Shown here: positions 1 to 11,814 of the stretch, piece after piece
Layout: each line of letters opens with the position of its first letter
How positions within the stretch are numbered: position 1 is the stretch's first letter
Virus genome (UHGV): UHGV-0249779
From: a virus
Strand: one strand, 5' to 3'
Length of the DNA: 11,814 bases
Program-made: the position numbers and the translations under genes
Notes under the pieces: model-generated
The model's database searches: none
What the model was told of the DNA's origin: nothing
Seen by the model: the letters and a program-made list of their open reading frames with translations, nothing else

Positions 1-45
1 AGCGGATTCGCGTTTAAACTCTGCGCTGAAATTTCTTTTTTTCAT
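1..45 (-). CDS. IS3-family transposase OrfA, N-terminal 15 codons only (partial)
   Basis: ATG at 45 (minus) followed by MKKRNFSAEFKRESA; the ORF runs off the window. Confidence 0.6.
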   Translation of the reverse strand, partial: MKKRNFSAEFKRESA

Positions 46-117
46 TATGGCACCTGTGTTGTTCTGAGGTGAGCATATCACCTCTGTTCAGGTGGCCAAA
101 TTCAGTAAACCACTTCA
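1..117 (-). mobile_element. 5' end of an IS3-family insertion sequence (IS911-like), truncated by the window edge
   Basis: Minus-strand reading from 117 begins TGAAGTGG (IS3-family terminus) and runs into an ATG at 45 encoding MKKRNFSAEFKRESA, which matches my recollection of the IS911 OrfA N-terminus. The element continues beyond position 1. Confidence 0.65.
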
Positions 118-209
118 GATAACAGAAAGGCCGGGAAATACCCAGCCTCGCTTCGTAACGGAGTAGACGAAAGTGATCGTGCCTACGCGGATATTATCGT
201 GAGGATGCG

Positions 210-890
210 TCATCGCCATTGCTCCCCAAATACAAAACCAATTTCAGCCAGTGCCTCGTCCATTTTTTCGATGAACTCCGGCACCATCTCGTCAAAACTC
301 GCCATGTACTTTTCATCCCGCTCAACCACGACATAATGCAGTCCTTCACGCTTCATACGCGGGTCATAGTTGGCAAAGTACCAGGCATCTTTTCGCGTCA
401 CCCACATGCTGTATTGCACCTGGGCCATGTAAGCCGACTTTATGGCCTCGAAACCACCGAGCCGGAACTTCATGAAATCCCGGGAGGTAAACGGGCATTT
501 CAGCTCAAGTCCATTGCCGTCACTGCATAAACCATCGGGAGAGCAGGCGGTGCGCATACTTTCGTCGCGATAGATGATCGGGGATTCAGTAACATTCACG
601 CCGGAAGTGAACTCAAAGAGGGCTCTGGCGTCGTTCTCGTACTGTTTTCCCCAGGCCAGCGCCTTAGCGTTAACTTCCGGAGCCACACCGGTGCAAACCT
701 CGGCAAGCAGGGTGTGGAAGTAGGACATTTTCATGTCAGGCCATTTCTTTCCGGAGCGGGGTTTTGCTATCACATTGTGAACTTCTGAAGCGGTGATGAC
801 GCCGAGCCGTAATTTGTGCCACGCATGATCCCCCTGTTCGACAGCTCTCACGTCGATCCCGGTACGCTGCAGGATAATGTCCTGTGTCAT
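210..890 (-). CDS. exo: Lambda exonuclease (Red-alpha, 5'-3' dsDNA exonuclease)
   Basis: 226 aa ORF, near-identical from recall to lambda Exo ([20 protein letters not shown]...GFVFGEQWR). ATGA overlap with the bet stop. Confidence 0.95.
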
Positions 891-1672
891 GCAGCCACCT
901 TCTGTTCAGAGGCTTTCTGTTTCAGGAATCCAAGAGCTTTCACTGCTTCGGCCTGTGTCAGTTCCGACGATGCGCGAATGTCGCGGCGAAATATCTGGGA
1001 ACAGAGCGGCAATAAGTCGTCATCCCATGTTTTGTCCAGGGCAATCAGCAGAGTGTTAATCTCCTGCATGGTTTCATCGTTAACCGGAGTGATGTCGCGT
1101 TCCGGCTGACGTTCTGCAGTGTATGCGGTATTTTCGACAATGCGCTCGGCTTCATCCTTGTCATAGATACCAGCAAATCCGAAGGCCAGACGGGCACACT
1201 GAATCATGGCTTTATGACGTAACATCCGTTTGGGATGCGACTGCCACGGCCCCGTGATTTCTCTGCCTTCGCGGGTTTTGAATGGTTCGCGGCGGCATTC
1301 ATCCATCCACTCGGTAACGCAGATCGGATGATTACGGTCCTTGCGGTAAATCCGGCATGTGCAGGATTCATTGTCCTGCTCAAAGTCCATGCCATCAAAC
1401 TGCTGGTTTTCATTGATGATACGGGACCAGCCATCAACGCCCACCACCGGAACGATGCCGTTCTGCTTGTCAGGGAAGGCGTAAATTTCTTTCGTCCACG
1501 GATTAAGGCCGTACTGGTTGGCGACGATCAACAATGCGATGAACTGCGCATCGCTGGCATCACCTTTAAATGCCGTCTGGCGAAGAGTGGTGATCAGTTC
1601 CTGTGGGTCGACAGAATCCATGCCGACACGTTCAGCCAGCTTCCCTGCCAGCGTTGCGAGTGCTGTACTCAT
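887..1672 (-). CDS. bet: Lambda Bet (Red-beta) single-strand annealing recombinase
   Basis: 261 aa ORF, near-identical from recall to lambda Bet ([66 protein letters not shown]...). Confidence 0.95.
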
Positions 1673-1677
1673 CCGTT

Positions 1678-1974
1678 TTATACCTCTGAATCAATATCAA
1701 CCTGATGGTGAGCAATGGTTTCAACCATGTACCGGATGTGTTCTGCCATGCGCTCCTGAAACTCAACATCGTCATCAAACGCACGGGTAATGGCTTTTTT
1801 GCTGACCCCGTGGCGTTGCAAATGATCGATGCATAGCGATTCAAACAGGTGCTGGGGCAGGCCTTTTTCCATGTCGTCTGCCAGTTCTGCCTCTTTCTCT
1901 TCACGGGCGATCTGCTGGTAGTGACGCGCCCAGCTCTGAGCCTCAAGACGATCCTGAATGTAATAAGCGTTCAT
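1678..1974 (-). CDS. gam: Gam, RecBCD (host nuclease) inhibitor, 98-aa short form
   Basis: [21 protein letters not shown]...[10 protein letters not shown] matches the lambda GamS sequence from recall. AGGAG lies 7 nt upstream of the ATG. Confidence 0.9.
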
Positions 1975-2049
1975 GGCTGAACTCCTGAAAATGGCTGTGA
2001 AAATATCGCCCGCGAAATACCAGGCTGATTAGGAAAACAGGAAAGGGGA

Positions 2050-2340
2050 TTAGTGATTCAGGCCGTTACCGCGTCCGTCGAGAAAAACTTCCACGAGCAA
2101 ATCACGGGTATAAGTGCGCTCGATGCCGCGATGCAGATATAGCCGTCCGCGTAAATTAGCTGATGCAGTCCAGGTACCATCTTTGTGTTTGACCAGCATT
2201 CCTGGCATGACCGCACCTCGATTAACGGTCTGCGTTCCGTAATGTTGATGAACCATAAAAACTCCTGCCCGTAAGCTGGGCTGCTGAACATATAGAGACT
2301 TCTGCGCGTATTCAGGCGGTGGATGGCCGCCGGTTGTCAT
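2050..2340 (-). CDS. Hypothetical early-left (PL operon) protein of unknown function; the ORF is open up to 2460 but only via a TTG with no SD
   Basis: The open frame 2050..2460 lies between the putative PL and gam. The first ATG is at 2340 (MTTGGHPPPEYAQ...) with GAGG about 10 nt upstream. No family recognised. It occupies the kil/cIII position. Confidence 0.45.
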   Translation of the reverse strand: MTTGGHPPPEYAQKSLYVQQPSLRAGVFMVHQHYGTQTVNRGAVMPGMLVKHKDGTWTASANLRGRLYLHRGIERTYTRDLLVEVFLDGRGNGLNH

Positions 2341-2541
2341 AACTAAGCCGCCTCGTTGAAGCGACTGAGGTATGAGGTGTTGAGTTGATTTCAGCTGGTC
2401 ACACCGACGTTCACACGTCCGTTTCACCCCTCGCACTCCCCGTAGCCTGCTGAAATTCAAGCTGCAGATCTAAGCGGTCATCGCAACGGTGAAGCGGTAA
2501 ATCAGAAGATTGCCGGATTCCTGTGCCGTTGTGATGGATTT

Positions 2542-2570
2542 ATAATACTTATTGCTATTAATCATATCAA
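2542..2570 (-). promoter_or_regulatory. Putative PL promoter with embedded OL operator
   Basis: Minus strand reads -35 TTGATA (2570..2565), a 17-nt spacer, then -10 TATTAT (2547..2542). The spacer TTAATAGCAAT closely resembles the PR spacer TTAATGCGCATT at 3995..4006. Confidence 0.5.
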
Positions 2571-2785
2571 TACGTATGGGTATAAATCGATAGCATTTGT
2601 TGTTATGCTGTTGATACTGAAAAGAATTTAATGTTGAGGTTTTTTGTGACATTCGACTCAAAATGGATTTTGCAATTAAATAACCAATTGATAACAATGA
2701 AAACATCACGGAGAACTAGATAGGCCAAATTACTTGCCACGAAGATAGTTGTAAGCGTTGATAACAATGGTATTGAGGAGGGATA

Positions 2786-2808
2786 CCCCCGACAATTGCG
2801 TCAGGGGG
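2786..2808 (-). terminator. GC-rich stem-loop immediately 3' of the lipoprotein gene (possible terminator or RNA-stabilising hairpin for the cI-lipoprotein transcript)
   Basis: CCCCCGAC-aattgc-GTCAGGGGG inverted repeat with one bulge. No clear U-tract on the minus strand, hence low confidence. Confidence 0.3.
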
Positions 2809-2814
2809 GAGGGA

Positions 2815-3195
2815 TTATTGGGCTTTAATGTAATTTTTCAACTTTGCAGTTTGCTCTACAGCGCTAGGAATGCATCCAAACATATTTGCGCATGAGGTTT
2901 GAACAACAATTTCGTTCTTATCGTTTCCTAAAGGTGTTTTTACAACCTGATATCCAAGCACGGCACTATTTCCAATAGGAGTGTATGTGGAAATTACCGT
3001 TTCATCTGCCATCTGAATTTTCCAACCAGAATTCATTGCTATCCAAGCTTTGGCTCTCGACCAATATGTATCGCATTGCTCTTTACCTTGACAGTAAACT
3101 GGTTGTTGAGCTTGTGCGGCAATTTGGGGATCTATTTTCTGAGCACATCCAGAGATGCTAATCAGAATAGCTGCTGTAACGAATAGTTTTCTCAT
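2815..3195 (-). CDS. Putative lipoprotein of unknown function, immediately downstream of and co-oriented with cI (rex-position moron)
   Basis: Starts MRKLFVTAAILISISGC: a signal peptide with lipobox ISGC. AAGGA lies 7 nt upstream of the ATG at 3195; the ATG at 3201 has too short a spacer. The gene is AT-rich relative to its phage neighbours. The 41-bp gap to the cI stop suggests co-transcription from PRM. Confidence 0.7.
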   Translation of the reverse strand: MRKLFVTAAILISISGCAQKIDPQIAAQAQQPVYCQGKEQCDTYWSRAKAWIAMNSGWKIQMADETVISTYTPIGNSAVLGYQVVKTPLGNDKNEIVVQTSCANMFGCIPSAVEQTAKLKNYIKAQ

Positions 3196-3242
3196 TGACA
3201 TTTCCTTTGTTTTGAATATACAACAAATAAATTGGCAAAAAA

Positions 3243-3935
3243 TTATCCGTGTTTTCTATATGTCTGCGGCATGCTTCCAATGACTTTACCGAAGATGAAC
3301 ACCCGGTTCATCTCGTCTTTCTCGATCGGGTCCCACGGTGAGTAGCTCTTGTTATCAGAGATAACCAGCAGCTTATCCTTCATCATTTGCAGGCGCTTTA
3401 CATGGGCTGTGTCGTCGTACAGAAACGCATAGATACCATCACCGTCGAAAGATTTAACAGTGATATCAACGAACAAAAGATCACCTGGTTCGATCGTTCC
3501 TGACATGCTGTCACCGCGTACGTTAATGATGCGGATATTTTCTGCCTTCCTGCCATCGAACATGTGACGAGCATCGTCAAACGAGTACTCAACCGAGCGT
3601 AGAACTTCTACAAACTCACGATTGATGACACCCGGCCCGGCACTGACTTCTATATCAAGAACGTCAATCTTGAAGTATTTGGAATGGCTGACAGCAGGCT
3701 TCCCTGATTGTTGACCGTCATTTCTCATCGGGCCTATGCCTGATGAGAGCCACTCTGTTCGAACACCCAATGCATTAGCTATTTCAACAATTTTTGTTGA
3801 GCCGCGCGCGTTGCCGCTTGTCAGTCTCCAGATTGTGGGTTGAGCTACGCCAGACGCCTTTGCAAGAGCGCCTTGAGACATTCCAGATTGTTCCATCGCT
3901 AGGTTTAAGCGATCAGCAAGAGTTTCTTTTTTCAT
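3243..3935 (-). CDS. cI: CI-type prophage repressor (N-terminal HTH, C-terminal LexA-like S24 autopeptidase domain)
   Basis: HTH-like segment MSQGALAKASGVAQPTIWRL. C-terminal domain carries the GDSM serine motif and a downstream lysine (HVKRL), typical of S24 self-cleaving repressors. The ATG at 3935 is preferred over the TTG at 3971. A TATAAAT -10 sits 8 nt upstream of the ATG, consistent with a leaderless PRM transcript as in lambda. Confidence 0.85.
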   Translation of the reverse strand: MKKETLADRLNLAMEQSGMSQGALAKASGVAQPTIWRLTSGNARGSTKIVEIANALGVRTEWLSSGIGPMRNDGQQSGKPAVSHSKYFKIDVLDIEVSAGPGVINREFVEVLRSVEYSFDDARHMFDGRKAENIRIINVRGDSMSGTIEPGDLLFVDITVKSFDGDGIYAFLYDDTAHVKRLQMMKDKLLVISDNKSYSPWDPIEKDEMNRVFIFGKVIGSMPQTYRKHG

Positions 3936-4045
3936 AAGTTTTAATTTATACGCTTGCGTATTGATGGTCAAAACACGTTTTGCTATTGATTGGGTTAATG
4001 CGCATTGCTATTATCTATTCATTGTAATACCAATAGGAATTGATA
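3936..4045. promoter_or_regulatory. Divergent immunity control region (OR operators, PR and PRM)
   Basis: PR candidate on the plus strand: -35 TTGATT (3986..3991), 17-nt spacer, -10 TATTAT (4009..4014). Three palindromes: TACGCttGCGTA (3949..3960), CAAAACacGTTTTG (3969..3982) and the perfect AATGCGCATT (3997..4006) inside the PR spacer. PRM -10 TATAAAT lies on the minus strand at 3950..3944. Confidence 0.6.
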
Positions 4046-4273
4046 ATGACAAATCAAACCATTCAACTCGCAATCAGTATTACAGGTAGTCAAAAACGAC
4101 TGGCAGATCTCTGCGGTGTAGCCCAACCCACGGTTTGGCGTTGGCTACACGGTGGCGGAATTGATGCCCGCTATGTAATGAAAATTGTCTCAGCCACTGG
4201 TGGAAAGATTAAACCAGCAGATATTCGTCCCGACCTCGCACCATTGTTTAACGTGAGTAATTCTTCCGCCTAA
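4046..4273 (+). CDS. cro: Cro-like HTH regulator (YdaS/DUF1019-like)
   Basis: 75 aa from the ATG at 4046, with AGGAA 8 nt upstream; the track's 4040 start is a TTG. The pattern QKRLADLCGVAQPTVWRW...ATGGKIKPADIRPDL resembles YdaS-type Cro proteins. First gene rightward of PR. Confidence 0.75.
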   Translation: MTNQTIQLAISITGSQKRLADLCGVAQPTVWRWLHGGGIDARYVMKIVSATGGKIKPADIRPDLAPLFNVSNSSA

Positions 4274-4303
4274 TCTGCGGAGTTAACTGATAAGGCAATT
4301 ACT

Positions 4304-4843
4304 ATGCAACCAATTACATACCAACAGACTAGCGGATTTATCCCGACTGCGGTGATAAATCGTTCTCAAATAAAACAGGTGCCAGGCCACGAAAAAATCC
4401 GTGATGCCGTCCGCGCCTGGTCGGCTGCAGATAATCAGGATGTCGTTGCCGCACTCATTGTGAATGAGTATCGAGCACAGGGCGGCGGCACTATCGATTT
4501 TCCTGATGATGTCAGTCGTGCACGCCAGAAGCTGTTCCGCTTTCTCGATAACAAATTCGATTCTGAAAAATACCGAAATAACGTGCGTGAACTGACTCCA
4601 GCAATTCTGGCAGTACTACCGCTGAAATATCGCGGCCACCTGGTTGAGCAGGATAGCTTCATGGCTCGGCTGGCTGAAATGGAAAAGGAACTCAGTGAGG
4701 CAAAACAGGCTGTCATTCTCAACGCACCACGCCACCAGAAACTGAAGGAGATGAGTGAAGGCATTGTGTCGATGTTTCGTGTGGACCCGGATCTGGCTGG
4801 TCCATTAATGGCGATGGTGACCACCATGCTGGGGGCAATATGA
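4304..4843 (+). CDS. CII-position regulatory protein, YdaT-like
   Basis: 179 aa. Motifs NEYRAQGGG and LTPAILAVLPLKYRGHL match my recollection of Rac-prophage YdaT. Position is directly after cro and before the replication genes. Confidence 0.6.
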   Translation: MQPITYQQTSGFIPTAVINRSQIKQVPGHEKIRDAVRAWSAADNQDVVAALIVNEYRAQGGGTIDFPDDVSRARQKLFRFLDNKFDSEKYRNNVRELTPAILAVLPLKYRGHLVEQDSFMARLAEMEKELSEAKQAVILNAPRHQKLKEMSEGIVSMFRVDPDLAGPLMAMVTTMLGAI

Positions 4844-4929
4844 CAGGTTCAGAAATGGCGAAAGTCGGTCTGCGGGAACAGAACCGACTTTCAGGTGCAA
4901 ATCGTAACACACTCATTGCGGGAGGAATT

Positions 4930-5859
4930 ATGGCAAACACTGCTGAGATATTCAATTTTCCAGTGCCGGATGCGGCACAAAAGGAGCCGCGCGTGGCAGA
5001 TCTCGATGATGGTTATACGCGCATTGCAAATGAGTTGCTGGAAGCTGTGATGCTGGCCGGATTAACACAGCACCAGCTTCTGGTCTTCCTGGCTGTCATG
5101 CGCAAAACATATGGCTTTAATAAAAAACTGGATTGGGTGAGCAACGAGCAACTGTCCGAATTGACCGGGATATTGCCGCACAAGTGTTCTGCTGCAAAAA
5201 GTGTTCTGGTAAAGCGTGGGATTTTGATTCAGAGCGGGCGGAATATCGGTATTAATAATGTGGTCAGTGAATGGGCAACATTACCCGAATCAGGTAAGAA
5301 AAATAAAGTTTACCTGAAAGAGGTAAATTTACCTGAATCAGGTAAGAAAAGTTTACCCAAATCAGGTAAAGGCGTTTACCCGAATCAGGTAAACACAAAA
5401 GACAAACTAACAAAAGACAATATAAAACCTTTTTCGTCCGAGAATTCTGGCGAATCCTCTGACCAACCAGAAAACGATCTTCCTGTGGTGAAACCAGATG
5501 CTGCAATTCAGAGCGGCAGCAAGTGGGGGACAGCAGAAGACCTGACCGCCGCAGAGTGGATGTTTGACATGGTGAAGACCATCGCGCCCTCAGCCAGAAA
5601 ACCGAATTTTGCAGGGTGGGCTAACGATATCCGCCTGATGCGTGAACGTGACGGACGTAACCACCGCGACATGTGCGTGCTGTTCCGCTGGGCATGCCAG
5701 GACAACTTCTGGTCCGGTAACGTGCTGAGTCCGGCCAAACTCCGCGACAAGTGGACCCAGCTCGAAATCAACCGAAACAAGCAACAGGCTGGCGTGACAG
5801 CCGGCAAACCAAAACTCGACCTGACGAACACTGACTGGATTTACGGGGTGGATTTATGA
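4930..5859 (+). CDS. O: Replication initiator O (mosaic: distinct N-terminal iteron-binding domain, lambda-identical C-terminal P-interaction domain)
   Basis: Start preferred at ATG 4930 (GGAGG upstream; MANTAEIFNF aligns with lambda O MTNTAKILNF). The C-terminal roughly 110 aa (SKWGTAEDLTAAEWMFDMV...DWIYGVDL) match lambda O from recall. The track ORF extends to 4840. Confidence 0.9.
   Translation: MANTAEIFNFPVPDAAQKEPRVADLDDGYTRIANELLEAVMLAGLTQHQLLVFLAVMRKTYGFNKKLDWVSNEQLSELTGILPHKCSAAKSVLVKRGILIQSGRNIGINNVVSEWATLPESGKKNKVYLKEVNLPESGKKSLPKSGKGVYPNQVNTKDKLTKDNIKPFSSENSGESSDQPENDLPVVKPDAAIQSGSKWGTAEDLTAAEWMFDMVKTIAPSARKPNFAGWANDIRLMRERDGRNHRDMCVLFRWACQDNFWSGNVLSPAKLRDKWTQLEINRNKQQAGVTAGKPKLDLTNTDWIYGVDL
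5281..5393. repeat. Replication origin iterons: five 18-bp direct repeats, each an internal inverted repeat (TTACCyrAAtCAGGTAAr)
   Basis: Copies at 5281..5298, 5310..5327, 5329..5346, 5353..5370 and 5376..5393, inside the O coding sequence as in ori-lambda. The sequence differs from lambda's iterons. Confidence 0.85.
5394..5440. other. AT-rich DNA-unwinding region of the origin
   Basis: An A-rich tract (cacaaaagacaaactaacaaaagacaatataaaacctttttcg) immediately right of the iterons, matching the lambda ori layout. Confidence 0.6.
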
Positions 5860-6557
5860 AAAACATCGCCGCACAGATGGTTAACTTTGACCGTGAGCAG
5901 ATGCGTCGGATCGCCAACAACATGCCGGAACAGTACGACGAAAAGCCGCAGGTACAGCAGGTAGCGCAGATCATCAACGGTGTGTTCAGCCAGTTACTGG
6001 CAACTTTCCCGGCGAGCCTGGCTAACCGGGATCAGAACGAACTGAACGAAATCCGCCGCCAGTGGGTTCTGGCTTTCCGGGAAAACGGGATCACCACAAT
6101 GGAACAGGTTAACGCAGGAATGCGCGTAGCCCGTCGGCAGAATCGACCATTCCTGCCATCACCCGGGCAGTTTGTTGCATGGTGCCGGGAAGAAGCATCC
6201 GTTATCGCCGGACTGCCAAACGTCAGCGAGCTGGTTGATATGGTTTACGAGTATTGCCGGAAGCGAGGCCTGTATCCGGATGCGGAGTCTTATCCGTGGA
6301 AATCAAACGCGCACTACTGGCTGGTTACCAACCTGTATCAGAACATGCGGGCCAATGCGCTTACTGATGCGGAATTACGCCGTAAGGCCGCAGATGAGCT
6401 TGTCCATATGACTGCGAGAATTAACCGTGGTGAGGCGATCCCTGAACCAGTAAAACAACTTCCTGTCATGGGCGGTAGACCTCTAAATCGTACACAGGCT
6501 CTGGCGAAGATCGCAGAAATCAAAGCTAAGTTTGGGCTGAAAGGAGCAAGAGCATGA
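5856..6557 (+). CDS. P: Replication protein P (DnaB helicase loader)
   Basis: 233 aa, near-identical from recall to lambda P (MKNIAAQMVNFDREQMRRIANNMPEQYDEKPQVQQ...). ATGA overlap with O. Confidence 0.95.
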   Translation: MKNIAAQMVNFDREQMRRIANNMPEQYDEKPQVQQVAQIINGVFSQLLATFPASLANRDQNELNEIRRQWVLAFRENGITTMEQVNAGMRVARRQNRPFLPSPGQFVAWCREEASVIAGLPNVSELVDMVYEYCRKRGLYPDAESYPWKSNAHYWLVTNLYQNMRANALTDAELRRKAADELVHMTARINRGEAIPEPVKQLPVMGGRPLNRTQALAKIAEIKAKFGLKGARA

Positions 6558-6838
6558 CGGGCAAAGAGGCAATTATTCATTACCTGGGGACTCATAAGAA
6601 CTTCTGTGCGCAGGACGTTGCCGCGGTAACAGGCGCAACCGTAACCAGCATAAATCAGGCTGCGGCTAAAATGGCGCGGGCAGGAATCCTGGTCGTTGAT
6701 GGTAAGGTCTGGCGAACGGTGTATTACCGGTTCGCTACCAGAGAAGAACGGGAAGGAAAGGTGAGCACGAATATGATTTTTAAGGAGTGTCGCCAGAGTG
6801 CCGCGATGAAACGGGTATTGTCGGTATACAGAACTTAG
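6554..6838 (+). CDS. ren: Ren (Rex-exclusion resistance) protein
   Basis: 94 aa, MTGKEAIIHYLGTH...VWRTVYYRFATREEREGK, closely matching lambda Ren from recall. Confidence 0.85.
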   Translation: MTGKEAIIHYLGTHKNFCAQDVAAVTGATVTSINQAAAKMARAGILVVDGKVWRTVYYRFATREEREGKVSTNMIFKECRQSAAMKRVLSVYRT

Positions 6839-7014
6839 CATCGAAGGCCTATTGTTTTCGACAGGAGGCCATCGAAATGACACTATGGTACCGTCTTTAC
6901 CCACCGCCTTCTGCTAAGTTTAGGAATACAAGATGTTGCTGCCGTTAAAAAATAGTCGTAATTTCTATTAGAATTTGGGCAATATAACCAGCACATAGAT
7001 AAGGGAGTCGTTTT

Positions 7015-7263
7015 ATGCACGAACTATTTGTGCTGGTTTTGAGCACCTGTGCTAGCCTCAGCAATATGTCAGGTTGTTCAGTGGAAGTAGTGAATGTCAA
7101 CACCACAAAAGAGCCGGTAAACGTCTTTTATAGCAGGAAAGACTGCGAAGAAAGCATGAAAAACATTATGCTAAATCATGCTCTATACCATGAAGTATCA
7201 GGCAGAGAGCCATATATGGCAAAGTGCGAACAAGTATTTGTCTCAAAAAGTTTAATGAAATAA
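7015..7263 (+). CDS. Hypothetical small protein (82 aa), first gene of an AT-rich insertion
   Basis: AAGGGAG lies 7 nt upstream of the ATG. Low GC by eye compared with flanking ren and ybcN. Cysteine-containing with a hydrophobic N-terminus; no family recognised. Confidence 0.5.
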   Translation: MHELFVLVLSTCASLSNMSGCSVEVVNVNTTKEPVNVFYSRKDCEESMKNIMLNHALYHEVSGREPYMAKCEQVFVSKSLMK

Positions 7264-7306
7264 TTGGCCAAAAACGACATATAACAAAATCTTATAGGAG
7301 CTTAAC

Positions 7307-7588
7307 GTGGAAGATTACTTAGTTTTTGGTTTAGGTCATGAAGGCGATATAAAGAACGATGAAGCAGGGCTTGATAAGATAAGCGTGGTAACGAAATCGG
7401 TAGTGCGTTCTACCAATTCCAATGAACCAGTGGTTTACCAAGTGACTGAGTTTAAAGAATTTAATGTTGTGAGACATCAAGCGTTTGATAGTGAATACTA
7501 CAACATAGCATTCGATGTCTTACCATCCCGCGTCCGTATTGATGCTGCAATCCGTAAATATCACCCCAAGAAATCCTCCTCAGCTTAG
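7307..7588 (+). CDS. Hypothetical small protein (93 aa), second gene of the AT-rich insertion
   Basis: GTG start with TAGGAG 6 nt upstream. Same AT-rich composition and orientation as the 82-aa ORF, 43 bp downstream of it. No family recognised. Confidence 0.45.
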   Translation: MEDYLVFGLGHEGDIKNDEAGLDKISVVTKSVVRSTNSNEPVVYQVTEFKEFNVVRHQAFDSEYYNIAFDVLPSRVRIDAAIRKYHPKKSSSA

Positions 7589-7776
7589 TAAGCTTTGATT
7601 TTCCATTATCAACCAGCAATAATAATGTCCTCGGAGCCTGAACAACTCCGGTGACTTCTGCGCTAAACGGGGACGTTTATGCGCACATACAATCCAAACT
7701 CTCTTCTCCCTTCACTGATGCAGAAATGCACCTGCAATTCTTTGCATCTAGCGTTTGACCTCTGCGGAGGTGAAGC

Positions 7777-8232
7777 GTGAACCTCCCACAAGACGGCATC
7801 AAATTACATCGCGGCAACTTCACCGCTATCGGCCAGCAGATCCAGCCTTATCTGGAGGAAGGCAAATGCTTTCGCATGGTGCTTAAACCGTGGCGTGAGA
7901 AACGCAGTCTTTCCCAGAATGCACTCAGCCACATGTGGTACAGCGAAATCAGTGAATACCTCATCAGCAGGGGGAAATCGTTCGCTACTTCAGCATGGGT
8001 AAAAGATGCTCTCAAACACACATACCTCGGTTATGAAACCAAGGACCTGGTTGATGTCGTAACCGGTGATATCACCACTATCCAGTCGTTACGCCATACC
8101 TCCGATCTTGATACCGGAGAGATGTATGTCTTCCTGTGTAAGGTTGAAGCCTGGGCGATGAATATTGGCTGCCACCTGACTATTCCACAGAGCTGCGAGT
8201 TTCAGCTGCTGCGCGACAAGCAGGAGGCGTAA
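7777..8232 (+). CDS. ybcN: YbcN/NinB-family protein (recombination, ssDNA-binding)
   Basis: 151 aa, GTG start with GGAGG 7 nt upstream. Matches my recollection of DLP12 YbcN ([19 protein letters not shown]...LLRDKQEA). Confidence 0.8.
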
Positions 8233-8402
8233 TGGCTACACCGCTTATTCGTGTCATGAACGGACACATCTACAGAGTACCAAATCGTCGTAAGCGTAAA
8301 CCTGAGCTGAAGCCATCCGAAATACCAACACTGCTCGGATATACCGCCAGCTTGGTTGATAAAAAATGGTTGCGACTGGCAGCAAGGAGGAGTCATGGCT
8401 GA
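8232..8402 (+). CDS. ninE: NinE-family small protein (56 aa); not in the supplied ORF track
   Basis: Hand-translated from the ATG at 8232 (TAATG overlap with ybcN): [56 protein letters not shown]. Sits in the ninE slot of the DLP12-type nin region. Confidence 0.65.
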   Translation: MATPLIRVMNGHIYRVPNRRKRKPELKPSEIPTLLGYTASLVDKKWLRLAARRSHG

Positions 8403-8685
8403 TTTGAGAAAAGCAGCGAGTGGTCGGGAATGCCAGGTAAGAATCCCTGGCGTATGTAATGGCAACCCTGAAACGTCTGTACTGGCACATATCCGGCTGA
8501 CTGGATTGTGCGGCACCGGTACGAAACCGCCAGACCTGATTGCCACCATTGCATGTTCTGCCTGCCACGACGAAATCGACCGCCGCACGCATTTTGTTGA
8601 CGCTGGATATGCAAAAGAATGCGCGCTGGAAGGTATGGCGAGAACGCAGGTTATCTGGCTGAAAGAGGGGGTAATTAAGGCGTGA
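8395..8685 (+). CDS. ybcO: YbcO/DUF1364-family protein (cysteine-rich, putative metal-binding nuclease)
   Basis: 96 aa from ATG 8395, with AGGAGG upstream ([23 protein letters not shown]...[11 protein letters not shown]). The track start at 8356 is a TTG. Confidence 0.75.
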
Positions 8686-9044
8686 ATACTTACCACATCA
8701 CACTACCCTGGCCGCCGAGCAATAACCGCTACTACCGCCATAATCGAGGGCGCACGCACATCAGCGCAGAAGGGCAGGCATACCGCGATAACGTCGCCCG
8801 AATCATTAAAGGCTCAATGCTGGATATCGGTCTGGCTATGCCTGTGAAAATCCGCATTGAGTGCCACATGCCGGATCGCCGTCGCCGTGACCTGGATAAT
8901 CTGCAAAAAGCCGCTTTTGACGCACTCACTAAAGCAGGTTTCTGGCTGGATGATGAGCTGGTCGTTGATTACCGCGTTGTGAAGATGCCTGTTACCAAAG
9001 GTGGGAAGCTGGAACTGACCATCACTGAACTGGGAGATGAATGA
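8682..9044 (+). CDS. rusA: RusA Holliday junction resolvase
   Basis: 120 aa, [41 protein letters not shown]..., near-identical from recall to E. coli RusA. GTGA overlap with ybcO. Confidence 0.95.
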
Positions 9045-9181
9045 TGTTTGAGTCTTATATGGCAGAACGTCTTCGCCGCCGCTGGGTGCGCCTGCGCTTA
9101 TATCGTTTCCCCGGTTCTGTTTTGACCGATTACCGAATACTGAAGAGTTACGCCAAAACCCTGACAGGAGCAGGAGTATGA
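9041..9181 (+). CDS. ylcG: YlcG-like small protein (46 aa); not in the supplied ORF track
   Basis: Hand-translated: [50 protein letters not shown] overlap with rusA, in the ylcG slot of the DLP12 gene order. Confidence 0.6.
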
Positions 9182-9266
9182 AGTCAGAGATAACAATCAA
9201 CTAATACTGTTTTGTTGATTTTTGCTTGTAATTGGCGTTTTGGTCTGATTTTTGTGGAGTAAGTTG

Positions 9267-9650
9267 ATGCGTGATATTCAGATGGTTCTTGAGCGTTGGG
9301 GAGCGTGGGCGGCTAATAATCATGAAGATGTGACCTGGTCGTCCATTGCCGCCGGTTTTAAGGGATTAATTCCTTCAAAAGTAAAATCTCGCCCGCAATG
9401 TTGTGACGATGACGCGATGATCATTTGCGGGTGCATGGCCCGTCTGAAAAAGAACAACAGCGATTTGCACGATTTATTAGTAGATTATTATATAGTCGGT
9501 ATGACATTCATGTCACTGGCAGGTAAGCATTGCTGCTCTGATGGTTATATCGGGAAAAGGTTACAAAAGGCTGAGGGCATAATTGAAGGGATGTTAATGG
9601 CATTAGATATCCGGTTAGAGATGGATATCGTTGTTAATAACTCTAATTAA
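9267..9650 (+). CDS. quuD: Late-gene antiterminator Q (QuuD/phage-82/21 type)
   Basis: 127 aa from ATG 9267, with GGAG 7 nt upstream: [21 protein letters not shown]...[20 protein letters not shown]..., matching DLP12 QuuD from recall. The track start at 9252 is a TTG. Confidence 0.85.
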
Positions 9651-9669
9651 TACGCCAATTATTTACTAA

Positions 9670-9701
9670 AAGTTATTAAAAATGGGGCGTTGAAACGCCC
9701 C
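9670..9701 (-). terminator. Rho-independent terminator for the porin transcript
   Basis: Hairpin GGGGCGT-tgaa-ACGCCCC (9684..9701), followed on the minus strand by ATTTTTAATAAC. Confidence 0.5.
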
Positions 9702-9724
9702 CAAAAATAAAGGGTAATATATAA
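9690..9724 (+). promoter_or_regulatory. Candidate late promoter PR' (Q-utilisation region)
   Basis: -35-like TTGAAA (9690..9695) with -10-like GGTAAT/TAATAT/TATATA candidates at 9713..9724, 17-19 nt downstream. Placement directly 3' of Q follows the lambdoid pattern. Sequence-only inference. Confidence 0.3.
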
Positions 9725-9789
9725 CAGAAGGTTTATATAGTTAGAAGCAAGGTTGTGCTTCTAAAGGAAGTGGCTTGAGGGAGCCACTT

Positions 9790-9830
9790 ATATGTTGGGG
9801 AGGCAAAGCCTCCCACAACATATCTTTTAG
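9790..9830 (+). terminator. Candidate tR'-like terminator (long hairpin plus CTTTT)
   Basis: 15/16-bp imperfect inverted repeat ATATGTTGGGGAGGC-aaa-GCCTCCCACAACATAT (9790..9823) followed by CTTTTAG. Preceded by two further hairpins at 9743..9762 and 9768..9789. Confidence 0.4.
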
Positions 9831-9838
9831 TAATCAAA

Positions 9839-10921
9839 TTAGAACTGGTAAACCATACCTACAGCAACGATATCATCGGTAGCAACGCCAGATGCTTTCG
9901 TGAAATCGCTCTTATCAATCAGGTTGATTTTGTAGTCAACAAAAGTGGACATATTTTTGTTGAAGTAATAGGTTGCACCTACATCAACATATTCAACCAG
10001 GTCCTGATCACCCCAAACACCCAAGTCTTTTCCTTTAGAATGCAGGTAAGCAACGGATGGACGCAGGCCGAAGTCGAACTGATATTGTGCAACAGCTTCG
10101 AAGTTTTGTGCTTTGTTGGCAATATGGTTATTACCAAAAACAGTCATGTTCTGGGTTTCAGAATAGGTGGTGGCCAGATAGATGTTGTTCGCATCATATT
10201 TCAGACCAGCTGCCCATACTTCAGCATTTTGACCAGAAGCATTCAGACCGTTGTTACCGTAGATAACCTGATTATTAGTGCGATCAGATTTAGCATAGGT
10301 TGCACCCACGCCGAATCCTTCATACTCATAAGTAGTTGAGAAACCGAAACCATCGCCATTAGCTTCAGTTACTTCATTTCGGTCATTTTTGCCCTGATAC
10401 TGAGCTGCAAAGTTCAGGCCATCAACCAGACCAAAGAAGTCGTTGTTACGATAAGTTGCAACACCTGTGGTGCGACCAGTCATGAATACATCTGTTTGGG
10501 TCCAGGTATCGCCACCGAATTCTGGCAGAACGTCGGTCCATGCACCGATGTCGTATGCTACACCGTAGTTACGGCCGTAATCGATGGAGCCGTAGTCACC
10601 GAATTTCAGGCCAGCGAAGGCAAGACGGGTTTTATCTTTGGAGGAACCTTGAGATTCAGCGCGGTTGCCTTTGAATTCATATTCCCACTGACCGAAACCA
10701 GTCAGTTGATCGTTGATTTGGGTTTCACCTTTGAAGCCAAGACGGGCATAAGTAGTATCACCATCATCTGCATCATTAGAGGAGAAGTAGTGCTTAGCAT
10801 TAACTTTCCCGTACAGATCCAGCTTGTTACTGTCTTTATTATAAATTTCAGCTGCCTGAGCAGACATCGCCATCAGTACTGATGCAGCTACAGCAGAAAT
10901 TGCCACTGTTAATTTTTTCAT
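9839..10921 (-). CDS. nmpC: Outer-membrane general porin of the OmpC/OmpF family, prophage-borne (NmpC/Lc type), apparently intact
   Basis: 360 aa. Signal peptide [23 protein letters not shown] followed by AEIYNKD...; C-terminal ...VGMVYQF with terminal Phe; a beta-barrel-like alternating aromatic/Gly composition. Location between Q and the holin, antisense, matches DLP12 nmpC and the PA-2 lc gene. Confidence 0.9.
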
Positions 10922-11349
10922 CGTGAGCCCTTTTTTTTGAACTATTATTAAAAAATGATGTCACTGCGCGATAAATATTCATCTAATCAATGTGATTATT
11001 TCAAGATGTAAGTTTTGGTTTCTCGTTTGATTTGTGAAGTAGATCTCTATTTTTATCTGAACTTTTTTCTATCGAATCCTATTCATAGCTCTTGGCTGAA
11101 TAAAAATAAATCTATTAGCCAATTTATATTAACGGCTGTTATTTATAAGTGCTCTATAATTTGAAGGTTCAATTTAAATCGGCTAAAAATAACACTGGAA
11201 ATTATTTGTTGGTTATTTGTTGAGGTTTTCTTATGTATTTGTGGTGGTGTTTTGAACACTCGGTAGCATTCTCGCAAATATCATTTAGTGGTTTACGTAC
11301 GTAAAAAATTGGTTATGCTGTTAAGAGTGGTTACTTCGTCACACAGCTT
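10922..11349. promoter_or_regulatory. Long AT-rich regulatory region upstream of the porin gene (porin promoter and 5' UTR, unresolved)
   Basis: A non-coding tract of more than 400 bp, strongly AT-rich with many A/T runs, immediately 5' of the porin start. No specific promoter hexamers could be assigned with confidence. Confidence 0.4.
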
Positions 11350-11382
11350 AAACCCGCCGTAGAGCGGGTTTTTCCATTTTTT
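11350..11382 (+). terminator. Rho-independent terminator-like hairpin about 110 bp upstream of the holin gene
   Basis: AAACCCGC-cgtaga-GCGGGTTT followed by TTCCATTTTTT on the plus strand. Confidence 0.55.
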
Positions 11383-11494
11383 GAGTCTCGATATTAGCTG
11401 ATAACCCAATACCTGAGTTATTCACTGACTCCGAGTCTGTTACGTTTCGTAGTATTCCCTCAATTTACACCCGCTTTGTCTGCGAGGTGGGGTT

Positions 11495-11710
11495 ATGAAA
11501 TCCATGGATAAGTTAACAACGGGTGTCGCCTATGGCACCTCAGCAGGTAGTGCCGGGTACTGGTTTTTACAGCTGCTAGATAAAGTCACGCCCTCACAGT
11601 GGGCGGCAATTGGAGTGCTGGGTAGCCTGGTATTTGGCCTGCTGACGTACCTGACAAACCTTTATTTCAAGATTAAAGAAGACAAGCGTAAGGCTGCACG
11701 GGGAGAGTAA
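11495..11710 (+). CDS. essD: Class II holin of the phage 21 S type (pinholin, EssD-like), with dual start
   Basis: 71 aa, [26 protein letters not shown]...[33 protein letters not shown], matching S21/EssD from recall. Met1 and Met4 give the 71-aa and 68-aa products. GAGGTGGGG upstream of the ATG. Confidence 0.9.
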
Positions 11711-11714
11711 TTCA

Positions 11715-11814
11715 ATGACTCAAAACTATGAACTGATTGTGAAAGGGATCCGCAATTTTGAGAATAAAGTTACGGTAACTTTAGCGTTACGGGACAAAAA
11801 ACGCTTTGACGGTG
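11715..11814 (+). CDS. 5' end of an unidentified ORF directly after the holin (partial, 33 codons)
   Basis: ATG at 11715 then MTQNYELIVKGIRNFENKVTVTLALRDKKRFDG. Hydrophilic N-terminus with no SAR or TM segment; not recognisable as R21/RrrD, lambda R or P22 gp19. Confidence 0.4.
   Translation, partial: MTQNYELIVKGIRNFENKVTVTLALRDKKRFDG

Follow-up and report, generated by a model that had tools for sequence, protein, structure and literature searches.

An ISEc52 end inside orf60a, just past the tL3-type terminator in the pL operon of a lambdoid prophage

In a lambdoid prophage, the insertion sequence ISEc52 has very probably transposed into the pL operon, where it came to lie inside the small gene orf60a just past the terminator tL3. 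The stretch of DNA that we analysed (UHGV virus genome UHGV-0249779, 11,814 nucleotides; the window) corresponds in positions 1-11814 to an entire metagenome contig of 11,814 bp assembled with MEGAHIT at k = 119 (ENA ERZ27263514, k119_49338), whose first 2,290 bases match window 1-2290 exactly in reverse complement. The outermost 117 nucleotides belong to the element and the phage sequence starts at position 118, 92 nt downstream of the exo stop. The IS is a known one, and its position is new but unremarkable: it sits within a dispensable gene of a lambdoid prophage that is probably of the argW type. It represents ordinary prophage wear of a known kind, the significance of which reaches little beyond annotation.

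The ISEc52 end and the interrupted gene

Judged by its nucleotide identity, window 1-117 is the end of ISEc52, a known IS of E. coli. All 117 positions were identical to those of ISEc52 copies (E = 1e-53 in the nucleotide comparison), and at least 80% of this segment is present in 4,640 E. coli records, many of which carry the annotation 'IS3-like element ISEc52 family transposase'. Both the TG...CA inverted-repeat ends and the near-identity of the DNA to the named element place it in the IS3 family and in ISEc52. The reference copy, in the strain Nissle 1917, is 1250 bp long, has the termini TG...CA with imperfect inverted repeats of 27 nt, and is bordered by the 3-bp target duplication AAC. 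The two 27-nt repeats of the Nissle copy are 78% complementary, and the IRL in the window pairs with the reference IRR. In profile searches, OrfA of the reference copy was recognized as HTH_Tnp_1 and OrfB as an rve DDE domain together with NCBIfam transpos_IS3 (3.8e-90); at the end of orfA lies an A AAA AAG slippery site (TTAAAAAAGG), where a -1 frameshift would join the two overlapping frames orfA and orfB. The window holds about 9% of the element and orfA is visible for 15 codons only, but over the visible part, that is the IRL end, the inverted repeat and the start of orfA, its copy does not differ from ISEc52 at all. The peptide MKKRNFSAEFKRESA is the N-terminus of ISEc52 OrfA and is identical to the start of the 100-aa OrfA in the reference copy. 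The transposase is oriented in the same direction as exo and the pL operon. We take ISEc52 to be a close relative of IS911.

A reading made from the sequence alone had proposed an IS3-family end at this place, with its terminus at position 117 and about 93 bp from the stop of exo. The family was borne out (ISEc52, 117/117 nt). The terminus proved exact, in that uninterrupted prophages and phages are homologous from 118 onward, and so did the distance, in an agreement with the position of exo (210-890) that goes far beyond chance. Some BLAST matches begin at 114 instead, where three nucleotides (TTC) agree by chance.

Table 1. Features at the left end of the window (strand - is the direction of the pL operon)
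Feature	Positions	Strand	Basis or remark
ISEc52 left end (IRL/orfA-proximal, 117 nt), IS3 family	1..117	-	117/117 identity to ISEc52 copies
ISEc52 orfA, first 15 codons (MKKRNFSAEFKRESA), cut by contig end	1..45	-	translation; ATG at 45
IRL, 27-nt terminal inverted repeat (TGAAGTGGTTTACTGAATTTGGCCACC on the minus strand, window 117->91)	91..117	-	window sequence identical to ISEc52 copies
orf60a/DUF1317 (lambda), truncated: 32 of 60 codons, 32-residue product	115..213	-	translation and profile search
Candidate 3-bp target duplication GAT (ATC on the minus strand)	118..120	.	expected at the other IS end if the insertion was simple
Predicted tL3-type rho-independent terminator hairpin of the pL operon, inside orf60a	124..149	-	terminator-like site 149->127
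exo (lambda exonuclease), 226 aa, intact	210..890	-	YqaJ 2.3e-30; relatives annotated as lambda exonuclease family
bet (RecT family), intact	887..1672	-	Pfam match 2.7e-33
gam, intact	1678..1974	-	Pfam match 1.4e-64

The same reading had the element beyond the 3' end of exo. This position held, but it is not intergenic. Bases 118-213 are codons 1-32 of orf60a: the ATG of this gene overlaps the exo stop, and the whole interval is coding, with no spacer. The shortened frame is closed by a TGA that consists of the first three bases of the IS end, so that the C-terminal 28 residues of the product are lost. Its product matched positions 1-32 of the 60 in the DUF1317 profile (PF07026; 2.9e-19), which makes it a truncated member of the family that falls short of the full length of 60 aa; the complete 60-aa orf60a is present in the relatives of this prophage and in lambda. 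On the other side of the junction, exo, bet and gam form a lambda Red module, in which a YqaJ exonuclease, a RecT-family annealase and Gam are found in one operon.

Window 124-149 has the make-up of the intrinsic terminator tL3, with a predicted G+C-rich hairpin and a T-rich tail inside orf60a downstream of exo. Folding gave a stem of nine pairs with an MFE of -17.6 kcal/mol (z -2.6), and the hairpin sequence is identical to that annotated as 'tL3 Rho-independent transcription terminator' in phage O276, as well as to lambda. The IS entered 6-7 nt past this hairpin. A misc_recomb feature of the lambda RefSeq record (31266^31267) corresponds to window 128/129 and is also inside the tL3 stem.

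Several explanations for the choice of this site were considered and rejected. A mosaic boundary at the insertion site does not fit, in that a 400-bp query centred there was covered to at least 80% by 175 of the 187 phage records, lambda included; the shorter phage matches listed for this query (n = 4) break elsewhere. For targeting of a sequence that resembles the IS end, in the manner of IS911, a manual count on the alignment gave five ungapped matches out of 12, a number compatible with chance. Targeting of terminators or hairpins by ISEc52 was likewise dismissed. The ISEc52 IRL ends in IMG/VR adjoin 86 distinct flanks, none of which is the window site; flanking hairpins are atypical among them, the window flank ranking 6th of 86, and the duplicated triplet displayed only a weak G-(A/T)-(T/C) preference.

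IS-free relatives and the manner of insertion

Three relatives (L013, L014 and L015) are 99.95-99.97% identical to window 114-10439 and do not carry the IS. Because the window flanks differ from these IS-free relatives by only 3-5 bases per approximately 10 kb, the insertion is probably recent. In L013 and L014, the intact orf60a is followed by orf63/DUF1382, a 71-aa orf61-like gene, a TraR-like gene, an Ea22-like gene, a dATP/dGTP pyrophosphohydrolase gene, ea8.5, a 55-aa ORF and a 66-aa gene, after which come the genes dsdC-dsdX-dsdA-emrY-emrK; L015 stops earlier, inside the TraR-like gene. The 66-aa gene is annotated as torI (excisionase) in a related complete prophage of the strain P470. 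Past the IS site, the IS-free relatives thus carry roughly 2.9 kb of accessory genes distal to pL, together with torI and the att core of KplE1 beside dsdC. The pL-distal region of lambda (exo, orf60a with tL3, orf63 and orf61) has the same order as in these relatives at about 97% nucleotide identity. In comparison with lambda, the window differs in that its orf60a is cut after codon 32, and its nearest relatives differ in that they end in torI and att(argW) rather than in xis-int-attP. In P470 (L019:7048-7759), a DUF1317 gene of 53 aa is followed by an N-6-adenine methyltransferase gene that replaces orf63/DUF1382, which puts a mosaic joint slightly downstream of the IS site.

We consider a simple insertion somewhat the more probable course of events. 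It predicts a partner junction of the form ...GTTGACCACTTCA|ATC|CGAAATCCCC..., the right flank of which was also given as CGAAATCCCCTG; at other lengths, the same predicted junction reads GGTGGCCAGTTTTTGTTGACCACTTCA-ATC-CGAAATCCCCTGAAAGCACAGCGG and ...CACTTCA-ATC-CGAAATCC.... It is also quite possible, at a lower probability, that a deletion or rearrangement took place at this IS copy. The IS end would then be a breakpoint: through an IS-mediated adjacent deletion, or through recombination of one ISEc52 copy with another, the DNA past orf60a would have been lost or inverted, possibly with torI and the att site, and the prophage would be trapped in the chromosome. We give this explanation roughly one chance in three, and the evidence bearing on it comes from the search for the partner junction, from other ISEc52 copies and from the flanks.

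The second junction expected from a simple insertion was found nowhere in the scans, which to some extent speaks for a breakpoint. A degenerate pattern for both junctions did not recover it from JGI metagenome contigs, GTDB species genomes or IMG/VR, and returned two chance matches only, which belong to unrelated ISEc52 insertions (L018, L020). An exact scan of the GTDB genomes with a 52-mer across the junction gave no match, and the exact orf63/DUF1382 variant, which was sought for a partner contig, was not among the representatives returned. However, the first junction was likewise missing from the 5,426 complete E. coli genomes and from the phage matches listed. The lineage is absent from collections that do not contain even the first junction, and therefore the absence of the second carries little weight against a simple insertion.

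For the full ISEc52 copies in IMG/VR prophage contigs (L024-L113), 35 were usable, 18 of which had a perfect 3-bp duplication and one a 4-bp duplication, while the rest had none. That only 18-19 of the 35 have a duplication suggests frequent IS-associated rearrangement, or recombination between IS copies, in prophages, and the 15-17 copies without a 3-4 bp duplication count in favour of a breakpoint. An actual case is found in E. coli ECCTRSRTH03, where an ISEc52 in the same orientation joins an orf61-like gene to a 5'-truncated int between flanks that do not match, and L020 is similar to it. The insertion point in ECCTRSRTH03 differs from ours, and the IS there is associated with the loss of xis and of the 5' part of int. 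Against a breakpoint in the window, no deletion was directly observed, and a flank nearly identical to that of the IS-free relatives fits a young simple insertion.

The integration side of the prophage

The arrangement of the missing side can be read from P470, a more distant but complete relative that is 96% identical over 92% of the window and belongs to an element of about 41 kb. From the left, P470 contains dsdC, then torI, further on orf60a-exo-bet-gam-kil, and then the cI-like repressor, the cro-like gene, ydaT, O, P and ren. The remainder comprises ybcN-ninE-ybcO-rusA-ylcG-quuD, the porin, essD-rrrD-rzpD, iss, the terminase, further along the contractile tail, an acyltransferase, an IS1 and intS, which borders on tRNA-Arg (argW) and yfdC. 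The integrase gene is therefore separated from this side by about 36 kb and sits beside argW at the other prophage end, which corresponds to the right of the window. A 16-nt sequence, ATGGTGTCCCCTGCAG, is directly repeated in P470, once between dsdC and torI and once at the 3' end of argW; it also occurs in L013 between torI and dsdC, 2.93 kb beyond the IS site. The published core of KplE1 is CTGCAGGGGACACCAT, and ATGGTGTCCCCTGCAG is its reverse complement (PMC2951348). In KplE1, HK620, Sf6 and CUS-3, integrase and directionality factor come from separate transcripts, intS having a promoter of its own that overlaps attL (PMC2951348).

Pieces of the argW module are thus seen in L013 (torI and the core, at 99.97% identity), and the whole module, with the core duplicated, in P470 (at 96%); all of them are outside the window. 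By analogy with these relatives, the prophage of the window itself probably resides at argW. The nearest IS-free relatives share with the module of the KplE1 (CPS-53)/HK620/Sf6 type the possession of torI and of the core CTGCAGGGGACACCAT beside dsdC. KplE1 in K-12 is a remnant of 10 kb that lacks immunity and Red genes, whereas the relatives found here are prophages of about 41 kb with a lambda-like early region, DLP12-like nin, Q, porin and lysis genes, and a contractile tail.

Because intS is at the opposite end in prophages of this type, a lambda-style int-xis-att block is not expected beyond exo. The sequence-only reading had assumed the lambda order, with int-proximal genes following exo, and this fails in the nearest relatives, in which only torI and the att core are found on that side, about 2.9 kb on. 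By the same layout, a complete int-xis-att module beyond the IS, which that reading had named as the observation that would speak against it, could not be encountered even in an undamaged prophage of this type. Taken together, that reading is confirmed in what it observed and only partly supported in its interpretation. One should not presuppose the gene order of lambda on the integration side of mosaic lambdoid prophages.

If ISEc52 transposed into this prophage as we propose, an element of 1250 bp, with orfA and orfB joined by frameshifting at A-AAA-AAG and a DDE transposase, would have entered the pL operon and landed 92 nt downstream of exo, within the small and non-essential orf60a, past tL3 and co-directional with pL. 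In a simple insertion, the direct effects would be only the loss of orf60a and an extra 1.25 kb between pL and the distal genes, torI included, and intS and both att sites would be untouched. Provided that the distal genes are still attached, the expression of torI upon induction could drop, as torI would be 1.25 kb further from pL. The terminator tL3 would probably shield the IS from pL transcripts that are not antiterminated, and antiterminated transcripts would be expected to enter orfA and orfB.

In complete prophages of this type, we assume torI to depend on read-through from pL. An IS between pL/tL3 and torI might disconnect torI from pL transcription upon induction, or it might have deleted torI together with att. 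The result would be a domesticated argW prophage locked by the IS, one that derepresses, expresses Red and replicates but is unable to excise, and that is retained on account of its Red genes, its porin and its lysis cassette. We regard such an outcome as unlikely. Removal or silencing of torI by the IS would, if it occurred, make excision impossible, which is a routine form of prophage decay.

It is very improbable that the prophage is instead of the lambda type, in which xis-int-att would follow directly after exo and the integration module itself would have been broken into or pushed aside by the IS. The region exo-orf60a-orf63 shares 97% identity with lambda, and Rb-23 and CEA106S, relatives of the early region, carry a lambda-type xis-int a few kb further. 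However, a lambda-type int-xis-attP on the exo side was present only in such more distant relatives and absent in those at 99.95-99.97% identity; these three, which match over about 10 kb, have torI and the KplE1 core at this end, adjacent to dsdC, and lack an int there. In P470, intS is about 36 kb away next to argW, and the IS in the window lies within an accessory gene about 2.9 kb from the att core.

Contig ends and neighbouring insertions

The junction is real, and it is a clean IS terminus. It was also present in an independent JGI metagenome contig (3300056090, Ga0252435_00676), which matches window 28-10890 at 100% identity and breaks off after 90 nt of the same IS end, and a protein look-up with exo and a short flank reported three more similar places beyond those listed. 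Although the window is a short-read metagenome contig ending in a repeat, a mis-assembly in which 117 nt of IS were wrongly joined to a phage contig with no IS at this position is hardly credible, since the join coincides to the base with the canonical IS terminus (...CACTTCA) and recurs identically in the JGI assembly, with the three further similar places reported besides.

The left end of the contig is an assembly break, at which the de Bruijn assembler was stopped by a multi-copy IS repeat after 117 nt of it had been kept. Because the window is a complete contig that ends in such a repeat, nothing further to the left exists within that assembly, and the end inside the IS should not be read as a truncation of the prophage. 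The right end of the contig is situated just past an essD-like holin ORF; the independent JGI contig runs about 3.7 kb further, and hence this end is probably a repeat break too.

A look-up of the 32-aa product returned ten short-read contigs (L003-L012) from different samples that end exactly at window 118, on backgrounds diverged by up to 2.4%. A recurrent insertion or hot spot at this place was considered and rejected. The base adjoining window 118 carries a synonymous polymorphism, ATC|CGA versus ATC|AGA (seen in L032 and L065), so that a graph branch between co-resident lambdoid prophages can account for the ends at 118. Being explicable in this way, the ends are no evidence for an IS junction.

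Independent IS3-family insertions were observed in the same pL-distal region of other E. coli prophages (P0018, P0033; L002:10869-12117; L021:3205-4418 and 8752-9965). In two of them, the IRR of ISEc52 is fused to sequence within orf63/DUF1382; a further ISEc52 borders on a 5'-truncated int and has no duplication, and a different IS3-family element is present twice, in gam and in the 55-aa ORF. DLP12 in K-12 is an IS-disrupted lambdoid prophage. Together with ECCTRSRTH03 and CEA106S, it resembles the prophage studied here in having an IS in the dispensable early-left genes of a resident prophage.

Some other genes of the window deserve mention. A 126-aa ORF at window 2815-3195 (-) is in the position of N, as the first gene leftward of the cI-like repressor; its sole match was phrog_16082 (unknown function), and no Pfam family is listed for it in the gene tables of contigs carrying it. 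A porin gene (360 aa, Porin_1/Porin_4) at window 9839-10921 (-) is located between the Q antiterminator and the holin, as nmpC is in DLP12. In the relative L013, an IS1 lies between Q and the porin, and the O replication protein has 309 aa instead of 339 aa.

Follow-up and report, generated by a model that had tools for sequence, protein, structure and literature searches.

Phage lambda needs N, and its N-independent growth requires the removal of terminators, as in the nin5 deletion. HK022 and HK639 are lambdoid phages without N, a property that they share with the prophage described here. The Bievrevirus phages 4A7 (NC_049946) and 4C10 (LR595861) are inducible, and have been titrated as plaque-forming units (bioRxiv 10.64898/2026.05.26.727859). 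In the Rac prophage, the protein KilR has been shown to block cell division, a block that is relieved by excess FtsZ (as cited in PMC5793797), and it is also reported to be a dual inhibitor of division and elongation (PMC12482147). In these papers (PMC5793797, PMC12482147) the division block is shown by experiment for Rac KilR only.

The DNA analysed here is the virus genome UHGV-0249779, a stretch of 11,814 nt referred to below as the window, and the piece under study covers positions 2341-2814. The list of open reading frames, together with family scans, identifies the window as a lambdoid early region with the following genes.

exo, 210-890, minus strand (Pfam/PHROG family scans and ORF list)
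bet, 887-1672, minus strand (family scans; RefSeq annotation agrees)
gam, 1678-1974, minus strand (Pfam Gam, E 1.4e-64; RefSeq annotation agrees)
kil, 2050-2256, minus strand, first gene of the PL operon, within the examined ORF 2050-2460
lipoprotein-like gene (moron), 2815-3201, minus strand (PHROG 16082, E 1e-67, function unknown)
cI, S24/HTH repressor, 3243-3935, minus strand
cro, YdaS-type, 4040-4273, plus strand
cII-position gene, YdaT-type, 4304-4843, plus strand
O, P and ren, from 4840
ninB, a ninE-position ORF, HNH, rusA and a small ORF, 7777-9181
Q, 9252-9650
porin, 9839-10921, minus strand
holin, 11495-11710

In the ORF list, gam and bet are separated by 5 nt, and bet and exo overlap by 4 nt; any genes left of exo fall outside the window. 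The lipoprotein-like moron (2815-3201) lies upstream of PL, between cI and PL, and is outside the PL operon; other genes occupy this slot in 4A7 and in the LR-50 and CE0026a prophages. Positions 1975-3260 match, at 99.6% identity, prophages that sit at icd in 12 complete E. coli genomes; in the closest of these genomes an IS3 element interrupts the integrase. Set against the full 4A7 feature table, the window has the Bievrevirus-type arrangement on both sides: on the left, cI and then variable genes, PL, kil, gam, bet and exo, and on the right, cro(YdaS)-cII(YdaT)-O-P ... Q-porin-holin. Our best explanation, to which we assign a probability of roughly 0.6 as a whole, is that the early-left operon of a lambdoid prophage of the Bievrevirus type (4A7/4C10-like) begins in this region, and that this operon is expressed independently of N.

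The PL promoter and the first gene

The original prediction placed PL at 2542-2570 and noted an operator-like match at PR. Both the promoter hexamers and the repeats that tie this site to the PR region bear this out.

PL, 2542-2570, minus strand: -35 TTGATA at 2570-2565, 17-nt spacer, -10 TATTAT at 2547-2542
OL1, 2543-2560, 18 bp: direct repeat D1, tying PL to the PR region
OL2, 2568-2585, 18 bp: inverted repeat I1, tying PL to the PR region
OR counterparts of OL1 and OL2, 3946-3963 and 3996-4013

The promoter has a consensus score of 10/12 and is among only four promoter-like sites within 1900-4400. Phage 4A7 and the LR-50 and CE0026a prophages have the same hexamers, equally spaced from the kil leader, and we infer a transcription start near 2535. 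An 18-nt operator-like sequence, TAATACTTATTGCTATTA (2543-2560), overlaps PL and recurs over PR as TAATGCGCATTGCTATTA (3996-4013), and a second operator-like site at 2566-2587 is the inverted partner of 3944-3965. We read the two shared 18-mers as OL1 and OL2 with their OR counterparts, the OL and OR sites having the consensus T(A/T)ATAC-N6-(C/G)TATT(A/G). That the cI repressor controls PL through OL1 and OL2, and that transcription from PL covers a ~279-nt leader and then kil-gam-bet-exo, is well supported.

The first frame downstream of PL had been left without an identity, with the suggestions that it might encode a novel early regulator or a kil-like protein. The last of these guesses was correct. 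PHROG 294 ('Kil protein for bacterial septation inhibition') matches residues 60-136 of the 136-aa ORF with an E-value of 2.5e-38, in an alignment that spans profile positions 4-80 of 83. The NCBIfam model NF008465 ('FtsZ inhibitor protein', the Rac KilR family) aligns residues 69-136 with its positions 1-70 of 73 (E 9.5e-17), at a score of 60.8 bits that is below the curated cut-off of 92, so the product is a family relative and not a KilR equivalog. In BLASTP, K-12 KilR (b1352) is 36% identical to the kil product (E 9e-13, residues 1-59 on KilR 1-61), and Met1 of K-12 KilR aligns at Met69 of the long ORF. The ATG at 2256 has AGGAG 5 nt upstream (Shine-Dalgarno 2266-2262). RefSeq annotates the same 207-nt coding sequence (WP_000233576.1) as a phage cell-division inhibitor, and a database search with the 136-aa form returned Kil-family proteins only, their lengths varying with the start call. 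Given the PHROG 294 and NF008465 matches, neither an unidentified frame nor a novel regulator is borne out, and the Kil-family match returned by the homology search removes the former description altogether. The predicted 96-aa product does not hold either: the start lies at ATG 2256, giving 68 aa, and relatives break the frame upstream.

It is thus well supported, at the level of sequence comparison, that the product is a predicted KilR-family division inhibitor of 68 aa, started at ATG 2256 and encoded by the first gene of the PL operon. The lambda Kil protein (Pfam PF06301) was considered as an identity and rejected, as there was no profile match at E<=0.1; no Pfam family in the local copy matched the ORF at that threshold. 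PF27398.1 is listed among the precomputed labels on Kil homologues. The original finding, in the form in which it was put forward, matters little: the gene is a known prophage division inhibitor, and the near-identical prophages (99.6%) already carry it under that annotation.

The junction ahead of kil

Upstream of kil, around the ATG at 2340, there is a conserved element that also occurs in many other lambdoid phages. Its parts are as follows.

lambdoid junction element, 2311-2374, minus strand, 64 nt: covariance model R2, 87.7 bits, E 9e-20
helix H1, 2374-2338, minus strand: pairs away GAGG and the AUG at 2340-2338
hairpin H2, minus strand: GGCGG 2331-2327 with CCGCC 2319-2315
hairpin H3, minus strand: GCCC 2281-2278 with GGGC 2270-2267, followed by the kil Shine-Dalgarno AGGAG 2266-2262
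short upstream ORF MTTGGHPPP, minus strand: begins at AUG 2340-2338, within the 2311-2374 element

The order of parts is CAUACC, H1, UUAUG, ACAACC and the hairpin GGCGG-CCAUCCA-CCGCC; after a linker that varies come GCGCAGAAGUCU and a small GC hairpin beside the Shine-Dalgarno of the next gene. In relatives, H3 is represented by other stems (GCGC/GCGC, GCC/GGC) just ahead of the Shine-Dalgarno, as judged by inspection with pairs not formally counted. Across 33 distinct sequences H1 is 98.7% paired, compared with 85% for shuffled sequences and 35-51% when the partner columns are slid. Seven of its pairs change on both sides (83 cells), giving a covariation score that was reached in 0/500 shuffles. 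As H1 includes both GAGG and AUG 2340, the start favoured in the original prediction lies inside a conserved inhibitory structure.

The element is widespread. A pattern scan places it in at least 140 positions in IMG/VR loci; the stretch ~2296-2375 also matches HK225, phi80 and Enterobacter and Klebsiella phages, and the R2 model additionally finds 4A7, HK225, HK639 and phi80. Weak R2 matches, to H1 only, were obtained upstream of lambda cIII and in HK022. In phi80 the element follows the N-position gene and a terminator. In HK225 and KO-TP1 the next gene after it is either kil itself or a small gene that lies ahead of kil. In lambda an H1-type helix, CATACC...UUAUG, stands directly upstream of cIII and is followed by AUG UAU AAA UAA and then by the cIII Shine-Dalgarno; we take its position to be that of the terminator tL2a. 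Overall, the element stands at the start of kil or cIII modules in phages with N, in phages with put and in phages with neither. It is absent from Rfam, and our literature search (by the peptide motif and for N-less lambdoid phages) returned nothing on it.

One reading of these features is that the junction element controls entry into kil, with H1 and the polyproline upstream ORF acting as a translational or Rho-attenuation switch and ribosomes that start at AUG 2340 making a 96-aa isoform of Kil. In Salmonella, the mgtA and mgtCBR leaders contain proline-rich ORFs that control Rho-dependent attenuation. The strong covariation of H1, which buries GAGG and AUG 2340, speaks for such a switch. 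So does the short frame, which reads MTTGGHPPP in nearly all copies and then varies, although this conservation is partly an ascertainment effect, because the search pattern fixed most nucleotides of the upstream ORF, and selection at the peptide level is for that reason unestablished. The usual stop is TATTAA, located right before H3; it stays in frame throughout the seven main linker-length classes although the linkers differ in length, but five of all ten length classes are out of frame for it. In KO-TP1 the stop of the upstream ORF overlaps the next start codon (ATGA), which again favours the switch. Against it, GCGCAGAAGTCT is conserved in two different reading frames, which points to a constraint that would act on the RNA rather than on the peptide; the HK639 record annotates hairpins here as terminators, and lambda has only H1 and a three-codon ORF. 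We consider the switch less likely than not. It is compatible with the best explanation given above and is no alternative to it.

What the junction offers is a lead: in many lambdoid phages, and in reduced form in lambda itself, a strongly covarying helix and a polyproline mini-ORF stand where the kil or cIII module begins, and this bears on how phages limit the expression of a toxic early gene. In its most general form, the suggestion would be that 2311-2374 is an undescribed cis-regulatory RNA gating toxic early-left genes across lambdoid phages and, separately, that the adjacent 118-nt constant leader lets the group do without N. This too may be right, and we would rather bet against it.

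Expression of the left operon without N

The original prediction had found neither N nor cIII between PL and gam, and this is confirmed by scans with Pfam, NCBIfam and PHROGs. No match to either was found among the scanned ORFs between cI (3243-3935) and gam (1678-1974); the scan covered ORFs of at least 40 aa on the PL strand within 1975-3242, leaving out a 77-aa frame at 2058-2291 that overlaps kil. No N family was matched in the rest of the window either. Upstream of kil no ORF matches cIII (Pfam Lambda_CIII, ~54 aa), and the short MTTGGHPPP frame fills that slot. With N and cIII absent, the left operon must be expressed without N.

Known antitermination signals were sought as well. The reported lack of boxA stands: with CGCTCTTTA-like sequences at up to 1 mismatch, there is none on the sense strand downstream of PL or PR, and the window holds 2 matches, both antisense, versus 2.3 expected by chance. 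As regards boxB, a hairpin with a 5-bp stem and a GNRA-like pentaloop beside boxA, inspection shows leader hairpins with 3- and 7-nt loops and no adjoining boxA. The RfaH ops sequence (GGCGGTAGNNTG, up to 2 mismatches) has no sense-oriented match in the leader, with 6 matches versus 7.0 expected, and an Rfam scan of 1900-4400 at E<=10 gave no match. For put, a two-stem RNA of ~70 nt, sequences were gathered by a pattern scan in which 104 of 121 matches were true put, and a covariance model was built from 30 aligned put sequences, including HK022 putL and putR and HK639 putL. This model scores 94 bits on HK022 putL, 90 on HK639 putL and 47 on HK022 putR. Its best match in the window, with filters off, reaches 7.3 bits (E 0.57) and lies inside the porin gene, and it finds no put RNA in 4A7 or in the other N-less kil loci. 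Put- or nut-like elements, for which the original prediction suggested examining the PL leader, are not seen, with put at 7.3 bits or less and no boxA in sense orientation.

Neither the Rac kilR leader nor the KilS small RNA resembles the leader of the window, the best match having an E-value of 0.097 over 18 nt, and in the lambda PL-to-gam region only 82 nt beside gam match the window. The compared lambda region includes the ea10-ral interval, which encodes the PreS/LPR1 small RNA (bioRxiv 10.1101/2024.10.31.621285). In short, it is well supported that the phage, as judged from the window, lacks N, nut, cIII and put.

The same layout recurs in relatives. The order cI - moron - PL - leader - kil - gam - bet - exo is found in 4A7 and 4C10; in 4A7 two other genes separate cI from PL, a leader that is 98% identical comes next, and kil - gam - bet - exo follow, while a Q-type antiterminator alone is annotated in the whole 4A7 genome. 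The LR-50 and CE0026a prophages repeat the layout with different genes between cI and PL, and, besides 4A7 and 4C10, about 14 more of the deposited phage genomes have the N-less junction. Citrobacter, Kluyvera, Enterobacter and Silvania have kil directly behind a PL-like promoter, with different leaders. A left operon that lacks N and cIII is the norm in a very common and viable group of lambda-like E. coli phages. The original prediction that this phage may use a different mechanism for its left operon thus stands as regards expression without N, and falls as regards any peculiarity to this phage, since the group is large and functional. The N-less left operon is no oddity of one phage.

We consider plain read-through the likeliest mechanism, as a part of the best explanation. 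Once cI is inactivated, plain sigma-70 transcription from PL would run through a ~279-nt leader into kil-gam-bet-exo. A dedicated early antiterminator would not be needed, because a crude consensus scan detects no strong intrinsic terminator anywhere from PL to the far end of exo; on the minus strand from 2540 to 210 the scan gives three weak terminator-like candidates with stems of 5-6 bp. The plus strand from PR to Q likewise holds weak candidates only, and a clear terminator lies at 11350-11371, where tR' is expected. The tightly packed coding genes would leave little room for Rho loading, and the phage can probably dispense with cIII, as the protein in the cII position belongs to the unrelated YdaT type. 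The helix and short ORF at the junction would most likely throttle the toxic kil gene, rather than antiterminate.

The main support for plain read-through, itself an inference, comes from a comparison of junctions. Relatives with terminators at the equivalent junction appear also to carry N or put. In relatives a strong T-run terminator usually stands directly upstream of the junction (84 unique contexts of the element), and putL lies within 2.5 kb upstream in 37 of these. The 18 N-less PL-leader contexts have no upstream terminator and no T-run after H2. The HK639 record has two 'terminator' features that flank or overlap the junction, with putL upstream. Terminators and antiterminators thus appear to occur together or not at all. 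Three points count against plain read-through. First, Rho-dependent termination is not predictable from sequence, and a 279-nt leader with C-over-G stretches is long; the C-over-G profile has modest C-rich stretches, of the kind relevant to Rho loading, and is indecisive. In Rac, termination that depends on NusG keeps kilR silent (PMC5793797), and this phage could therefore need an anti-Rho device of some kind. Second, read-through does not explain the conservation of a 118-nt leader segment (28% of E. coli genomes, always behind PL). Third, the terminator scan was a crude one, and it covered the operon only as far as exo, where the window ends on this side. The leader is made up as follows.

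untranslated PL-proximal leader, 2376-2535, minus strand, with a 5' long-range hairpin at 2536-2479
constant leader segment, 2376-2493, minus strand, 118 nt

The segment 2376-2493 is found in 1532 of 5426 complete E. coli genomes (28%) at 95-99% identity, unannotated there; in all of its 39 distinct contexts, among which at least three operator types are represented, it comes directly after a PL. This could be taken to mean that the constant leader, ~2376-2535, is a new cis-acting RNA antiterminator or anti-Rho element, the counterpart of put in HK022 and HK639. Its position behind PL whatever the operator type, and its conservation across the 1532 genomes despite being non-coding, would fit such a role. 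By eye, the first 30 nt resemble a 5' hairpin preceding putL in related phages, and the window stretch CAGGAAUCCGGCAAU resembles the put stem II loop region CAGGAAGAGCGGCAAU; HK639, with the same cI/cro/cII types, has putL at the same place. However, the put model gives no match here and there are no obvious terminators to overcome. Folding of the leader (z = -0.73) is no better than that of shuffled sequence, and the consensus fold of the constant segment shows, among 22 distinct variants, only one-sided changes and no compensatory pairs, so that a leader structure is neither supported nor excluded. The high identity may also reflect the recent spread of a single module. A new RNA device in the constant leader is thus possible but unsupported, and we think it improbable.

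A further proposal, that the prophage is a defective remnant from which N, nutL and cIII were deleted, could draw on the split integrase of the closest genome and on the presence of N...ea10-cIII in lambda between PL and the homologous helix. It is already contradicted by viable phages, as the N-less junction occurs in the plaque-forming 4A7 and 4C10 and in the ~14 other phage genomes, and it extends to over 1500 E. coli genomes, among which three immunity types are represented. We regard it as very unlikely.

The least likely proposal concerns the frame upstream of kil. As originally described, the ORF 2050-2460 on the minus strand has 136 codons from a TTG, its first in-frame ATG is at 2340-2338, and the TTG at 2460 has no Shine-Dalgarno. 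The letters ahead of this TTG are 'gatctgcagc'. The frame is open for 68 codons upstream of Met69, including the arginine-rich stretch. The LR-50 prophage is ~90% identical in this region, and its frame from the equivalent of ATG 2340 reads MTNGGHPPPD, ten codons, and then TAA; CE0026a has a stop in the extension frame. Among 39 distinct sequences of the stretch from the TTG to ATG 2340, one has a stop, three a 5-nt duplication and one a 1-nt insertion, with 11 non-synonymous versus 6 synonymous changes. A coding role for the arginine-rich extension was rejected on these stops, indels and changes; the stretch is judged non-coding, and the 96-aa and 136-aa forms are not conserved. A 96-aa ORF appears because the short MTTGGHPPP frame happens to run into kil here. 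That the 96-aa or 136-aa ORF is a novel early regulator, such as an arginine-rich substitute for N, is suggested by the open, arginine-rich frame and by the frequent choice of the 96-aa form by automatic gene callers (P0002, 472 members), but this idea is already contradicted by the sequences and merits next to no credence: family profiles and K-12 KilR align only from Met69 on, the extension is broken in LR-50, CE0026a and four indel variants, the TTG lacks a Shine-Dalgarno, and other phages have a terminator, not an ORF, directly upstream of the same junction element.

Overall, this is an ordinary kil heading an ordinary N-less left operon.

Comparison with known systems

Rac KilR resembles the kil product in its small size (73 versus 68 aa), in its 36% identity from the first Met and in belonging to the same NCBIfam and PHROG family. 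Like the window prophage, Rac has an early-left kil and an immunity region with a repressor, a YdaS-like and a YdaT-like gene. The gene order differs: in Rac, ydaG, ydaF, sieB and the KilS small RNA separate racR from kilR, and in the window kil comes first after PL. The leader of Rac kilR has no similarity to the window leader.

Lambda shares with the window the divergent PL and PR with common operators, the order gam-bet-exo, 82 nt upstream of gam that are 94% identical, and an H1-type helix, which in lambda is directly upstream of cIII. Lambda has N, nutL, ral, sieB, ea10 and cIII, and the window has none of these. Lambda Kil (PF06301) is unrelated in sequence to the window kil, with no match, as is also stated in PMC5793797.

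HK639 agrees with the window in the types of its cI, cro and cII, in having a Kil gene and in carrying the junction element. It carries putL just downstream of PL, where the window has its leader, while the window and 4A7 are without put RNA; around the junction element, moreover, terminators are annotated in HK639, and none occur in the window.

Phages 4A7 and 4C10 differ from the window in the genes between cI and PL, in the operator spacers and in the first ~45 nt of the leader. They share with it the gene order from exo to holin, the place of PL, a kil leader that is 98% identical, and a Q-type antiterminator as the only one annotated.

The constant leader and the element before kil or cIII

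Two features lie between the early-left promoter PL and kil in the window, and copies of the second occur in other loci.

Window 2376-2493 (-), non-coding leader segment, 118 nt
Window 2311-2374 (-), covarying helix with the short MTTGGHPPP frame
L012 3002-3065, copy of the helix element
L016 33111-33173, copy of the helix element
L013 (phi80) 3002-3063, copy of the helix element
L239 2476-2522, copy of the helix element

Of 5426 complete E. coli genomes, 1532 carry the leader segment, at 95-99% identity and without annotation. In all of its 39 distinct contexts it lies immediately after a PL, and at least three operator types are represented. Many lambdoid phages have the covarying helix and its MTTGGHPPP frame, an element that no Rfam entry matches, at the entrance of their kil or cIII modules.

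Signals at the N position and in put-type leaders

Three mutually unrelated N-position ORFs, in phi80, Enterobacter phage ENT1 and Klebsiella phage KO-TP1, are preceded by a shared, conserved block of hairpin and SD, CATTTCTCCCGCATCAGCGGGTAAC.ACAGAGGG.

L013 (phi80) 2650-2683, hairpin and SD block
L017 (ENT1) ~2280-2317, hairpin and SD block
L018 (KO-TP1) ~2230-2267, hairpin and SD block

Two IMG/VR viral contigs (L084 and L102) have stem I of the put antiterminator RNA and then, in the place of put stem II, an rrn-type boxA, GCTCTTTAACAA; RNA-based and Nus-factor-based antitermination signals may be combined here in a hybrid.

Variable genes and late features of the window

Window 2815-3201 (-), lipoprotein-like gene, PHROG 16082
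Window 7015-7263 (+), second lipoprotein-like ORF, inserted in the nin region
Window 9839-10921 (-), OmpC/NmpC-type porin gene, Q-holin interval
Window 11350-11371 (+), strong terminator at the expected tR' position

The interval between cI and PL is a variable slot, occupied here by the PHROG 16082 gene and in relatives by unrelated genes. In the adjacent AT-rich spacer (2600-2814), the 12-nt sequence TTGATAACAATG occurs twice as a perfect direct repeat, at 2688 and at 2758. The second lipoprotein-like ORF has no PHROG match.

Related prophages, metagenome contigs and known systems

In the closest genome, NZ_CP025859 (L001 176-2631), the prophage adjoins icd and probably cannot excise, because an IS3 element splits its integrase. 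Enterobacterial kil loci were also seen on two contigs from Gram-positive bins (L009, labelled as an Atopobium MAG, and L003, as a Bacillota MAG), one of them with HK022-type operators at PL; the bin assignment of these contigs is probably an error.

The plaque-forming Bievrevirus phage 4A7 carries a porin gene in the Q-holin interval, at the same place as in the window. K-12 Rac (L141 6406-6503) has an annotated small RNA, KilS, on the same strand as kilR and ~175 nt upstream of it; the sequences of KilS and the window leader are not similar. In lambda, a reduced form of the helix element, with a 3-codon ORF, lies immediately 5' of cIII.

Follow-up and report, generated by a model that had tools for sequence, protein, structure and literature searches.

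The viral genome UHGV-0249779, of which one stretch of 11,814 nucleotides (the window) is considered here, is that of a lambdoid prophage of E. coli; it carries a swapped cassette of foreign composition between the stop codon of its cI-type repressor gene and its OL/PL-like region, i.e., in the slot that rexAB occupies in lambda, and the single gene of this cassette codes for a small predicted lipoprotein belonging to a large and hitherto undescribed family. The reading tentatively favored here, at a rough probability of 0.45, is that a horizontally acquired cassette is co-transcribed with cI and encodes a lipoprotein that would protect the lysogen at the level of the envelope, that is, by superinfection exclusion. 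The features on which the argument draws are collected in Table 1.

Table 1. Features of the lipoprotein cassette and of the surrounding immunity region (positions in the window; a dot marks features without strand)
Feature	Position	Strand	Basis or remark
Lipoprotein CDS, 126 aa including signal peptide	2815..3195	minus	ORF list, RefSeq WP_001228516.1, phrog_16082, purifying selection
Signal peptide, residues 1-16 (MRK + hydrophobic LFVTAAILISISG)	3148..3195	minus	sequence reading
Lipobox I-S-G-C	3145-3156	minus	read from sequence
Cys17, predicted lipidated first mature residue; Ala at +2	3145-3147	minus	sequence
Mature domain, residues 18-126, predicted helix-grip alpha/beta fold	2818..3144	minus	AlphaFold model, alignments A2-A5
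Spacer from cI stop to lipoprotein start, 47 nt, AT-rich	3196..3242	minus	sequence; Shine-Dalgarno 3203-3207
Hairpin, 8-bp, G+C-rich, without U-tract, starting 8 nt past the lipoprotein stop	2786..2807	minus	RNA fold
Swapped cassette, 607 bp, 38.4% GC (lipoprotein gene, leader, 178-bp 3' tail)	2637..3243	.	blastn
cI-type repressor, 230 aa, HTH + S24 autopeptidase	3243..3935	minus	Pfam Peptidase_S24 1.5e-18, HTH_3; phrog_4
OR region, divergent promoters	3943..4014	.	promoter scan; repeats common to 2543-2587
PRM-like promoter	-35 3971-3966, -10 3948-3943	minus	consensus match; start near the cI ATG
PR-like promoter	-35 3986-3991, -10 4009-4014	plus	consensus match
Cro-like (YdaS-type) regulator, divergent from cI, defining the switch	4046..4273	plus	Pfam YdaS_toxin 1e-14, P22_Cro; RefSeq coordinates
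OL/PL-like region, operator-like palindromes common to OR	2534..2591	.	repeats I1, D2, I5, I6
PL-like promoter	-35 2570-2565, -10 2547-2542	minus	promoter scan; reads toward kil-gam-bet-exo

Gene Structure, Composition, and Selection

The ORF list begins the gene at its first ATG, which gives an ORF of 128 aa (2815..3201, minus strand), and a second ATG at 3195 gives 126 aa up to the same TAA stop codon (2815-2817). The second ATG is almost certainly the true start, because the Shine-Dalgarno sequence AAGGA (3203-3207) lies 7 nt from it and just 1 nt from the ATG at 3201, because the RefSeq form (WP_001228516.1, a "hypothetical protein" with identical coordinates in E. coli 504239) likewise has 126 aa, and because all homologues share the N-terminus M-[RNK]-K. 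The initial annotation had described an AT-rich gene in the rexAB slot, co-oriented with cI and 41 bp from it, for a lipoprotein of about 126 aa with an ISGC lipobox and several mature cysteines; all of this is borne out (four further cysteines can be read from the sequence) with the exception of the distance, which had been counted to the first ATG and comes to 47 bp from the start at 3195. The gene has 39% GC and a GC3 of 0.30, against flanks of about 50% GC and GC3 values of 0.49 in cI and 0.59 in bet.

In comparison with 83%-identical homologues, the mature domain has a pN of about 0.05 against a pS of 0.72-0.89, and thus the lipoprotein ORF is a genuine gene and has not arisen by chance. 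The copies at two of the homologous loci (L008 and L009) are separated by 22 synonymous and no non-synonymous changes, though the repressors upstream of them differ.

A Variable Cargo Slot Next to the Repressor

The cluster at 2534-2591 and the cI/cro intergenic region have 18-22-nt elements in common, and the OL/PL-like region falls within a block conserved in same-immunity phages; in view of these operator elements and the PL-like promoter, the lipoprotein gene is placed between cI and OL/PL. Phages related to the window carry the cI annotation for the same repressor. By blastn, PhiR68_2 and Lambda_4C10 are 95% identical to the window up to 2636, with the match resuming at 3244/3245; the cassette sits precisely in the interval between the stop codon of cI and OL/PL, i.e., in the rexAB slot, and its composition (38% GC, GC3 0.30) is foreign. 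The slot itself is variable: homology breaks at the cI stop, and same-immunity phages carry a different, two-gene cargo there, which in Lambda_4C10 is the PADLOC candidate defence system PDC-M11A/B (E 3e-133 and 7e-52). Of 5,426 E. coli genomes, 2,209 have a cI of this type (719 at full length) and 12 have the lipoprotein cassette. The region from the repressor to N is a documented site of accessory genes, e.g., rexAB and bstA (PMC7067206).

The 178-bp 3' tail of the cassette is not a known RNA, since neither Rfam (at the gathering threshold and at E <= 1) nor a tRNA search gave a match in the window or the cassette. Two minus-strand ORFs of the tail (2470-2709 and 2603-2767) are treated as non-coding, because both are absent from the RefSeq annotation and no family match was obtained for the former when scanned against Pfam, PHROGs, and PADLOC.

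A minus-strand scan of the 47-nt spacer found no terminator (its fold is weak, at -3.8 kcal/mol), and a promoter scan found no separate promoter in the 3' end of cI or in the spacer; a TTGCCA and TATATT pair considered as a lipoprotein promoter was rejected on its spacing of 11-12 nt (by eye), which is too close. Given this lack of a terminator and of a convincing separate promoter, and given that the order of repressor and lipoprotein gene recurs elsewhere, the gene is most likely expressed in the lysogen by co-transcription with cI from the maintenance promoter. The hairpin beyond the lipoprotein stop (-15.6 kcal/mol, z -2.2) is a possible weak terminator or 3' stabiliser of this transcript.

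Lipoprotein Signal and Mature Domain

The ORF translation opens with MSMRKLFVTAAILISISGC and continues with AQK; from the second ATG it reads MRK-LFVTAAILIS-ISGC, that is, a charged n-region and a hydrophobic h-region followed by a lipobox that fits [LVI][ASTVI][GAS]C, all read directly off the sequence. Judged by these signals, the product would be a bacterial lipoprotein (a putative Lgt/LspA substrate), and Cys17, its predicted site of lipidation, is invariant or nearly so throughout the family alignments. In E. coli, Lol sorting follows the +2 residue, and Ala in this position in place of Asp directs a lipoprotein to the outer membrane; since the +2 residue here is Ala, an outer-membrane location is predicted.

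The AlphaFold model has a mean pLDDT of 89, which exceeds 92 over the mature domain and is low in the signal-peptide region, and it predicts with confidence a helix-grip fold of a generic kind. The mature domain holds four nearly invariant cysteines in the family alignments (Cys35, Cys41, Cys102, and Cys108) and the conserved motifs NSxWKIQ and CxNMFGCxP, and its 109 residues are probably stabilised by two disulfides. The structural neighbours Flpp3 (DUF3568) and the N-terminal domain of BamC have only 12-14% sequence identity to the lipoprotein, and a Pfam scan found neither a DUF3568 nor a BamC match; as eukaryotic KA1 domains score equally high, the likeness seen in the model is one at the level of the fold only.

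A Large and Uncurated Family

The initial annotation could place the protein in no family and held it not to be Bor, Cor, Llp, or Rz1. The first of these statements stands for Pfam, NCBIfam, PADLOC, and the PDB sequences and falls for PHROGs, where phrog_16082 (function unknown) is matched at E 1.1e-67 by residues 3-128 on profile positions 1-129 of 130. Pfam, NCBIfam, and PADLOC offered no usable model: at E <= 0.1 Pfam gave only a spurious TM_HPP (E 0.031), and the PADLOC-DB v2 models gave nothing above noise (AbiEi at E 0.033); a profile search of the PDB sequences gave no match at E <= 10. The second statement was upheld, with no matching family, fold, or mature-domain similarity to these proteins, and the predicted helix-grip fold is unlike Cor, Llp, Rtp45, and Bor.

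A profile search at E <= 1e-3 gathers 1,079 representatives of 50% identity clusters, which are spread across the Proteobacteria. Many carriers are environmental bacteria, among them Shewanella, Marinobacter, Caballeronia, and Acidobacteriota MAGs. The family is thus large, widespread, uncurated, and undescribed; a literature search on both RefSeq accessions returned nothing, and no source names the protein. Among 50,697 phage records, tblastn found just two matches, vB_EcoM-606R7 and vB_EcoS-689R5, at 44-45% identity. When 72 diverse members were scanned against Pfam and NCBIfam, no model for the lipoprotein domain itself emerged; the same scans gave single weak matches to the DUF6491 and Sbal_3080/BPTD_2524 lipoprotein families at E of about 1e-3. 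A PDZ domain is fused to the lipoprotein domain in eight of these 72 members and also in two tail modules (L041 and L047), and such fusions would put the domain in the periplasm and give it a partner, either a peptide or a protein.

Recurrent Genomic Contexts

Homologues with 39-83% identity are found behind four verified S24 repressors and one unverified repressor-like ORF, always co-oriented and 34-120 bp downstream of the repressor. The four S24 repressors are mutually unrelated, with pairwise identities of at most 25%, and the architecture of the repressor-lipoprotein junction is kept in four loci other than that of the window. In three repressor loci (L008, L009, and L027), a terminator-like hairpin with a T-run comes right after the lipoprotein gene, and a ColE1 plasmid copy has one at the equivalent place.

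A second set of homologues lies in lambda-like tail modules, either flanked by the gpK-type and gpI genes or immediately ahead of gpI/gpJ, the carriers being Atlantibacter, two Pseudomonas, a Klebsiella plasmid with tail genes, and the loci L011 and L013; in several phages the adjoining gpK-type tail gene contains NlpC/P60. In one locus (L010), the gene stands directly upstream of the tape-measure gene, and some homologues are in the nin region. A third set stands alone as cargo on ColE1 plasmids of 2.5-8.6 kb, leads the cassettes of a Shewanella integron, or adjoins integrases, a distribution that would fit an autonomous gene. Siphophages keep their exclusion factors at the locus next to the J-like hub (PMC11990801), and the contexts away from the repressor match those of known exclusion genes.

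Comparison with Known Systems

RexAB is a two-protein abortive-infection system of the inner membrane and the cytoplasm; unlike it, the window has one protein, predicted to be exported as a lipoprotein, and searches of Pfam, PHROGs, and PADLOC gave no match that would indicate homology to RexA or RexB. The parallel to rexA-rexB of lambda lies in the slot between the cI stop and OL/PL, in the shared orientation, and in the predicted lysogen expression from the maintenance promoter (PMC7067206). A similar parallel might be struck with bstA of BTP1, which follows the repressor gene and is read from the cI promoter (PMC7067206), and with gp15 of HK97, an inner-membrane, YebO-like protein that excludes phages and is encoded between the tail chaperone and tape-measure genes (PMC3594210), the same position as that of the lipoprotein gene in L010. 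Neither gp15, in the inner membrane, nor BstA, with its cytoplasmic abortive infection, is homologous to the lipoprotein family.

Closer in kind are Llp of T5, which blocks FhuA, and Rtp45 of Rtp, which blocks LptD; these small, lipid-anchored, disulfide-containing proteins do their work at the outer membrane from the periplasm (PMC12685063). They have in common with the present family that they are phage-encoded lipoproteins, and members of the latter adjoin tail-tip and host-specificity genes (PMC11990801); no similarity of sequence or fold between the window's lipoprotein and Llp or Rtp45 was found. Cor (phi80, HK022, N15, and T1) is an exclusion lipoprotein that inactivates FhuA and in addition confers protection from colicin M (PMC3594210). 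Its gene is likewise an accessory one, in or near the tail genes of temperate siphophages, but only the signal peptide of the present protein resembles Cor (residues 3-31, matched by phrog_1119 at E 0.06). In the temperate mEpimmI coliphages, the structural-cluster lipoproteins Lpp021 and Lpp010 exclude OmpA- or LamB-using phages when expressed from a plasmid (PMC11893012); nothing similar to the window's lipoprotein turned up beyond the two tblastn records of the 50,697, a set in which the presence of the mEp genomes is unconfirmed.

Bor of lambda has plasmid relatives (Iss), and the present lipoproteins resemble Bor and Iss in being an accessory family common to phages and plasmids; the differences are that there is no Pfam Lambda_Bor match, that many carriers of the family are environmental, and that bor lies near the lysis genes, i.e., in a slot other than that of the lipoprotein gene. 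Bor is itself an outer-membrane lipoprotein expressed in the lysogen from an accessory gene (PMC7067206). An Rz1-type o-spanin was considered and rejected, as the gene is about 8 kb from the holin (11495-11710) and its product, of 126 aa, is folded, not proline-rich, and without a spanin PHROG.

Proposed Function and Alternatives

According to the favored reading, a one-gene cassette was acquired horizontally and set between the cI stop codon and OL/PL, such that the transcript from the cI maintenance promoter would run into the lipoprotein gene in the lysogen. The product, made as a prelipoprotein, would present its 109-residue helix-grip domain to the periplasm and there bind a conserved envelope component, for example, the periplasm-exposed side of an outer-membrane protein complex that serves phages or bacteriocins as a receptor, whereby adsorption or genome entry might be stopped as by Llp on FhuA or Rtp45 on LptD. 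Here we infer both the exclusion function and its target. The role of a surface exclusion factor or defence component, for which the initial annotation had put the gene forward as a candidate, is plausible and is strengthened by the tail-tip, ColE1, and integron contexts.

A narrow receptor, e.g., FhuA or LamB, is disfavored by the spread of the family over phyla. One may consider, as a more doubtful extension of the favored reading, a widespread single-gene envelope shield that binds a conserved outer-membrane machine (e.g., LptDE or Bam) or a conserved enzyme of the invader from the periplasm. The product would then be an outer-membrane lipoprotein, sometimes PDZ-extended, giving protection from entire classes of phages or bacteriocins throughout the Proteobacteria, and the first recognised member of a family carried by phages, plasmids, integrons, and islands.

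The same conservation across phyla also suits a conserved catalytic target, and a different reading, which we regard as unlikely, makes the lipoprotein a periplasmic inhibitor or immunity protein against an enzyme that attacks the envelope from the periplasm. Such an enzyme might be a peptidoglycan hydrolase brought by a superinfecting phage, whether tail-associated or injected, an amidase effector of a type VI system, or a bacteriocin such as colicin M or pesticin. A conserved loop, closed by a disulfide, would reach into the active site of the enzyme in the manner of Ivy, whose CKPHDC loop does so, and T4 Sp reportedly neutralises the gp5 lysozyme. The two C-x5-C motifs speak for this reading, C-x-N-M-F-G-C-x-P being among the best conserved stretches of the family, as do the purifying selection on the lipoprotein, the adjoining NlpC/P60-containing gpK-type gene in several phages, and the stand-alone copies on small ColE1 plasmids, which often carry bacteriocin immunity genes.

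If, on the other hand, the gene served lysogenic conversion as a fitness or virulence factor of the host, its product being an outer-membrane lipoprotein that changes envelope properties in the manner of Bor, Iss, or TraT and conferring serum or complement resistance, stress tolerance, or adhesion, a match to Lambda_Bor or another Pfam family might be looked for, and none was found; many carriers are environmental, where serum resistance would be meaningless, and the repeated tail-tip and host-specificity neighbours are typical of exclusion genes rather than of virulence genes, all of which renders this role decidedly unlikely.

The presence of many family members in late (tail) operons might further suggest a role in the lytic cycle, spanin-like, as a tail-assembly helper, or against re-adsorption, with the cI neighbourhood being incidental; Cor and Llp, for instance, are thought to keep progeny off debris (PMC11990801). 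Such a role is very improbable for the window's gene, which is dispensable, as its absence from sister phages of the same backbone indicates, and which has phage-free relatives on 2.5-kb plasmids and in an integron. The spanin and virion-component variants were rejected outright, since a separate lysis cassette is present at another place in the window (holin 11495-11710) and an exported, lipid-anchored protein could hardly join a virion whose assembly is cytoplasmic; as to the debris-protection variant, its mechanism does not differ from that of superinfection exclusion. That the ORF is non-functional, a decaying or chance ORF in AT-rich filler, as its annotation only as a "hypothetical protein" and the scarcity of the cassette (12 of 5,426 E. 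coli genomes) might suggest, is effectively refuted by the 1,079 family clusters at E <= 1e-3, the strong purifying selection, the confident fold model, and the invariant or nearly invariant lipobox and four cysteines.

Biological Significance

Prophage genes co-expressed with the repressor are where lysogens keep functions that alter their susceptibility to other phages. Among such functions, cytoplasmic defence systems have received most of the attention, and the few envelope-level exclusion lipoproteins that are understood (Cor, Llp, and Rtp45) are tiny, phage-specific, and known from few phages. The family described here is unrelated to these, is far larger, with more than 1,000 clusters at 50% identity, and has no curated model. 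Independent captures of its domain are seen behind at least four unrelated repressors, next to tail-tip genes, on plasmids of 2.5 kb, and within an integron. Even if its role were instead a housekeeping one in the envelope, it would still be an abundant family of lipoproteins that has gone unannotated and for which the structural model is confident. If, however, it does exclude phages or bacteriocins, it would represent a common and readily transferable one-gene resistance determinant that is missed by current defence-finding tools, with a bearing on the prediction of host range in phage therapy, and its conserved target could expose a generally exploitable weak point of entry through the outer membrane.

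An exchangeable cassette behind the repressor

The window covers early genes of a lambdoid prophage of E. coli. Its cI-cro region is shared with ten lambdoid phages among 50,697 phage genomes searched by megablast (PhiR68_2, Lambda_4C10, 4A7, Perceval and others), and all of these matches end at the cI stop codon. More sensitive blastn alignments to the same-immunity phages are 95% identical up to 2636 and 96–97% identical from 3244/3245 onward, and these breaks delimit a swapped module of 607 bp, comprising the lipoprotein gene, a 47-nt leader and a 178-bp 3' tail, with a GC content of 38.4% versus about 50% in the flanks. Directly to its left, in a block common to the same-immunity phages, lie palindromic elements that recur between cI and cro (22 nt at 86%, 18 nt at 83%) and a leftward sigma-70-like promoter (TTGATA-17-TATTAT), which we read as OL/PL. 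Thus, the lipoprotein gene lies between cI and OL/PL, in the place of lambda's rexA-rexB, and the blastn boundaries and shared operator-like elements bear out the initial annotation in assigning it to the rexAB slot.

The synteny comparison suggested along with that assignment revealed a variable slot, with other cargo in the same-immunity phages: PhiR68_2 (L001) has an uncharacterised pair of genes (341 and 149 aa, no Pfam or PADLOC match) in what is a defence-prone slot, and Lambda_4C10 (L002) and 4A7 have a pair of 353 and 125 aa matching the PADLOC candidate defence system PDC-M11A/B (E 3e-133 and 7e-52), of which PDC-M11B is an ASCH domain protein. More generally, the repressor-to-N interval of lambdoid prophages is a mosaic site of accessory genes such as rexAB and the cI-promoter-driven bstA (PMC7067206). 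Among 5,426 complete E. coli genomes, this cI type is found in 2,209 (full length in 719) and the lipoprotein cassette in only 12, the carriers being prophages or prophage remnants at icd and the lambda attachment site. The same cassette is present at both of these attachment sites, in E. coli 504239 (L005, icd) and EC20-72C-1 (L030, ybhC/bioA); these two prophages look defective, the integrase being interrupted, the late region rearranged or truncated and the viewed stretches devoid of structural genes, and still keep int-xis, the recombination genes, the immunity region and the lipoprotein gene.

The cassette tail (2637-2814) also has the 12 nt TTGATAACAATG twice, as an exact direct repeat at a distance of 70 bp, the right copy being part of a 17-nt inverted match to cI (3455-3471); the repeat has no evident function and might be due to chance. 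In the interval from the PL-like promoter to kil (2257-2541), no gene could be recognised as an N-like antiterminator. A second AT-rich island, between ren and a ybcN-like gene, may be another accessory-gene slot, possibly with a further small lipoprotein.

Coordinates of features in the window and in related loci
Feature	Coordinates	Strand	Remarks
exo	210-890	leftward
bet	887-1672	leftward
gam	1678-1974	leftward
kil	about 2050-2256	leftward
Long ORF, TTG start	2050-2460		arginine-rich N-terminal extension ahead of kil-homologous part
PL-kil interval	2257-2541		about 285 bp, no RefSeq annotation
Putative OL/PL	2534-2591	leftward promoter
Cassette	2637-3243
Direct repeat	2688-2699, 2758-2769
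Hairpin	2786-2807
Lipoprotein gene	2815-3195	minus	2815-3201 from first ATG
cI-type repressor	3243-3935	minus	HTH + Peptidase_S24
PRM-like promoter	3971-3943	minus
YdaS-type cro	4046-4273	divergent from cI	followed by YdaT-type cII-like gene, O, P, ren, nin genes, Q-like gene, porin gene, holin
AT-rich island	6900-7600		GC 0.37-0.43
82-aa ORF	7015-7263	plus	N-terminus ending in lipobox-like L-S-N-M-S-G-C; no family match bar weak PHROG hit (E 0.016)
93-aa ORF	7307-7588	plus	phrog_16870, unknown function (E 8e-63)
Q-like gene	9252-9650
OmpC-like porin gene	9839-10921	minus	360 aa; between Q-like gene and holin, opposite strand
Porin-gene flanks	9450-9840, 10800-11400		very AT-rich, GC as low as 0.29
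Holin	11495-11710		71 aa
PhiR68_2 slot (L001)	2450-3905
Lambda_4C10 slot (L002)	2503-3919
Second lipoprotein gene, L011	6377-6787		downstream of family gene
Second lipoprotein gene, L013	6377-6724		downstream of family gene
Second lipoprotein gene, L046	4424-4846		downstream of family gene
Second lipoprotein gene, L028	5662-5997		upstream of family gene
Integron locus, L053	4599-6291

The lipoprotein and its family

The ORF of the initial annotation is real (N-terminus MSMRKLFVTAAILISISGC followed by AQK), and reading of the sequence shows its signal peptide, ISGC lipobox and further cysteines, four in number, with Ala at residue +2 after the lipobox Cys; the gene is likewise AT-rich as described (GC3 0.30 versus 0.49 in cI and 0.59 in bet). 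The second ATG, at 3195, is very probably the true start, with a Shine-Dalgarno AAGGA (3203-3207) 7 nt away; it begins the 126-aa RefSeq form (WP_001228516.1, 'hypothetical protein'), and all homologues start with M-[RNK]-K. The 41-bp gap to cI originally reported was correctly counted to the first ATG and becomes 47 bp from the likelier start.

Pfam, NCBIfam and PADLOC have no model for the lipoprotein, a PDB sequence search found nothing, and no name for it was found in papers or databases. In agreement with the earlier failure to place it in a family, its PHROGs matches, phrog_16082 (E 1e-67) and the more distant phrog_4186, are both of unknown function. Cor (phrog_1119) matches the signal peptide only, and sequence or fold comparisons did not place the protein in Cor, Llp/Rtp45, Bor, Rz1, RexAB or any PADLOC family. 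A word-indexed protein search yielded eight close relatives only, from E. coli, Salmonella and Hafnia; the exhaustive profile search, a check already proposed in the initial annotation, recovered 1,079 cluster representatives (clustered at 50% identity) with E <= 1e-3, of which 399 have E <= 1e-10, and most are 125-135 aa long. The lipoprotein thus belongs to phrog_16082 and to a larger uncurated family defined here, whose hosts span Gamma-, Beta- and Alphaproteobacteria along with Acidobacteriota and Binatia MAGs. Across 72 diverse members, the lipobox Cys, Cys35, Cys41, Cys102 and Cys108 (126-aa numbering) and Trp45, Ala48, Trp51 and Thr70 are invariant or nearly so, with the motifs NSxWKIQ and CxNxFGCxP; 8 of the 72, and also two tail-module members, have a C-terminal PDZ domain of the DegP/DegQ/DegS type. 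Strong purifying selection is evident: comparison with L008 and L009, whose genes are 83% identical to that of the window, gives pN 0.046-0.049 and pS 0.72-0.89 for the mature domain, and all 22 changes between L008 and L009 are synonymous (0 non-synonymous).

Recurrent linkage to repressors

Among the about 35 family loci examined, the window, L008, L009, L015 and L027 have the gene immediately downstream of and co-oriented with a prophage repressor divergent from a cro-like gene, the lipoproteins being 83% (L008, L009), 39% (L015) and 40% (L027) identical to that of the window. Four of these repressors are verified HTH + S24 proteins with at most 25% mutual identity; the L027 ORF has a cI-type HTH look and no Pfam match and is hence counted as unverified. 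The repressor-lipoprotein gaps are 34-120 bp, each with a Shine-Dalgarno and none with a canonical terminator, and terminator-like hairpins with T-runs come right after the lipoprotein gene in L008, L009 and L027. These loci point to a repressor-plus-cargo operon design reinvented or retained across >60% protein divergence. In two further loci the gene sits at another point of the early/immunity region, with a second small lipoprotein gene 4 bp ahead of it in L028 and an S24 repressor at a distance of about 1 kb in L044.

This comparative evidence is stronger than the expression signals of the window itself, where scans found no minus-strand terminator-like site from cI to the lipoprotein gene and nothing resembling a promoter in either the spacer or the 3' end of cI, and from which we infer that the two genes probably read as one transcription unit. 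The PRM-like promoter (TTGACC-17-TAAATT) has its predicted start at about the cI ATG (3935), which would make a leaderless cI message, as is that of lambda; the promoter calls, being consensus matches at chance frequency, are at most suggestive. An 8-bp G+C-rich hairpin without a U-tract follows the lipoprotein stop codon (-15.6 kcal/mol, z -2.2).

Tail modules, plasmids and chromosomes

A second set of homologues occupies lambda-like tail modules. In Atlantibacter the gene lies between a gpK/L-type gene (phrog_30) and gpI (phrog_32); in Pseudomonas it is downstream of a gpK/L-type gene (L045) or upstream of gpI (L046), in L011 and L013 upstream of gpI and J (phrog_31), in Pantoea within a tail-module remnant, on a 54.5-kb Klebsiella plasmid with tail genes upstream of one gene for tail assembly and another for a very large, carbohydrate-binding tail protein, and in L019 next to a Mnt/Arc/antirepressor module inside the tail region. 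In small siphophages, the locus neighbouring the J-like hub houses receptor-binding proteins and exclusion factors (PMC11990801). In L010 the family gene is directly upstream of the tape-measure gene, the position of the HK97 exclusion gene gp15 (PMC3594210). Still others lie in nin regions, where they follow a hok-like gene or neighbour RusA. The family gene is often adjoined by another, unrelated gene for a small lipoprotein, on its downstream side in enterobacterial and Pseudomonas tail modules (with weak matches of this neighbour to DUF2846 or DUF6491, E 0.016-0.024) and on its upstream side in L028, and the two may form a functional pair.

Outside phages, an about 71%-identical homologue (WP_032201349.1), followed by a terminator-like hairpin, is carried by ColRNAI plasmids of 2.5-8.6 kb in Citrobacter, Salmonella and Enterobacter (e.g., NZ_CP141253.1, NZ_CP091549.1, NZ_CP073046.1 and NZ_CP056713.1, L049-L052), and is nearly the sole cargo of the smallest, of 2,519 bp. 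It is convergent with a conserved 69-aa ORF (MTKFEAFKDQ...) that has no counterpart in Pfam; NZ_CP073046.1 is apparently a head-to-tail dimer and has two copies. On Shewanella decolorationis pNi1-3 (L053), a member takes the first place next to the integrase of an integron, in gene-cassette position, and PDZ-fused forms are found in islands next to integrases or primases. Two Caballeronia udeis genomes and that of Candidatus Burkholderia crenata (L039, L042, L043) have, at a conserved position beside glutamate-cysteine ligase, a member of 186-245 aa, its C-terminal extension without Pfam match; this member is apparently a vertically inherited chromosomal domain version. The surroundings of several further loci are uninformative.

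Functional interpretation

Functional statements on the lipoprotein are predictions. As predicted, the product would be a disulfide-stabilised domain that is anchored in the outer membrane and faces the periplasm, and the occasional PDZ extension points to a periplasmic protein or peptide partner. The best-supported reading, to which we assign a probability of about 0.45, is an envelope-level exclusion or protection factor, its proposed action being akin to that of Llp on FhuA or Rtp45 on LptD (PMC12685063). Cor also protects against colicins (PMC3594210); similar protection here would explain carriage on small ColE1 plasmids. Given motifs conserved across phyla and purifying selection, a lineage-specific receptor is less likely as the partner than something conserved, either an envelope machine or an enzyme of the invader. 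This leaves room for a less probable reading, a periplasmic inhibitor or immunity protein acting through a disulfide-closed CxNMFGC loop. A Bor/Iss-like role in host fitness is possible at a somewhat lower probability; it does not sit well with environmental hosts or with placement near tail-tip genes. Two further readings are unlikely: that the gene serves the lytic cycle of the phage itself, and that the ORF is non-functional.

The protein resembles in kind the phage exclusion lipoproteins already known and rexAB-slot cargo; unlike those lipoproteins, it has an unrelated, larger fold and belongs to a far more widespread family. The porin gene of the window, whose equivalent in strain 504239 is 'porin OmpC' in RefSeq, has the look of a phage-borne porin of the Lc/NmpC type, and the prophage may therefore remodel the outer membrane by two routes. 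Taken across its many kinds of mobile elements, the gene behaves as an autonomous one-gene function, which temperate phages have repeatedly wired to their repressor or placed beside tail-tip genes, both of them positions typical of functions by which susceptibility to other phages is changed.

Follow-up and report, generated by a model that had tools for sequence, protein, structure and literature searches.

A Cro- and CII-like gene pair of the YdaS and YdaT families in the early region of a phi80-like prophage of Escherichia coli

Gene order and spread of the early region

The stretch of viral DNA considered here (UHGV-0249779; 11,814 nucleotides, referred to below as the window) comes from a phi80-like lambdoid prophage of E. 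coli and comprises its early region, in which phi80, HK639, and 4A7 are its kin. Its features are collected in Table 1. The early genes from exo to Q—namely exo, bet, gam, kil, cI, cro, cII, O, P, ren, ninB, and Q—are all intact. Neither an N gene nor a cIII homologue was found in the window, and an Rfam scan of the whole window at E values up to 0.1 gave zero family matches. As there is no cIII homologue, lambda-style control of CII stability is unsupported.

Table 1. Features of the window, in positions counted from its first nucleotide
Feature	Position	Strand	Description	Basis
Lipoprotein-like moron	2815-3201	-		
cI-type repressor	3243-3935, or to 3971	-	HTH and S24 autopeptidase	Pfam, phrog_4
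Candidate PRM	3943-3971	-	-35 TTGACC 3971-3966; -10 TAAATT 3948-3943	Consensus scan and sequence reading
Candidate operator	3947-3962	.	Palindrome TATACGCTTGCGTATT, between PRM -35 and -10	Inference
Candidate PR	3986-4014	+	TTGATT, 17-nt spacer, TATTAT, extended -10 (TG)	Sigma-70-like consensus scan
Candidate operator	3997-4012	.	AATGCGCATTGCTATT, overlaps PR -10	Inference
Box-like sequence	4040-4057	.	TTGATAATGACAAATCAA, one mismatch from YdaT box, over cro start codon; probably not significant	
Cro-like repressor	4046-4273	+	YdaS family, 75 aa	PF15943, phrog_35
Small GC hairpin	4266-4280	+	CCGC-CTAATCT-GCGG, over cro stop codon	
CII-like regulator	4304-4843	+	YdaT family, phi80-cII subfamily, 179 aa	PF06254, phrog_163
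YdaT-box-like element	4352-4369	.	GTGATAAATCGTTCTCAA, cII codons 17-22; candidate CII operator	Conservation
Stable hairpin	4861-4891	-	cII stop to probable O start, at place of phi80 M3 RNA	Positional alignment with phi80 and HK639 M3
Replication initiator O	4930-5859	+	Probable start ATG 4930, rather than 4840	Pfam, PHROG; domain matches, ribosome-binding site, phi80 alignment
P, ren, then two small genes without known function	Between O and ninB			
Predicted promoter upstream of orf33/ninB	7595-7623	+	-10 AATAAT 7618-7623; candidate second CII target	
ninB	7777-8232			
Q-like antiterminator	9252-9650			
OmpC-like porin gene	After Q-like antiterminator			

The 1.6-kb block comprising cI, cro, and cII is 96-98% identical to that of the isolated coliphages PhiR30_1, 4A7, Lambda_4C10, D2, 1W, 3W, and Perceval, the records of which label its genes cI/Cro/cII. 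It is matched in 2,224 of 5,426 complete E. coli genomes, with at least 80% of its length being covered in 717. RefSeq names the second gene of the pair in E. coli genomes "toxin YdaT domain-containing protein"; a very common E. coli prophage gene has thus been propagated as a toxin, and the evidence described below says that it is a CII-type lysogeny regulator.

The leftward gene next to the pair matches the HTH_3 and Peptidase_S24 (1.5e-18) families of Pfam and phrog_4 of PHROGs (9e-70). It yields a 230-residue protein from ATG 3935, and the mechanical list of open reading frames begins it at TTG 3971; the 693-bp form is annotated in phage 4A7 and the 729-bp form in PhiR30_1. Depending on this start, the gap between cI and cro measures 110 or 74 bp, and it holds divergent promoter-like sites together with repeated palindromes that are also present at the candidate PL. 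The YdaS-type gene opens the rightward operon and, across the operator region, faces away from the prophage repressor gene. The original prediction had placed the pair in a PR-driven position beside an S24-type cI, and this is the arrangement found, with a PR-like site in front of the pair and an HTH_3 and Peptidase_S24 protein as its neighbor.

Both predicted rightward reading frames are present. The first starts at an ATG with AGGA 8 nt upstream (the mechanical list begins it at TTG 4040), and the second has AAGG upstream. Further downstream, Pfam recognizes Phage_rep_O and then Phage_lambda_P. The start preferred for O rests on three observations: its PHROG and Pfam matches start at residue 31 of the longer frame (from 4840), a ribosome-binding site (GGGAGGA) precedes ATG 4930, and this codon aligns with the start of phi80 gene 15. 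Between the stop codon of cII and the likely start of O lie 86 bp. The hairpin lying in this gap has a fold z-score of -3.9 on the minus strand and a weak U-run; given its position, that of the M3 RNA (the homologue of lambda oop), it may encode an antisense RNA directed against the 3′ end of cII.

Sequence relationships, predicted fold, and the toxin-antitoxin question

The 75-residue protein matches the Pfam family YdaS_toxin (PF15943; gathering cut-off, 30 bits) over residues 6-64, with an E value of 9.3e-15 and a score of 54.6 bits; P22_Cro and HTH_3 also match, more weakly and below their cut-offs. It further matches the transcriptional repressors of phrog_35 (1.5e-23) and, in BLASTP, YdaS of the K-12 Rac prophage (32% identity over 63 residues, 6e-10), and there is a weak match to the solved Cro of the Xylella prophage Xfaso 1 (3bd1, E 0.002). 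The 179-residue protein matches YdaT_toxin (PF06254; gathering cut-off, 21 bits) with an E value of 5.7e-29 and 100.9 bits, residues 67-154 being aligned with positions 1-90 of the 92 in the profile, as well as the CII-like transcriptional activators of phrog_163 (8.2e-66) and K-12 Rac YdaT (34% over 96 residues, 1e-11). The HMM comparison and alignments thus bear out the claimed likeness of both proteins to Rac YdaS and YdaT, and, together with the S24 neighbor and the divergent promoters, confirm the observation as a whole. One detail was mistaken: DUF1019, which had been given as YdaS, is what the YdaT family PF06254 used to be called, and JGI and NCBI still use this name for homologues of the 179-residue protein.

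Phage_CII, the lambda CII family, and lambda Cro are absent among the Pfam matches at E values up to 0.1. With lambda CII as the tblastn query, lambda-type cII genes were found in the loci L171 and L176 and in Kp4864-1, and none where a YdaT-type gene is present. The family of the 179-residue protein is small, with 108 clusters at 50% identity among 1.8 billion representatives, and its identity to the experimentally studied YdaT proteins of Rac and CP-933P is only about 27-34%.

An AlphaFold2 model of the 179-residue monomer, built from an alignment of 34 homologues, has a mean pLDDT of 84. The N-terminal ~27 residues are predicted to be disordered, with pLDDT below 50 for residues 1-24. These are followed by a predicted DNA-binding domain (residues 29-113), a POU-like five-helix HTH with helices at 29-42, 45-58, 70-82, 88-104, and 107-113 and a long alpha2-alpha3 loop at 59-69, and by three further helices at 119-138, 143-160, and 162-175. 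In a Foldseek search of the PDB, the top five matches all came from 8bt1 or 3c4r (probability 1.0, target-normalized TM 0.72-0.74, RMSD about 3 Å, 26-27% identity), and the next match had an E value above 1. The predicted recognition helix (70-82) reads SRARQKLFRFLDN; its F78 and R79 are nearly invariant among 37 aligned homologues, Rac YdaT included. In CP-933P YdaT, an arginine (Arg60) is the sole fully conserved residue of the recognition helix (PMC9986795), and Rac YdaT needs the corresponding arginine (Arg57) to bind DNA (PMC11879457).

The C-terminal region had been described as extra relative to lambda CII and of unknown function. For the most part, this does not hold: helices 119-138 and 143-160, both modeled with high confidence, would mostly correspond to the oligomerization helix alpha6 of YdaT, interrupted by a conserved Ala-Pro at 141-142 in which Rac YdaT differs. 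It does hold for the last ~18 residues (PDLAGPLMAMVTTMLGAI), which fall outside the part matched to the tetramerization helix and include a predicted helix (162-175) within a conserved hydrophobic tail. Likewise, the protein is indeed longer than the 97 residues of lambda CII, and yet what is extra relative to Rac YdaT lies not just at the C-terminus, comprising ~27 N-terminal residues as well. This N-terminal extension and the tail, with the pattern P-x-x-x-G-P-L-M-x-M-V-T-x-M-L-G, are specific to the subfamily. From its sequence and predicted fold, the 179-residue protein is assigned to the YdaT family as the ortholog of phi80 cII.

The names YdaS_toxin and YdaT_toxin in Pfam and the RefSeq product name, in line with the toxin-antitoxin annotation of some databases that the original prediction had noted, suggest a type II module in which one protein poisons and the other neutralizes. 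Cells are reported to suffer toxicity when Rac ydaS/ydaT are derepressed or overexpressed (PMC5700377, PMC5700373, PMC11879457), and that of Rac YdaT is ascribed to transcriptional activation of rcsA (PMC11879457); CP-933P YdaT is not toxic, and a toxin-antitoxin role was rejected by the authors of that study (PMC8630535). Both proteins of the window resemble HTH DNA binders, by Pfam and by Foldseek comparison of the predicted structure. In all loci compared, moreover, the pair is flanked by a cI-type repressor on one side and by replication genes on the other.

The gene directly upstream of cII was classified in 57 loci from different species of Enterobacteriaceae, the phi80-type CII proteins of which are 40-73% identical. 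Among the 48 distinct upstream proteins (that of the window included), the YdaS family is matched by 31, HTH_3 by 16, and the lambda Cro family PF09048 by three; in viral contigs, 80 near-identical cII genes are accompanied by two Cro types of widely different sequence. The Cro partner is thus swapped among unrelated families while cII stays constant, and the fixed, co-inherited pairing expected of a type II toxin-antitoxin is not what these 48 proteins show; the pair is not a co-evolving toxin-antitoxin pair. Rather, cro moves together with cI and the operators, and cII forms a module of its own. A toxin-antitoxin function, which was already largely refuted, is therefore considered highly improbable for the pair. 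Instead, it is taken, with a probability of about 88%, to consist of ordinary Cro-like and CII-like regulators of the lysis/lysogeny decision, with CII promoting cI transcription and lysogeny.

Candidate operators and promoters

The candidate PR occupies the position of the annotated pR in phi80 and HK639. Transcription from the candidate PRM is predicted to start near 3936, such that the cI mRNA would be leaderless. The palindrome between the PRM hexamers has a copy, 86% complementary, at 2566-2587 in the candidate PL/OL region, and the candidate operator overlapping the PR -10 has a direct copy at 2543-2560, beside the candidate PL (2570-2542); at the operator over the PR -10, most relatives have AATACGC.... 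The leader following the candidate PL is without meaningful similarity to the putL-like RNA of HK639, and a put-type antiterminator RNA was rejected. The hairpin at the cro stop has counterparts at the same place in phi80 (GCCGCC-TAAC-CGGCGGC) and HK639, and with longer stems in close relatives; its interpretation as the core of the phi80 nut site was ruled out on comparison.

The operator of CP-933P YdaT has been mapped as TTGATT-N6-AATCAA (Prolic-Kalinsek 2023; PMC9986795). Allowing at most one mismatch, two such sites occur in the window, against 0.07 expected. With up to three mismatches, this strict box is absent from 4058-5323, between cro and O, and no leftward promoter was predicted by consensus scan within 4150-4450. 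One of the two sites, that over the cro start codon, was rejected as a CII site: it is polymorphic in near-identical relatives (TTAATA, TTAACA, TTGATG) and its right arm consists of the Asn-Gln codons of cro, so that it carries little weight and is probably due to chance. A lambda-style TTGC-N7-TTGC, noticed by eye at the start of cII on the minus strand, was likewise discarded, being lost in relatives and with the second cro type.

A looser variant of the box lies within cII itself, at +48 (Table 1). It is found at this position in 50 of the 54 distinct phi80-type cII 5′ ends, and in three more at +54, where there are two extra codons. The match to the box is perfect in five of these 5′ ends, among them that of mEp237 (ATGATAAATCGCAATCAA), the left arm of which is ATGATA, as compared with ATGATT in the Rac box, and the right arm of which, AATCAA, is identical. 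TGAT(A/T) never changes in the 50 distinct 5′ ends, whereas the first codon may stand for Met, Leu, or Val. Where the element stands at +48, Ile-18 is encoded by ATA in 44 cases, ATT in eight, and ATC in none, as opposed to a 56% share of ATC elsewhere in the genes; codon 21 invariably ends in T, although its residue may be Ala, Asn, Ser, Asp, Phe, or Tyr. Such conservation at the codon level, in a part of the protein predicted to be disordered, points to selection on the DNA. The 5′ ends compared are related by descent, however, and rare codons are common near gene starts; as the element lies in coding sequence, some of its conservation could be owed to the protein or to the use of rare codons early in the gene. 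In the window, the element is imperfect (GTGATA...TCTCAA) and among the weaker variants. On sequence grounds, the most likely coordinates for an operator of the CII encoded in the window would be 4352-4369.

The placement of the element has parallels: the CII site of lambda falls within the opening codons of cII, and the Rac box lies at the ydaT start. If the element is indeed an operator, a DNA site would dictate part of the CII protein sequence, as it does in lambda cII.

The second site with one mismatch (TTGATTTTCCATTATCAA, 7595-7612) extends over the -35 hexamer and the greater part of the spacer in the predicted promoter upstream of ninB, which was annotated as putative in the 1990s record of phage 82 (X92588). 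From IMG/VR viral contigs, 122 occurrences of the segment downstream of this palindrome were gathered, and in 97 of these a perfect TTGAT-N8-ATCAA stands at the fixed offset, around 27 different centers. Conservation amounts to 1.83 bits per position in the left arm, 0.76 in the center, and 1.66 in the right arm, on a par with the -10 at 1.88, and drops to 0.14 bits just upstream, where homology ends. In the sequences scanned of 4A7, phi80, and HK639 (for HK639, positions 24000-49576 only), this palindrome is the only perfect site. The fully sequenced phages with the ninB segment all carry a phi80-type CII except Kp4864-1, which has a lambda-type CII and has lost the right arm, with its -35, -10, and hairpin preserved. 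Two loci with a non-YdaT CII nevertheless have the site, perfect in L087 and with one mismatch in L171; the association of the palindrome with CII type is weak (Fisher p 0.02-0.03), resting on related sequences and on four informative loci with another CII, which are mixed. In the Rac-like phage Rac-SA53, no such palindrome is present downstream of ydaT, the sole box being at its own ydaT start. Because of these mixed loci, the four-locus association, and the Rac-SA53 result, the ninB site is reported as a lead and not as a result.

These observations allow the tentative suggestion that phi80-type CII has two conserved and apparently undescribed operators, one in its own N-terminal codons and the other in the conserved ninB promoter, situated at a mosaic boundary, the latter holding back the genes toward Q; we regard this as possible, though not as the likelier outcome. 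Lambda has a CII-dependent anti-Q promoter, PaQ, of which CII at 7595-7612 would be the protein-level counterpart. If confirmed, a widespread alternative to lambda CII would gain a regulon made up of its own PRE-like site and the nin/Q promoter. Only these two candidate sites of the phi80-type subfamily go beyond published knowledge.

A related view takes the 179-residue protein as a regulator on the lysogeny side whose main action would be repression instead of the activation of cI, and which would delay late-gene expression from the palindrome at the ninB...Q promoter or from the region of the PR transcript. In most relatives, the perfect palindrome covers -35 to -18 of the ninB promoter, a position typical of repressors, and in Kp4864-1, with its lambda-type CII, the promoter is kept and the right arm lost. 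In addition, Rac YdaT bound at intergenic operators lowers racR expression (PMC11879457). Set against these points are the sites kept in L087 and L171 despite their non-YdaT CII, the weak association, the Rac-SA53 sequence, and the naming of phi80 cII for the classical cII role. We consider a mainly repressive function doubtful; it can coexist with the reading of the pair as Cro-like and CII-like regulators.

As compared with most relatives, the window has one mismatch in the ninB palindrome and two stem mismatches in the hairpin behind it. These differences, the weaker variant at +48, and the missing N gene would also fit a module that is a decaying remnant, its reading frames intact and its circuit dead. 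Such decay is improbable: all early genes from exo to Q are intact, the cI-cro-cII block is nearly identical to that of phages isolated as virions, and the isolated relatives are likewise without an annotated N gene.

For the preferred reading, that of Cro-like and CII-like regulators, the following mechanism is proposed. The S24-type CI would keep PR shut in the lysogen, cro and cII being transcribed rightward from this promoter. The YdaS-family Cro, presumably an all-alpha HTH dimer, would bind the OR operators and turn down both PRM and PR. The YdaT-family CII would consist of a POU-like HTH domain on a long helix and assemble into tetramers; after infection, it would bind an inverted repeat of the TTGATT-N6-AATCAA type, most likely that at 4352-4369, and thereby switch on leftward cI transcription in the manner of PRE, directing the cell toward lysogeny. 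If CII proved toxic when overexpressed, this would be incidental, as it is for lambda CII. DNA binding, tetramerization, and cI activation by the 179-residue protein are expected by analogy with work on the Rac, CP-933P, and phi80 proteins.

Comparison with characterized systems

The recognition of YdaS/YdaT as Cro/cII homologues is credited to Casjens 2003 by Jobling 2018 (PMC5917428), where the argument from genomic context was made. In Jurenas 2021 (PMC8630535), CP-933P YdaS/YdaT were shown to act like Cro/CII; the YdaT protein proved nontoxic, served as the activator of a PRE-like promoter, and was recognized as a homologue of phi80 CII. In light of this literature on Rac and CP-933P, the Cro/CII reading is the published one. 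The regulatory role proposed in the original prediction agrees with that consensus, with the identity to phi80 cII, and with the cI/Cro/cII annotation of near-identical phage genes. The Cro/CII identity of the pair is already known, and the window provides a new copy of a characterized gene pair in a very common prophage.

The structure of CP-933P YdaT has been solved (Prolic-Kalinsek 2023; PMC9986795), and shows a POU-like HTH domain and a long helix, alpha6, that forms an antiparallel four-helix bundle to make the tetramer. Predicted-structure comparison indicates that the 179-residue protein is alike in fold to this protein (8BT1) and to its close homologue 3C4R, and the recognition helices are very similar (SRARQKLFRFLDN in the window and ARNTQKIFRWLDK in CP-933P YdaT). 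The CII position in the prophage is also common to both. In contrast, CP-933P YdaT has 141 residues, without the N-terminal extension and the hydrophobic tail, its similarity in sequence is barely detectable (phmmer E 0.001), and its repressor partner PaaR2 lacks the S24 domain present in the cI of the window.

Rac YdaS/YdaT (E. coli K-12 b1357/b1358) share their Pfam families with the pair of the window. The Rac YdaT box, ATGATT-N6-AATCAA, spans the ydaT start codon (Wons 2025; PMC11879457), an overlap with the 5′ end of the gene that is comparable to the +48 element. Acting through this box, Rac YdaT increases the activity of a reverse promoter within ydaS by as much as 29-fold, and with it the expression of racR (PMC11879457). 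The Rac system differs in having RacR, a repressor without S24, the replication genes YdaU/YdaV, and a YdaT of 140 residues, which is reported to act on host rcsA as well and to be toxic when expressed (PMC11879457).

With lambda, the window shares the gene order, the divergent cI, the PR/PRM architecture, a probable leaderless cI mRNA, and an oop-like element after cII; further parallels, predicted on the side of the window, are an HTH activator that forms tetramers and an operator placed within cII at its 5′ end. Lambda CII is an unusual dimer of dimers that reads the direct repeats TTGC-N6-TTGC, whereas the YdaT tetramer has 222 symmetry and recognizes an inverted repeat (PMC9986795). Given these differences in symmetry and repeat, and no match to the lambda family, the 179-residue protein is best regarded as a functional analogue of lambda CII and not as a member of its family.

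The closest characterized relative is cII of phi80 (JX871397 PHI80_49; X13065, "cII gene"), 65% identical over its full length (E 1e-90), which likewise has the N-terminal extension and a C-terminal PLMxMVTxMLG tail; its +48 element reads ATGATAAACCGCGCTCAA, as compared with GTGATAAATCGTTCTCAA in the window. Phi80 also has an N gene and nut sites, neither of which was found in the window. The order in phi80, with cI, OR, gene 30 (Cro-like), cII, M3 RNA (the oop homologue), gene 15 (O), and gene 14 (P), is identical to that of the window. The cI protein of the window, however, is only 23% identical to that of phi80, and therefore represents a different immunity type; the cro products are 34% identical over 44 residues. 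Overall, a foreign cI and cro beside a phi80-type cII is an instance of ordinary lambdoid mosaicism.

A conserved segment ahead of ninB

From 7595 to 7780, the window was found to carry a predicted promoter, a hairpin, and a 33-codon ORF, in that order, followed by ninB. The left edge of the predicted promoter is a sharp mosaic boundary, before which varied moron genes are found. Most relatives retain the loop (CTGAACAA) and tail (CTTCTGCGC) of the hairpin, with Kp4864-1 differing from the window both at the loop position (CTGAGCAA) and in the tail. The counterparts of the hairpin in phi80, mEp237, and Kp4864-1 have different stems (GCCAGCGG/CCCTGGC, ACGG/CCGT, and GTCAG/CTGAC, respectively), and these stem differences look like compensatory change. 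No match to this segment was obtained in Rfam.

Features of the window considered here
Feature	Position	Strand	Details
PL (leftward promoter), good candidate	2570->2542		TTGATA, 17-nt spacer, TATTAT
Predicted lipoprotein gene, 128 aa	2815-3201	minus	signal peptide with Cys lipobox; phrog_16082 (no function assigned)
Small GC hairpin	4266-4280		spans cro stop codon
Stable hairpin	4861-4891	minus	within cII-to-O gap (4844-4929)
Predicted promoter	start of 7595-7780 segment		TTGATT, 17-nt spacer, AATAAT
Hairpin 3' of predicted promoter	7627-7655		GTCCTCGGAG-CCTGAACAA-CTCCGGTGAC
33-codon ORF	7679-7780		'orf33' of phage 82
OmpC-like porin gene	9839-10921	minus	between Q-like antiterminator and lysis region

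Accessory genes

The predicted lipoprotein gene lies directly downstream of cI, at the position of rexAB, and could be co-transcribed with the repressor gene in the lysogen. The OmpC-like porin gene, also present in the same interval in 4A7, is a moron that could alter the surface of the lysogen.

Leftward region and hairpins around cro and cII

The PL candidate lies among copies of the OR (rightward operator) palindromes at 2543-2587. The interval from kil to cI (2250-2815) yielded no homologue of N or cIII, and the 4A7 record likewise has no annotated N gene; nor does the leader downstream of the PL candidate show meaningful similarity to the putL-like RNA of HK639. At the cro stop codon, phi80, HK639, and close relatives also have a hairpin, with stems different from that of the window; the window hairpin was ruled out as the phi80 nut core. 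Where the hairpin between cII and O is located, phi80 and HK639 have an annotated M3 RNA, which is homologous to lambda oop. The window hairpin differs from their M3 RNAs in sequence, and its U-run is weak. The true start of O is probably the ATG at 4930.

Separately, a perfect inverted repeat, CTGATT-CGCGTA-AATCAG, was observed within ydaW of the K-12 Rac prophage (L003 8119-8136); it differs from the YdaT box (TTGATT-N6-AATCAA), the operator known for CP-933P YdaT, by two mismatches and may have arisen by chance.

The candidate cI promoter and start codon

Within 3933-3971, the −10 element of PRM, the candidate cI promoter, is predicted at 3948-3943, which would put the start of transcription at about the cI ATG (3935) and imply a leaderless cI mRNA. 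This placement favors a 230-aa cI product over the 242-aa TTG-initiated ORF. Lambda PRM, which this predicted arrangement would resemble, produces a leaderless cI mRNA.

Follow-up and report, generated by a model that had tools for sequence, protein, structure and literature searches.

Positions 4930-5859 of the window (by which we mean the whole stretch of viral DNA analysed, 11,814 nucleotides or 11.8 kb) encode an initiator of the lambda O type that has its origin inside its own gene: the protein carries a Phage_rep_O domain, and the gene contains an array of iterons followed by an A/T-rich tract. Downstream lies a gene for a lambda-type P. The features of the locus are listed below, each with the evidence used to assign it.

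4930..5859, + strand: gene O, replication initiator of 309 aa (ORF translation, Pfam, homologues)
4990..5274, + strand: predicted N-terminal origin-binding domain, residues 21-115 of O, of a non-lambda specificity type (Pfam, about 41% identity to lambda)
5281..5297, no strand: accessory iteron TTACCCGAATCAGGTAA, lying 29 bp upstream of the core array (repeat searches, relatives)
5310..5326, no strand: core iteron 1, TTACCTGAAAGAGGTAA, the copy singled out as deviant by the original prediction (spacing, arm conservation)
5329..5345, no strand: core iteron 2, TTACCTGAATCAGGTAA, perfectly palindromic about its central base (repeat searches, relatives)
5353..5369, no strand: core iteron 3, TTACCCAAATCAGGTAA (repeat searches, relatives)
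5376..5392, no strand: core iteron 4, TTACCCGAATCAGGTAA (repeat searches, relatives)
5394..5433, no strand: A/T-rich tract of the origin, opening with ACACAAAAGACA (composition, anchored comparison)
5434..5859, + strand: lambda-type C-terminal domain of O, presumed to bind P (identity to lambda)
5436..5463, no strand: lambda-type imperfect inverted repeat GTCCGAGAATTC-TGGC-GAATCCTCTGAC (10 of 12 positions complementary)
5856..6557, + strand: gene P, lambda-type loader of the host DnaB helicase (Pfam Phage_lambda_P, identity to lambda P)
4927..4955, - strand: promoter-like TTGAAT-17-CATAAT over the start codon of O, at the position of the lambda oop promoter p_o (consensus scan)

The Phage_rep_O domain (PF04492) spans residues 21-115 of O, with an E-value of 1.4e-34 and a score of 118.9 bits against a cut-off of 28.7 (Pfam). 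Databases frequently annotate a longer O of 339 aa that starts at 4840, and the 309-aa and 339-aa forms are both present in public collections. The start at 4930 is the likelier one, because relatives have in-frame stops 3-54 nt 5' of the equivalent ATG, together with a GGAG ribosome-binding site; the 339-aa annotation is probably 30 codons too long. A sequence search of the PDB returned no solved structure matching O at E-values up to 0.01, and the single-sequence AlphaFold2 model of the protein was unusable (pLDDT 40, pTM 0.26).

The division of O into an N-terminal and a C-terminal part was first inferred in the late 1970s from hybrids of lambdoid phages that differed in replication specificity. 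Of the two parts of lambda O, the N-terminal one binds DNA, each iteron being bound by a dimer of O, and the C-terminal one binds P; a flexible linker connects them (PMC6022878). In the protein encoded in the window, the C-terminal domain has its homologue in the part of lambda O that binds P, and a homologue of lambda P adjoins it downstream. The start of P overlaps the stop codon of O, and the protein (Phage_lambda_P domain, E = 5e-62, Pfam) is identical to lambda P at 228 of 231 residues (99%), as anticipated by the original prediction of a lambda-type P at this place. The region shares with lambda the gene order (cII-like, O, P, ren), the Phage_rep_O domain, and an origin embedded in O. 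The gene upstream of O is 65% identical to cII of phi80. The promoter-like site over the start codon of O lies where p_o is located in lambda (PMC6022878); it is a weak match to the consensus, of which about one is expected by chance. A scan of 4700-5600 for an oop-like terminator found none, and since the hairpin at 4862-4893 has a tail of only three Ts, we claim no oop-like RNA. Scanning the whole 11.8-kb window against Rfam gave zero matches.

Five iterons had been predicted within O, and both their number and their coordinates are borne out by an exact search: the pattern TTACC-N7-GGTAA occurs at five sites in the gene and nowhere else in the 11.8-kb window, with start-to-start spacings of 29, 19, 24, and 23. 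When the 18-mer of the original prediction was searched with up to three mismatches, four of the five iterons were recovered (in five matches, two of them overlapping at 5328/5329), and the same search on 200 shuffled sequences gave no match, so that chance would be expected to yield none. The repeats encode a stretch rich in Lys, Ser, Gly, and Pro between the two domains, and might be taken for a peptide linker that is selected at the protein level and has no function in an origin. We consider this very improbable. The iterons do not share one reading phase but fall into two, which yield different peptides (LPESGK/LPKSGK in one, VYLKEV/VYPNQV in the other), so that the repeated unit is the DNA and not the peptide, and every copy is palindromic. 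Of the 40 columns that make up the core iteron arms, 39 are invariant in a set of 13 distinct sequences drawn from 9 genera, whereas the adjacent codons vary (the mean entropy is 0.30 in the centres and 0.62 in the spacers). Invariant arms between variable spacers show that it is the arms of the DNA palindromes on which selection acts. The position, number, and spacing of the repeats and the A/T-rich tract that follows them also mirror ori lambda, where the iterons are annotated as binding O.

The four-repeat core is spaced 19-24-23 in the window, a spacing fixed in all 13 distinct relatives, and 20-24-23 in lambda; in both cases the core is succeeded by ACACAAAAGACA, then by an A/T-rich tract, and then by an inverted repeat. 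The 47 nt at 5394-5440 contain 68% A+T, against 53% in the whole window. Behind the last iteron, ACACAAAAGACA is found in lambda, 933W, and P22 as well as in the type of the window and the TTAGC type described below, and is thus common to origins with differing iterons. The inverted repeat at 5436..5463 is near-identical to the equivalent stretch of lambda and 933W, which we take to belong to the right side of ori lambda. The iterons themselves are different: those of lambda are of the form TCCCTC-N5/6-GAGGGA, against TTACC-N7-GGTAA here, and the window has one extra repeat upstream. No lambda-type iteron (TCCCTCAAAACGAGGGA) is found in the O gene of the window, which sets it apart from the lambda/434/21 specificity group; the O of the deposited phage 21 genome is identical to that of lambda, and ori lambda iterons are annotated in the 434 record. 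The origin of this very common type of prophage can be annotated as 5281-5463.

The two parts of O stand at very different distances from lambda. Over residues 1-168, O shows about 41% identity to the lambda protein and has a linker that is 10 residues longer, whereas 139 of the 141 residues at 169-309 are identical. The original prediction had described the N-terminal part and the iterons as differing from lambda and the C-terminal third as lambda-type. The first statement stands (about 41% identity in amino acids, 53% in DNA), as does the assignment of the C-terminal part, although the lambda-type portion extends over about 46% of O and not a third. At the DNA level, identity to lambda is 53% at 4930-5393, 77% at 5394-5440, and 95.7% at 5441-5859, so that it climbs from 53% to 96% over some 40 nt. 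The chimera thus includes the origin itself, in which the iterons are non-lambda but the A/T-rich tract behind them is lambda-like and the inverted repeat lambda-type.

Such a contrast could have arisen without recombination if O had diverged vertically, its front half evolving rapidly under selection for specificity and its back half being held in place by the interaction with P. The halves of the protein do face different functional constraints, and all the O proteins that we compared have a recognisable common N-terminal fold family. Yet the silent sites are also nearly unchanged in the 3' part: only 18 of 419 nt differ from lambda, against an identity of 53% in the 5' part, and just 2 of these 18 differences change an amino acid. 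Differential constraint on the protein cannot therefore explain the jump in identity. Moreover, in other genera at least three unrelated back halves are found attached to this front half, and SfI, 933W, and 434 have the lambda-type back half behind other front halves. Taken with the reciprocal mosaic of a Klebsiella phage (GZ7, below), these observations leave vertical divergence with hardly any credibility. By all these comparisons O is a mosaic at the level of its domains, produced by recombination within the gene, as the original prediction had it.

An anchored alignment narrows down the point of exchange. Relatives that share the front half follow the window as far as about 5423, while lambda and the Stx phage 933W agree with it from 5434 onward. 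The alignments place the exchange zone at about 5406-5433, in the A/T-rich tract to the right of the iterons, where the DNA codes for residues of the linker (approximately 159-168). The conserved ACACAAAAGACA plausibly provides a patch of common sequence for crossovers. In 933W, the lambda-type C-terminal half and P are shared with the window (95% DNA identity from 5393 onward), and extra proximal iterons have likewise been added to a four-repeat core, making an origin of six iterons; its front half and its six iterons are, however, of the lambda type. GZ7 shows the opposite combination: its O is 80% identical to that of the window over residues 1-164 and has the same five-iteron array, but is unrelated thereafter, and the next gene encodes an IstB/DnaC-like loader. 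The mosaic in the window is an old and very common allele, and not a junction specific to this stretch of DNA.

Within the array, the iteron at 5310 had been noted for its centre, which is GAAAGAG whereas the other copies have GAATCAG or AAATCAG, and had been tentatively labelled an inactive or spacer copy. The difference is real (GAAAGAG versus GAATCAG), but comparison with the relatives points away from that label. Set beside the four-repeat arrays of relatives and of lambda, 5310 is the first repeat of the core and, by position, the counterpart of iteron 1 in lambda. Its arms vary no more across the 13 sequences than those of the other repeats, and an A-rich centre (GAAAGAG or GAAAAAG) is found at this position in 10 of the 13, in several genera. 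The arrays of Xenorhabdus, Pantoea, and Providencia consist of four repeats spaced 19-24-23 and lack the copy at 5281. The latter has counterparts only in relatives from E. coli, Klebsiella, Enterobacter, Pseudocitrobacter, and Kluyvera, three of which have mismatches in the arms; to the arrays of E. coli, Klebsiella, and Enterobacter it adds a single repeat, 29 bp before the core. The number of repeats varies further, up to seven in Arsenophonus and nine in Kluyvera. Judged by this pattern of conservation, 5310 is a member of the conserved core and not debris, and 5281 is an accessory copy, restricted to some lineages and more variable.

These assignments are in line with a precedent from Stx phages with six iterons: in vitro, O bound only four of the six efficiently, and it was the extra proximal ones that it bound poorly (PMC7466680); we treat 5281 as accessory on this ground also. 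The same precedent shows that not every repeat of an array need be occupied (PMC7466680), which, with the two central positions at which 5310 is unlike the other four copies, leaves some room for a decayed, non-functional or spacer copy at 5310 and an origin made of the four consensus copies alone. We find this unlikely. The repeat occupies the first core position in every relative, at a lambda-like spacing, its arms are conserved while the flanking spacers vary, and the A-rich centre recurs in 10 of the 13 sequences. The iterons of lambda also vary in their centres, and the poorly bound repeats of the Stx phages, being the extra proximal ones, correspond to 5281 rather than to 5310. Granted that 5310 belongs to the core, its A-rich centre might even have a specialised role, e.g., as a site of lower affinity that orders or gates the assembly of the initiator complex, an idea that we hold as doubtful but conceivable.

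The distribution of the front half was assessed by scanning residues 1-164 against one genome per species, which gave 30 loci. Among the relatives at least 52% identical over the matched N-terminal stretch, 13 of 15 carry TTACC-N7-GGTAA in their O gene, whatever their C-terminal half; the two exceptions (L019 and L021) match residues 1-117 only. In both of these, a T5orf172 domain is inserted in O. The relatives with the iterons come from Klebsiella, Enterobacter, Pseudocitrobacter, Kluyvera, Xenorhabdus, Pantoea, Providencia, and Arsenophonus. Relatives that are 44-50% identical have TTAGC-N7-GCTAA repeats instead, and lambda, phi80, and P22 each have a repeat type of their own. The front-half domain type and the TTACC-N7-GGTAA type thus co-occur across 9 genera.

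What follows this front half is far less constant. In GZ7 and in prophages of Enterobacter, Kluyvera, Xenorhabdus, Pantoea, and Providencia, the front half is 64-83% identical to that of the window and the core spacing is the same, whereas the C-terminal halves are unrelated; Pantoea alone has a lambda-like back half with P after it, and is more diverged. The gene after O encodes lambda P, an IstB/DnaC-like AAA+ protein, a Toprim and DnaB-like primase-helicase, or a DUF6475 protein. A gene of the lambda P type occupies this place in Pantoea and Arsenophonus. In the latter (L022), the C-terminal half of O resembles the type that precedes DnaC-like genes, yet the next gene is P-like, so that C-terminal types and partners are not paired strictly one to one.

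Among well-studied phages, the closest front half is that of P22 gp18 (47% identity), with no similarity past residue 165 or so. Four repeats of about 20 bp lie inside P22 gene 18 (PMC8022706). Their arms are TTACC/GGTAA-like and they are followed by the same ACACAAAAGACA, but in two of the repeats, as we read them, the gap between the arms is smaller by about 2 bp. In its C-terminal half gp18 is unrelated to the O of the window, and its partner is a DnaB-type helicase (gene 12) and not P; in its iterons, its C-terminal half, and the helicase, the window differs from the gene 18/gene 12 module of P22. The gp15/gp14 pair of phi80 resembles the window in having four annotated binding sites inside the initiator gene and a lambda-related C-terminal half. 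Its gp15 is, however, diverged over its whole length (42% amino acid identity, with DNA identities of about 49% for the 5' and 60% for the 3' part), and its iterons are TTCCCGAAAACGGGAA-like. Aligning O with the initiators of other phages had been proposed as the way to place the junction; the phages fall into one that is the same as lambda (21), one that differs throughout (phi80), and lambda itself, against which the junction falls at about 5406-5433.

We conclude, with a probability of roughly 90%, that a lambda-like E. coli prophage has its working replication module at this locus, with a two-domain O and a chimeric origin inside its gene. The sequences themselves show the anatomy of the locus, the abrupt switch in identity, the association of this domain type with this iteron type in several genera, and the conservation of the iteron arms as DNA; from the homologies, we infer that O binds the origin, unwinds it, and recruits P and DnaB. 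The N-terminal Phage_rep_O domain would bind, as dimers, the 17-bp TTACC-N7-GGTAA iterons that lie in the DNA coding for the linker, the array being made up of the four-repeat core at 5310-5392 and the accessory copy at 5281. By analogy with lambda, binding of O would build a nucleoprotein complex that destabilises the A/T-rich tract at 5394-5433, and the C-terminal domain would recruit the lambda-type P in complex with the host DnaB helicase. In evolutionary terms, the front half of O and the iterons form one travelling cassette, and a second is made up of P, the C-terminal domain, and the right arm of the origin; the two are exchanged in the conserved A/T-rich tract that lies between them.

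The allele is widespread. Phage PhiR30_1 has an O gene 100% identical to that of the window, and 14 other deposited phages have one at 97-98.5% identity, under the annotation replication protein O; over most of the window, the match to these phages is 95-97%. Of 5426 complete E. coli genomes, 2368 (approximately 44%) carry the allele at full length, and the front half is found in 2297; the exact 309-aa protein is found on 445 contigs, and its cluster at 90% identity has 7825 members. Such abundance in chromosomes, where many prophages are defective, would also fit an inert remnant in a defective prophage. This seems improbable to us, as O, P, and the adjacent early genes are intact ORFs, and the allele is 97-100% identical in 15 deposited phages that we take to be replication-competent. 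The reading as a working module is the one that we retain. The allele is already known and catalogued as replication protein O, and there is no substantive novelty in its discovery here. The significance of the locus is small beyond its correct annotation, the design of lambda-family O proteins with two swappable domains having long been established. The TTACC-N7-GGTAA iteron is printed in no paper that we found, in a search whose reach lay outside the primary literature of 1978-81.

The cassette of front half and TTACC-N7-GGTAA iterons may represent a distinct and experimentally uncharacterised group of replication specificity. If so, this would be the commonest group among the lambda-like prophages of E. 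coli, and one that joins at least four helicase-recruitment modules across enterobacteria. The set of relatives also offers a clean natural dataset on which residues go with which iteron specificity: all the proteins with TTACC-N7-GGTAA iterons have L82, H84, and S91, and those of every other iteron type have different residues at these positions. The three lie in the segment LPHKCSAAKS (residues 82-91), a predicted recognition segment that would fit a recognition helix.

The number of iterons in O origins is plastic. Nine repeats occur in the O gene of Kluyvera sichuanensis (locus L012:2852-3059, in the coordinates of that locus), where a 48-bp two-repeat unit is reiterated, and seven in that of Arsenophonus nasoniae (L022:2912-3069). 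The partner gene is not always predictable from the C-terminal type of O, because the Arsenophonus locus (L022:2471-4158) has an O whose C-terminal half resembles the type preceding DnaC-like genes, but the next gene is a homologue of lambda P. In two relatives, O contains an in-frame T5orf172 domain (PF10544, E 7e-8), placed after the origin-binding domain and ahead of the linker. T5orf172 is related to GIY-YIG nucleases.

O homologues with an in-frame T5orf172 domain:
L019:2501-3622, Enterobacter sichuanensis
L021:2501-3604, Klebsiella grimontii

These two genes contain no iterons of the TTACC-N7-GGTAA type. In origins of four different iteron types, the last iteron is immediately followed by ACACAAAAGACA, a 12-mer, or by a close variant of it (5394-5405 in the window and the equivalent positions in loci L002, L005, L006, L007 and L028). 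This 12-mer is a candidate unwinding element common to these origins, and also a candidate patch for crossovers.

In public annotations, those of phage PhiR30_1 and of E. coli M8 (RefSeq), O begins at 4840 and is 339 aa long. The 30-codon extension (4840-4929) is probably an annotation artefact: in homologues from other genera, the ATG corresponding to 4930 is preceded, at a distance of 3-54 nt, by in-frame stop codons, and there is a GGAG ribosome-binding site. The start codon and the genes before it include the following features of the window:

4040-4273, YdaS-like gene in the cro position
4304-4843, 179-aa protein, 65% identical to phi80 cII, with a match to Pfam YdaT_toxin
4862-4893, GC-rich hairpin with a tail of only 3 T, downstream of the promoter-like site on the minus strand
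4927-4955, minus strand, promoter-like site TTGAAT-17-CATAAT preceded by TG, overlapping the start codon of O

The promoter-like site matches the position of the oop promoter in lambda. A terminator scan of 4700-5600 returned no terminator, and an Rfam scan of the whole window gave no match. The upstream neighbours of O (4040-4843), the YdaS-like and phi80-cII-like genes, are not of lambda type, so that the affinities of the immunity region differ from those of the replication region.

A further gene lies directly after that of the Q antiterminator:

9839-10921, minus strand, general porin of 360 aa (Pfam Porin_1, E 4e-152)

In the matching prophage of E. coli M8, the porin gene is followed by the lysis gene essD. 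The porin gene looks like lysogenic-conversion cargo, as it does in the matching phages.

Follow-up and report, generated by a model that had tools for sequence, protein, structure and literature searches.

Between the replication genes and the nin genes of a lambdoid prophage lies a short AT-rich block holding two small open reading frames, and the question is what kind of block this is. One might think of a moron transcribed from its own promoter, of two proteins that act together, or of ordinary phage cargo. The DNA analyzed here (the window, 11,814 nucleotides) is the early region of such a prophage, the features of which are collected in Table 1. The first-pass annotation of this DNA had placed the block between ren and ybcN, and both flanks proved to be as named: the RefSeq name of a 100% identical homolog of the first is "protein ren" and the product of the second is labeled "DNA base-flipping protein YbcN". 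Based upon the evidence given below we consider it fairly probable that the block is an accessory-gene cassette of two independent genes, situated in a cargo hotspot of lambdoid prophages.

Table 1. Features of the window, with those of the ren–ybcN interval listed individually (empty cells, nothing assigned).
Feature	Position	Strand	Remarks
exo, bet, gam	left part of window	−	
Lipoprotein gene	2815–3201	−	passes all three lipobox rules, applied as control
cI-like repressor	3243–3971	−	
cro-like gene, then YdaT-domain gene	between cI-like repressor and O in gene order		
O	4840–5859		
P	5856–6557		followed by ren
ren	6554–6838	+	left flank, outside island; phrog_142, Ren-like exclusion protein (E 1.8e-40)
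Left segment	6839–6937	none	E. coli form of the island only
23-codon ORF	6877–6948		within left segment; AGGAGG 8 nt upstream; read from sequence
Gene relic	~6938–6955	+	end (final codons, TAG stop) of a hypothetical gene of ~209 aa
Putative sigma-70 promoter-like site	6945–6974	+	TTAAAA-N18-TAGAAT; 9/12 consensus match
Perfect 10-bp inverted repeat	arms 6986–6995 and 7029–7038	+	followed by TTTTGAG
ORF1	7015–7263	+	82 aa, ATG start; Shine-Dalgarno AAGGGAG at 7001–7007, 7 nt before start
ORF1–ORF2 spacer	7264–7306	+	43 nt; holds ORF2 Shine-Dalgarno AGGAG at 7296–7300, 6 nt before start
ORF2	7307–7588	+	93 aa, GTG start here, ATG in homologs
Conserved nin leader	7593–7776	+	right flank, outside island
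ylcH/orf33-like ORF	7679–7780	+	33 codons; overlaps ybcN start (GTGA); annotated in RefSeq homologs
ybcN/ninB-family gene	7777–8232	+	right flank; NinB family, phrog_72 (E 3.6e-52)
ninE, ybcO, rusA, ylcG, Q antiterminator	after ybcN/ninB, in this order		
Porin gene	9839–10921	−	with holin, right end of window

The island proper comprises 754 bp (6839–7592), its right end lying at about 7592 and not, as first drawn, at 7776. The two reading frames were found where the first-pass annotation had put them, with the lengths and the good Shine-Dalgarno sequences that it had given (Table 1), and its estimate by eye of some 40% GC between richer neighbors was accurate: the island has a GC content of 0.398, against 0.510 for O-P-ren and 0.517 for ybcN-rusA. 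A sliding profile runs clearly below the flanks, with its minimum (0.37) at 7100–7500. The GC content of ORF1 is 0.394 and that of ORF2 0.408; at third codon positions the values are 0.43 and 0.37, compared to 0.50–0.61 in the flanking genes (0.52–0.58 in O-P-ren, 0.50–0.61 from ybcN to rusA).

The genes are also generously spaced, with 176 nt upstream of ORF1, 43 nt between the two, and 90 nt after ORF2. The nin genes, which are dispensable, normally stand so close together that stop and start codons overlap (PMC8022706), and such spacers are atypical for them. The approximately 175 bp of non-coding DNA reported upstream thus agrees with the 176 nt measured, although this stretch is a composite of the left segment and the gene relic. 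Of the approximately 190 bp reported downstream, only the 90 nt 3' of ORF2 are truly non-coding; the stretch is the nin leader with its 33-codon ORF, the equivalent of orf33 of phage 82. From 7593–7632 onward this leader is common to phage 82 and many coliphages, it contains a hairpin (CGGAG-N9-CTCCG, 7632–7650) which forms an invariant block in our alignment A6, and it is carried by 2824 of 5426 complete Escherichia coli genomes.

To judge from their pattern of substitution, ORF1 and ORF2 are real protein-coding genes under purifying selection. Compared with homologs about 80–87% identical, ORF1 gave dN/dS values of 0.13–0.14 and ORF2 values of 0.12–0.18, at a dS of 0.4–0.85 and with 19–28 synonymous differences per gene, and it is because of these low ratios that we regard both as genuine. 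Both frames are conserved at full length in more than 40 loci.

ORF1 is very nearly an orphan. Among 5.8 billion clusters only nine contain relatives, all of them at least 77% identical, and every source calls the product a "hypothetical protein". Some annotations begin at Met18, which gives a protein of 65 aa; we favor the 82-aa form because of its Shine-Dalgarno site and invariant N-terminus. The product had been described as cysteine-containing with a hydrophobic N-terminus, which is correct: residues 4–15 are hydrophobic and four cysteines (12, 21, 44 and 71) are invariant. Three sets of lipobox rules were applied (PROSITE-like, G+LPPv2 and DOLOP; signal [LVI][ASTVI][GAS]C preceded by a positively charged N-region). 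The sequence N-M-S-G-C, in which the cysteine is C21, fails all three because the N-region lacks Lys or Arg (residues 1–7) and Asn occupies position −4, with Met at −3. On pattern rules ORF1 was accordingly rejected as a canonical lipoprotein, the control gene of the same window passing; it may carry a non-canonical lipoprotein signal. The AlphaFold (AF2) model was unusable (pLDDT 46), the family profile had no match among PDB sequences, and the matches to PHROGs were weak (E of at least 0.016) and to families of unknown function only.

ORF2, on the other hand, has a family. A match to phrog_16870 covers the entire protein (residues 1–93 of 93; E 7.7e-63), and there is a weaker one to phrog_17438. 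An exhaustive HMMER profile search among 1.84 billion proteins recovered 26 representative clusters, nearly all members being stand-alone proteins of about 90 aa; the single large match, of 2503 aa, consists of 11 short stretches. When 22 family members were scanned (alignment A7), 16 matched phrog_16870, 15 phrog_17438 and seven phrog_23640. All three are labeled "unknown function" and, because nothing is known about them, membership gives ORF2 no function either. These 22 members share an N-terminal motif, DY-x-x-F/I-G-x-G-x-x-G, and a central one, G-x-x-Y-N/A-h-A. Most end in P-x-P, where ORF2 has P-K-K, and remote relatives are found at about 20–35% identity. The AF2 model of ORF2 (pLDDT 73) has five strands and a C-terminal helix, with no structural relative in a PDB fold search; no DNA-binding motif was seen, and none of the family members has a significant Pfam or PDB match. 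ORF2 is a member of a tiny, phage-only family of approximately 90-aa, beta-rich soluble proteins. A relative about 32% identical is present in the same early-right region of Klebsiella prophages, where it mostly adjoins theta-like and DinI-like host-modulating genes; searches of IMG/VR and GenBank phages for the contexts of more distant relatives yielded no or marginal matches only.

The first-pass annotation had recognized neither protein, and remote-homology searches bear it out. No match was found to a known nin-region family or to any family of known function: for neither ORF1 nor ORF2 was there a Pfam, NCBIfam or PADLOC match at E ≤ 1 or a match in the PDB, and the only families reached were PHROGs of unknown function.

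How, then, did the block come to be here? It occurs undivided in 90 of the 5426 complete E. coli genomes, that is, in 90 of the 2824 which carry the nin leader, and 89 of the copies are at least 99% identical. Among the carriers are the O157:H7 Stx1 prophage, in which stx1A lies downstream of Q, O55:H7 strains, and a prophage of O9:H10 with quite different late-region cargo. When the window is compared with the O157 Stx1 prophage, identity is about 100% at positions 6756–7655, 86–94% in ren and the 3' end of P, and 95–97% in the nin genes. Since the block is about 100% identical among unrelated prophages (O157 Stx1, O9:H10 and the present porin-carrying one) while the flanks differ, we see here the mark of a cassette that was exchanged recently through recombination in the flanking DNA. 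In strain JKHS004 a sister prophage, which shares 97% identity with most of the window, has other cargo at this site: a DUF4145 gene, a pseudogene for theta and a gene of 160 aa. In DLP12 of K-12 it is emrE-ybcK-ybcL-ybcM which occupies the junction of ren and ylcH-ybcN. Outside E. coli, homologous ORF1–ORF2 pairs occur in Enterobacter prophages and ORF2 homologs in Klebsiella; neither gene was found in the GTDB species-representative genomes.

The left end of the exchanged DNA may be read from the upstream spacer. Its left segment is present in all 89 of the E. coli copies that are at least 99% identical; the divergent copy, XJ5.2 (82.5%), aligns only from query base 94, about position 6932. 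This segment had no blastn match among 50,697 phage records and could not be aligned to the Enterobacter-type loci. In all of the latter a hypothetical gene of about 209 aa precedes ORF1. Homology to 10 other loci sets in, in alignment A6, at about 6938, where those loci have the 3' terminus of this preceding gene. The relic of that gene marks the left recombination junction.

The association of the two genes is one-sided. ORF2 follows ORF1 at 43–48 nt in every one of some 120 occurrences with zero exceptions, and ORF1 was never seen without ORF2, whether in the 90 complete genomes, in 18 of 18 IMG/VR contigs, in loci L003, L007 and L012, or in metagenome contigs (11 of 11, two being duplicates of IMG/VR contigs). 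This linkage persists across lineages that are about 0.75 apart in dS, and across mosaic contexts where the outer flank has changed on either side, and the dS between the window and Enterobacter is similar for the two genes (0.73 and 0.68). ORF2, however, also keeps other company. The identical ORF2 protein (P0011) which stands behind ORF1 in an Enterobacter prophage (L007) stands in at least five loci (L005, L006, L008, L009 and L036) behind an unrelated DUF2767-like gene, whose product is a cytoplasmic protein of 79 aa; in Klebsiella aerogenes the gene before ORF2 encodes a Zn-ribbon protein of 60 aa, and at one locus (L010) the approximately 30-nt leader of ORF2 is kept behind that gene. 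The spacer between ORF1 and ORF2 is the point where other phages exchange the cargo that lies upstream. ORF1 and ORF2 do not form an obligate pair, ORF2 being independent of ORF1 as a neighbor. The first-pass annotation had suggested a check of co-occurrence, and the answer is divided: ORF1 always has ORF2, and ORF2 is found behind unrelated genes as well.

Could ORF2 instead form an obligate system with whichever gene precedes it? This was rejected, since ORF2 is absent from most loci of the DUF2767-like and Zn-ribbon genes. In IMG/VR the DUF2767-like gene stands immediately before ninB, with nothing of the ORF2 family between the two, at 20 of 22 loci, and the Zn-ribbon gene does so at 23 of 23; of the two DUF2767-like exceptions one has ORF2 downstream and the other (L090) has a family member upstream. 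On one contig (L026) ORF1 is intact and ORF2 has two frameshifts, which may be a sequencing error.

Our preferred reading, the cassette of independent genes, would account for these observations as follows. The hotspot lies between O-P-ren, the replication module, and ylcH-ybcN/ninB, the conserved nin leader, and several unrelated small genes stack within it. ORF2 would be the one which always adjoins the nin leader, and ORF1 an orphan added upstream of ORF2. The one-sided linkage would arise because the nin leader serves as the conserved right-hand homology, so that upstream cargo moves only with ORF2; ORF1 would then travel with ORF2 through this anchor, and the two proteins need not depend on one another. 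Both have the orientation of the early-right operon and are therefore most likely expressed from PR during lytic growth, by analogy with ren and the nin genes in the lambda paradigm, which would make them non-essential delayed-early genes reached by N-antiterminated read-through. A promoter belonging to the block is possible as well, and the promoter-like site together with the conserved stem around the start of ORF1 could point to independent regulation.

The linkage could nevertheless reflect a functional dependence. In such a two-gene module ORF1 would be a membrane-directed or toxic effector and ORF2 the partner that neutralizes or activates it, or the two would act in exclusion or defence; the toxin-first order would be that of higBA. 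The invariable succession of ORF1 and ORF2, when ORF2 can occur alone, speaks for such an arrangement, as do the similar divergence of the two genes and the hydrophobic N-terminus of ORF1. We nonetheless think it unlikely. Neither protein resembles a toxin, antitoxin or defence family, ORF2 lacks a DNA-binding motif and has stand-alone relatives with varied neighbors, and the genes do not overlap. One and the same ORF2 allele is found behind unrelated genes, the frameshifted ORF2 beside an intact ORF1 (if not a sequencing error) points the same way, and the nin leader acting as recombination anchor already accounts for the one-sided linkage. The toxin-antitoxin or defence pair which had been suggested for this locus, admittedly as speculation, thus found no backing in PADLOC, Pfam or NCBIfam, nor in the neighbors of P0011.

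Quite unlikely, too, is a classical lysogenic-conversion moron, which would be transcribed while the prophage is repressed, from a promoter within the block, and whose ORF1 would specify an exported or lipid-anchored envelope protein involved, for instance, in superinfection exclusion. The AT-richness and the intergenic spacers, unusual among nin genes, are what one would expect of it. ORF1 has its hydrophobic residues 4–15 followed by MSG-C21, and two further invariant cysteines could form a disulfide. There is moreover a promoter-like site before ORF1 of which the −35-like element and the spacing are kept in the Enterobacter-type loci (there TTAAAA-N18-TAAAGT). Such matches, however, occur at the chance rate, three having been found in the region against 2.7 expected in shuffled sequence; no intrinsic terminator flanks the island, and a scan for terminator-like sites found none after ORF2. 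Furthermore, ORF1 fails the three lipobox rules, matches none of the Cor, Llp and Bor families among the PHROGs, and in Enterobacter-type phages is preceded, at a distance of 58 nt, by another early gene of the same orientation. Of the moron proposed in the first-pass annotation there stands, then, the horizontally exchanged, compositionally foreign hotspot cargo; the promoter of its own, which is possible, comes down to a 9/12 match of chance frequency.

A bolder version of the module would make ORF2 a new fold and family of early host- or defence-inhibiting proteins, with ORF1 as its dependent partner in a two-component system. This we hold to be distinctly improbable; if true, it would mean a new host-modulating or exclusion module carried by the O157:H7 Stx1 prophage, among others.

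The start of ORF1 has a further peculiarity. The 33-nt loop of the inverted repeat holds the Shine-Dalgarno sequence and AUG of ORF1, and across 11 diverse loci the arms show no variation other than a single C-to-T change that preserves a G-U pair. The fold z-score is only −1.15. Synonymous change shows a marginal deficit in codons 1–22 of ORF1 (p = 0.03–0.12), and an extra constraint on these codons was for that reason set aside as only marginal; Rfam gave one sub-threshold chance match. The stem may have an additional, RNA-level role at the 5' end of ORF1. That the frames themselves are fortuitous in an AT-rich spacer, or that the block is an RNA or regulatory element instead of proteins, is a very remote prospect in spite of this stem and deficit, and is refuted as regards coding status by the dN/dS values and numbers of synonymous differences, the strong Shine-Dalgarno sites, the full-length frames in over 40 loci, the remote protein relatives of ORF2 and the lack of an Rfam match.

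What the two products of the cassette might do is a guess. Because they are small, without enzymatic or DNA-binding signatures, and situated among host-modulating genes, the most likely class would be that of stoichiometric binders of host or phage proteins, serving host takeover or counter-defence; no homology supports this class. The neighbors known from this region are the anti-exclusion protein Ren and theta-like, DinI-like and Lar-like Zn-ribbon proteins (the match to Lar being weak, E 0.0097). Small early accessory proteins encoded in such hotspots have repeatedly proved to inhibit the defence or repair systems of the host, and ORF1 and ORF2 are therefore reasonable and cheap candidates for functional screens. 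They are two proteins without a characterized relative or a recognizable fold in a medically important prophage, the Stx1 prophage of O157:H7/O55:H7. The present finding documents another cargo cassette and corrects the idea of an obligate pair.

Among known systems, type II toxin-antitoxin pairs resemble the block in that a mobile element carries two small neighboring genes of like orientation, and ORF1 is never seen alone. They differ in that the block has no homology to their families, no overlap of genes and no DNA-binding domain, and in that ORF2 is promiscuous in its neighbors. The defence models of PADLOC-DB v2 assigned no family to ORF1, ORF2 or the 33-aa ORF (E ≤ 1). In the features tested the block does not agree with type II toxin-antitoxin pairs, with known defence systems or, as regards ORF1, with canonical lipoproteins. 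With the morons of Hendrix and Juhala it shares presence or absence between conserved flanks and a distinct base composition. Of the promoter and terminator of their own which define morons, and which would allow expression from the repressed prophage, the scan showed the one promoter-like site at chance rate and no terminator-like site after ORF2. Unlike a classical moron, the block lies inside, and co-oriented with, the early lytic operon.

The other cargo of the slot (the DUF4145 gene, theta pseudogene and hypothetical gene of JKHS004, and the DUF2767-like and Zn-ribbon genes of Enterobacter and Klebsiella) occupies the same place before the nin leader; its proteins are unrelated to ORF1 and ORF2, which differ in having no annotated domain. 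The accessory genes of the nin and ren region (ren and ninA–ninH of lambda, ninA–ninZ of P22) are like the block in their position between the replication genes and Q, in their orientation, and in being small-product, dispensable and mosaic (PMC8022706). Neither ORF1 nor ORF2 is related in sequence to any named Nin family (NinB, NinE, NinF, NinG, NinH and others), and in contrast to the close packing of the nin genes the block has the wide spacers described above and a GC content about 11 points below that of the neighboring genes. Structurally and mechanistically nothing about it is surprising as yet, and among these systems the block takes its place as an uncharacterized, ordinary accessory cassette in a known mosaic hotspot.

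The junction between ren and ylcH, where the island carrying ORF1 and ORF2 lies, is confirmed as a cargo hotspot, because in the sister prophage of E. coli JKHS004 (L070) the same junction is occupied by different cargo, namely a gene for a DUF4145-domain protein, a theta pseudogene and a gene for a 160-aa hypothetical protein. A distant member of the ORF2 family was found in a further comparison locus (L090), where a DUF2767-like gene follows it approximately 500 bp downstream; this hotspot thus holds the family more than once, with the genes arranged in another order. In a third locus (L026; IMGVR_UViG_2671181086_000002) an intact ORF1 stands beside a copy of ORF2 with deletions of 1 nt and 2 nt, between which the frame is lost; this is either a pseudogene or a sequencing error.

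Features of the window and of three comparison loci
Feature	Locus	Coordinates	Strand	Details
Lipoprotein-signal gene	window	2815-3201	minus	128 aa; textbook signal MSMRKLFVTAAILISISG-C
Putative 23-codon ORF MTLWYRLYPPPSAKFRNTRCCCR	window	6877-6948		strong AGGAGG 8 nt upstream
Perfect 10-bp inverted repeat	window	6986-6995, 7029-7038		arms AACCAGCACA / TGTGCTGGTT
Invariant nin-leader block GTCCTCGGAGCCTGAACAACTCCGGTGACTTCTGCGC	window	7629-7666		5-bp stem, 9-nt loop
33-codon ORF	window	7679-7780		overlaps ybcN start by GTGA
OmpC/NmpC-like porin gene	window	9839-10921	minus	between Q antiterminator and holin
DUF4145-domain gene, theta pseudogene, 160-aa hypothetical gene	L070	8236-9727		E. coli JKHS004
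Distant ORF2-family member	L090	723-1004		35% identical to P0054
Frame-disrupted ORF2	L026	2795-3070

Public annotations differ as to the start of ORF1, which is placed either at Met1 (7015; 82 aa) or at Met18 (7066; 65 aa). Of the two, only the start at 7015 is preceded by a Shine-Dalgarno sequence; in addition, the variation across residues 1-17 is mostly synonymous, so that this stretch is conserved. This Shine-Dalgarno site and the AUG fall inside the 33-nt loop of the inverted repeat, which is followed by TTTTGAG. The arms of the repeat show no variation in 11 diverged loci and the loop is variable; the sole C-to-T change gives a G-U pair, and pairing is kept. The fold z-score of the stem is only -1.15, and the deficit at synonymous sites in ORF1 codons 1-22 is marginal (p = 0.03-0.12). 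The stem could serve to control translation, to stabilise the 5' end or to terminate transcription weakly. The short ORF to its left belongs to a segment that only the E. coli version of the island contains, and its strong AGGAGG is the one argument for regarding it as a candidate gene.

The DNA immediately preceding ybcN, which the first-pass annotation took as non-coding, holds a 33-codon ORF corresponding to orf33 of phage 82 and ylcH of DLP12, and its homologues are annotated in RefSeq. The invariant block is conserved in every locus examined and in many coliphages; near its counterpart the record of phage 82 carries the annotation "possible regulator-binding site."

As a lysogen-expressed moron, the lipoprotein-signal gene is a better candidate than the ORF1-ORF2 island. 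It directly adjoins the cI-like repressor gene, in a rexAB-like position, and its product has no match in Pfam. In a sister prophage this slot contains DUF3037 and one hypothetical gene.

The position of the porin gene is taken in other carriers of the island by stx1 (O157) or by NYN-domain and DNA-methyltransferase genes (O9:H10). In DLP12 a porin gene likewise lies between those for the Q antiterminator and the holin.

Follow-up and report, generated by a model that had tools for sequence, protein, structure and literature searches.

Enterobacterial small RNAs derived from 3′UTRs, such as CpxQ, DapZ, and SroC, share the terminator of their parent mRNA. MicC, a chromosomal sRNA that represses ompC and is encoded beside ompN, pairs at a site in the ompC leader. 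The closest described system to the locus analysed here is IpeX from the cryptic lambdoid prophage DLP12 and phage PA-2, which is listed in a review table as a 167-nt RNA produced within a porin transcript. According to reviews citing Castillo-Keller, Vuong & Misra (2006, J Bacteriol 188:576), ipeX lowers OmpC and OmpF post-transcriptionally, by a mechanism that is regarded as unclear in the literature. Its action on ompC has been reported to be Hfq-independent, and a review states that the RNA needs to be processed from a longer precursor.

The stretch of DNA under analysis (the window, 11,814 nt of virus genome UHGV-0249779) is an Escherichia coli lambdoid prophage of the DLP12/PA-2 type. 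A QuuD-type Q antiterminator gene of 127 aa occupies 9267–9650 on the plus strand (PF06530, E = 1.1e-53), and the solved Q21 structures 6P18/6JNX are distant matches of its product (E = 1e-7). Convergent to it, on the minus strand at 9839–10921, lies a phage porin gene of the nmpC/lc family (360 aa; PF00267, E = 3.6e-152), which carries the IpeX-type element, has its stop codon at 9839–9841, and is labelled OmpD, NmpC, or porin in phage records. A holin ORF (11495–11710) lies beyond the porin gene, and no tRNA or tmRNA was detected in the window by ARAGORN. An AT-rich inverted repeat, 80% complementary, spans the Q stop codon (9631–9650/9663–9682), and the segment just after Q is the most variable one of the 9651–9838 spacer.

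This spacer is very probably the 3′UTR of the convergent minus-strand porin gene, equivalent to ipeX in lambdoid prophages of the DLP12/PA-2 type. Over 186 of its 188 nt, the spacer shares 95.7% identity with the quuD–nmpC spacer of DLP12 in MG1655 (L003), and the same identity with the PA-2 sequence downstream of lc (J02580). In DLP12 and PA-2, as in the window, the locus lies between the Q gene quuD and a convergent nmpC/lc porin gene, and the window and K-12 copies differ at eight positions, comprising substitutions and one 1-nt indel. The porin gene is intact in the window, whereas nmpC of K-12 DLP12 is interrupted by IS5. Measured from 9838 to approximately 9672–9675, ends that are predicted from the sequence, the RNA would span 164–167 nt, which fits the published 167 nt. 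The hairpin-rich spacer after Q is thus the already described small RNA IpeX, and the element itself is already known. The initial annotation was right to suspect a small structured RNA after Q, but placed it on the wrong strand, since the RNA belongs to the minus-strand porin transcript.

Despite its being known, the element is hardly visible in public resources. A 701-bp query comprising the Q end, the spacer, and the porin end had matches in 72 phage records and in 3692 of 5426 complete E. coli genomes, and the 188-bp spacer alone matched 2510 of these 5426 genomes (~46%), with no annotation of the spacer among the matches listed. No ipeX annotation was present in the RefSeq or phage records inspected. 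A search of 9200–10200 against Rfam 15 with permissive E-values gave best hits of only 15–19 bits (E > 3), all far below the gathering scores, and no IpeX family was among the matches. As there is neither annotation nor Rfam match, sequence readers are likely to go on mistaking the element for a late-promoter region.

The four stem-loops originally noticed after Q do exist as inverted repeats at their proposed positions, with one adjustment. Reading from the porin stop codon on the minus strand, the first structure is H4 (9790–9823; 8 + 7 bp with one bulged base), which on the plus strand is followed by CTTTT. It is succeeded by H3 (9768–9789), a perfect 8-bp repeat (9768–9775/9782–9789) with a 6-nt loop at 9776–9781 that reads CCCUCA in the minus-strand RNA, and by H2, which had been delimited as 9743–9762 and extends 2 bp further on each side, as a perfect 9-bp repeat with a 6-nt loop (9741–9749/9756–9764). 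An AU-rich stretch of 39 nt at 9702–9740, predicted to be unpaired or weakly paired, contains the putative seed. The element ends with a perfect 8-bp repeat (9684–9691/9694–9701), and the proposal that this hairpin terminates the convergent porin gene agrees with the terminator scan, which calls an intrinsic terminator at 9677–9701 on the minus strand only. Its stem-loop, 9701–9684, is followed by AUUUUU, the called terminator comprising the stem-loop and AUUUUUAA, and the scan giving ATTTTTAA as the sequence after the hairpin. By contrast, the same scan made no plus-strand terminator call for H4 and its CTTTT, a T-run that is kept in most lineages, with five T in K-12-type copies and six in those of the L163 type. 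Since H2, H3, and H4 sit past the stop codon of the porin gene and ahead of its terminator, they are part of the minus-strand porin transcript, that is, of its 3′UTR, and the IpeX-type RNA would begin immediately after the stop codon and include the whole U-tract of the terminator (9838–9672, minus strand).

RNA folding, which the initial annotation had proposed as a check, showed that both strands fold far beyond their dinucleotide-shuffled controls. For the minus strand (9672–9841), the minimum free energy is −61.5 kcal/mol versus −29.5 ± 3.8 in the shuffles (z = −8.4; 0 of 200 as good), and for the plus strand (9726–9832) it is −47.5 versus −25.1 ± 3.0 (z = −7.5). The hairpins are near-perfect palindromes that fold on either strand, and structure alone does not separate the two. 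A test counting the G-U pairs that are possible on one strand only (G-U versus A-C) yielded 13 such states for the minus strand versus eight for the plus strand, a lean towards the minus strand that is not significant (p = 0.19). Four lines of evidence therefore carry the minus-strand assignment: the terminator's orientation, linkage of the element to the porin gene, the experiments in the literature, and the seed analysis.

The fold is maintained in homologues of very different sequence. Anchored searches recovered diverged copies, of which L163, L126, and L150 occur in 15 E. coli genomes (porcine ETEC among them) and L295, L353, and L359 are of metagenomic origin. All of these prophage and metagenomic copies have a 127-aa Q gene on one side and a convergent porin on the other, with the late-promoter cassette described below placed past the porin, and they keep the order H4–H3–H2–unpaired stretch–terminator with different stem sequences. 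The covariance model R1 matched 92 loci over its full length, 62 of them distinct. In the structure-aware alignment of these 62 homologues (A4), which was fitted to the structure of the model and is consequently biased towards it, 97.2% of the cells are paired, and changes on both sides were found in 11 of 39 pairs, versus 2.3 ± 1.2 in shuffles (0 of 500 reaching 11) and 0–5 in slid controls. With MAFFT followed by RNAalifold, H2 of the diverged copies was misaligned and the helix went undetected, whereas the covariance-model alignment recovered it.

Compensatory changes in H4 are seen in L115 (9798 G>C with 9815 A>G), in L163, L353, and L359, and in the copy carried by IncI plasmids, which is detected by R1 with 62.4 bits (E = 4e-16) and whose H4 stem sequence is wholly replaced yet still pairs. 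Both-sided changes affect four of the eight pairs of H3 and four of the nine pairs of H2, the H2 stem being of wholly different sequence, and still paired, in L163 and L353. The terminator stem is conserved, with G-U variants, and the U-run that follows is longer in the diverged copies. The CCCUCA loop of H3 is retained in the diverged prophage and plasmid copies. As a separate observation, the sequence of this conserved loop is the complement of UGAGGG within the Shine-Dalgarno region of ompF.

The distribution of the element separates it from Q. All the loci with a Q gene of at least 98% identity carry the same spacer at at least 95% identity, but none of the 27 Q-homologue loci with a Q identity of up to 87% (L087–L113) has the spacer, and their Q-downstream regions show no similarity to 9651–9838. 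Conversely, in E. coli SCU-306 the element adjoins a porin gene in the absence of Q, and in IncI plasmids it is located downstream of a porin with 62% identity, where the neighbour is an unrelated helix-turn-helix gene rather than Q. Judging from these comparisons of loci, the element travels with the porin gene, and not with Q.

The late-promoter signals that would be expected after Q appear instead on the far side of the porin gene. A lambdoid model for such signals is phage 21 (OL657228, with an annotation of experimental basis), where the −35 element of PR′21 starts seven nt after the Q stop codon and is followed by a Q-binding element in the spacer, the transcription start, a sigma-dependent pause element (TAAGCTG), and a terminator. 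The initial annotation had called for comparison with such regions, and a layout resembling that of PR′21 was found at 11292–11376 and none at 9651–9838. This inferred PR′-like cassette, on the plus strand, was delimited by motif search, terminator scan, and alignment with the post-Q cassettes of relatives. It comprises a −35 element TTTACG (11292–11297), a −10 element TATGCT (11314–11319), an invariant TTAAGAGTG (11321–11329), and a terminator hairpin (11350–11371) with a T-run that is called on the plus strand by the terminator scan. The series TTTACGTACGTAAAA…TTAAGAGTG…terminator occurs once in the window, at 11292–11376, with 0.08 chance matches expected. The cassette lies past the porin gene and approximately 120 bp upstream of the holin ORF; in DLP12, the lysis operon is known to have its own regulatory region upstream of essD, controlled by a Q-type antiterminator.

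In porin-less relatives, the same cassette begins 4–140 bp past the Q stop codon (most of L087–L113; at least 11 relatives), and post-Q cassettes of this kind were found in E. coli/Shigella, Trabulsiella, Pantoea, Citrobacter, Xenorhabdus, and Providencia. Their consensus is TTTACG(T/A)(A/T)CGTAAAA, 16 nt, TATnnT, G(T/A)TAAGAGTG, CTTA, and a GC hairpin with a T-run. The distance from Q to the cassette is within 200 bp in the porin-less loci and 1.0–2.0 kb in 165 porin-carrying loci, in all of which the cassette lies past the porin gene. Because the cassette directly follows Q where there is no porin and is 1.0–2.0 kb away where there is one, the porin gene and its flanks (~9651–11290) can be read, from this comparison of gene orders, as a probable cargo inserted between Q and its PR′. 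With the cassette at 11292–11376, late transcription would therefore start past the porin and never traverse 9651–9838.

Within the element, the most conserved segment is not a stem but the unpaired core. The core at 9711–9733 is nearly invariant, with one variable site of 23 among 50 close variants, and in a diverged trio it retains 91–96% identity versus 48–83% for the other segments. In silico, the RNA of 9719–9733, AACCUUCUGUUAUAU, forms 15 contiguous base pairs (one of them G-U) with positions −21 to −7 of ompC, over the Shine-Dalgarno sequence, and that of 9705–9713, CCUUUAUUU, forms nine more with an upstream block (−31 to −23). Energies were computed both as window-based hybrid-plus-opening energies and as seed-only duplexes compared with dinucleotide-shuffled seeds, these shuffles being the sole reference for significance. 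The seed/ompC duplex reaches −26.7 kcal/mol, versus −15.9 ± 2.9 for the shuffled seeds, with three of 1000 as good, and amounts to approximately −12.4 kcal/mol when the opening energies are included. For the start regions of ompA and phoE the seed duplex is no better than shuffles (535 and 243 of 1000, respectively, being as good), and for the start region of the phage porin it reaches −14.3 kcal/mol (47 of 1000 as good), far weaker than for ompC.

Pairing with ompF varies between lineages. A sequence adjoining the seed, UAUUACCCUU, is able to pair in silico with the Shine-Dalgarno region of ompF. The variant of the window forms ten contiguous base pairs there, and as many as 103 of 1000 shuffles are as good, which is not significant. 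In the L163 lineage, 16 contiguous base pairs form with positions −13 to +3 of ompF (11 of 1000 shuffles as good), and 15 base pairs with ompC are kept in a shifted register. The 15 contiguous base pairs with the Shine-Dalgarno region of ompC are kept in three lineages. The 2006 ipeX study is said to have found no complementarity between ipeX and the ompC leader; the pairing described here may have been overlooked at that time, or may have been tested and judged insufficient.

The unpaired core has a counterpart in MicC. The 5′ end of MicC, GUUAUAUGCCUUUAUUG, and the core of IpeX, CUGUUAUAUAUUACCCUUUAUU, have the blocks GUUAUAU and CCUUUAUU in common, and one stretch of the ompC leader, AAUAAAGGCAUAUAAC, is complementary to both. 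Both RNAs are also genetically linked to a porin gene. However, MicC is transcribed as a separate gene from its own promoter and carries its seed at the 5′ end, whereas IpeX forms the 3′ tail of a porin mRNA and has an internal seed, which extends 8 nt further over the Shine-Dalgarno sequence than that of MicC, and the two RNAs show no similarity outside the seed. In its organization, IpeX also resembles CpxQ, DapZ, and SroC: in both cases, the RNA and its parent mRNA have a common 3′ end and terminator, and the terminator hairpin is preceded by a conserved unpaired seed and by a U-rich stretch. Unlike these sRNAs, IpeX rides on mobile elements (prophages and IncI plasmids), has three additional hairpins 5′ of the seed, and has been reported to act on ompC without Hfq.

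According to the model that is proposed here, transcription from the porin promoter would pass the stop codon at 9839–9841, proceed through H4 (9823–9790), H3 (9789–9768), and H2 (9764–9741), cross the unpaired 9740–9702 stretch, and end at the 9701–9684 terminator and its U-tract. A promoter scan found no promoter-like site within the 3′-terminal part of the porin gene, and IpeX would presumably be released from the porin mRNA by processing. IpeX would be the 3′ fragment of ~165 nt thus produced, whether free or still attached to the porin mRNA as its tail, and would lower the OmpC and OmpF of the host. Its invariant unpaired core would serve as an antisense seed, with AACCUUCUGUUAUAU on the ompC Shine-Dalgarno sequence, CCUUUAUUU upstream of it, and UAUUACCCUU on ompF, so that pairing would block ribosome binding on the host porin mRNAs, and the hairpins and the terminator would provide stability. 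IpeX is thus predicted, from base pairing in silico, to act by antisense occlusion of the ompC ribosome-binding site, and the length of the seed/ompC duplex is compatible with the reported Hfq independence. The start region of the phage porin not being complementary, the host porins would be swapped for that of the phage. The anatomy of the element, its covariation, its linkage to the porin, its identity with the DLP12/PA-2 locus, and the location of the cassette come from the present analysis, and the repression of OmpC and OmpF comes from the literature.

Several other functions can be envisaged for the spacer. The initial annotation favoured a plus-strand arrangement, in which PR′, a qut/pause region, and a 6S-like RNA ending at tR′ (9790–9823 and CTTTT) would directly follow Q. 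Such an arrangement would have the position just after Q that is seen in lambda and in phage 21; there are −10-like hexamers at 9715–9720 (TAATAT) and 9734–9739 (TATATA), the long hairpin is followed by T4, and the plus strand folds well. It is nevertheless very improbable, as the promoter scan found no sigma-70-like promoter in 9651–9838, where the sole −35-like hexamer, TTGAAA, is the loop of the terminator, varies between homologues, and lies 19 nt from TAATAT in a candidate pair that is not conserved. The Q-family cassette, moreover, is found at 11292–11376 and past the porin in the 165 porin-carrying loci, and a role of the spacer in Q utilisation or pausing is at odds with its absence from porin-less Q loci and its presence at porin genes that have no Q. 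The resemblance of the spacer to the lambdoid PR′–Q-binding element–pause–tR′ cassette and to lambda 6S is therefore limited to the post-Q position and the hairpins, whereas the promoter, the Q-binding element, and the co-occurrence with Q are lacking. A small protein is even less credible, although ORFs of 26–35 aa are present on both strands and some have been annotated in public records (ORF1 of PA-2, one of 34 aa in phage Chlobot, and a hypothetical CDS of 434B). The T-run (9824–9828) and an A-run contain one-base indels, so that close variants differ in reading frame, substitutions in the stems are compensatory and not codon-like, and the frames are not kept in the diverged copies, for which reason the small ORFs in 9651–9838 were rejected as genes.

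The remaining explanations are nearer to the porin 3′UTR. The spacer might act exclusively in cis. It would stop transcription from both sides or serve as an insulator, and would also stabilise the porin mRNA at its 3′ end, without any function of the RNA in trans. This reading has in its favour a clear terminator on the minus strand, the possibility that H4 with its T4–T6 run halts plus-strand read-out from Q, and the common protection of mRNAs from exonucleases by stable 3′ hairpins. A purely cis-acting element is improbable, however, considering that the unpaired core rather than the stems is the most conserved part, which suggests a constraint on sequence and not on structure alone, that this core is complementary to the start regions of ompC and ompF, and that published work ascribes the repression of OmpC and OmpF to the ipeX sequence. 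An additional plus-strand role, which would not exclude the proposed one, is conceivable but on the whole unlikely: Q transcripts would end at H4 and its U-run, and their tail, fully antisense to IpeX, could sequester IpeX or cause it to be cleaved in the lytic cycle. The convergence of Q and porin, each with its putative terminator beyond the other, and the conservation of the T-run after H4 in most lineages speak for such a tail. Against it, H4 receives no call in the terminator scan, the T-run of L150 is broken (CTTGTT versus CTTTT to CTTTTTT elsewhere), which suggests weaker plus-strand termination in that lineage, and early transcription modified by N would read through anyway, as in the lambda paradigm.

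Returning to the antisense model for IpeX, the balance is about even for a broader proposal that combines its elements. According to this proposal, IpeX would be a canonical anti-Shine-Dalgarno RNA with a MicC-like seed rather than an oddity lacking complementarity to its target, and part of a portable module for the replacement of host porins carried by lambdoid prophages and IncI conjugative plasmids. Its lineages would tune the seed to ompC (15 bp, in all of them) or to ompF (16 bp, in L163), and the junction between the QuuD-type Q gene and PR′ would be an insertion site for cargo that leaves the porin outside late transcription.

Correct placement of the element fixes its strand and its parent gene, and shows that the late promoter of DLP12/PA-2-type prophages lies beyond the porin cargo. 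What is added to the known IpeX is modest, and consists of the location of the QuuD-type late promoter, the covariation of the fold, the plasmid homologues, and an explicit model of seed pairing. This model, with 15 bp over the ompC Shine-Dalgarno sequence, is testable, and is offered for an sRNA whose mechanism the literature regards as unclear. The replacement of porins by prophages and plasmids bears, in turn, on the loss of phage receptors and on antibiotic permeability.

The hairpin H3 (window 9768-9789), within the IpeX region (9672-9838, minus strand) that forms the 3'UTR of the phage porin gene, presents on the minus-strand RNA a CCCUCA loop (9776-9781) that is retained in nearly all homologues, plasmid copies included, and its stem covaries. 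Because this loop is complementary to UGAGGG, which occurs in the ompF Shine-Dalgarno region and also in the ompC leader (-66..-61), it is possible from sequence complementarity that H3 holds a second, loop-presented anti-Shine-Dalgarno site. Among the plasmid copies, an IpeX-like element (L366 1494-1648; NC_022267.1, pS1400_89) makes up the 3'UTR of a porin gene with 62% identity to the phage porin, which is carried by conjugative plasmids of the IncI type from Salmonella, E. coli, and Citrobacter (35 plasmid records). This element scores 62.4 bits with R1, the covariance model of IpeX-type RNA, and retains the CCCUCA loop together with AAACCUUCUGUUAUAU of the seed, the unpaired AU-rich stretch with putative pairing to the ompC/ompF leaders; the UACCCU portion of the seed is absent. 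Instead of Q, the upstream gene on these plasmids encodes a protein of the helix-turn-helix type.

In E. coli SCU-306 (L116 2501-2686), a prophage remnant located between ybcM and yedK still contains the porin gene together with the IpeX region but lacks the Q gene, and Nissle 1917 shows the same spacer match as SCU-306 (90.9%). Insertions of the IS5 family are recurrent at this locus, being found in MG1655 (L003), phage 434B (L001), and E. coli JB2 (L118). In K-12 and the 434B hybrid, IS5 lies 58 bp inside the nmpC 3' end, and in JB2 the spacer match ends after the first 64 bp, directly beyond which lies an ISKpn26 (IS5-like) transposase gene, the IpeX hairpins and seed being removed.

Several small ORFs are annotated inside the IpeX region in public records (window 9733-9837, minus strand, and 9775-9882, plus strand; 180-389 in the PA-2 record, L114; 2034-2138 in locus L002), including 'ORF1' of PA-2, a 34-aa ORF of phage Chlobot, and a hypothetical CDS of 434B. 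Since 1-nt indels interrupt their frames among close variants, it is probably the RNA element that has been mis-annotated as these ORFs. The AT-rich inverted repeat across the Q stop codon (9631-9650 / 9663-9682; 20 nt, 80% complementary) is probably due to chance, as its post-Q half falls where the spacer varies most.

In Citrobacter braakii (L093) and in locus L231, approximately 2.3 kb of other DNA separates the Q stop codon from the TTTACG..CGTAAA cassette, which suggests that the junction between Q and the late promoter PR' is a recurrent site of cargo insertion. In the window, this conserved, late-promoter-like cassette of QuuD-type Q proteins lies beyond the porin gene (11292-11376, plus strand), with a -35 TTTACG within the palindrome TTTACGTACGTAAA, a -10 TATGCT, and a terminator at 11350-11371. 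Its invariant TTAAGAGTG is to be compared with TAAGCTG, the pause element of PR'21 from phage 21. The palindrome TTTACGTACGTAAA may be the Q-binding element, which would make it unlike that of Q21, a direct repeat.

Regarding the porin gene itself, two binding sites for CRP/CAP are marked in the GenBank record of PA-2 ahead of its porin gene lc (L114 1434-1454 and 1730-1750), corresponding to the porin-holin spacer of the window (about 10922-11290), which suggests that the porin/IpeX transcript is under catabolite control.

Follow-up and report, generated by a model that had tools for sequence, protein, structure and literature searches.

An intact Lc/NmpC-type porin gene in a lambdoid phage genome, probably a cargo cassette between the antiterminator gene Q and its late promoter

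Introduction

The Lc/NmpC porin is a textbook case of lysogenic conversion dating from 1985-86. The window discussed here, a stretch of 11,814 nucleotides from virus genome UHGV-0249779, carries a porin gene on the minus strand between the late antiterminator gene Q and the lysis genes, both of which are on the plus strand. The locus raises two questions: whether the gene is an intact member of the Lc/NmpC family carried as phage cargo, and whether late transcription has to pass through it in antisense on the way to the holin gene. The first-pass annotation said yes to both, treating the antisense crossing as required by the layout. We agree on the first and not on the second, and consider it very probable that the locus is an intact Lc/NmpC cargo cassette inserted between Q and the late promoter on which Q acts. 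The features that we refer to are collected in Table 1.

Table 1. Features of the Q to holin region (positions are those of the window)
Feature	Position	Strand	Remarks
Late antiterminator Q (QuuD/933W/H-19B type)	9267..9650	+	127 aa from ATG; PF06530
Structured 3' UTR of porin mRNA, counterpart of DLP12/PA-2 IpeX	9670..9838	-	Five hairpins, terminator last
Intrinsic terminator of porin/IpeX transcript	9675..9701	-	GGGGCGTTTCAACGCCCC then ATTTTTAAT
Long hairpin then CTTTT, adjoining porin stop	9790..9830	+	Inverted repeats I1/I7, plus-strand fold
Porin gene, Lc/NmpC allele	9839..10921	-	360-aa precursor, ATG start
Mature porin and stop codon	9839..10852	-	Coding part
Porin signal peptide	10853..10921	-	Coding part
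Porin promoter/regulatory region	10922..11291	-	~99% identical to lc (PA-2) and nmpC (K-12)
DLP12 lysis-operon +1, approximate	10970	+	K-12 ~576874; start as cited in source paper
CRP-binding site as annotated for PA-2 lc (misc_binding)	11030..11050		Centred 119 nt upstream of porin ATG
Late promoter pR' (inferred)	11292..11319	+	TTTACG, 16-nt spacer, TATGCT; predicted start ~11326
Conserved initial transcribed element	11322..11346	+	TAAGAGTGGTTAC...CAC; = 933W 'qut' region
Intrinsic terminator after pR', candidate tR'	11350..11382	+	8 pairs, 113 nt before holin start
Holin/antiholin (P21 S / EssD type), first lysis-cassette gene	11495..11710	+	Pfam Phage_holin_2_1 2e-35

The porin gene and its product

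The open reading frame listing of the window has a single unbroken frame at exactly 9839-10921 on the minus strand, the 360 codons running without interruption. The first 23 amino acids are a signal peptide, followed by AEIYNK, and are the same 23 residues as the sig_peptide of the PA-2 lc record. The protein ends in VGMVYQF and so has a C-terminal Phe, the kind of aromatic end that outer-membrane assembly requires, with the YQF ending common to OmpC, OmpF and PhoE. Pfam Porin_1 (PF00267) matches residues 29-360 over model positions 1-337 of 337, that is over its full length, with 507.1 bits (cut-off 23.7; E = 3.6e-152). The earlier description of an intact 360-aa porin with signal peptide and terminal Phe therefore holds. 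It is a real gene and not a chance open reading frame, since numerous E. coli genomes and induced phages contain the identical DNA and protein.

OmpC, OmpF, PhoE, OmpK36 and OmpK37 are full-length homologues (E about 1e-135 to 1e-120) that differ from our porin in loops, locus and regulation. Among solved structures OmpK37, OmpC, OmpK36 and PhoE are the best matches (E ~1e-135, residues 24-360), and the constriction segment LPEFGGDTW in loop L3 aligns with PEFGGD of OmpC, OmpF and PhoE. From this end-to-end alignment to solved porins the product is expected to form a 16-stranded beta-barrel trimer with pore activity.

The neighbours are as the first-pass annotation had them. To the right on the plus strand is the P21-type holin gene, whose counterparts in homologous records are annotated essD or holin S, and to the left a gene for a Phage_antitermQ protein (PF06530, 1.2e-53), of which the mechanical ORF begins at a TTG at 9252 and the ATG is at 9267. 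Farther left in the window are genes for RusA, YbcO, NinB, O, P and a cI-like repressor. Q has 95-98% amino acid identity to Q of ev243, PhiR29_2 and PhiR11_1, and about 78-81% to the Q of Stx phages (933W/H-19B/BP-4795 type); the record of 933W itself remarks on the similarity of its Q to that of DLP12.

Family: an allele of Lc/NmpC and not ompC

The porin has 91.7% amino acid identity to Lc of PA-2 and also 91.7% to K-12 NmpC, the latter compared as the gene reconstructed by removal of IS5. Identity to the chromosomal K-12 porins OmpC, OmpF and PhoE is only 62-64%. On these sequence comparisons the gene is an allele of the Lc/NmpC porin of lambdoid prophages, as had been proposed, and orthology with ompC fails. 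All of the features of the Lc/NmpC family that can be tested by sequence are present, including the antisense orientation and the location with Q on one side and the lysis genes on the other.

The names in the databases could nevertheless suggest that the gene is not phage cargo but the chromosomal ompC (its RefSeq name) or an orthologue of ompD. The identical gene is labelled 'porin OmpC' by PGAP, several phage records use the name OmpD, and the protein passes the NCBIfam OmpC model with 515 bits (cut-off 484). However that model is a subfamily model and not an equivalog, and the protein falls short of the NCBIfam equivalog cut-offs for PhoE and OmpF. Identity to K-12 OmpC is 63.6% as against 91.7% to Lc and NmpC, and the gene is always found between Q and the holin gene of lambdoid phages, including those sequenced from induced virions. 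K-12 ompC also has micF annotated upstream, while Rfam gave no micF in the window. We regard an ompC or ompD origin as scarcely credible.

The surroundings are conserved together with the gene. The 1.9 kb from Q to holin is matched over at least 80% of its length by 36 phage records, with 98.4-98.5% nucleotide identity to PhiR70_1 and ev243, both coliphages, and 91.6% to the original PA-2 lc fragment, and it also matches 434B, a derivative of phage 434 with the DLP12 version of the region including IS5. PhiR70_1, ev243 and the genes for WP_000737263.1 have the same porin allele and gene order, the protein being 99.4% identical in PhiR70_1 and 100% in WP_000737263.1; the genes for the latter in complete E. 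coli chromosomes are also 100% identical at the nucleotide level. One of these chromosomes, that of E. coli AL.H8, has the identical porin inside a complete-looking lambdoid prophage with quuD on one side and essD on the other. The immunity and replication modules around this shared allele are unlike those of the window.

Lc of PA-2 (GenBank J02580) and NmpC of DLP12 (qsr') have the same position and orientation between Q and holin, and their signal peptide and the first third of the gene are identical to ours. They differ in being 365 aa and not 360 aa long, with loops L4, L5, L6 and L8 replaced or shortened in our protein. Of 'ORF1', a PA-2 reading frame overlapping the 3' end, only 12 codons are left in the window. 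Finally K-12 nmpC carries IS5 and the gene in the window does not: as the first-pass annotation stated, the K-12 gene is disrupted, b0553 (NC_000913.3) being a pseudogene in which IS5B splits the frame 58 nt ahead of the stop codon.

Prevalence and allelic variation

The contrast that the first-pass annotation drew with K-12 implied that an intact copy is unusual, and this did not stand. At least 1000 public contigs carry exactly this protein, variously named 'outer membrane porin protein LC', 'porin OmpD' and 'porin OmpC'. All 79 of the informative IMG/VR loci that carry the same Q have a full-length porin copy, in each case as one single match, and the intact gene is therefore the rule, with the IS5-disrupted K-12 gene as the exception.

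The porins of these 79 loci fall into three groups, with about 98-100%, 94% and 90-91% amino acid identity. We also made the suggested alignment with OmpC, OmpF, NmpC and Lc to look at the loops, taking as loops the segments aligned to those of the OmpF structure, with approximate limits. Variation relative to Lc is mostly in L4, L5, L6 and L8: 29 of the 35 differing alignment columns are in loops (Fisher p = 5e-8), with 7 in L4, 12 in L5, 5 in L6, 1 in L7 and 4 in L8. There are no differences from Lc in L1 to L3, which include the constriction loop, and L3 is also the same in NmpC. The nucleotide identity profile is mosaic: the first, 5' third of the gene is 100% identical, identity drops to 55-83% in the middle and 3' parts that encode the loops, and most of the 3' UTR is again at 97-100%. 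The three groups of loop-swapped alleles may have arisen under diversifying selection exerted by phages, colicins or antibody against Lc/NmpC.

The 3' end of the porin transcript

Q and the porin gene are convergent, with 188 nt between their stop codons, and most of this gap is taken up by what would be the 3' UTR of the porin mRNA. Folded on the minus strand this segment has a minimum free energy of -62.1 kcal/mol (z = -9.0), and none of 200 shuffled sequences was equally stable. Inverted repeats are present in it, and it ends in a canonical terminator hairpin (9701-9684), which in the terminator scan has 7 pairs, 6 of them G-C, ahead of ATTTTTAAT. The ~165 nt are nearly identical in K-12, PA-2 and 434B.

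The region corresponds in place to IpeX of DLP12, which also lies directly 3' of the porin stop codon and has 167 nt against our ~165 nt to the terminator. The name is presumed here from position, and for the boundaries we rely on reviews. The original IpeX study is reported to have found this sequence also behind lc in PA-2 and to have tied it to the loss of OmpC in PA-2 lysogens. In DLP12 IpeX sits downstream of IS5, whereas in our phage, as in PA-2, it would come from an uninterrupted porin mRNA. According to reviews, IpeX is a product of the phage porin transcript and represses OmpC, and by analogy the 3' UTR in the window probably has the same activity. Rfam, run over the complete window with E <= 1, gave two chance matches only, and neither IpeX nor a porin-related sRNA family. 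The prophage sRNA svsR was considered as a relative and rejected, being an unrelated, cI-linked RNA that acts on lamB.

Upstream region and expression of the porin

The other side of the gene is also conserved. Mean column identity to lc and nmpC is ~99% over 426 nt, the 370 nt ahead of the ATG are ~99% identical to the lc and nmpC upstream regions, and the 21-mer annotated as a CRP site in PA-2 is present unchanged in the window. Control of the porin by CRP is likely on this basis, and the annotated site is consistent with the induction of NmpC under carbon limitation. In K-12 the nmpC promoter is located within -199 to -1 relative to the ATG, and its activity suffices to drive the IS5 transposase (PMC11677980). 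In K-12 strain NCM3722, which has an intact nmpC, NmpC makes up ~2% of the proteome and, when carbon is limiting, is the main porin, with OmpC more than 10-fold below the MG1655 level (PMC8144880).

It could still be argued that the gene is intact yet silent and contributes nothing to the lysogen, as 'quiescent' is the label given to nmpC of E. coli K-12 and B in the titles of papers. However the quiescence in K-12 was caused by the IS5 insertion, and the intact gene of NCM3722 is expressed at the level just given (PMC8144880). The promoter region in the window is ~99% identical to that of K-12, where the promoter is active (PMC11677980), and the single full-length match in 79 of 79 loci, with variation confined to loops, also speaks against a silent gene. 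We think this reading very unlikely, and with NmpC of NCM3722 the question of porin expression raised in the first-pass annotation has in effect its answer from a cassette nearly identical to ours.

The late promoter module

For the second question it is necessary to know where late transcription starts. A search with the spacer between porin and holin gave matches of window positions 11291-11373 to hundreds of Stx-phage records, and the matching segment carries the annotation 'promoter pR' / qut / terminator' in both 933W and VT1-Sakai. The alignment of 933W and window is given here.

933W: TTTACG-ATCGTAAAAATCTGCA-TATCAT-GA-TAAGAGTGGTTAC-ATTGCCAC...AACCCGCCGATGCGCGGGTTTTTTT
Window: TTTACG-TACGTAAAAAATTGGT-TATGCT-GT-TAAGAGTGGTTAC-TTCGTCAC...AAACCCGCCGTAGAGCGGGTTTTTCCATTTTTT

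The Stx phages 933W, Sp5 and VT1-Sakai (the last being the source of the StxS RNA) share with the window the -35 sequence, the 16-nt length of the spacer, a TATnnT -10 and TAAGAGTGGTTAC, and the first terminator hairpin after pR' in 933W is homologous to the hairpin at 11350-11382. The core motif occurs once in the window with zero mismatches; three more matches, with 2-3 mismatches, are at chance level. PA-2, 434B, PhiR70_1, the AL.H8 prophage and DLP12 of K-12 have the module in this position too, with porin on one side and holin on the other, and the motif is present in 79/79 IMG/VR loci at 1639-1658 nt past the end of Q, the distance from the Q stop codon being 1642 nt in our phage. The second 'CRP site' annotated in PA-2 (CRP2) corresponds to 11326-11346 and coincides with the qut-like element.

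Experimental data are available for the Stx-phage promoter. In E. coli O157 Sakai, dRNA-seq and Term-seq gave a span of 258 nt from the PR' start down to tR' (PMC7547250). The published coordinates are offset, and we located the start in NC_002695.2 by counting 258 nt back from the terminator, which puts it 7 nt after TATCAT, the equivalent of our -10. The homologous promoter is thus consistent with the experimentally mapped PR'. A consensus sigma-70 scan gave no site in either of the intergenic regions that flank the porin gene, and the pR' assignment therefore rests on homology. All promoters and terminators named for the window are called from homology or consensus. It is most likely that pR' of this phage is at 11292-11319, downstream of the porin gene as seen from Q and directed at the holin gene. 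Its use by this Q is probable rather than certain, because the spacer, the -10 (TATGCT as against TATCAT) and the putative recognition helix of Q all differ from those of 933W.

A published start for the DLP12 lysis operon independently points away from the porin gene. The regulatory amplicon of that operon extends from -121 to +650 of the published start. The forward primer maps to 10849-10868 of the window and we confirmed the 771-bp amplicon in the K-12 sequence, which puts the start, as cited in that paper, 49 nt outside the porin coding sequence and heading to the holin gene.

A cassette between Q and its promoter

The extent of the insertion can be seen by comparison with 933W. Homology to the 933W Q ends at ...RLEMD (~nt 9626) and resumes at the -35 of pR' (~11292), which argues that a cassette of ~1.66 kb, roughly 9627-11290 and made up of porin 3' UTR, coding sequence and promoter region, is inserted between Q and pR', where it takes the place of the last codons of a 933W-like Q. 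In Stx phages pR' overlaps the end of Q, and the cargo (tRNAs and stx) is downstream and in the sense orientation, whereas in the window 1.64 kb of antisense cargo parts Q from pR'. A further difference is that the main tR' of Stx phages is a second terminator at +258; homology stops past the first hairpin, and both this tR' and the StxS part are absent from the window.

With this arrangement the pR'/qut/terminator module at 11292-11382 would fire rightward into the holin gene. As late transcription would start beyond the porin gene, Q-dependent transcription need not cross it, and the cassette would be insulated. The claim that the layout obliges late transcription to traverse the porin gene is thus not upheld, the module being on the holin side of the porin.

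The arrangement implied by that claim has pR' directly after Q and Q-modified polymerase crossing the hairpins at 9684-9823 and then the porin gene in antisense, so interfering with it at induction. Such a position of pR' is the canonical one in lambda and the Stx phages, where pR' abuts or overlaps the end of Q. The gap between Q and porin is strongly structured on the plus strand too. However 9651-9838 has neither a promoter-like site in the consensus sigma-70 scan nor a copy of the 933W-type pR'/qut motif. The clear terminator in the gap is on the minus strand, the gap being porin 3' UTR, and a complete pR'-like module at the 11292-11382 position is present in every porin-bearing relative examined. 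A search of the gap for a pR' of the phage 82 type (extended -10-like pause element, GCC discriminator, pause at +25) gave nothing convincing, and this route was dropped because Q is 933W/H-19B-like.

Lambda_ev087 is relevant in this regard. Its Q is ~88% identical to ours and is followed directly by other promoter-like and terminator sequences and then by an antisense blc, which lends the canonical arrangement some support, and the scenario of Q-modified transcription crossing a gene in antisense might apply in that phage. No 933W-like pR' module was found in Lambda_ev087, so similarity of Q does not by itself fix the promoter. As its Q also differs in the putative recognition helix, we do not count it as a second case of cargo between Q and pR'. 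For our phage we consider a pR' directly after Q very unlikely, and continue to place the cassette between Q and pR'.

Antisense transcription of the porin at induction could also come from the early right operon, if antiterminated polymerase from pR passes through Q and the hairpin at 9790-9830, and this would be compatible with the cassette model. Lambdoid early transcripts are normally resistant to termination, which counts in favour, as does the convergence of Q and porin with their stop codons so close together. The hairpin at 9790-9830 is a possible terminator for the Q transcript and the sole plus-strand candidate, but with a hairpin followed by four T it failed the terminator scan; in K-12 and PA-2 the counterpart has a run of 5 T. 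Against read-through, no N homologue was found between kil and cI in the window, and in K-12 a strong terminator placed in the gap between nmpC and quuD had no appreciable effect on an IS5 read-out (PMC11677980), although K-12 has an uninduced defective prophage. We regard early read-through into the porin gene as doubtful, though clearly less so than a pR' adjoining Q.

PhiR40_1 has an unrelated 148-aa antisense ORF in the same slot between Q and pR', with the pR' motif after it. The leftward cargo of the slot, as exemplified by porin with IpeX and the PhiR40_1 ORF, may be 'lysogeny-only' and kept out of the late transcript, in contrast to stx-type cargo, which follows pR' and tR', and early read-through at induction could shut off the porin and IpeX and so restore OmpC. 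We offer only tentatively, and with somewhat less than even confidence, the combined proposal that the Q-pR' junction is a recurrent slot for leftward cargo, that the loop alleles are under diversifying selection and that read-through at induction shuts the porin off.

Implications for annotation and for the lysogen

The gene, its position and orientation, its regulation, the 3' RNA and the phenotype are all known from the literature on PA-2 and DLP12, and the sole point at which we go past the textbook is the explicit placing of the cassette between Q and pR', which is proposed from homology. If this placement is right, a clash between late transcription and the porin is not a consequence of the layout, and experiments built on such a clash would probably be uninformative. 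With regard to annotation, the 'OmpC' label that this porin has in RefSeq is misleading, and can confuse analyses of porin loss in clinical isolates.

With regard to the lysogen, the phenotype that we expect is drawn from the known systems. PA-2 lysogens presumably express the porin with lowered OmpC. In a lysogen of our phage the cassette would be transcribed leftward by the host, and the porin, after Sec-dependent export, would form a pore like those of OmpC and OmpF. The 3' UTR would lower the synthesis of OmpC (and OmpF), by analogy with PA-2 and DLP12, and the lower OmpC/OmpF would shift the porin and phage-receptor make-up of the cell. Where NmpC/Lc is intact it can be a major protein of the outer membrane, and its presence can then change antibiotic permeability, the receptors for phages and colicins, and the level of OmpC.

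Boundaries of the porin cassette

With regard to the left edge of the cassette, homology to the Q gene of the Stx phage 933W stops at about window position 9626, and the window Q ends in 7 codons (IVVNNSN) that stand where 933W Q has about 27 at its C-terminus; the edge is therefore within the ancestral Q reading frame. Other leftward cargo genes also follow related Q genes, for a hypothetical protein in PhiR40_1 and for the lipocalin Blc in Lambda_ev087. In PhiR40_1 the cargo is followed by a 933W-like pR' motif; no such motif was found in Lambda_ev087, and there a different promoter-like and terminator sequence lies directly after Q.

On the promoter side, the 1986 record of PA-2 annotates a second "CRP site"; the identical segment of the window falls exactly on nucleotides +1 to +21 of the transcript inferred for pR', an element conserved in the "qut" region of 933W. 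This segment may serve as a Q-utilisation or pause element, instead of or besides a CRP site.

At the 3' end of the porin, PA-2 has an "ORF1" on the opposite strand that overlaps the porin gene. A T run is one base shorter in the window, which leaves only 12 codons as against 70 in PA-2, and ORF1 is thus probably not a real gene.

Coordinates of features discussed
Feature	Record	Position	Strand	Details
kil	window	within 2050-2460
Predicted lipoprotein	window	2815-3201	-	128 aa (MSMRKLFVTAAILISISGC...)
Repeats in O	window	5282-5395		ACCTGATT...GGGTAAAC units
Lipobox-like ORF	window	7015-7263	+	82 aa (…LSNMSGC…)
ORF1 counterpart	window	9792-9830	+	12 codons
Second "CRP site"	window	11326-11346		identical to PA-2 record
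ORF1	L001; L002	180-389; 2193-3601		70 codons in PA-2; hypothetical protein in 434B annotation
Leftward cargo	L013 (PhiR40_1)	990-1436	leftward	148-aa hypothetical protein
blc	L014/L015 (Lambda_ev087)		antisense	lipocalin Blc
"ompC: porin OmpC"	L004 (E. coli RefSeq)	12001-13083		prophage porin

Early region

The predicted lipoprotein gene adjoins that for the cI-like repressor, where lambda carries rexAB. Its product matches PHROG 16082, which is of unknown function, and has no Pfam match. Between kil and these genes (2291-2815) there are only two short ORFs, with no N-like antiterminator ORF seen, and the one that was scanned had no PHROG match. Nor was there one for the ORF at 7015-7263, whose N-terminus is lipobox-like and which is flanked by ren and the genes of the nin region.

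Replication-origin iterons are expected inside a lambda-type O gene, and the repeats in the window O look like such iterons. A weak Rfam match to rliD there is spurious, being due to the repeat units.

Annotation of the porin

In E. coli RefSeq records PGAP names the prophage porin "ompC: porin OmpC", and copies at 90% or greater nucleotide identity are present in about 1300 such records, besides the true ompC. The label is a risk for automated analyses of porin loss or resistance.

Follow-up and report, generated by a model that had tools for sequence, protein, structure and literature searches.

Layout of the window and its upstream context

The window analysed here, by which is meant the whole stretch of 11,814 nt from the virus genome UHGV-0249779, ends with two ORFs on the plus strand: a gene encoding an S21-type class II holin, or pinholin (11495..11710), and the 5' part of a gene of the DUF1327/YdfR family (11715..11814) that is cut by the window end. 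The window itself is a mosaic segment of a lambdoid prophage, in which exo/bet, a cI-like repressor, O/P-type replication genes, ninB, rusA, Q, a porin gene and the holin gene can be recognised. The complete window was not found in any complete E. coli genome of the collection, the best match having 92% coverage and 96.4% identity. A mosaic junction at position 11697, 13 nt 5' of the holin stop, is the break point of several of the matches.

Between the Q antiterminator gene (9252-9650, as given in the ORF list) and the holin there is a reverse-strand porin gene (9839-10921) that encodes a 360 aa protein of the OmpC/NmpC/Lc type, an arrangement shared with DLP12 and phage 434, which also have a porin gene between Q and holin. 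The 570-bp spacer 5' of the holin contains a strong terminator-like hairpin approximately 115 bases before the holin start, which the terminator scan places at 11350..11380 on the plus strand with an 8-bp stem that has 5 GC pairs, AAACCCGCCGTAGAGCGGGTTT, and then a T-run, TTCCATTTTT. This is probably the terminator of the late operon (tR'), a putative assignment under which it would be read through by Q-modified RNA polymerase. No consensus-like sigma-70 promoter was revealed by a scan of positions 9600-11814, so the late promoter is left unplaced, and an Rfam scan of the whole window at gathering thresholds gave zero matches.

Two further ORFs in the window have lipoprotein-like N-termini: an ORF of 128 aa (2815-3201, minus strand) that adjoins the repressor gene and begins MSMRKLFVTAAILISISGCAQ, and an ORF of 82 aa (7015-7263, plus strand) in the nin region that begins MHELFVLVLSTCASLSNMSGCSVE. 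Both are possibly morons that are expressed in the lysogen.

The pinholin gene

The earlier note on this DNA described the holin as pinholin-type, and this is borne out both by its match to the Pfam family PF04971, "Bacteriophage P21 holin S" (E 2e-35; 121 bits, the cut-off being 26; positions 1-63 of a profile of 64), and by its identity at 71 of 71 residues to the holin of phage 434, whose curated products are S71, an antiholin, and S68, a class II holin. The protein opens with the dual-start motif MKSM, ends with KAARGE and is terminated by a TAA codon. Initiation at the internal start, Met4, would give a form of 68 aa (11504..11710, plus strand), and as the identical protein of phage 434 has both CDSs in its record, the 71-aa long form is by homology the antiholin S71 and the Met4 form the holin S68. 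A Shine-Dalgarno region predicted to serve both starts, GAGGTGGGGT, is found at 11484..11493 on the plus strand; the phage 434 record (L008) marks the equivalent bases, 1985-1994, as ribosome-binding sites of S71 and S68.

The composition of the protein, which is the sole test applied to its segments, fits that of a pinholin. TMD1 (residues 8-28) is weakly hydrophobic, with a mean KD of 0.55 and 57% Gly/Ala/Ser/Thr, TMD2 (residues 36-57) is hydrophobic, with a mean KD of 1.44 and a peak of 2.02, and the C-terminal tail is basic (6 K/R and 3 D/E). Members of the P21 holin S family form small heptameric pinholes that depolarise the membrane without letting out a cytoplasmic endolysin. The S proteins of Stx phages have also been placed among the pinholins of this P21 holin S family (PMC10462455).

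The second ORF is the start of a YdfR/DUF1327 gene

The second ORF begins with an ATG at 11715, which sits 4 nt (TTCA) past the holin TAA and is thus the fifth base past the stop, and runs to the window end, giving 33 codons and one further base. The placement of this ORF 5 bp after the holin and its 33 visible codons, both reported by the earlier note, are correct, as is the translation, MTQNYELIVKGIRNFENKVTVTLALRDKKRFDG. A candidate Shine-Dalgarno sequence for the ORF, GGAG at 11702..11705 on the plus strand, lies within the final codons of the holin gene, 9 nt 5' of the ATG. The junction ...GGGGAGAGTAA, followed by 3-4 nt and an ATG, is kept across all of the loci that were compared, and where ydfR is absent the same GGAG junction serves the lysozyme gene.

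The 33 residues alone match the Pfam family PF07041 (DUF1327) with an E value of 5e-13 and 49.5 bits (cut-off 25), covering profile positions 1-33 of 93, and because such a short fragment already matches at this level it is no chance ORF. The DNA of the second ORF is identical to positions 6416-6515 of locus L001 from E. coli J31, where the gene has 114 codons and is annotated "YdfR family protein". More widely, the last 515 bases of the window (11300-11814) have 99.6-99.8% identity to four E. coli chromosomes and to phage Chlobot, with E. coli J31 and Chlobot both at 99.8%, and all of the best 15 matching genomes listed carry the RefSeq annotation "essD: phage lysis protein EssD | YdfR family protein". 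Homology and structure prediction for the full-length product had been proposed as a check: the 114-aa homologue matches PF07041 with an E value of 4e-42 (142.8 bits), and the conserved N-terminal domain is modelled as three strands and a helix. The homologue also matches phrog_406 (E 1.5e-67), which like the other PHROGs that it matches is a family of unknown function.

The earlier note had observed that the N-terminus of the ORF is hydrophilic and resembles neither a SAR segment nor an endolysin, and the analysis agrees. The first 33 residues have a GRAVY of -0.58 and no 17-residue stretch of the full-length homologue exceeds a KD of 0.68, from which it follows that the YdfR-like protein has neither a SAR nor a transmembrane segment. 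A search of the homologue for lysozyme, amidase, peptidase and transglycosylase families found none, DUF1327 being the one Pfam family matched and there being no NCBIfam match. The ORF at 11715-11814 was therefore rejected as a SAR endolysin, having neither a hydrophobic N-terminal segment nor a muralytic domain. That it might nevertheless be an endolysin of an atypical kind, or some other lysis enzyme whose export signal is internal or unusual, has in its favour its position right after the holin and nothing else; given a homologue that matches DUF1327 alone, that has no hydrophobic segment and whose PHROGs are of unknown function, and given that the true lysozyme gene comes after ydfR in each related locus, this would seem vanishingly improbable. 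As judged from its sequence the second ORF is the start of a YdfR/DUF1327 accessory gene, and no lysis enzyme can be recognised in it.

The lysis cassette as read from related loci

What lies past position 11814 has to be taken from near-identical loci, since no complete E. coli genome carries the whole window. In E. coli J31 and in Chlobot the order is holin, ydfR-like gene, a convergent ORF of 90 aa, a lysozyme of 177 aa and Rz. The convergent ORF is on the opposite strand, overlaps the 3' end of ydfR by 35 nt and occupies the 343-bp gap between the 114-aa form of ydfR and the lysozyme gene. There are at least two continuations among the relatives, one with the 114-aa form and the convergent ORF, the other with a 116-aa form and no convergent ORF.

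The 177-aa lysozyme of the relatives matches PF00959 (GH24 phage lysozyme) at E 1.4e-24, and it matches the R21 structures 3HDE and 3HDF and the RrrD structure 4ZPU at ~1e-16, with E35, D44 and T50 aligned. Its N-terminus, MNAKIRYGLSAAVLALIAVGAPAP (start MNAKIRYGLSAAVLAL), has two basic residues in the first six positions, which are followed at residues 7-24 by YGLSAAVLALIAVGAPAP, a segment with a KD of up to 1.9 and, in composition, 50% Gly/Ala/Ser; this N-terminus may be described as SAR-like. The lysozyme is 92% identical to the product of the R gene of Stx2 phage II, where R starts 4 nt past the holin stop, in the same spot as ydfR here and with no insert between the two.

The premise of the earlier note, that pinholins of the S21 type partner SAR endolysins, appears to hold in the relatives, where a lysozyme homologous to R21 and RrrD is carried after ydfR. 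Of the two explanations that had been offered for the apparent mismatch, an extra gene inserted between holin and endolysin is what the near-identical loci contain, whereas a non-canonical cassette is not supported. Judging by the R21-type lysozyme of the relatives and by the insert-free loci of Stx2 phage II and phage 434, the partnership of pinholin and SAR endolysin is probably intact, with ydfR as an insert that may or may not be present between S and R. Thus the window very probably ends in a standard lambdoid late-operon cassette with a common optional insert, in the predicted order pinholin, YdfR gene, SAR-type lysozyme and Rz/Rz1; for the genome of the window itself, we infer the lysozyme and Rz/Rz1 beyond base 11814 from the near-identical loci. 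The apparent mismatch is an artefact of a window that ends 100 bases into a common and annotated gene.

Under this reading the late transcript would carry the YdfR-like ORF, with its own GGAG for translation, and lysis would proceed by the usual route, in which the pinholin would depolarise the membrane, the membrane-tethered SAR lysozyme would be let go and activated and the spanins would disrupt the outer membrane. YdfR would be a soluble cytoplasmic protein that stands outside the enzymology of lysis.

Comparison with known lysis cassettes

The cassettes of phage 21, phage 434 and DLP12 follow the same pinholin and SAR-endolysin logic as the relatives of the window. In phage 434, however, the curated SAR endolysin of 165 aa abuts the holin, whereas here the YdfR gene intervenes, and the relatives have a lysozyme of the Stx-phage/RrrQ type (177 aa) that shares only 34% identity with the phage 434 enzyme. 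Among the Stx phages, Stx2 phage II, Stx2 phage 86 and H-19B all have a pinholin of the S21 family together with a 177-aa R. In Stx2 phage 86 and H-19B a DUF1327 gene directly follows S, as it does in the window, unlike in Stx2 phage II, which has no insert. The YdfR-family protein of Stx2 phage 86 is distinct in its length of 268 aa, with a long C-terminal extension of unrelated sequence, and is accompanied by another convergent ORF, and in both Stx2 phage II and Stx2 phage 86 an ant gene is found between R and Rz.

The Qin prophage of E. coli K-12 has a YdfR (UniProt P76160) of the same Pfam family, PF07041, in the same order: S21-type holin, 4-nt spacer, ydfR, 177-aa lysozyme and Rz. The K-12 protein differs in being 103 aa long with a different C-terminal tail, and its gene overlaps rrrQ; the closest relatives of the window have instead 114 aa (or 116 aa) and a "EKRPIILEAQNVWITYKGKLPGRITGSLKTPP" tail.

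How widespread the arrangement is

The arrangement of a holin, a spacer of 3-4 nt, a DUF1327 gene and a 534-bp lysozyme gene is found in K-12-type Qin, where the order is essD/essQ-ydfR-rrrQ-rzpQ, and also in Stx2 phage 86, mEp460, PhiR12_2 and E. coli JKHS004. DNA similar to ydfR is present in 4314 of 5426 complete E. coli genomes (~80%), in up to nine places per genome, and a YdfR-family protein is found in 101 phage records, H-19B and BP-4795 included, compared with 438 phage records that have an S21-type holin. The NCBI label at this position in K-12 Qin and in many phages is "YdfR family protein". The arrangement is therefore ordinary, and the gene is a well-known accessory gene that is common at this position, which is one of the outcomes that the earlier note had named as refuting its observation. 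Both the gene family and its position are already known, the family being annotated, very common and in a known place.

The holin of mEp460 (L005, 2218-2496) is annotated with 92 aa and has the same C-terminal sequence as the 71-aa S21-type holin. A different class of holin was considered for mEp460 and rejected on account of this shared C-terminal sequence, and the 21 extra codons are probably an over-extended start call.

The YdfR/DUF1327 family

A word-indexed search recovered 322 clusters (at 90% identity) of proteins of 94-200 aa, essentially all of them from Escherichia and Shigella, and when 1.84 billion representative proteins were searched exhaustively with a profile there were 89 clusters only. 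Among these, the weaker matches are free-standing proteins of 72-76 aa with the core and nothing more. The family alignment reveals a conserved core of about 70-75 residues with modular C-termini; invariant positions in the core include E6, V9, K10, G11, N14, K18, V21, L25, Y53, E54 and A57. The window ends at residue 33, and the complete core, with the Y53-E54 helix motif ("FYE.A"), is present in L001, Chlobot and other relatives. Lengths of 103, 104, 114, 116, 161, 169, 176, 183 and 268 aa are found in the family (alignment A1; L004 2501-3307, L006 2501-3010, P0023, P0008).

AlphaFold2 predicts strands at residues 5-14, 18-27 and 34-43 and a helix at residues 50-73, a block with a pLDDT of 63-85, and the C-terminal 45 residues are of low confidence (pLDDT below 50). 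Fold searches revealed no significant relative. Some database entries appear as fusions of holin and YdfR (PF04971 and PF07041), which are probably frameshifts or read-through calls.

Distant contexts and the convergent partner ORF

Seven contexts of distant DUF1327 genes were looked up, and all are in lambdoid late regions, in varied slots. In Sodalis the gene is before the tail gene L, and in Pantoea it is between Q and a cassette of class III holin, GH19 endolysin and Rz; the other slots are between M and L, between I and J, after the tape-measure gene and upstream of the terminase. This variety of slots argues that DUF1327 behaves as a mobile moron of the late operon, as opposed to a part of the pinholin-SAR lysis machinery.

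A small convergent ORF is found 3' of the DUF1327 gene in six of the seven distant loci and in three of seven loci from E. coli and coliphages, at an offset of -53 to +28 nt. The distant pairs are at L012 4001-4545, L014 4001-4506, L015 4001-4445, L017 705-1232, L019 4001-4634 and L021 511-966, and the others at L001 6416-6998, L004 2501-3631 and L006 2501-3218. The partner ORFs encode soluble and mostly acidic proteins of 58-128 aa that fall into at least six unrelated PHROGs of unknown function, none of them having a Pfam family. All but one match PHROG families and they can therefore be regarded as recurrent phage proteins. In BLASTP comparisons among the partners, that of the Pantoea locus (L012c) was 67% identical to that of a metagenomic locus (L019c), L014c and L015c were weakly linked and the rest were unrelated at BLASTP sensitivity. 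The two partners that are 67% identical belong to pairs in different slots, which suggests that a DUF1327 gene and its partner can move as a unit.

Possible functions of the YdfR-like protein

Experimental data on the family come from K-12 YdfR. A fragment comprising the first 72 codons of K-12 ydfR was recovered in a two-hybrid screen, the full-length protein interacts with RNase E(1-597), and RNase E(1-598) co-purifies with Strep-YdfR (PMC13232886). The YdfR eluate also carries nucleic acid that is resistant to DNase, with the authors leaving it possible that a contaminant is the RNA binder, and overproduction of K-12 YdfR altered few transcripts and caused neither toxicity nor a growth defect (PMC13232886). 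The link with RNase E is that of a single study with overproduced or tagged K-12 protein (PMC13232886).

Over residues 1-72, which in K-12 YdfR bind RNase E, the homologue of the window's ORF shares 82% identity and 97% similarity with the K-12 protein. On the basis of this identity and of the K-12 experiments, we rate as likeliest, and put forward tentatively by analogy, a role directed at RNA in which YdfR may bind to host RNase E, at its catalytic N-terminal half, and possibly to RNA as well. Such binding would modulate the decay or processing of RNA, either late in development or under stress. Were such a role in RNA decay to be defined for prophage induction, it would add modestly, but in a real way, to the biology of phages and their hosts.

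Given its location, a role for the YdfR-like protein in lysis, as a cytoplasmic regulator that would tune the triggering of the pinholin or the release of the SAR endolysin, has also to be considered. The exact position between S and R, with a shared junction, in each E. coli and coliphage locus examined is in keeping with this, as is the overlap of 4 nt between the stop of K-12 ydfR and the start of rrrQ, which suggests that the two genes are translationally coupled. Furthermore, PMC13232886 cites a screen that found ydfR to be important for the integrity of the envelope; a ydfR envelope-integrity phenotype has no mention in the main text of PMC3879167, and a polar effect on rrrQ could account for a knockout phenotype in Qin. 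It is, however, difficult to reconcile a regulator of lysis with a protein that has no membrane segment, with holins that are identical or near-identical to that of the window and yet pair with SAR endolysins without any YdfR (phage 434 and Stx2 phage II), or with distant members that lie amid tail genes, ahead of the terminase or 5' of another class of holin. Nor did overproduction of K-12 YdfR cause a growth defect, and taken together these observations make a lysis regulator distinctly improbable.

Much the same judgement, perhaps slightly less severe, applies to the idea that DUF1327 and its convergent ORF are a mobile two-gene module for superinfection exclusion, for defence or anti-defence or of a toxin-antitoxin-like kind, for which the lysis cassette would be one landing site. 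The recurrence of the convergent ORF in both the distant and the E. coli contexts, the similarity of the Pantoea and metagenomic partners across different late-operon slots and the PHROG matches of all partners but one would all be expected of such a module. Its partners, however, span at least six unrelated PHROGs without a Pfam family, and DUF1327 is found with no partner in K-12 Qin, mEp460, JKHS004 and Sodalis. Small convergent genes are moreover typical of morons in general, and the pairing may thus mark only a hot spot for insertion, and the lack of toxicity of overproduced K-12 YdfR also weighs against it. PADLOC gave no credible match, and identity with a known defence system was rejected as the sole match was a weak one (E 0.003), to the C-terminal extension of the 169-aa variant.

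To return to the reading directed at RNase E, an extension of it can be offered as a speculation which we consider doubtful, yet less so than either of the two preceding ideas. DUF1327/YdfR would be the conserved half of a mobile moron module that docks on the catalytic half of host RNase E in order to redirect or protect RNA, with the variable C-termini and the convergent partners giving specificity. Such a module, which would usually bring with it a polymorphic small acidic ORF on the opposite strand, would have many intergenic landing points in lambdoid late operons: S/R, Q/S, M/L and I/J, as well as behind the tape-measure gene and ahead of the terminase. If this were true, it would constitute a previously undescribed family of prophage-encoded accessory modules that target RNase E.

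Modulators of RNase E and the degradosome that are encoded by phages, such as Dip/gp37 of phiKZ, are among the nearest known systems. Other phage-encoded modulators of RNase E or the degradosome are gp0.7 of T7 and Srd of T4.
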